This document shows positions 1-27,244 of a stretch of DNA of 27,244 nt, one piece after another. A program made the translations under genes and the position numbers. The notes beneath the pieces are model-generated. The model did no database searches and was not told where the DNA came from. It saw only the letters and a program-made list of their open reading frames with translations. The first letter of the stretch is position 1. Every line of letters begins with the position of its first letter. This stretch comes from Candidatus Hermodarchaeum yapensis (GTDB lineage: Archaea; Asgardarchaeota; Hermodarchaeia; Hermodarchaeales; Hermodarchaeaceae). The DNA lies in contig JAEOSK010000036.1 in assembly GCA_016840405.1 (NCBI GenBank), positions 1-27,244 on the forward strand, written 5' to 3'.

Positions 1-485
1 CGTCCACAGAAAATGCTCGCCACGGCATTGAAATGTTGTACTGGGGAGGCAAAGCTGCGGATCGCTATAACGTTCGCCCCATAACTCCTGACCTAATACG
101 ACGAGCCAAACAAGAAGTCTATTCGGAATTACGATCTGATGTGCTATACGGGCTCCGTGACCAAGAGATACTGGTACTTGCAGCAGTTTCACGGCAACTC
201 AAATTAGAGAAAGCCAGCTCTACCACCATTGCTAAAGTCTATGATGGCTATCAACTAATTTGCGAAGAATATGGCGCCACAAAACAAGCACTACCAACCT
301 TTAGAAAAACCATGGATGCACTGGTAGACCTTGGCATTATTGGAAAAGTAGTGGAGAGCATTGGGGAAGGACAACGCGGTCGTCGAGCACGATTAACTCT
401 CATGGACATTCCTGTCGAAGTATTCGATGAACGAGTCGGAGAAATTCTTCAACGACGGCAATCAACAGATAATGGCTCTTATTAA
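1..485 (+). CDS. cdc6: Cdc6/Orc1 replication initiator, C-terminal part (winged-helix domain); 5' truncated by the window
   Basis: The frame is open from the window start (STENARHGIEMLYWGGKAAD, resembling the 'G.AR.AI..L..A...A' sensor-2 region). It continues into a wHTH (VYDGYQLICEEYG...LVDLGII...GQRGR) and lies directly upstream of GINS-MCM. Confidence 0.85.
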   Translation, partial: STENARHGIEMLYWGGKAADRYNVRPITPDLIRRAKQEVYSELRSDVLYGLRDQEILVLAAVSRQLKLEKASSTTIAKVYDGYQLICEEYGATKQALPTFRKTMDALVDLGIIGKVVESIGEGQRGRRARLTLMDIPVEVFDERVGEILQRRQSTDNGSY

Positions 486-511
486 AAAACGATAAAATTC
501 GTGAGATAAAA

Positions 512-1069
512 ATGGCAACCCCTGGCATGAATGATACAATTAGTTTCCAATATGAAAACACAATGGTAACCATTACCGCATTAAAACCTCTTGACGAATT
601 TAAGACACAAGACGCCACTTATGGACCAGTCGAAAAAGGTCGTGAAATATTAGTGCCACGCTGGGTAGCCAACGTGCTCATTTCTTCCAACCTAGCTCAA
701 CTGAAAGATCCAGGCATTAAAGTCGCTGATTTACAAAAGGCGCTATGGCAAGAAACAGGGGAACCCGTTCTCCAATCATTGGACCACGACTTTTACTACC
801 AAGTTCGAAATAGTATCGAACACCTTGCATATCAAAATAAAACGTCACCAAATGATGTTCGATTAGCAGCTCAGACAAAAATGGAGAACCTGCTACGCGA
901 CCTGTTAGACAGCAGACTTTTAAAAATAATGAAATTATCCCTACGCGAGGAGCGATTACGCGAAACAAAAAAGAAAATGACTGAAGAAGAACGCTGGCTC
1001 TTCGACCGATTAGTAAAATTACTACGAAAATGGCAAACAGAAGTATTGGAGATTGAGACCGGTGACTGA
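512..1069 (+). CDS. gins23: GINS complex subunit, Gins23 (Psf2/Psf3-like, B-A domain order)
   Basis: N-terminal beta domain (GPVEKGREILVPRWVANVL), then a helical domain (LDHDFYY...RLLKIMK...MTEEERWLF). Its stop overlaps the mcm start region, matching the typical gins23-mcm operon. Confidence 0.85.
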   Translation: MATPGMNDTISFQYENTMVTITALKPLDEFKTQDATYGPVEKGREILVPRWVANVLISSNLAQLKDPGIKVADLQKALWQETGEPVLQSLDHDFYYQVRNSIEHLAYQNKTSPNDVRLAAQTKMENLLRDLLDSRLLKIMKLSLREERLRETKKKMTEEERWLFDRLVKLLRKWQTEVLEIETGD

Positions 1070-3128
1070 AGAAATTGATTTTATCGCACGGTTCGAAGAG
1101 TTCCTCAAGTCATATAAAACCGAAGAGGGCGACACACCCTACCATGATGCCATAGGACGCTTGAGCCTTGAAAACCTCATCTCAGTGCCCATTGATTTCA
1201 ACCATTTACTTACTTTTGATCCAGATCTTGCTGAGACCACAAAAGAAGATCCTAAAAGAGCCATAGACGGAGCATCTGCTGCGATTCGCCGCATTCTACG
1301 AATCGTTGATCCTGATTATTCGGAAACGGTTGAGAACCTGCATGCACGATTTAAAGAAGTACCCGACCGTGTTTCAGTTCGGTTTATTCGATCAGAACAT
1401 ATCGGACAACTCATTATGGTTGATGCTTTGGTGACACGAGTAAGCGATGTTAAGCCACTTCTTGTTGAGGGTGTATTCCAATGTCGACAATGCCAAGAAA
1501 TTATCTATGTACCCCAAGGCAACCAATTCATAGCTCCATCCCTATGTACAAATGATGCTTGCCGAAGTAAAGGCCCTTTTGAACTCATTCCTGAACGATC
1601 GAAGTTTGTTGATTGGCAAAAAATCCGGCTCCAAGAAAAACCCGAAGAGCTTCCTCCCGGTGCACTTCCTCGCGCCCTCGATTGCATCCTCCAAGAAGAT
1701 TTAGTGGATATTGCCCGCCCGGGTGATCCTTGTCGAGTTGTGGGCATTTTACGTTCAACCCAAGATGTAACCGCTCGGTCTCGACGAAAAGCCCCAACCT
1801 TTAGCGTATTTCTCGCAACCAACTACGTCGCAGTGTCAGAACGTGAAGCAGACCGTGTTGAAATTGAACCCAAAGAAGAAGAAGAAATCAGAGAATTAGC
1901 ACAAGACCCCTTAATTCACCGCAAACTAGTCAACTCAATAGCCCCCTCAATCTACGGATTAACCGACATCAAAGAAGCCGTCTGCCTACTACTTTTCGGT
2001 GGCGTCACCAAAACTCTTGATGACGGAATGAAAATAAGAGGCGACTCCAACATTCTCCTCGTAGGGGACCCCGGAACAGCCAAATCACAGCTCCTTAAGT
2101 ATGTGGCACAAATTGCACCACGTGGTCTGTATACATCAGGCAAGGGCTCTACAGCTGCAGGACTAACTGCTGCAGTTCTCCGTGATCCAGACACTGAAGG
2201 GTTTGCCCTTGAAGCCGGAGCCCTCGTTCTTGCTGACCGCGGAACGGCTTGTATTGATGAGTTTGACAAAATGCGACCACAAGATCGGACTGCTATCCAT
2301 GAGACAATGGAACAACATACAGTGTCTATTGCTAAAGCAGGTATCGTGGCGACCTTGAATGCTCGAACTGCAATATTGGCTGCGGCAAATCCGAACTTAG
2401 GTCGTTATGTGCCAGAGCGTTCTTTTTCTGAAAATATCAATTTGCCTGTCACGCTGGTGTCTCGTTTTGATCTAATATTCGTCTTAACAGATTTACCCGA
2501 AACTGAACGTGATGAACGAACCGCCGACCACATTATTCAACTTCACCAGCAAAAAGGGATAGCTAAAGATCCCCCAATTCGTGCTGATTTGCTTCGGAAA
2601 TACATTGCGTATGCTCGTAGGAGTATAACGCCGACACTTACGGATGAGGCGCTTAGTGTGATGAAGGAATTCTATCTCGGTATGCGAAAATCGGGTGAAC
2701 GTGAGAATGCGCCTGTACCAATTACTGCTCGTCAATTAGAATCACTCATCCGATTAGCAGAAGCCCATGCAAAGATGGCATTACGGGACAAAGTCCTCGC
2801 AGAAGATGCGCAAGCCGCAGTTAGACTTGTCCAAGTTACTCTCCAACAAGTCGGTTTTGATCAAGAAACAGGACAATATGATATTGACAACATCATGATC
2901 GGACGAGCCAAATCCCAGCGCGACAGACTCCAAACCATCCTAGCAATGATACGCGAACTTGAAAAAGAAACCCCCGATGGAGTTCCAATAGACAAATTAA
3001 TTGAACGTGCTCAACTTGATGGCATCTCAGAAGATTTTGTCAGGCAAGCAATCTTTCAACTGAGAGATAAAGATGGTTTAATTTTCGAACCCCGACCTAA
3101 CAAACTCAAGTACATCAAGGGCGCCTAG
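1062..3128 (+). CDS. mcm: Replicative helicase MCM (no intein)
   Basis: C4 zinc finger CRQC..CTNDAC, Walker A GDPGTAKS, KGSTAAGLTAAV, IDEFDKM, SRFDL arginine finger and C-terminal wH. Start is probably GTG 1062 overlapping the GINS stop; the ORF track uses TTG 1053. Confidence 0.97.
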   Translation: MTEEIDFIARFEEFLKSYKTEEGDTPYHDAIGRLSLENLISVPIDFNHLLTFDPDLAETTKEDPKRAIDGASAAIRRILRIVDPDYSETVENLHARFKEVPDRVSVRFIRSEHIGQLIMVDALVTRVSDVKPLLVEGVFQCRQCQEIIYVPQGNQFIAPSLCTNDACRSKGPFELIPERSKFVDWQKIRLQEKPEELPPGALPRALDCILQEDLVDIARPGDPCRVVGILRSTQDVTARSRRKAPTFSVFLATNYVAVSEREADRVEIEPKEEEEIRELAQDPLIHRKLVNSIAPSIYGLTDIKEAVCLLLFGGVTKTLDDGMKIRGDSNILLVGDPGTAKSQLLKYVAQIAPRGLYTSGKGSTAAGLTAAVLRDPDTEGFALEAGALVLADRGTACIDEFDKMRPQDRTAIHETMEQHTVSIAKAGIVATLNARTAILAAANPNLGRYVPERSFSENINLPVTLVSRFDLIFVLTDLPETERDERTADHIIQLHQQKGIAKDPPIRADLLRKYIAYARRSITPTLTDEALSVMKEFYLGMRKSGERENAPVPITARQLESLIRLAEAHAKMALRDKVLAEDAQAAVRLVQVTLQQVGFDQETGQYDIDNIMIGRAKSQRDRLQTILAMIRELEKETPDGVPIDKLIERAQLDGISEDFVRQAIFQLRDKDGLIFEPRPNKLKYIKGA

Positions 3129-3148
3129 CCAATAGGTGGGAACGTGCG

Positions 3149-6100
3149 ATAAAACGTATTGCCAATTTACCTTTAGAAAAACGAGTTAAGGATTATTTCT
3201 TGGAAAAGGGTATTACGACACTTTATCCCCCCCAACAAAAAGCGATAAAAACTGGAATACTTGACGGCAAAAATGTGGTCTTAGCAATACCAACTGCGTC
3301 GGGAAAGACGCTCATTGCTGAAATATGTATGTTGAAATCAATTCTGGAACAAGGAGGCACAGCCCTTTACCTATGCCCCCTCCGCGCGCTAGCCTCAGAG
3401 AAATTCGAAGAATTCCGCTCATATTCGAAGCTTGGTGTGAATGTTGGAATCACAACCGGGGACTATGATACAGCCGAGGAAAAGTATGGAACCTATGACA
3501 TTCTGATCTGTACTAACGAACGTGCTGATTCACTGCTACGTCACAGGGCAAAATGGATGACAAAAATTGCCATCGTTATAGCTGATGAAGTTCACCTCAT
3601 CAATGATCCTGGACGTGGACCCACACTCGAAGTGGTTCTTGCCCGATTACGTCAAATCGCACCAAATGCCCAAATTCTTGCACTAAGTGCAACAGTCGAT
3701 AATGCCAAAGAACTTGCTGAATGGCTTGAAGGGACAGCAGTCATTAGTGACTGGCGACCCGTATCCCTTCGAGAAGGAGTCTATCATGAGGGTAAAGTCT
3801 TCTTTGGTGACGGCGAAGAGGATAGGTTTGCTCCTGCCACCGCTTTTCCTATAGGAGATATAGCCCGTAGTGTACTTCGAAAAAAAGGACAACTCTTGGC
3901 TTTTCTCAACACGCGACGCTCCGCGGTTCGAACCGCTCAAAAACTCGGATCAATTGTTGCCCCACGACTCAAAAAAAGTGAACAAAAACAGTTGGGGAAT
4001 ATTGCAGAGAAATTGCTACAACTTGGCGAAGTCACACAAGTAACAGATACCCTCGCCCGTTTGATTAGAGCCGGCGTTGCCTTTCATCATGCCGGTCTAC
4101 GATATTCTGAACGCAAACTAATCGAAGAAGCATTCAAGAACACTCTCATCAAAGTAATCTGTGCCACACCAACCCTGTGTTTAGGTCCCAACACTAAGAT
4201 TTGGCATGAACTTGATGAAACTAAGGTAACAGCGTTCAATCAAACAGATCAAATCTACGTCCTATCAAAAAATCGACTTATTCCAGGAAAAGCGACTGAA
4301 ATTGTTAGTTTGGAAAATTCGGATCCACTAATTGAGTTCTCATCTGTTTCAGGATATAATATCCAAGTTACTCCAAGTCATCGAATGTTAGTAAAAAGAA
4401 ATAACAAGCGAGTAATCATTCCAGCAAATGAGATTGAGAAAGCCGATAAACTTGCTACAGCTAGAAGGGTGACCATTCAAAAACCTAAAACATGCTATGT
4501 CAGAGATTTTGTAGTTGATAATAAAACCAACAAACAGGATTGCAAAATTGATCTGAACCTTTCACTTTTTTTGGGATTAATGTTAGGCGATGGGTATTCA
4601 GGAGCTGAATTCAATAAGGGTGTAATCAGGTATAATGGCTCACCTTCAATCGTCGGAGAAGATGATGAAGTGATTGATCATGTTGAGCAAACCTGTGCTA
4701 ACCTATCGGTATCAACTAGACGAAGAAATTATACATATGGAATTCCGGAGCTAGTTTTAGGGAAGAATAAGTGGTTTAGGGAATTTTTAGTTCGTTGTGG
4801 AGTTGAAAAAAGAAATAGAAAATTCATCCATCAGAAACTAATGAAAATGGACGACTCATCGGTTGCCTCTCTATTGCGGGGTCTATTTGATACTGATGGG
4901 TATGTCACAAAGGGAAAGGAAATTGGCTTTACCAATACCTCAATGAAATTGATTAAACAAGCAAAGACGCTACTCTTACGTTTTGGAATTGTATCTCGGC
5001 TTAGATCACGAAGAAAGGGGAAAATGGAACACGCAGGAAAGGAATATGATACGAGTCCGTATTTTGAGTTACTAATTGGCCAGAATCAGTCTATATTAGA
5101 TTTTAACAAACACATAGGTTTTGGAATCAAAAGGAAAGCTACTGATTTACAAAATTTAGTTTCTAAGCTTCAAGAAAACATCTTGTTCGTTAGTTGTCCC
5201 AAATGCGATTATCGGATTTTCAAATCACTATTTTTGGGGCGCTCAAAGAGTCAGAAAGAATGGGGAAAGAAAAAGTATGCGATAATTAAGCTTCTCGGTG
5301 AAAAAGAGGAGTTAGGTTCAAATGAAATTAAGAATATACTAGGCTTTAACCCACGGAAGAAAGAAACTAGGCTAAATCATCATTATGAGTTAATTTCAAA
5401 GCGGAAGATTGGGAAACGAAGCAAAACGGAATGGTTTTGGAGTCTCAATGAAATTGGAAAATGGATTTTTGCACACTATCTGATAACTCATCAAGATTTT
5501 TTAAATTTCTTTAATGAGAGTCATTGTCCCTTATGCCTGACTGAATTTGAAAAATCGCTGAGAGGTACTTGGCGGTCACGTGACTTGGATAACGACATTT
5601 TCTGGGATAAGATTCGAGAGATAAAAACGGTCAACACTGCTTCAACGGTGTTTGATATCGTTTTACCGCCATCGGAAAACCATGATCATATGTTTGTAGC
5701 TGACGGATTCATTGTTCATAATTCGGCAGGGGTGAATCTTCCTGCAAGGGTTGTTGTCATACGGGAATATCGACGTTTTGACAGGGTAGAAGGCTACCAG
5801 CCCATTCCAGTACTTGAATACAAACAAATGGCTGGTCGAGCTGGTCGACCAAAATATGATACTACAGGAACAGCAATCCTCATCTCACGCAATGAAAGCG
5901 AACGAGATTTCCTATTAGACTACTACATTCTGGGTTCACCTGAAAGTATAATATCAAAACTTGCGAGCGAATCAGCTCTGCGGAGCCATGTACTCTCAAC
6001 AATCGCCATGAATTACGCTTCTGACAAGGAGGGTATCATGAACTTCATTCGCCAAACTTTCTTTGGTCACCAACGAGATCCAGATGAAGTCGAATATATG

Positions 6101-6922
6101 ATTGATTTGATTGTGAAATTTCTCAAAGATGAGGATCTCTTAGTACAGTCTGGTTCGCGATTACGTGCTACAAAATTCGGTCGACGCACCTCTCAACTTT
6201 ATATTGACCCCAAGTCCGCTGTCATAATACGCGATGGTCTTACTAAAGCATCCAAACAAATAGACCAAACAACAGATGTTTCCTTCCTCCATCTGATTAG
6301 CCATACACCAGATATGGCTAACCTCTACCTTCGACGCGGAGAAGATGAACGCTTCCATGACTATGTAATCGAACATATCGATGAGTTCTTAGTGACTGTT
6401 CCAGACCCGCGGTATCACCGAGATCGTTATGAGTTCTTTCTAGCTGAAGTTAAAACAGCCCTTCTTGCAAAAGCTTGGGTCGAAGAACTCCCTGAGGACC
6501 AGCTCATTAACCAATTCAAGATAGGATCAGGTGATCTCCTTCGGCTTGTGGACACACAGGCTTGGCTTCTCTATGCCTGCAAGGAGATTGCTCCACTTTT
6601 TGACTGTCAGAAGGTTATTCCGGAATTAGAGGAGTTAGAACTTCGAGTCCGATATGGTGTAAAACGAGAACTAGCAGAACTGGTTGAGCTCCAAGGAATT
6701 GGGCGTGTACGTGCGCGATTTCTCTTTCGTGCTGGGTTCGTGTCGAAGAACCGTATTCGAGATGCGCCTATTACTCAACTTGCGGCTGTTCCTACAATTG
6801 GTCCTCAAATTGCTCAATCAATTAAACAACAATGTGGTGGGGTTATCGACCCCGAAGAAGAACAAGCGTTAAAGGCAACACGGCGTCAAACTACCCGGCA
6901 AACACAACTGACACTTGACTAG
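3149..6922 (+). CDS. hel308: Ski2-like DEAH helicase Hel308/Hjm, intein-containing precursor
   Basis: LYPPQ Q-motif, PTASGKT, DEVH, LSAT, FHHAGL, ATPTL/SAGVNLPA, QMAGRAGRP and C-terminal HhH (GIGRVRAR). Family-like N-terminal sequence extends upstream of TTG 3200 to ATA 3149. Confidence 0.95.
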   Translation: MKRIANLPLEKRVKDYFLEKGITTLYPPQQKAIKTGILDGKNVVLAIPTASGKTLIAEICMLKSILEQGGTALYLCPLRALASEKFEEFRSYSKLGVNVGITTGDYDTAEEKYGTYDILICTNERADSLLRHRAKWMTKIAIVIADEVHLINDPGRGPTLEVVLARLRQIAPNAQILALSATVDNAKELAEWLEGTAVISDWRPVSLREGVYHEGKVFFGDGEEDRFAPATAFPIGDIARSVLRKKGQLLAFLNTRRSAVRTAQKLGSIVAPRLKKSEQKQLGNIAEKLLQLGEVTQVTDTLARLIRAGVAFHHAGLRYSERKLIEEAFKNTLIKVICATPTLCLGPNTKIWHELDETKVTAFNQTDQIYVLSKNRLIPGKATEIVSLENSDPLIEFSSVSGYNIQVTPSHRMLVKRNNKRVIIPANEIEKADKLATARRVTIQKPKTCYVRDFVVDNKTNKQDCKIDLNLSLFLGLMLGDGYSGAEFNKGVIRYNGSPSIVGEDDEVIDHVEQTCANLSVSTRRRNYTYGIPELVLGKNKWFREFLVRCGVEKRNRKFIHQKLMKMDDSSVASLLRGLFDTDGYVTKGKEIGFTNTSMKLIKQAKTLLLRFGIVSRLRSRRKGKMEHAGKEYDTSPYFELLIGQNQSILDFNKHIGFGIKRKATDLQNLVSKLQENILFVSCPKCDYRIFKSLFLGRSKSQKEWGKKKYAIIKLLGEKEELGSNEIKNILGFNPRKKETRLNHHYELISKRKIGKRSKTEWFWSLNEIGKWIFAHYLITHQDFLNFFNESHCPLCLTEFEKSLRGTWRSRDLDNDIFWDKIREIKTVNTASTVFDIVLPPSENHDHMFVADGFIVHNSAGVNLPARVVVIREYRRFDRVEGYQPIPVLEYKQMAGRAGRPKYDTTGTAILISRNESERDFLLDYYILGSPESIISKLASESALRSHVLSTIAMNYASDKEGIMNFIRQTFFGHQRDPDEVEYMIDLIVKFLKDEDLLVQSGSRLRATKFGRRTSQLYIDPKSAVIIRDGLTKASKQIDQTTDVSFLHLISHTPDMANLYLRRGEDERFHDYVIEHIDEFLVTVPDPRYHRDRYEFFLAEVKTALLAKAWVEELPEDQLINQFKIGSGDLLRLVDTQAWLLYACKEIAPLFDCQKVIPELEELELRVRYGVKRELAELVELQGIGRVRARFLFRAGFVSKNRIRDAPITQLAAVPTIGPQIAQSIKQQCGGVIDPEEEQALKATRRQTTRQTQLTLD
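4178..5722 (+). mobile_element. Intein (515 aa) with dual LAGLIDADG homing endonuclease, inserted in helicase motif V of Hel308
   Basis: Begins with Cys (ATPTL|CLGPNT) and ends FVADGFIVHN|S. Block B is VTPSHRM. LAGLIDADG motifs are LGLMLGDGY and LRGLFDTDGY. Removal restores ATPTLSAGVNLPAR. The segment is visibly more AT-rich than the exteins. Confidence 0.96.
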
Positions 6923-6949
6923 CACGCTTCAAATAATGGGGTTTCAGTC

Positions 6950-8014
6950 ATGCCTACTGGGCTATTTTATCATCCTGACTGTTTAAAACATGACATGGGG
7001 TTTGGGCACCCCGAACGACCTGAGCGCCTCACTGCAGTTATGGAATATCTAAATGAACGCAAAGTCTTCGATAATTCTAATATTACACTGGAAACACCAT
7101 CTGCAATTACAATTCCCGAATTGGAAAGAGTCCATCCTAAAGAGTACATTGACCTGGTTCACACTGCTTCGGATCGAGAAAGTCGATTTGATTCTGATAC
7201 GCGTGCATCAAAGGGCTCATGGAATGCCGCACTTCTAGCGGCTGGTTCTGGAATTAAAGCCTGGCAAGATATCAAAGCAAGAAATCTTGATAATGCTTTT
7301 GCTTTAGTCCGTCCTCCTGGGCATCATGCCAATGCGGAGATGGCCCGTGGGTTTTGTCTTTTCAATAATATCTCGCTACTTGCCCGGCATATTACTGCAA
7401 CCATTTCTGACAGCAAGGTCCTAATCCTAGACATTGATGCCCATCATGGTAATGGAACTCAAGAAATCCACTACACCGAATCACGTATCCTCTATCTAGG
7501 CTTTCATCAAGACGGACGAACATTATATCCTGGTTATTCCGGTTATATCGAAGAAGTTGGAGAAGGTCCGGGTAAAGGTTATAACATCAACCTCCCCCTC
7601 CCTCCCGGAACAACTGATTCTTCTTTTCTTCAAGGACTCAACGTTCTCCTTCCTCAAATAGCTGAACAATTCAAACCGACGGCCATTCTAGTTTCTGCTG
7701 GCTATGATGCACATTTCCGCGATTATCTCACAGGACTTCAGTTCAGCGCCACAGCCTTTCTCAAAGCTTCAAAACTTATCGTCGAAGTAGCTCAAAAGCA
7801 CTGTAAAGGACAAGTTGTCATGTTTCTCGAAGGCGGTTACGACCTACAAGCCTTGGCAGAATCAGTCTATAACACACTGGTAGGTTTGAGTGGAAAGGGT
7901 AAGCCCGTTGATGAAAACCCACCCGATGAGGATCCACGTATCGGGAAATATCTGGGCAAGTTATTATCAGAAATGAAGAAGGATCTCAAACCTTGGTGGA
8001 AGATCAGTCTCTAA
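6950..8014 (+). CDS. Zn-dependent histone deacetylase / acetylpolyamine amidohydrolase family protein
   Basis: HPERPERL, RPPGHHA, GFCLFNN, DIDAHHGNGTQ, VSAGYDAH and LEGGY motifs. Confidence 0.95.
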   Translation: MPTGLFYHPDCLKHDMGFGHPERPERLTAVMEYLNERKVFDNSNITLETPSAITIPELERVHPKEYIDLVHTASDRESRFDSDTRASKGSWNAALLAAGSGIKAWQDIKARNLDNAFALVRPPGHHANAEMARGFCLFNNISLLARHITATISDSKVLILDIDAHHGNGTQEIHYTESRILYLGFHQDGRTLYPGYSGYIEEVGEGPGKGYNINLPLPPGTTDSSFLQGLNVLLPQIAEQFKPTAILVSAGYDAHFRDYLTGLQFSATAFLKASKLIVEVAQKHCKGQVVMFLEGGYDLQALAESVYNTLVGLSGKGKPVDENPPDEDPRIGKYLGKLLSEMKKDLKPWWKISL

Positions 8015-8030
8015 TCTACGAATAGAAAAG

Positions 8031-8166
8031 TGGTGGGCCGGCCGCGATTTGAACGCGGGATCACCTGATAGGGGGATTACTTCAATTCAAGTAAACCGCG
8101 CCCCAGGCAGGCATCATACCATTCTAGCCTGTGGTAGTCACCAGTTGGGATCTAGACCACCGGCCC
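8031..8166 (-). tRNA. tRNA-Pro(GGG) with two non-canonical introns (D-loop after nt 17: 8122-8149, 28 nt; position 39/40: 8068-8098, 31 nt); CCA encoded
   Basis: Minus strand: acceptor GGGCCGG/CCGGCCC-ACCA and T arm CCGCG-TTCAAAT-CGCGG. After removing both introns at their BHB/BHL cut sites, a 77-nt cloverleaf forms with anticodon arm CCTGC-CT GGG GC-GCAGG. Confidence 0.93.
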
Positions 8167-8191
8167 ACGGGCTGGTCTCCTAACTCCCACT

Positions 8192-8210
8192 TCCTTTTAA
8201 CTTATTTGCC
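8192..8210 (-). promoter_or_regulatory. Probable BRE/TATA promoter of tRNA-Pro
   Basis: Minus strand reads GGCAAATAAGTTAAAAGG, with TTAAAA about 30 nt upstream of the mature 5' end. Confidence 0.45.
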
Positions 8211-9100
8211 GAGAAGTTCTCTTCTTTCAAGACGGGGTGAATCGCCTAGATAGTTATCGGCACCCCTCCCTTAGACTGAAAAAACACCGATGACCTTCGA
8301 AGTCTTAGCATGACCCCGATGCTGCTGACACGAAAAATACGAATAGCCCTAACGGAGGCACAAGCCCAGGTCTTATGGGCGTTATCCGAAAAATGTCGGC
8401 TCCTCTATAACTTCGCTTTAACTGAACGACGCCACCAGTGGGAAACGAATCGCACGAAGCCACCGACGACACGTACTCACATCACGTATGTGCAGCAATA
8501 AAACGCCCTACCCGCCCTTAAGATGAAATATCCCGAATACACCTGGGTCTATTCAAAGGTTTTGCAAATGGTGTTACGACGTCTCGATGCTGATTACAAG
8601 TCCTTCTTTGCCCGCTGGCGTCGCGGCGACCTACAGGCCCGACCTCCCCGCTTCAAAGGTAAGCACTACTTTACCACCCTGTGTTATAATCAATCCGGAT
8701 TCAACTTGGACGTTGAAAACCAGCGGATTCGCTTCGCCCACCGTCACCCCTCGGGAGTTGAGCTGGAGTTTGAGTTGCCTTGGTTACTGCCTCTCAACGG
8801 GCGGGTCAAACAAGTAGAACTCTTTCCGGACCGGCGACGTCGATGGTTTGTCGCCATCATCTTCGAGGTAACGGTTCCCACGTATGTGGACAATGGTCGG
8901 TATCAGGCGATTGATTTGGGGGTAATTATTTTGGTCTCGGCGGTGAACCTGATGGTGCGGTTCCTATTGCAGCAACCCCCTGTGAACGAGGAGCCATTAC
9001 AAGATTTCTTGCGTGGCTTGCATCGACATACAGCCCTACCCCAAATTCCTCGGGGGGTGGACTCGATGAAAGCCCCTGCATGAATACAGGGGTAGTTCAC
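8201..9100 (+). mobile_element. Decayed non-autonomous IS200/IS605-family (IS1341-like) element; left end approximate
   Basis: Contains a tnpB remnant and is more GC-rich than its flanks. The right end has subterminal hairpin GCCCCTG..CAGGGGT (9072-9093) followed by AGTTCAC. A degenerate left-end hairpin lies near 8213-8240. No tnpA is present. Confidence 0.8.
8310..9083 (+). pseudogene. tnpB: tnpB pseudogene (in-frame TAA at 8499-8501 and a large internal deletion after RuvC-I)
   Basis: HTH N-terminus (KCRLLYNFAL), YSKVLQ, PPRFKG and RuvC-I AIDLG. The two ORFs are in the same frame, separated by one TAA. RuvC-II, the zinc finger and the RuvC-III DRD are absent. Confidence 0.9.
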
Positions 9101-9109
9101 TTCCTTTTC

Positions 9110-10132
9110 TTAGTCCGCCTCTTCTTTCTTAAGGTGTCCTTCTGATATGTACCACTCGATTGCGCTTTGAAATGTCTCTTCCATTGTCATTGTTGGTTTC
9201 CAACCTAGCATTCGTTTGGCTTTTTCGTTGGAATACCAACGCTCGCTGTTCAATGCATCGACTGATTTCATATGCCAAAGAAAAGTTCTTTTTCCCCGGT
9301 GTTTGAAGAAGCCAATCAATCCAACGCCCATCTTTGCAAAACTTACTGGAACTTTCCTTGTCGGTGGCTCTACGCCCAACATTTCTGCAACAACATTGAA
9401 GACTTCTTCATAGGTCAAAGGTTCATCGGGGCAAATAATGAATGTTTCATTCTTTGCGGACTTAGACTCCAACGCAATGAGAAATGCTTTCACAACATCA
9501 TCAACATGGATATACATGATATGATTTTGTCCGTCACCGGGAATCATCGAGATTTCTTGATTGGCAATTGCCTTGATGGTTTCAAATCCTATGTAAAACT
9601 CTCCTGGACCTACCACTCCTACAGGACGAAGAATAACGTGTTCGAATCCCGCTTTTTCTGAAATCTCTCGGACCGCATTTTCTGCCTGAATCTTGCTTTT
9701 TCCATATTCATACATTGGCTGTAGTTCGGTCTCCTCCGTTGCTGGGGGATTCGCAACTGTTCCGGTTGTTTCAGTGGTTGAACAATAGATGAATCGCTTT
9801 ACTGTTGATCCGATACAGGCAGTGAGTAAATTACGAGCCCCTTCAACGTTAACCTGATAGAGAAAATCTACGTCCTTTGGGTAAAATTCAAAATAGGCTG
9901 CTAAATGAATGACGATGGTCTTTCCCTCAACTGCCTTCTTCAAAGAAGTAAGATCGCGCAGATCTCCCTCTATCAATCGAATTTTCTTAGGCAGTTCTTT
10001 AACGTTACTCGTCCTTCTTACTAAAGCAGCAACATCATAGCCCTCTCTTACTAGAGCTCTTACAAGATTACGCCCAATGAATCCCGTTGCACCTGTTACA
10101 AGAATTTTCATTGCTTTTTCCCTCAAAACCAT
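9110..10132 (-). CDS. NAD-dependent epimerase/dehydratase (extended SDR)
   Basis: TGATGFIG Rossmann motif, HLAA and the YGKSK catalytic motif. Start may be the second Met (MKILVTG). Confidence 0.93.
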   Translation of the reverse strand: MVLREKAMKILVTGATGFIGRNLVRALVREGYDVAALVRRTSNVKELPKKIRLIEGDLRDLTSLKKAVEGKTIVIHLAAYFEFYPKDVDFLYQVNVEGARNLLTACIGSTVKRFIYCSTTETTGTVANPPATEETELQPMYEYGKSKIQAENAVREISEKAGFEHVILRPVGVVGPGEFYIGFETIKAIANQEISMIPGDGQNHIMYIHVDDVVKAFLIALESKSAKNETFIICPDEPLTYEEVFNVVAEMLGVEPPTRKVPVSFAKMGVGLIGFFKHRGKRTFLWHMKSVDALNSERWYSNEKAKRMLGWKPTMTMEETFQSAIEWYISEGHLKKEEAD

Positions 10133-10150
10133 TTTCGAGTTGAAATACTC

Positions 10151-10720
10151 TTACTCAACCTCATATAGCTCTCTCACAGCCAAGTCTTCATAAATGGGAC
10201 CTTTCGGTGTTAGTGTGCTTTTCTTCAACTTAATCGCTTTGACTCGAAACCTACCAAAGTCATAGTTTTTGTGTTCATCAACAAGCTTCATTAATTGAGC
10301 ACGGTTTTCCCCACCACGAACTCTAGCAATCGTAAGATGAGGAGAATATTTTCGCTTCTCTGATGGGAATCCATGCGCTCTAAGTTGCTTTCCAAGAAAC
10401 TGCTGATGGTGAATGAGTTGATCTGCACCCAATGTGCATGCAATCCAAATCACTCGAGGTCGCTGTGGTCGGAAGCAACCAAGACCAACCAGTTCAACTT
10501 CAAAAGAATCACCCTCCACCTCTTCAAGAAGTTCAATAAGCTCCGGGATTCGCCCCTCGTCAACATTTCCAAGAAAGTGTAGAGTGAAGTGGAGGTTTTT
10601 TTCTTCAACTAGTTTTAGCTTGGCTCTGCTTGATTGGAGATCTTGTTGTTTTTTTCGAATGTGTCTAGTTATTGTTGGATCATCAACCTCAACAGCAAAA
10701 AAGCAGCGGATTCCTGCCAT
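10151..10720 (-). CDS. thpR: RNA 2',3'-cyclic phosphodiesterase (2H family, LigT/ThpR)
   Basis: R.FFAV N-terminus, two HxT motifs (LHFTL, PHLTI), PRVIW and STLTPKGPIYE. Confidence 0.95.
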   Translation of the reverse strand: MAGIRCFFAVEVDDPTITRHIRKKQQDLQSSRAKLKLVEEKNLHFTLHFLGNVDEGRIPELIELLEEVEGDSFEVELVGLGCFRPQRPRVIWIACTLGADQLIHHQQFLGKQLRAHGFPSEKRKYSPHLTIARVRGGENRAQLMKLVDEHKNYDFGRFRVKAIKLKKSTLTPKGPIYEDLAVRELYEVE

Positions 10721-10822
10721 TAATAATCATCTCATGATTTTCTACACTAAAGATATGGGGAAACTTTATATCATTCTCCATTACCAAGAGCGAACAGCTT
10801 GCTTTTGGGAGGCATTGCTTGG

Positions 10823-11941
10823 TTGAAGACAAAGAAATCATCACGCACGCGGAAACCGCTAGCTGAAATCTCTCGAACACACGGTGACCCTCTCGCACAA
10901 CAAATTATCCCCGCAAGAGAAGTTATTCTGCGACCCGCAGGTTATCCATTAGAAGTAAATAATGCCTCAGTTAACCCGCTTCTCAGAATTCGAGATGAAA
11001 AATTATTCAACGCATACGCCGTCGATCAGTGGCAGGGAATGAAAGTCAAACTCAATGACTATCTCTTCGACCAATTGCTCCTTCCTGACTTCGCGTTCGA
11101 AGTTGTTTCAGTTACGCCAACTGAAGCACACATCGTGGCTGATACAAAAATCCGCCTCATCGAACCTCCCAAAATTAGTACAGCAAAGTCCCGGCAAATT
11201 AGATTTGATGATGTAATCGGACACGAAAACGCCAAGGCTAAATGTCTCATTATCCAAAAGTACATTGCCAACCCCTCACGCTTCGCTGAATGGGCCCCAC
11301 GACGCGTCCTCTTTCACGGACCCCCTGGAACTGGAAAAACCATGTTAGCCCAAGCACTAGCGGGGGAAACAAAAGCCGAATTCTTCTACATCAAAGCAAC
11401 ATCACTTATTGGACAACACGTTGGTGCAGGGGCAGATAAGGTCAACAAACTTTTCGAGGACATTGCACGGAATAAGCCCTGTATCGTTTTTATTGATGAA
11501 ATCGATTCAATTGGGCTCGATCGAGGATTCCAATCTGTTCGTGGAGATGTTACCGAAGTAGTAAACTCTCTCATCTCACAATTTGACCTCATCGAGGATC
11601 ATGAAGGCGTTGTTGTGATTGCCGCAACCAACAGTCAAGACTTTTTGGACCCTGCTCTTCGAAGCCGTTTTGAAGAAGAAATTGAATTTCCGCTTCCCAC
11701 TTACGATGAACGCTTTGAAATTCTTAAAAAGTATACATCTACTCTTCCAATGCCTGTTGAAGCTGACTTGGATGCGATTGCCCGTAGAACTGAAGGCTAT
11801 TCAGGTCGTGATTTGAAAGAGAGGGTACTCAAAGGAGCTCTTCACCACGCGCTTTCAAAGGGGCTCTCATCCATCGATGAGTCTACATTCAAACATGTTG
11901 AAGTAATTCGTTCCACGAAAGAAAAGCGCCTGTATAAGTAA
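10823..11941 (+). CDS. AMA-type archaeal AAA ATPase (COG1223-like) with C-terminal HbYX motif
   Basis: N-domain LRPAGYPL...LFNAYAVDQW...YLFD, Walker A GPPGTGKT, Walker B FIDEID, LDPALRSRFEEEIEF, ending LYK. Start is probably TTG 10823 after GGAGG at 10808-10812; the ORF track uses 10799. Confidence 0.88.
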   Translation: MKTKKSSRTRKPLAEISRTHGDPLAQQIIPAREVILRPAGYPLEVNNASVNPLLRIRDEKLFNAYAVDQWQGMKVKLNDYLFDQLLLPDFAFEVVSVTPTEAHIVADTKIRLIEPPKISTAKSRQIRFDDVIGHENAKAKCLIIQKYIANPSRFAEWAPRRVLFHGPPGTGKTMLAQALAGETKAEFFYIKATSLIGQHVGAGADKVNKLFEDIARNKPCIVFIDEIDSIGLDRGFQSVRGDVTEVVNSLISQFDLIEDHEGVVVIAATNSQDFLDPALRSRFEEEIEFPLPTYDERFEILKKYTSTLPMPVEADLDAIARRTEGYSGRDLKERVLKGALHHALSKGLSSIDESTFKHVEVIRSTKEKRLYK

Positions 11942-11959
11942 AATCCTAATTCAAGCATC

Positions 11960-12526
11960 GTGGTTGCCTTGCAAGTAAAAACTGCTGTCATTTTTTGCGG
12001 AATGCCAGGCTCGGGTAAGTCCATTGGGCTCACTGTCGCCTCGGATTTGGACATTCCTGTGATTGTGATGGGTGATGTGATTCGTGAAGAAGTCGCCTGT
12101 CGAAAACTCCAAGCATCTCCTCAATCATTAGGTCAAATAATGATCGAACTTCGAAATCAGTATGGCCCGGCTGTGGTTGCCGAAAGATGTATTGAAAAAC
12201 TGCAACAAGTTTCCAGTCCACATATTGTAATTGACGGTGCCAGGAGCGAAGCCGAAATTTCTGCATTTAAACGAGTTATTAATCATGTCAAAGTAATTGC
12301 AGTTCATGCCTCTCCCAATATTCGGTTCGCCCGTCTTCAAGAGCGCGGTCGAGAAGATGATGCCTTAACAGAAGAGGCGTTCTATGAAAGAGATGCTCGC
12401 GAACTTGACATTGGAATAGGGCGTGTGATTGCTCAAGCAGATCTAGTAATTGTTAATGAGGGCGACCCTGAAGAGTTGAAAGCAAAGACTCTTCAGATTT
12501 TAAGAGATGAATTCAAATTAGACTAA
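11960..12526 (+). CDS. UPF0200 / archaeal COG0237 P-loop kinase (dephospho-CoA-kinase-like, substrate uncertain)
   Basis: GMPGSGKS P-loop, MGDVIREE, IDGARS, RGREDD and RDARELDIG. Confidence 0.85.
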   Translation: MVALQVKTAVIFCGMPGSGKSIGLTVASDLDIPVIVMGDVIREEVACRKLQASPQSLGQIMIELRNQYGPAVVAERCIEKLQQVSSPHIVIDGARSEAEISAFKRVINHVKVIAVHASPNIRFARLQERGREDDALTEEAFYERDARELDIGIGRVIAQADLVIVNEGDPEELKAKTLQILRDEFKLD

Positions 12527-12545
12527 TTGACTGGAGGGCTGCTAG

Positions 12546-12983
12546 ATGATCTCAGTCACTTTGTGGGCTGATGTCAAACCCACAGAGGATATCGAAAAAG
12601 TCAAACAGGCTCTGCTGAATCTGTGCCCTCCTGCATCAATCGAAGTATTTCAGGAACCAGAAAAATCAAAAACTATGAAAGGTTACGCTACCGGACCTGA
12701 ATCAATAGCCGCATTCGCAAAAAAATTCCGTGAACAACGGATTCTCGAAGCGGTTAGACAACAGCTTCTCAAATTGGTTCAAAATAATGAATTAGTTTTT
12801 GCCGTACAGCGCCAGGCAGCCTTTGTGAACCGCTTTCATCTCTGTGACTTAACCGATTACACCGCAATGGGACCAATTCGTGTTGAAATACAAGCCAACA
12901 ACATCCAAGATGTTATCGATTATATCAGCCCCCCAACCATTAAGGGAAGACCAAAGTTTCGAAACGATCTCAAACTCGAATAA
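12546..12983 (+). CDS. UPF0201 / DUF54 putative RNA-binding protein
   Basis: PTEDIEKVKQAL, QRILEAVR, QAAF and GPI..I motifs. Usual neighbour of UPF0200. Confidence 0.85.
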   Translation: MISVTLWADVKPTEDIEKVKQALLNLCPPASIEVFQEPEKSKTMKGYATGPESIAAFAKKFREQRILEAVRQQLLKLVQNNELVFAVQRQAAFVNRFHLCDLTDYTAMGPIRVEIQANNIQDVIDYISPPTIKGRPKFRNDLKLE

Positions 12984-13018
12984 TCTGATGGCCATTTTGA
13001 AACCTGGAAAATCCTTCG

Positions 13019-13963
13019 TTAACAAGATCGAGCTAGGAATTTTCGACTTGGATTTAGTTCCAAGACATCCAAATCATTAGGAGCAAAGGCGTTCGGAAAA
13101 ATCTCTCGAGCCTCTTTTTCATGTGTTTCAAATGAAACATATCGCGGACTAATATGAATCAATGCAAGTTGTTCTACTTTTGCCTTAGAAGCAATCTGTG
13201 CTGCTTGCGCAGCAGTAGAATGGAGAAATTCCTTCGCCTTATCTTTGTGTCCTTCAGAAAAAGTAGCATCATGGATGAGAAGAGTTGCATTCTTTGCCTT
13301 TGTGGCTAATTTCGGATTTGGGGCAGTATCACCAGAATAAACAATAATTGGACCCTTTCGAATGGGACCTATTACTTCACTTGGTTTTACCCGTTTCCCT
13401 CCTGCAGTTGTTATTGTATGACCTTGCTGTAAGCGCTTACGTAGAGGACCTGAAGGAATCCCTAATCTTCTAGCCTTGGAAACATAGAATTTTCCTGGAA
13501 TATCAGTCATACGAAGGATGTAGGAAAATGCAGGGATATTATGAAGTGCAGGGAGACATTCTACCCGGTACTGATTTGGGTGAGTTATCGTTCCTTTTTC
13601 AACTTCCTTTATTGCAAAATCGAACTCAAGTTGGGTGTGAGTTAGCTCTAGGTTTGTTTCTATGAAGGATCTGATGCCGGGAGGACCATAAATCGTCAAA
13701 GGTTTTGTACGTTGAAGCATCGCCATGGTCGATAGTAACCCGGGCAATCCCAATACATGATCGCCATGAAGATGGGAAATGAATATATCGATAATTCGCT
13801 GAGGGCTGAGCCCAGAACGTTTTAACTGAATCTGGGTCCCCTCTCCGCAGTCAAAAAGCAATATTTTTCCTCGGAAGTAGATGGCTGTCGCAGGCGAAGC
13901 TCGGTTCTGTGAGGGAATTCCGCCACCTACTCCAAGAAAATAAACCTTCATCATTTCATCCAT
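13019..13963 (-). CDS. rnz: Ribonuclease Z (tRNA 3' endonuclease)
   Basis: DCGEGTQ, SHLHGDH, GP-rich flexible arm (LGIPSGP), YSGDT, HDATF, HST and HISPRY. Confidence 0.96.
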   Translation of the reverse strand: MDEMMKVYFLGVGGGIPSQNRASPATAIYFRGKILLFDCGEGTQIQLKRSGLSPQRIIDIFISHLHGDHVLGLPGLLSTMAMLQRTKPLTIYGPPGIRSFIETNLELTHTQLEFDFAIKEVEKGTITHPNQYRVECLPALHNIPAFSYILRMTDIPGKFYVSKARRLGIPSGPLRKRLQQGHTITTAGGKRVKPSEVIGPIRKGPIIVYSGDTAPNPKLATKAKNATLLIHDATFSEGHKDKAKEFLHSTAAQAAQIASKAKVEQLALIHISPRYVSFETHEKEAREIFPNAFAPNDLDVLELNPSRKFLARSC

Positions 13964-13968
13964 CGATA

Positions 13969-15027
13969 CTATTGTCGTTGCAATACCACTATTAGACGAT
14001 TTAAACTACGATGAATTCGCATTGTATGCGTTTCAACAATAGTAAAACTGTCTGTAGGTATGATCTCCTTTTCAAAGTATTTCTCTGGAAGGGCAAGACA
14101 AAGATAACCGCCCTTCTTCAGGTGATTTGTCAAAACATCTAGGCTTTTTTGAATGAGTTCGACCACTTCGGAGCCTTTTGTAGAGCTCGATCTTCCGTAG
14201 GGTGGATCAGTGGCAATAGCATTCAAACCGTCAGAGCGTAACGGGATTGTACGTGCATCTGCAAGAGCTCCATTGAACGGAACCTTGTAGTGCTTCAGAT
14301 TTTGTTGGCATCCTGTGAGAATTGAGACATCAATATCCAGCCCGAGAGGAACGCAACCAATATCGGCGGCTTCTAAGAGAAGACCTCCAGTTCCACAAAA
14401 TGGGTCAAGGAGAATATCACCCCGCTTTACTCGACTAAGATTAACCATGACTCGTGCAAATTTGGGGTGAATCGCACTAGGGACAAAGAATGGGCGCAGT
14501 GGACTGCGTCTTTGATAAAAACCAGCTCTATCCCGCGACGCTAGATATGGTCCCAAAAAGAATTGGTTTCCATTTATTACACCTAGAAATAGCACATCTG
14601 GCTTCGTTAAATCAACCGTGACTTGTCCATTCAGGGCCTGCCAGATTTGTGAACCCACTTTACTTGCTAATTCGTCTACATCAAAAACAGTGGGTTCTCG
14701 TTGAACTCGGGTAATTTTTACACCAAACCGGTCTTTGGATTTAATCCATCCGACAAAGTCACAGTTCTTTACCATCTCCAATATTTGTACTTCATCTGCT
14801 GGGGATTCAAAGAATACAACACTCGCATGATTTACTAAACCGGAACGTTCTGTGGCAATTTTGGCTCCTTTTGGATCAACTTCAAGGAGCAAAACCTGAT
14901 TTTGATGCCCTATTACCTTGTAGGGGAATCCTTCTGCTTCTAAAATTGCACATAATTCTGCTTGAGGAAGTGTTTCATGTTCACCAGATAAAATGAACAG
15001 ACACATTTGCTCCTTTGATTGTTTCAC
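13969..15027 (-). CDS. trm11: tRNA m2G10 methyltransferase (THUMP + Rossmann MTase; Trm11/TrmG10)
   Basis: LSGEHETLP..E N-terminus, THUMP (VDLTKPD), RPFF.P, DPFCGTGG, TDPPYG and RIHRSLNR. Confidence 0.92.
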   Translation of the reverse strand: MKQSKEQMCLFILSGEHETLPQAELCAILEAEGFPYKVIGHQNQVLLLEVDPKGAKIATERSGLVNHASVVFFESPADEVQILEMVKNCDFVGWIKSKDRFGVKITRVQREPTVFDVDELASKVGSQIWQALNGQVTVDLTKPDVLFLGVINGNQFFLGPYLASRDRAGFYQRRSPLRPFFVPSAIHPKFARVMVNLSRVKRGDILLDPFCGTGGLLLEAADIGCVPLGLDIDVSILTGCQQNLKHYKVPFNGALADARTIPLRSDGLNAIATDPPYGRSSSTKGSEVVELIQKSLDVLTNHLKKGGYLCLALPEKYFEKEIIPTDSFTIVETHTMRIHRSLNRLIVVLQRQ

Positions 15028-15494
15028 AACTCCTCCTCCAAGTTTAAAGCCATTATCAATGCGTCTTCATCATCATCATAGAACCTACGACTTCGCTTGA
15101 CTTCTCGAAAACCCAATTTTTGATAAAACGAATGTGCGACATTATTTGAAACCCGAACTTCAAGAACTACTCCGGTGCAACCTTTTGATTTCAAGACATT
15201 AATGAGTTTTGAAAGTAATCTGGAACCAAACCCCCTTCTCTGATATTTTTTACCAATTGCGATAGAGAGAATATGTCCAACCTTAGATTGCTTCCTTCTA
15301 TCTATATCAGCCACTGCATAACCTAGGATGGATTCAGTTTCATTTTTTGTATCAACGGCCACAAGGAACTGATCCGGTTGAGTTCCAGCCAGAAATTGGA
15401 ATAACTCCTTTGGATAAGGATCCGTAAAGGATTCAAACTCAATCTGAGTTAGTTGCTCGAAATCCTGCCTCTGTATAGGTCGAATTCTAATCAT
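15024..15494 (-). CDS. rimI: GNAT N-acetyltransferase, RimI/Ard1 family
   Basis: IEFESF..PY, GHILSIA, QRRGFG, LEVRVSN..A..FY and EDALIM. Confidence 0.9.
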   Translation of the reverse strand: MIRIRPIQRQDFEQLTQIEFESFTDPYPKELFQFLAGTQPDQFLVAVDTKNETESILGYAVADIDRRKQSKVGHILSIAIGKKYQRRGFGSRLLSKLINVLKSKGCTGVVLEVRVSNNVAHSFYQKLGFREVKRSRRFYDDDEDALIMALNLEEEL

Positions 15495-15567
15495 TCACCA
15501 ATTTCCTTGCAGTGGATAGAAATATGTGTGTGGATTGTGGTCTAATCAATTACTGAGGCGGCTGTTC

Positions 15568-16662
15568 GTGAAAATTGTGACTAAAAAACTAAAAATAGGT
15601 CTCGTCGTCGTCGTTCCTGAGGATATGGATGACTTATGGCACCTATACAATATCATCCTCCCGAGTGATCAAGTGGCCGCACGGACAGTTCGACGTGTAC
15701 GACGTGATGTGGACGATACCTCACGTCCTGATAAAGGCGAACGCCGTCGTATGTTTATTCGATTAACAGTCGAAGAGGTAGCTTTACACAAATACTCAAA
15801 TCGCCTTCGTGTAAAGGGGAAAATATTGGAGGGTCCAGAAGATTTTGTTTCTCATGGAACCTATCACACTATCAACATCGAACCAGGATTAAAGATAGAA
15901 ATTGTCAAAGAAAGCTGGCCACGTCCTCTTCTACGCCGATTAGAAGATGCGGTTTCTCGAAAGGGACAGCGACTGATAGTTATAGCCGTAGAAGAGGATC
16001 AAGCGGTAATTGGCATCATCGATGATTCGGGGATTGACGTCCGTGTTGAAATCCATGGAAGAGCAAGGGGCAAATATGGTAAGTACATTCAAACAGCAGA
16101 TGCCATGGATCAGATGTTTTCGGGGGTCGCAACCCAACTTCATGAATTACTTGAAAGATTACCAGAAGTCACTCGTATAGTAATCGTTGGACCCGGTTCC
16201 ACGAAAGAAAAACTTGCAGAGGTTCTGAAGAACAAGGTTCCAAAAAGTAAGAATCTCCTCCTCTTAGAACATGTAAGTACAGGTACGGTTAGCGGAATTT
16301 ATGAAGCACTCAATCGGGGGATCATCGAACGAATCGCAAGTGAAATTCGGTTAAACCGTGAAATCCAACTTATGGATGATATAATGCGCCACTTAGGAAA
16401 AGGTACTGGGAAAACAGCATATGGTTGGACAGAGATTAGCCGAGCAGTTCAGTTTGGCGCTGTTGAAACCTTACTTGTTCTCGATAAACTGTTTCGCGAA
16501 TCGGAACCCAACCAACGGCGCAAGATGGAAGCTATCATGCGACAAGTCGAAAAACAAGCTGGAACCGTAGAAATATTCAGCGCTGAACACCAAGCAGGAA
16601 AACAACTTGAAGGTCTAGGTGGAATAGCAGCACTTCTCAGGTTTTCGTTACCTGAGAATTAG
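15568..16662 (+). CDS. pelA: Pelota/Dom34 ribosome rescue factor
   Basis: PEDMDDLWHL, RLRVKGKI, YHT, IVGPG..K, AYG..E, GAVETLLV and LEGLGGIAALLRF. Start is probably GTG 15568 after GAGG; the ORF track uses 15526. Confidence 0.95.
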   Translation: MKIVTKKLKIGLVVVVPEDMDDLWHLYNIILPSDQVAARTVRRVRRDVDDTSRPDKGERRRMFIRLTVEEVALHKYSNRLRVKGKILEGPEDFVSHGTYHTINIEPGLKIEIVKESWPRPLLRRLEDAVSRKGQRLIVIAVEEDQAVIGIIDDSGIDVRVEIHGRARGKYGKYIQTADAMDQMFSGVATQLHELLERLPEVTRIVIVGPGSTKEKLAEVLKNKVPKSKNLLLLEHVSTGTVSGIYEALNRGIIERIASEIRLNREIQLMDDIMRHLGKGTGKTAYGWTEISRAVQFGAVETLLVLDKLFRESEPNQRRKMEAIMRQVEKQAGTVEIFSAEHQAGKQLEGLGGIAALLRFSLPEN

Positions 16663-17744
16663 AGCGGAGTATACGAAACCTGGAATCGACTCGCTATGGG
16701 ATATTCTTCAACGATACCAACTTGAAAAGCTCTAGCTTTCAGTGATTTAGCTAGTTTTTTGATAATTGTGGTAGAAGTTTCAATACGCTTCTGCTTTTCA
16801 TTAATCCAGAGCTTATTGTCAGGAATCCGATACTCAGATCGAAGGGTATTCCTGACTTTAGTGAGTGCAACACCTACAGGTGGAGTGATAATTCCTTTTC
16901 TCAGTAATCCTTCTTTGGTAATATGTTCAAAGGGTTTTGCCACGTTCTTAGCACGCCGTCGGAAACGGTTTCGAAGCTGTGTTCCATCTTTCAAAGAAAG
17001 TGGGCAAAAATGAACATTTAGCTCAGTTTCTGTTGCTGCCCATTCGACCAACTTTAAAGCTTCATTCTCACTTCCTCGAACTGAAGCAATTGTATCAGAA
17101 TCCAAATATAATCCGTGTTGCTTTAGTTCCTCGGCATTTAATGGTGTGAACTCTAATTCGTTAATATTGACAAAGTCTATCCCAATTTCTTCGAACTCAC
17201 GCAACAATCTCTTTAGTTGTTTCAACATACCTGGAATAGCTGGGATTTCGATTCCAAGTCTTACTCGACCTTTTGTTAACTTACGTAATTTCGGATAGTC
17301 TGCTCCCACCTCAAACCGGTGAAGACGTATTTCATCAAGTCCCGCATCCAACAGCTTCTCAATTGTCTCTAAGGGGATTGGTTCCAAGCCTGTGTAAAGA
17401 TGGATATGAAAATCTGAGCCAAATTTCCTCTTGAATGCTTTAATGAATTTACTGGTTCTTTCCACTTCAAGTAGGGGTTCTCCACCTGTTATACCCATAC
17501 CCGTGGCATCAATTAATCGAGCTTCTTCCAGTGCCTGATCGAGATTACTTACCTCAACTTCATTGGCATATATGGTATCATAATTTCGTCTTTCTTCAGA
17601 AATCGGACAATAGAAACACGCTTTTGAACAGTTCCCCGTAATGAAGAGAACTAATTTTGCGCCTTTCATACATTCGCGGCAGCCTTTCACTAACCTACCG
17701 ACAAAAGGAGACTTTCCTCGTGAAAGTTGGATTTCGCGGGGCAT
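16659..17744 (-). CDS. Uncharacterised archaeal radical SAM protein (COG2108-like)
   Basis: GCRECMKGAKLVLFITG, CxxxCxxC (CSKACFYC), TGGEPL, HIHLYT, GLDEIRLH and NINELEF. Confidence 0.9.
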   Translation of the reverse strand: MPREIQLSRGKSPFVGRLVKGCRECMKGAKLVLFITGNCSKACFYCPISEERRNYDTIYANEVEVSNLDQALEEARLIDATGMGITGGEPLLEVERTSKFIKAFKRKFGSDFHIHLYTGLEPIPLETIEKLLDAGLDEIRLHRFEVGADYPKLRKLTKGRVRLGIEIPAIPGMLKQLKRLLREFEEIGIDFVNINELEFTPLNAEELKQHGLYLDSDTIASVRGSENEALKLVEWAATETELNVHFCPLSLKDGTQLRNRFRRRAKNVAKPFEHITKEGLLRKGIITPPVGVALTKVRNTLRSEYRIPDNKLWINEKQKRIETSTTIIKKLAKSLKARAFQVGIVEEYPIASRFQVSYTPL

Positions 17745-17750
17745 TCCTGA

Positions 17751-18464
17751 TTATCCCTTCTGTACCCTGCGACGGACAACGGGATCTCGGTCACTAATGT
17801 GTTTAAGGAGAGATTCGAATGTATCATTGGGTGATAGTGGACGTTTCAGATACACCCCTGTTCGACCGACCTCGTCACGGCGCATCAATATCTTTACACG
17901 TTCCTCGACAATTTTTAAATTAACACCGACTTTTTTCGCCACCACGATCTCATTACCCACAACCGCTGATTCAATATGGCCCGCATCAATGGGCTCAATT
18001 AGAATAAGGCGCTTATCAACACCTGGAACTCGTCGTCCTTTCTCAAGATCTTCTTTCGTCAAGCATCCTCCAAACTGATAAAAGTCGAGTTCAATGGGCG
18101 CAGGATTAGTTAATGGAAAAGTCACGACGGAATTGTTCGGTAAGAAGATGTGTGCCTTGATGACGTGGAAGGGAGTTGAATGCACTAACTCACGGTGAAT
18201 GATTTGATAACCTGCTTGAGTCAAAGCAAATTCGACAGAAAAAGAGGGTACAACCCGAGGAATGTATACATCAACATCACTACGTTCGGATATATCACCA
18301 CGACATATACTTCCATGAATTAATGGCCCAATTCCAGTTTGTTCAAGAACCGCCATAACAACAATTGCTCTCTGACGTAACTGAGAAAGCAGTAACCAAT
18401 GGGCTTCGTCATAGATTACTTCTTGACTTCCTGTGTCCCGGCGAACCGTTTTTTCTCGTGGCAT
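17751..18464 (-). CDS. Predicted Pol-beta-fold nucleotidyltransferase (COG2413-like)
   Basis: HGSICRGD...SDVD motif, RVPGVDKRL and RRDEVGRTG. Confidence 0.88.
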   Translation of the reverse strand: MPREKTVRRDTGSQEVIYDEAHWLLLSQLRQRAIVVMAVLEQTGIGPLIHGSICRGDISERSDVDVYIPRVVPSFSVEFALTQAGYQIIHRELVHSTPFHVIKAHIFLPNNSVVTFPLTNPAPIELDFYQFGGCLTKEDLEKGRRVPGVDKRLILIEPIDAGHIESAVVGNEIVVAKKVGVNLKIVEERVKILMRRDEVGRTGVYLKRPLSPNDTFESLLKHISDRDPVVRRRVQKG

Positions 18465-18490
18465 TGCGTTTCGAACCTAGTCAGTACTTA

Positions 18491-18814
18491 TCACTTTATT
18501 CCAATATTTTCTGTAATCCAGTTGAGGTATGCTTCGTGCCCCTCTTGGATTTCAAGGCTGATAATTTCAGGTACGTCATAGCTATGCACACTCAACACTG
18601 TTTCACGAAGTTTGTGAAAATAATCTTGCCTAGTTTTGATGATTAGCAAGATTTCATTATCCTCTACTATTTCGTCCTTCCAGCAATAGATTGAACTCTG
18701 GCGAACCATTCCTACACAGGCAGCTAGCGAATCTTCTACAAGCTTTCGGGCGATGGATTGTGCTTCGATATAATCACCCACTGTAACAAACACGACTACA
18801 AATTTTGCTGTCAT
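18491..18814 (-). CDS. cutA: Divalent-cation tolerance protein CutA
   Basis: LAAC, SIY.W, IIKT and HSYDVPEI. Start set at ATG 18814 (MTAKF) with upstream GGAG. Confidence 0.93.
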   Translation of the reverse strand: MTAKFVVVFVTVGDYIEAQSIARKLVEDSLAACVGMVRQSSIYCWKDEIVEDNEILLIIKTRQDYFHKLRETVLSVHSYDVPEIISLEIQEGHEAYLNWITENIGIK

Positions 18815-18932
18815 AGCTATACACTCTCCAAACGAGCCCCAACCGCATCTCTTAAAAGCTTCTCCCTCATTGGTGCAGCACACATTTATACTGATTAAAA
18901 AGACTGTGAGGACTCCCGAGGCGATAGCACAA

Positions 18933-20123
18933 ATGCTTCAATTTGAATTCATTCTTCCCCTCCTACCCTGGCTTCTGATACTATTAGCTTGGATGGTAAT
19001 CATTGCTCTCGCTTCATACTTCAATCTCGAAAAATACAATATTGAAGTTGGCCCCTTCATGCTCTTTGCTCGAACTGAAAAATTCAATAACCTCTTGAAC
19101 CGCATCGGCAGATGGCACCCTCGCGCTTGGCGATACATCTGGTCAGGCTTCATTGGAGTAGCCTTTTTCTTCTCTCTTTTCGGTTTCTACTCTTTAAGTA
19201 GTAATGTCTGGGAATTCGTCAAAGAAATAACTGGTCAAGCAGCGAGTCCTGGACCTGTCGCCCCACTCATCCCAGGCATTACAATGTCCTTCGAATTCTT
19301 CTTGATGATACTAATCCCCCTCATTGTTTCTATCATTGTGCATGAACTTGCGCACGGAATTGCTGCACGAGCTGATCAAATTCCCGTGAAAAGTTCTGGG
19401 CTTTTTTTCTTCATAATCTTTTTCGGAGCCTTTGTCGAACCTGATGAGGAATACGTCAAAACTAAATCAGCACGAAGTCAAAGAGCACGCCTATATGCCT
19501 CTGGTTCAGGAGCAAACCTTACCCTTGCCCTACTTGTCATCGTGTTTGCAACACTAATCGTGGTGCCTGTACCGAGTGGTGTATACATCCAAGGTATCGA
19601 GTCTGGCAGCTCAGCAGACGGTATTCTCACATCAGGAATGATTATCACGGGTATGAACGGAACATCAATACACTCAGTTCTAGACCTCCAAGCCTTCATG
19701 GCAGATGCACAACCAGGGGACCTTATCATTGTCACTGTATTCGGGGAAACACAAATACCTTTGAATATAGGATCAAGACCATACAACGAATCAATAGCAT
19801 ACATCGGGATATTCATACAGGATTATTTTCCGCTTCACTATCCTTTCAGCTTACTAGGATCAGTTGAAACAATTCGGTTTCAAGAGAGTCTCTTTTGGTT
19901 CTTTACAATCACACTAAGCCTCGGAATCATCAACCTATTACCAATACCTCCCCTAGATGGTGATAGGCTCTGGAAAGAACTTATCGATAAGACCATTTCT
20001 ATGGAAAGAAAGAGTGGTAAGGTCTTGCTCTGGTTTCTTCGGATAGCCGCGCTCTCAATACTTGCAATCAACATCATCTTTACAATTATCATGCCAGGTC
20101 TACTAGGCATTTTCTTTAGATAA
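18933..20123 (+). CDS. Site-2 intramembrane metalloprotease (M50) with PDZ domain
   Basis: HELAH, GAFVEPD, a PDZ-like segment, NLLPIPPLDG and multiple hydrophobic segments. Start is probably ATG 18933. Confidence 0.93.
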   Translation: MLQFEFILPLLPWLLILLAWMVIIALASYFNLEKYNIEVGPFMLFARTEKFNNLLNRIGRWHPRAWRYIWSGFIGVAFFFSLFGFYSLSSNVWEFVKEITGQAASPGPVAPLIPGITMSFEFFLMILIPLIVSIIVHELAHGIAARADQIPVKSSGLFFFIIFFGAFVEPDEEYVKTKSARSQRARLYASGSGANLTLALLVIVFATLIVVPVPSGVYIQGIESGSSADGILTSGMIITGMNGTSIHSVLDLQAFMADAQPGDLIIVTVFGETQIPLNIGSRPYNESIAYIGIFIQDYFPLHYPFSLLGSVETIRFQESLFWFFTITLSLGIINLLPIPPLDGDRLWKELIDKTISMERKSGKVLLWFLRIAALSILAINIIFTIIMPGLLGIFFR

Positions 20124-20360
20124 AAGTGAAAAAGTCTAATACTGTTTGCTCCGCATTACATCATCTTAAGTTCAGAGCTGTTTCTTTCAACACGATAATC
20201 ACTTAAAATCTCGTAAAATTTCCTTATAGGCTATTTGACAATATTGGGTAATATAATTCTATTAAAATCAGCAAATTAGAGAAAATTACAAATATAACAA
20301 AAATCATACTGAAAGGCTGAGGTCATTAAACCTCAAAAAATAAAAATGAGAGGATTCCGA

Positions 20361-21020
20361 ATGGTAGTATCTAAGAAACGGTTACTAGTTGTTACAACAT
20401 TATGCCTTACACTTATGGTGATGATGAATATACCTTCAGTGATGGCTTTAAACCACCTATCTGCGCCATATGATTATCAAGCCTGGGGAGGATTTGCGTA
20501 TTATGGCGAATACTACGCAAGTGCAAGTAAACGTCTAGGAATCTGCTATTGTCGTTGTTAATATGATGGTAGATATGCACGCGCTGTTGCTTGGGGATCT
20601 GTTGCGTCTTCCTTCTTTTTTGATGACTACTCTGGGACTCCATTTATCGAGTTCTCAGTAACAAAACGATTTTACGGATATGCAGAAAATTCTTATGATC
20701 GAGCAACTGTCAAAATCATAGTGAAATTATTCGAATTCACAGGTTCAATTTATTGGTTGCTCTGGCAAGGAATTGCTGAAGAATACGAGGTTTATGATGG
20801 CTCGTTCACTGATTACTCAACAGAGACTTACTTCTTTGAGTTACCATATAACGTCAAAGTGTTCTGGGGTCAATTATACCAAATAGAAGTCATATTTCAA
20901 ACGGACGTACAGAACCATCATTTATGGCTTGAAGGTTTAGCCTTCGTACAATATTCATCAACTAGTGCTTACTCGGCAAGGCTGTATGTTAATTGGATAG
21001 AGATCTATACGACAATGTAA
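20361..21020 (+). pseudogene. Putative secreted/surface protein gene interrupted by one in-frame TAA (20559-20561)
   Basis: Signal-peptide-like start (KKR, hydrophobic stretch, VMA). The frame continues without shift past the TAA (YDGRYARAVAWG...) into the 20721-21020 ORF, giving about 219 codons rich in Tyr/Phe. Confidence 0.7.
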
Positions 21021-21042
21021 GTGGTTAACTAAGATTTTTTAT

Positions 21043-21081
21043 CATCTGCCCTTTTGAAAAAGGGCAGGTGTTTATTTTTTT
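21043..21081 (+). terminator. Hairpin plus T-tract terminator-like element
   Basis: CATCTGCCCTTT-TGAA-AAAGGGCAGGTG (12-bp stem, one G-U) followed by TTTATTTTTTT, just after the 21020 stop. Confidence 0.7.
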
Positions 21082-21407
21082 ATAAAACGTGTACATCTTA
21101 TTTCATAGGTAATCACGAAATTCTTAGAAATTAATACCTGCTCTAGGTAGTTGGTCATATCAATCATCTGGCTTCCAAGCTTAGTATAACCAGCAGTTAC
21201 AACATATCTCACTTCAATGATAATGGGTTGTCAAAAACTTTGTATTACCTTTACATTGAATGACAAAGAAAAGCGTATTTGGTCGTTCTGATTAATTTTG
21301 TCGTTAACATACTCTCTACTGATTCACAATCTCGGTCTAGTAGCCATCTTCCTTGTTTAAGTAAATGGAAATTCTTTAAGCGAAGTTTTTTGACTCTATT
21401 GAACCAA

Positions 21408-22349
21408 ATGAAAAGATATTGCTACTTATGTAAGGGGCCTTCAGTTATTTCACGATCTTATTCCGGTGAGGTGTTATGCGAAAATTGTTTCCGTGAATCT
21501 ATGATGACTGCAGTACGAACTGCCATTTCTAAATACAAGATGCTTCAACGAACGGATCGAATTGCGGTTGCATATTCGGGAGGAAAAGACAGCACTGTTC
21601 TACTATCGACACTTGTCGAGATTCAACAACGCTTTCCACAATCTGAAGTGGTTGCTATCACTTTGCAGGAGGGAGGTAAGCAAGATAGTGAACGCCGAGA
21701 AGTGCTAGCCAATGTAACCAGCCAGCTACAAGTTGAGCATATTACCTCCACGTACAAAGAGCTATTTTCTTTAACATTAGATGAAATTGCTGACTTGGCA
21801 CGAAAATTAGATTCGCCTCTCTCACCTTGTGCCTTTTGTGGAACTCTTCGAAGACAAGGGCTCAATATTCTTGCCCGGAAAATTAACGCTGACAAACTTG
21901 CTTTAGGTCATAACTTAGACGACGAAGTTCAATCCATGCTCATGAACCTCATCCGAGGAGATGTACAAAGGCTATCTCGTATCACACCTTATTTGAAAGG
22001 GGTGCCCGGATGGTTAGTCCCTCGTATCAAACCCCTTTATCACATAATCGAAAAGGATCTCCTACTGTATTCACAACTTCTTGGTCTCCCAATATATCAT
22101 CCTCCTTGTCCGTACAAAGAAACCTCTCTTCGTAATGAAATTCGGGAATGGCTGAATACTTTTGAAGAGCAACACCCGGGATCAAAGTACAATCTTCACG
22201 CAAGCTTTATGAAAATAATTAATGTGCTTCAGAATGAAACAGAAGTACCATTCCAAAAGTGCCAACGATGTGGCGAATTGACATCTCAGGCAATTTGTGC
22301 TGTATGTATTCATCGTGAATCTCTAAGCAAGCTGAATGGTAAAAAATGA
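21408..22349 (+). CDS. tRNA 2-thiolation protein, TtuA/Ncs6 (TIGR00269-like) PP-loop ATPase
   Basis: N-terminal CxxC..CxxC, SGGKDS, CAFCGTLRR, GHNLDD, RIKPL, CPY and a C-terminal zinc finger. Start set at ATG 21408; the ORF track uses 21279. Confidence 0.92.
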   Translation: MKRYCYLCKGPSVISRSYSGEVLCENCFRESMMTAVRTAISKYKMLQRTDRIAVAYSGGKDSTVLLSTLVEIQQRFPQSEVVAITLQEGGKQDSERREVLANVTSQLQVEHITSTYKELFSLTLDEIADLARKLDSPLSPCAFCGTLRRQGLNILARKINADKLALGHNLDDEVQSMLMNLIRGDVQRLSRITPYLKGVPGWLVPRIKPLYHIIEKDLLLYSQLLGLPIYHPPCPYKETSLRNEIREWLNTFEEQHPGSKYNLHASFMKIINVLQNETEVPFQKCQRCGELTSQAICAVCIHRESLSKLNGKK

Positions 22350-22356
22350 GAAGGGC

Positions 22357-22702
22357 GGACGGGAGCCCCGACGGTCGTCAACCCTTTCTGGTGCCGTACT
22401 CACAGTCAGGTCTCGGACCCGGATCTCGGAAGCATCTACAGTACAGGCTTACGCTGCTCCCTCCCGGGTCTCGCTGGATTCACCTGCTAAAGGTGATTCA
22501 GCCCTTCCTACGAAAAGCCTACCACCACCAGCGATCCTCCGAGGCGGATCGTCACAGCCACGAACAGCGAGTCGTACACCAGGTCAGAAAGCCTAACGTC
22601 GGCATTCAGCCCGCCGTAGAGAGCATCTGCGGTACAGGGGAGCCTTAGCCAGCCCGTAGCGGCGCTGCGGGGCTTCTAGCCCCCCGCCTAGGCTCACCGT
22701 CC
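22357..22702 (-). ncRNA. ffs: Signal recognition particle (7S) RNA, with a 29-nt putative intron at 22646-22674
   Basis: GC-rich. Minus-strand fold: helix 1 GGACGG(U)GAGCC/GGCUCCCGUCC; Alu helix 3 GGGGG/UCCCC followed by UGUA; helix 4 CCGC/GCGG; long helix 5; helix 6 with GUAG tetraloop; helix 8 GC-GAGA-CCC-GGGA-GGG-AGCA-GC. Confidence 0.94.
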
Positions 22703-22724
22703 AACCAGCTCCACAACCTCGCGG

Positions 22725-22740
22725 TATTTAATCATTTCTT
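22725..22740 (-). promoter_or_regulatory. BRE/TATA promoter of SRP RNA
   Basis: Minus strand reads AAGAAATGATTAAATA, with TTAAATA ending 22 nt upstream of helix 1 and abutting the stop of the upstream CDS. Confidence 0.6.
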
Positions 22741-23229
22741 CGTCTGCTTTTTTATGCGCCAAATCTGGAAAATGTAAACTGGAATAGCCACAACGAAGCA
22801 GAGAATACAAAAGAGGTACACGGTAGAAGATGACACAAGCCCGAGAAAGGGATTTCCCAATAAAGGCCAAAACGGCTGCATTTCCGGATACAAGAAGGCA
22901 TCCAACAATATATGCGAGTACGCTCCCAAAAGAGCCGCAAACGTGATATTCAGCGGAGAGGCTATTTGCGGAAGTTGAAACGCAGTCATAATTTCTCCTA
23001 AAAACCCTCGCAATAAGTAAACAAAAAACGCAAGAATTAGCGCAGAGATTGTGGCTCCTAAGAATGTGTGAAAGAATAAGTGGAGCACAGGTAGATCAAG
23101 GAGAAGGAACGATAGCGGTTCCAAATCCACAATTACACTTCCTGATAAGATAGCAGGCAGATACAGCAGGGGAAAGAAAATCAGGCCAATAAGTAGACTA
23201 GGACCTAAATGGAACGGCGTAAAGGGCAT
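22732..23229 (-). CDS. Membrane-bound metal-dependent hydrolase-like protein (YdjM/DUF4184-like)
   Basis: MPFTPFH, D.EP, H.FFHTF, SHILLD and PFWPL motifs; hydrophobic. Confidence 0.8.
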   Translation of the reverse strand: MPFTPFHLGPSLLIGLIFFPLLYLPAILSGSVIVDLEPLSFLLLDLPVLHLFFHTFLGATISALILAFFVYLLRGFLGEIMTAFQLPQIASPLNITFAALLGAYSHILLDAFLYPEMQPFWPLLGNPFLGLVSSSTVYLFCILCFVVAIPVYIFQIWRIKKQTKK

Positions 23230-23270
23230 AAGTAATCACGGTTGAATTTATGCTTGGTGTCTGATGGGTA

Positions 23271-23356
23271 TGGCGCCGGGGACGAGATTTGAACTCGTGA
23301 GTCCAATGGACACAGACTTAGCAGGCCTGCTCCCTACCAGGCTAGGATACCCCGGC
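23271..23356 (-). tRNA. tRNA-Ser(GCT), intronless, CCA encoded
   Basis: GCCGGGG/CCCCGGC-GCCA acceptor, anticodon arm CAGGC-CT GCT AA-GTCTG, long variable arm GTCCATTGGAC, T loop TTCAAAT. Confidence 0.97.
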
Positions 23357-23400
23357 ACGGATTGTTTTCAAGTAAAATGACGCGCTTTAATAAGTTTATG

Positions 23401-23805
23401 TTAACTCCTTCGAAAAGCACAACTGAAACTATAGTCCTTTGAAGCAAGGATAAAGCTAGTGAACAAGATTGCTAACACCGCGTCAATTATTCCAAACCAG
23501 ATAAGAGAAAATGGAATACCCCAGACTAAGACATAATAAACTACAATTATCGAGGCAATAAGACGTGCTGGAATATTAGAAACTGGAATTATGAGCAGCT
23601 GATCAAGGCTGCGTGAAGCAACAACGAGGGCAATTCCAAATCCTAGAAAAAAGGCTCCAATAATTTGTAAAAGTGCCCCCTCAAGAGGTGTTAATGAATA
23701 ATTAACTAATACTGATACTAACGGCGTAGCGAAGATGAACACAATTGCCATGATAAGATCATAAAATCCTGAAATTAAGATTAGACGGGTAAACCATTTT
23801 TTCAA
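23401..23805 (-). CDS. Hypothetical 4-TM membrane protein
   Basis: Four hydrophobic segments; TTG start with upstream GGAG; fills the gap between two tRNAs. Confidence 0.7.
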   Translation of the reverse strand: MKKWFTRLILISGFYDLIMAIVFIFATPLVSVLVNYSLTPLEGALLQIIGAFFLGFGIALVVASRSLDQLLIIPVSNIPARLIASIIVVYYVLVWGIPFSLIWFGIIDAVLAILFTSFILASKDYSFSCAFRRS

Positions 23806-23880
23806 GCTGCTCTACTCCACGAGGTGGTTTGTGGACAATACGAGCAACCTTTTGAATGGTTATCATAGAAAAAGGTTCTA

Positions 23881-23989
23881 TGGTGGGCCGAGAGGGACTC
23901 GAACCCCCGACCACCGCGGTGTAAGCGCGGTATCATAGCCTTCTAGTCTGTCTGAAGAGCTTCCAAACAGATAGCTAGACTATCGGCCC
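23881..23989 (-). tRNA. tRNA-Val(TAC) with a 32-nt D-loop intron (17/18; 23941-23972); CCA encoded
   Basis: GGGCCGA/TCGGCCC-ACCA acceptor and CCGCG-CT TAC AC-CGCGG anticodon arm. The intron has central helix CTAG/CTAG, bulges CTA and AAG, and inner stem TCTGTTTG/CAGACAGA. Mature length is 77 nt. Confidence 0.95.
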
Positions 23990-24058
23990 GCTTCGTTTTC
24001 AATTAATCAACGCTTCCCTAAAAAAGGTCTCCTTAACGCGAAAAAAATCTGAGACAAT

Positions 24059-24580
24059 TTAGTTTGGTTTAACTTCTTCTTCTAACACTCGAATTTGCTT
24101 TTTCAACAAGCCGATTATCTGTAGATTGTCCACATGAACAAGTTGGTTACTGCATATTGGGCATTTGAAAGCGTTAGCCATTGCCTCTTCGAATGTATGT
24201 CGCGGACATCCGTCATGATTGCAATGATAAAAGGTATTTTCAGTTTCGTAGAGAAGCCGTTGGTTGAGTCTTTCTAACACCTTGTTCTTTTTCTCTCGGA
24301 GAAGGTCATGAATACGTTCTGGTTCTAATATCCAGTAGTAGACAAACCACCCGGTTTGTTTATCGCGGGTACGGCGATATGAGGCTAAATGAAGGTCATA
24401 GAGTTTATAGAGAATTTTTCGAACGGCATTAAGGCGCATACCTGTTTCATTGGCAATTTCCTCATCTGTCGTTTCTTCATCCTCTTTCAAATGCGTAACT
24501 ACTTCAAACGCTTCTTCACCGGCGAATTCAATGACAACCTGCTTAATTAGCATCTCACGTCCTGACATAAATCTACACAT
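24059..24580 (-). CDS. tfe: Transcription factor E alpha
   Basis: TDEEIA...LNAVRKILYKLY...GWFVYYW winged helix; zinc ribbon C....C...FKCPIC. The exact start Met is uncertain. Confidence 0.95.
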   Translation of the reverse strand: MCRFMSGREMLIKQVVIEFAGEEAFEVVTHLKEDEETTDEEIANETGMRLNAVRKILYKLYDLHLASYRRTRDKQTGWFVYYWILEPERIHDLLREKKNKVLERLNQRLLYETENTFYHCNHDGCPRHTFEEAMANAFKCPICSNQLVHVDNLQIIGLLKKQIRVLEEEVKPN

Positions 24581-24653
24581 AACTAGTCCTTACATGGAAT
24601 AAAGACCTTTTTGTTAAACAAAGACGCTTTATTTGATTTCGAAGTAAATAAAA

Positions 24654-25202
24654 TCATTCAGATTCTCTTACTTGTTTTCCATGGGCTGAAGGAAGAATCT
24701 CAAGTTTAGCATCTTGGAATTTCGTATACAGATTTTTTCCTTGAAAAAGCCGGTCTAAAAAAATTGAGAGAGCGGTAACTTCACTATGTGGTTGGTGTCC
24801 GATTGCTACGTTATAGTCAGCTGTTTTGAATACTTCAAACGGAACTTTGGGACCTCCAACGACAATGAGTTTTGACTTAGGCGACTCTCGAATTTCGGAT
24901 ATCACCTTGTCAACATGAAGACCATACATGGTGAGATGGATAATTTCTCCATTTTCTTCTTTCCATTTTTTGAGTTGCCTTTTCCACTGAACACTAGTCG
25001 TTACTCTAAATTCTTGATTACCCCATTGTGCACACACTTGTTCTAATGTCTCAACGATTTTTGGATCCTTTAAACCAGAGGTCTGCAGTTCGGAGGCTCC
25101 GAATGCACGAGCAGTTAACCCGATATGAGTTGTAAGTCGTTTATCACGTTCTGGACGGTGATCCAGTTTTAAAACTACAATTCGCCACTCAGATGATTTC
25201 AT
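24654..25202 (-). CDS. trm56: tRNA (cytidine56-2'-O)-methyltransferase, SPOUT
   Basis: HRPERDKRLTTH, ARAFGA, HLTMYG, KVP and QPHSEV. Confidence 0.95.
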   Translation of the reverse strand: MKSSEWRIVVLKLDHRPERDKRLTTHIGLTARAFGASELQTSGLKDPKIVETLEQVCAQWGNQEFRVTTSVQWKRQLKKWKEENGEIIHLTMYGLHVDKVISEIRESPKSKLIVVGGPKVPFEVFKTADYNVAIGHQPHSEVTALSIFLDRLFQGKNLYTKFQDAKLEILPSAHGKQVRESE

Positions 25203-25250
25203 GAAAATAATCTCGTCTTCTCAATACGCTTCGAAACCATTTGGGGTTGC

Positions 25251-25772
25251 TTAGGAAGTTGATTTCTTACGTTTTATTTGTACAACATCACCTAAAGTTG
25301 CTGAGCTTTGCGAAGTACCAGGTGAGAGATCCACTGATTCTGCCTCTTCGAGTAGAGTCAGTTTAAACAACCGTTCTAACTTCCGCGCTAGACTTATCGT
25401 GGGAGCCATCTTGCCACTTTCAACTTTCGTGATAACTGAGGCCCTTTCATGAAGTTGACGGGCTACGTCCTTCTGTGCCATTCCTCTTTGTTCTCGTGCT
25501 TTTCGAATCAGTTTAGTAAAATCCTCAACTGGAACCAACTCACGTCTTTGAGGTCGAGACCGTGTAGACGGATAACGCCCCGTAGATGATGAACGTGGTA
25601 CTGAATGAGATCGAGTTCTTGGAATGGATGAAGATCTCGAACTCGGTGGTTTTGCCCGAGGAACAGGTTTTCCTAGTTCAGCACAGCGATTACATGCTTG
25701 GAGCAGTGCCCCTTCTAGCGATATTTCCTTTGTTGAATAACATTCACGACCACAGATTTCACAGGTTACCAT
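25251..25772 (-). CDS. mbf1: Archaeal multiprotein bridging factor aMBF1 (zinc ribbon + HTH)
   Basis: CEICG..C..C N-terminus, IRKARE..G..Q HTH, LARKLE and TLGDVV.IK tail. Start set at ATG 25772. Confidence 0.93.
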   Translation of the reverse strand: MVTCEICGRECYSTKEISLEGALLQACNRCAELGKPVPRAKPPSSRSSSIPRTRSHSVPRSSSTGRYPSTRSRPQRRELVPVEDFTKLIRKAREQRGMAQKDVARQLHERASVITKVESGKMAPTISLARKLERLFKLTLLEEAESVDLSPGTSQSSATLGDVVQIKRKKSTS

Positions 25773-25892
25773 GAAGCTTTTTCGCCACCAATCTATCATT
25801 TACCCGCCAATATCTAAAAGTTTACTTCCATTCTAGCCTTCTTTTAGTAGGATTAAGCAATTGTGGTAGGGAATAAAAAAAGCTTTTAGCGC

Positions 25893-27119
25893 ATGTCACT
25901 CAGAGAGCATGCAATGACCGATTCTACGGATTTCCGCAAGAAGCCAATATCACCTGATGACTATGTGACTCTAGCAGAGCGTACCATATTGTTAGAACAA
26001 CGAGTCCGTGAACTCGAATTAGAACGGGAGCAAATTGCAGCTGAACGGACACGACTTGAAAATGAAGTACGAATTCTTCAAGCTGAACTGAATAAACTCC
26101 GACAACCACCGCTAGTTTCAGCTACCGTAATTGACGTTCTTGATGACGGTCGTGTGATAGTTAAAAGCAGTACAGGACCTCAATTTGTCGTTAATTATCC
26201 AGAATCCATTATAGGAAGCAAATTGGAATCCGGAGCAAAAGTAGCCCTGAATCAACGGACTCTTGCAGTTGTTGATATCTTACCCATTTCTATCGATCCA
26301 TTTGTTCAAGCCATGAATGTTGAAGAAAGTCCTGATGTTACTTATGGTGACATCGGTGGATTAGAAGATCAAATTGCAGAGATTCGGGAAACGGTCGAAC
26401 TTCCCTTACTTCATCCTGAACTTTTCGAAAAAGTCGGTATTGAACCACCTAAAGGAGTTCTGCTTTGTGGACCTCCAGGCACTGGAAAAACTCTACTAGC
26501 GCGAGCAGTGGCACATGAAACCCAAGCCACGTTCATTAGAGTTATTGGCTCTGAACTGGTCCAAAAATTCATTGGGGAAGGGGCTCGCATCGTTCGAGAA
26601 ATCTTCTATATGGCCCGTAAACGTTCTCCAAGCATTGTCTTCATCGACGAACTCGATGCAGTTGCCAGTCGGCGCCTTGACATCGCAACGAGTGGGGATC
26701 GTGAAGTACAACGAACCCTCATGCAACTTCTCAGCATGCTTGACGGATTTGATCCGCGTGGTGATGTTCGAATTATCGCGGCGACAAACCGTCCTGATAT
26801 ACTTGATAGTGCCCTTACCCGCCCCGGACGTTTTGATCGAATCATCGAGTTTCCATATCCAGACAAAGAAGCAAGAGTGGCGATTCTCAAGATACATATG
26901 CGAAACATGAACATCCATTCTGACGTTGATGTTAGTATGCTTGCGGCAAAAACTACAGGGGCATCTGGAGCAGATCTAAAAGCGATATGTACAGAAGCTG
27001 GTATGTTTGCAATCCGAGAACTCCGGGACATAGTTGATCGAGAGGATTTCAATAAAGCCATATCCAAGGTATTAGGTAGCATTGGGGACCGAAGCGACGC
27101 GACAGACATTTATGGATAG
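25893..27119 (+). CDS. pan: Proteasome-activating nucleotidase
   Basis: Coiled coil, QPPL, KSSTGP OB fold, [28 protein letters not shown] and C-terminal HbYX (IYG). Confidence 0.97.
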
Positions 27120-27244
27120 GTTATTGTAGAATAGGCGAGGCGAGCCAAATCGCAAAATAATGAACGCTTACACAGAGTAAGAGGCATTGCTAACTATCAA
27201 TTCAGCTCACAAGTAGGACATAAGATATTCCCCGATACCTGCAA

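Follow-up and report, generated by a model that had tools for sequence, protein, structure and literature searches.

The locus examined here raises the question of whether the gene for SRP RNA, a universal and essential molecule, can be interrupted by a tRNA-type intron in an Asgard archaeon, Candidatus Hermodarchaeum yapensis. A preliminary description of the window (the whole stretch of DNA that was analysed, 27,244 nt of contig JAEOSK010000036.1) had proposed a 29-nt bulge-helix-loop (BHL) intron at 22646-22674, in the helix-3 loop of the SRP RNA Alu domain, whose removal would shorten the RNA from 346 to 317 nt. We consider it highly probable that the best explanation as a whole is an SRP RNA precursor with a spliced intron of relaxed BHL form at 22645-22675, in the tip of Alu helix 3. 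On the basis of one RNA contig and strong comparative consistency, these 31 nt are very probably a spliced endonuclease-type intron; the core of the earlier proposal therefore holds, but its splice sites, helix register and mature loop do not.

The identity of the host gene is clear. In a cmscan search of the window, the archaeal SRP RNA family RF01857 matches 22360-22699 on the minus strand at 120.8 bits, above the gathering score (the curated cut-off) of 96.5 bits, and the match runs collinearly along the full model, positions 1-317. The 5′ GGACGG (22697-22702) can be read from the sequence as complementary to the 3′ CCGUCC (22357-22362), and this terminal pairing sets the precursor at 22357-22702 on the minus strand, 346 nt as first described, with a predicted mature RNA of 315 rather than 317 nt. 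About 26 nt upstream of 22702 lies a TATA-like box (22725-22732, minus strand) that may act as the promoter, and downstream of the 3′ end is a T-run (22341-22346, minus strand), a likely terminator. No other SRP RNA match occurs in the H. yapensis assembly, which is 2.7 Mb and 86% complete. On the plus strand (window 22336-22648), ORFs of 86 and 100 aa lie antisense over the SRP RNA gene, and both are almost certainly spurious. This stretch also occurs in metagenomic DNA runs from estuary, marine-sediment, sediment, and seawater samples.

The sole large departure of the gene from the Rfam model is in the helix-3 loop, which in the cmscan alignment has 33 nt against 2 in RF01857, an excess of 31 nt. 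We divide the gene, on the minus strand, into a 27-nt exon 1 that ends in CUAG (22676-22702), a 31-nt intron (22645-22675), and a 288-nt exon 2 that begins with GGCU (22357-22644) and is delimited by the Rfam alignment and an RNA contig. The cuts at 22676|22675 and 22645|22644 follow from the junction seen in that contig, from the 31-nt excess over the model, and from the 7-nt helix-3 loops of intron-less relatives. The insertion that was first described is thus present, with borders that differ: its proposed ends of 22646 and 22674 place each cut one base inside the site supported by these three observations.

Around the two cuts the minus strand can form the elements of an archaeal splicing motif, which we number from the U at 22690. 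An outer helix pairs GGGG (22682-22685) with CCCC (22637-22640) and is invariant and 100% paired in relatives. The central 4-bp helix joins a GGCU in exon 1 (22678-22681) to a GGCU in the intron (22647-22650) through the pairs G.U, G-C, C-G, and U.G, and all of its 3′-strand cells are paired in relatives. On the 5′ side follows a 3-nt bulge, AG^A (22675-22677), cut at 22676/22675, and then an inner helix of AGCCC (22670-22674) with GGGCU (22651-22655), the latter strand being paired in 97.9% of cells in relatives. On the 3′ side the splice site lies in a 6-nt unpaired loop, AA^GGCU (22641-22646), cut at 22645/22644. The archaeal splicing endonuclease cleaves 2 nt beyond the 3′ end of either strand of the central helix (Marck & Grosjean 2003, as cited in PMC11291895), and both RNA-supported cuts fall at exactly this distance. 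Directly 3′ of either strand of the 4-bp central helix the splice site is unpaired, and the pairs of this helix are kept in all 16 distinct relatives. The motif is not a strict hBHBh′, which has a 3-nt bulge at either splice site along with flanking helices on both sides, since the 3′ side has 6 unpaired nucleotides (22641-22646) in place of a 3-nt bulge, and we accordingly describe it as a relaxed BHL. The BHL form with a 4-bp central helix and a 3-nt bulge had been recognised before, one base out of the register (GGCU/GGCU, AG^A, AA^G) that fits the junction.

How readily such a motif arises by chance can be estimated by shuffling the 31-nt insert with the exons held fixed: among 1,000,000 shuffles, the central helix together with all five inner pairs appeared in register with a probability of 1.9e-4, and of 1.8e-3 if only three inner pairs were demanded. 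Thermodynamic folding was also considered as support for the motif and dropped, because the 61-mer hairpin as a whole is no more stable than its shuffles (z = 0.12) and the minimum-energy fold is a different, non-cleavable arrangement. In the isolated 60-mer the cleavable conformer has an energy of -19.4 kcal/mol versus -27.7 kcal/mol for the minimum-energy fold, a gap of about 8 kcal/mol. The bulges of the minimum-energy fold lie 5′ of the helix strands, that is, on the wrong side, and this modelled fold of the insert region should not be a substrate.

Conservation of the insert was assessed in a sample of the class Hermodarchaeia comprising 19 species genomes from two genera. An SRP RNA match was found in 16 of the 19, and every one of these 16 genes carries the insert. 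A pattern scan of species genomes recovered the insert-bearing region in MAGs named Hermodarchaeota, Promethearchaeota (Asgard), and Atabeyarchaeia. The 16 distinct Hermodarchaeia sequences align without gaps; variation clusters in the apical loop of the insert, and the exons and helix-forming bases are invariant or change in ways compatible with pairing, so that 98.9% of pair cells are paired. The outermost central pair is G.U in 11 of the 16 distinct relatives and G-C in the other 5, and two inner pairs show C-G to U.G changes, the C-to-U replacement in the inner helix of two relatives leaving a G.U pair. No helix pair has changed on both sides within Hermodarchaeia, and shuffles gave the same covariation value as the observed alignment. 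Comparison with relatives, which had been suggested as a check, thus bears out the insert and its central helix without two-sided covariation, and within Hermodarchaeia the motif rests on conservation rather than covariation.

The second check that had been suggested was a search for the splice junction in metatranscriptomes, and it found an exon join, at 22676|22644 and not at the sites first proposed. We aligned Logan contigs of four metatranscriptome runs over 22320-22740. The alignment called no joint in any of the four runs, and the junction comes from the loose end of a contig in a wetland run (X15) alone: this contig starts at 22676 and is preceded by 17 loose letters that match 22628-22644 on the plus strand without a difference. 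Read as RNA, it runs through exon 1 to the G at 22676 and then continues directly with the G at 22644, skipping the 31 nt of 22645-22675. The depths of the bins that it covers, 26.5, 99.5, and 53.1, equal 99.5 times 4/15, 15/15, and 8/15, from which we infer that the contig spans 22676-22702 at a depth of about 100. A spliced Atabeyarchaeia SRP RNA would read alike across the junction, and the assignment of the contig to Hermodarchaeia depends entirely on its alignment extending to 22702. In X15, 28 contigs match this gene at 99% identity or more, which puts a close relative in the sampled wetland library.

Other RNA contigs touch the same region. In a run from a second study (X16), a 262-nt contig ends at 22644, a weak hint of splicing. 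In a further run (X20), three contigs align as far as 22650 and continue in unrelated-looking letters (agreement 0.66); these may be SRP RNAs of other organisms with a native CUAAGGC loop. The bin depths of X15 and X20 suggest that 22651-22675 is without contigs in both runs, an uncovered stretch that we do not count as evidence. As a DNA control, which adds no RNA support, the spliced junction was sought in genomes and metagenomes: a pattern covering both the 31-nt form and the form first proposed occurred in 0 of 400 Asgard genomes, and neither spliced form, with a gap of 0-4, occurred in JGI metagenome contigs.

Removal of 22645-22675 is predicted to leave a 7-nt loop, CUAGGGC, whose UAGGGC can pair with the helix-4 loop (22617-22624, minus strand), a complementarity that recurs across Asgard families. 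The helix-3 loop has 7 nt in every intron-less Asgard SRP RNA that we read, and CUAGGGC is the native loop in three intron-less families (f4, f10, and f21), where it faces a helix-4 loop containing GCUCUA; excision thus restores a conserved mature RNA. Loop-loop pairing of 5-6 bp recurs in other families with different sequences: UAGGGG/CCCCUA, UAGCGG/CCGCUG, UAGGCC/GGUCUA, and UCGGGC/GCUCGA. Two Hermodarchaeia relatives vary in a manner that suits the same contact after a 31-nt excision: in one (G018) exon 2 has GGU and helix 4 has ACUCUA, a compensated C-G to U-A change, and in the other (G004) exon 2 has AGC, giving a perfect UAGAGC/GCUCUA with G.U replaced by A-U. In the window and in one further genome (G014), an A-to-C change in the helix-4 loop loses one of the six pairs. 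The preliminary description had anticipated that splicing would enable helix-3/helix-4 loop pairing, and this part stands; the 8-nt complementarity that it proposed gives way to the 6-bp UAGGGC with GCUCUA type found across Asgard families, and its 10-nt mature loop (a 29-nt excision would in fact leave 9 nt) to CUAGGGC, with the 7 nt usual for intron-less Asgard SRP RNAs.

Beyond Hermodarchaeia, a helix-3-loop insert was found only in Atabeyarchaeia, and these two alone have one among the 23 Asgard families sampled. Three Atabeyarchaeia genomes (L011, L012, and L039), two of them complete, carry an insert of 30-31 nt in the same loop with an unrelated sequence. It forms a strict hBHBh′ motif, with a CUAG/CUAG central helix and bulges GG^A and AA^C. 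Between genera the inner helix differs by compensatory changes on both sides of a pair (U-A to C-G), and the BHB-like fold is the minimum-energy fold. The predicted product loop is again CUAGGGC, here a perfect complement of the RNA's own GCCCUA helix-4 loop. A fourth Atabeyarchaeia locus (L064) has the same canonical hBHBh′ insert in helix 3, the interior being very different between genera. The Hermodarchaeia and Atabeyarchaeia introns are therefore alike in host RNA, in loop, in the mature CUAGGGC, and in a length of 30-31 nt, but the Atabeyarchaeia intron differs in its two strict 3-nt bulges, its CUAG/CUAG helix, its position 2 nt further 3′, and its unrelated interior. Four other families (f7, f10, f22, and f30) have a perfect hairpin of 16-25 nt inserted in the conserved UGUAA linker that separates Alu helices 3 and 4, at about nt 30-60 of each SRP RNA (loci L007, L008, L009, L057, L059, L061, and L062). 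No bulge geometry was seen in these hairpins, which may be retained extra helices rather than BHB introns.

Such hairpins lend some plausibility to the idea that the Hermodarchaeia insert is itself a structural element, a lineage-specific expansion of helix 3 retained in a mature RNA of 346 nt, with an intron-like geometry that is incidental. The insert is after all a conserved hairpin, its minimum-energy fold differs from the BHB fold, and plain extra Alu hairpins between helices 3 and 4 do occur in other Asgard families. We nonetheless regard a retained hairpin as unlikely. The RNA-library contig lacks exactly these 31 nt, a form that no sampled genome encodes; the apex of the insert has been free to drift, in contrast to the fixed exons and cut-site surroundings; and removal restores the 7-nt loop and the loop-loop pairing of every intron-less family. 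The weight given here to the joined contig depends in turn on its being a product of splicing, and not of an unsampled intron-less relative, of DNA in the RNA library, or of a skip by reverse transcriptase. There is only one such contig, and Logan contigs, which cannot tell RNA from DNA carried in a library, are no proof of an RNA origin. Against this, the junction is missing from all 400 Asgard genomes and from the JGI metagenome contigs, and the insert is present in every Hermodarchaeia SRP gene found. A reverse-transcription skip would be expected to use the GGCUA direct repeat and so to give a different product; at the observed junction the neighbouring bases differ, so that it has no flanking microhomology and cannot slide, which argues against a skip between the GGCUA repeats, and it falls at the positions predicted by the EndA rule. 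An origin of the contig other than splicing therefore appears extremely improbable.

If the insert is spliced, the register could still be the one first described: a 29-nt intron (22646-22674) with a GCUA/UGGC central helix and cuts at GA^A and UA^A, which would leave a mature loop of 9 nt. The pairings on which it was based, GCUA/UGGC and GCCC/GGGC, are indeed present in the sequence; the corresponding conformer has a similar energy (-18.2 versus -19.4 kcal/mol), and three central and four inner pairs are common to both registers. The X15 contig speaks against it, however, as with these sites the alignment would have continued through 22675 and the overhang would have begun one base earlier, instead of the observed 22676|22644. 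Relative to the Rfam model the loop is longer by 31 and not 29 nt, a 9-nt product loop would stand against 7 nt in all intron-less relatives, and the changes in G004 and G018 fit the 6-bp pairing that follows a 31-nt excision, so that we hold this register to be very improbable. A 3′ cut placed 2 nt further downstream, which would give the loop CUAGAGC, was ruled out as well, as it has no in-register 4-bp helix and disagrees with the RNA junction. We therefore retain the 31-nt intron with the GGCU/GGCU helix.

The genome encodes a predicted splicing endonuclease and the ligase RtcB. Two genes match PF01974 (EndA), one of 186 aa on contig C14 with the catalytic Tyr/His/Lys motifs and a 198-aa paralogue on contig C36 that lacks the His, and a two-subunit EndA architecture has been linked to relaxed substrate use (PMC4731332; bioRxiv 10.64898/2026.10.13.758758). 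RtcB (PF01139) is present at 509.9 bits. The RtcB matches lie at two contig ends (C74, 10768-11895, and C61, 3858-4367) and overlap at model positions 263-365, a split that could reflect a break in the assembly, the presence of two copies, or a gene that is interrupted. The same window contains a tRNA intron: tRNA-Val(UAC) (23883-23989, minus strand), 1.3 kb from the SRP RNA gene, is recognised by ARAGORN as a 77-nt tRNA only after removal of a 32-nt D-loop BHB intron (23941-23972, minus strand) with a CUAG/CUAG central helix and cuts at CU^A and AA^G, and it has the 3′ splice site text AA^GGCU in common with the SRP intron. D-loop introns had been claimed for both tRNAs of the window, and this is true of tRNA-Val; tRNA-Ser(GCU) (23271-23356, minus strand) is intact and intron-less. 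Genome-wide, ARAGORN run with its intron search gave only 20 tRNA genes in 2.7 Mb, introns being present in 12, which is what one would expect were many genes broken up at non-canonical sites. One ARAGORN call, a tRNA-Arg with an 812-nt 'intron', points to a very long intron if it is not an artefact.

Together these elements suggest a maturation pathway. The single SRP RNA gene would be transcribed on the minus strand from 22702 to 22357 into a 346-nt precursor, which would fold into the relaxed BHL (GGGG/CCCC, GGCU/GGCU, AG^A, AGCCC/GGGCU, and AA^G in a 6-nt loop). Cleavage by the two-subunit splicing endonuclease would then fall 2 nt beyond the 3′ end of either strand of the central helix, and RtcB would join the exons, probably with circularisation of the intron. 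In the resulting 315-nt RNA, UAGGGC of the CUAGGGC loop would pair with the helix-4 loop and close the Alu fold, a contact that the unspliced RNA, presumably non-functional, would not make. The insert looks like a relaxed BHL intron of tRNA type, and we share the earlier view that SRP maturation here probably depends on EndA and RtcB.

If the RNA is spliced as proposed, protein targeting would depend on the tRNA-splicing machinery, and SRP RNA would join the hosts of archaeal endonuclease-type introns. Such introns would also explain the low covariance-model scores of Asgard SRP RNAs. With its 27 + 31 + 288 nt, the precursor offers a simple, testable substrate with a relaxed motif for gauging the substrate range of an Asgard two-subunit EndA, and the pair of Hermodarchaeia and Atabeyarchaeia introns is relevant to the gain or movement of such introns. 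More tentatively, we entertain a broader picture for which the case is at present the weaker one: EndA/RtcB splicing may be obligatory for SRP in Hermodarchaeia and intron-rich Asgards, the unspliced RNA lacking the loop-loop contact; BHB introns may have spread into all major classes of RNA (tRNA, rRNA, mRNA, and SRP RNA) in close relatives of eukaryotes; and the Hermodarchaeia and Atabeyarchaeia introns could reflect repeated targeting of one site or sliding of an intron.

Introns of the EndA type are known outside tRNA genes, in crenarchaeal rRNA genes as BHB introns and in the cbf5 pre-mRNA. These are precedents for the present case, and they differ from it in the class of host RNA. Full-text literature searches, whose coverage is thin for subscription journals, found no published internal SRP RNA intron, in line with the preliminary description, whose author likewise knew of none in Archaea. 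The tRNA introns of Asgard archaea (PMC11291895; bioRxiv 10.64898/2026.10.13.758758) come from lineages that are equally intron-rich, but their host is tRNA; both papers treat tRNA introns only and leave SRP RNA unmentioned. The closest known system in terms of the host RNA is the permuted SRP RNA of Thermoproteus tenax and T. uzoniensis, which undergoes BHB-dependent circularisation (Plagens et al. 2015, eLife, PMC4731332). As proposed here for Hermodarchaeia, maturation in Thermoproteus relies on a heterotetrameric splicing endonuclease together with a BHB motif, and on ligation of the RtcB type. In contrast to Thermoproteus, the Hermodarchaeia gene is not permuted, its Rfam alignment being collinear from 1 to 317; the motif flanks an internal intron in Alu helix 3 rather than the termini, and the product would be linear rather than a circle. 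That permuted genes arose from an ancestor with simple BHB introns is offered in PMC4731332 only as speculation. In its 4-bp helix and its cuts 2 nt 3′ of the helix strands, the SRP intron resembles the non-canonical BHB and BHL introns of archaeal tRNAs (Marck & Grosjean 2003), including those of Thermoproteales. The acceptance of relaxed motifs by two-subunit EndA would follow the same logic in archaeal tRNA introns and in the SRP RNA of Hermodarchaeia, which would thus be a new host RNA for a known type of intron.
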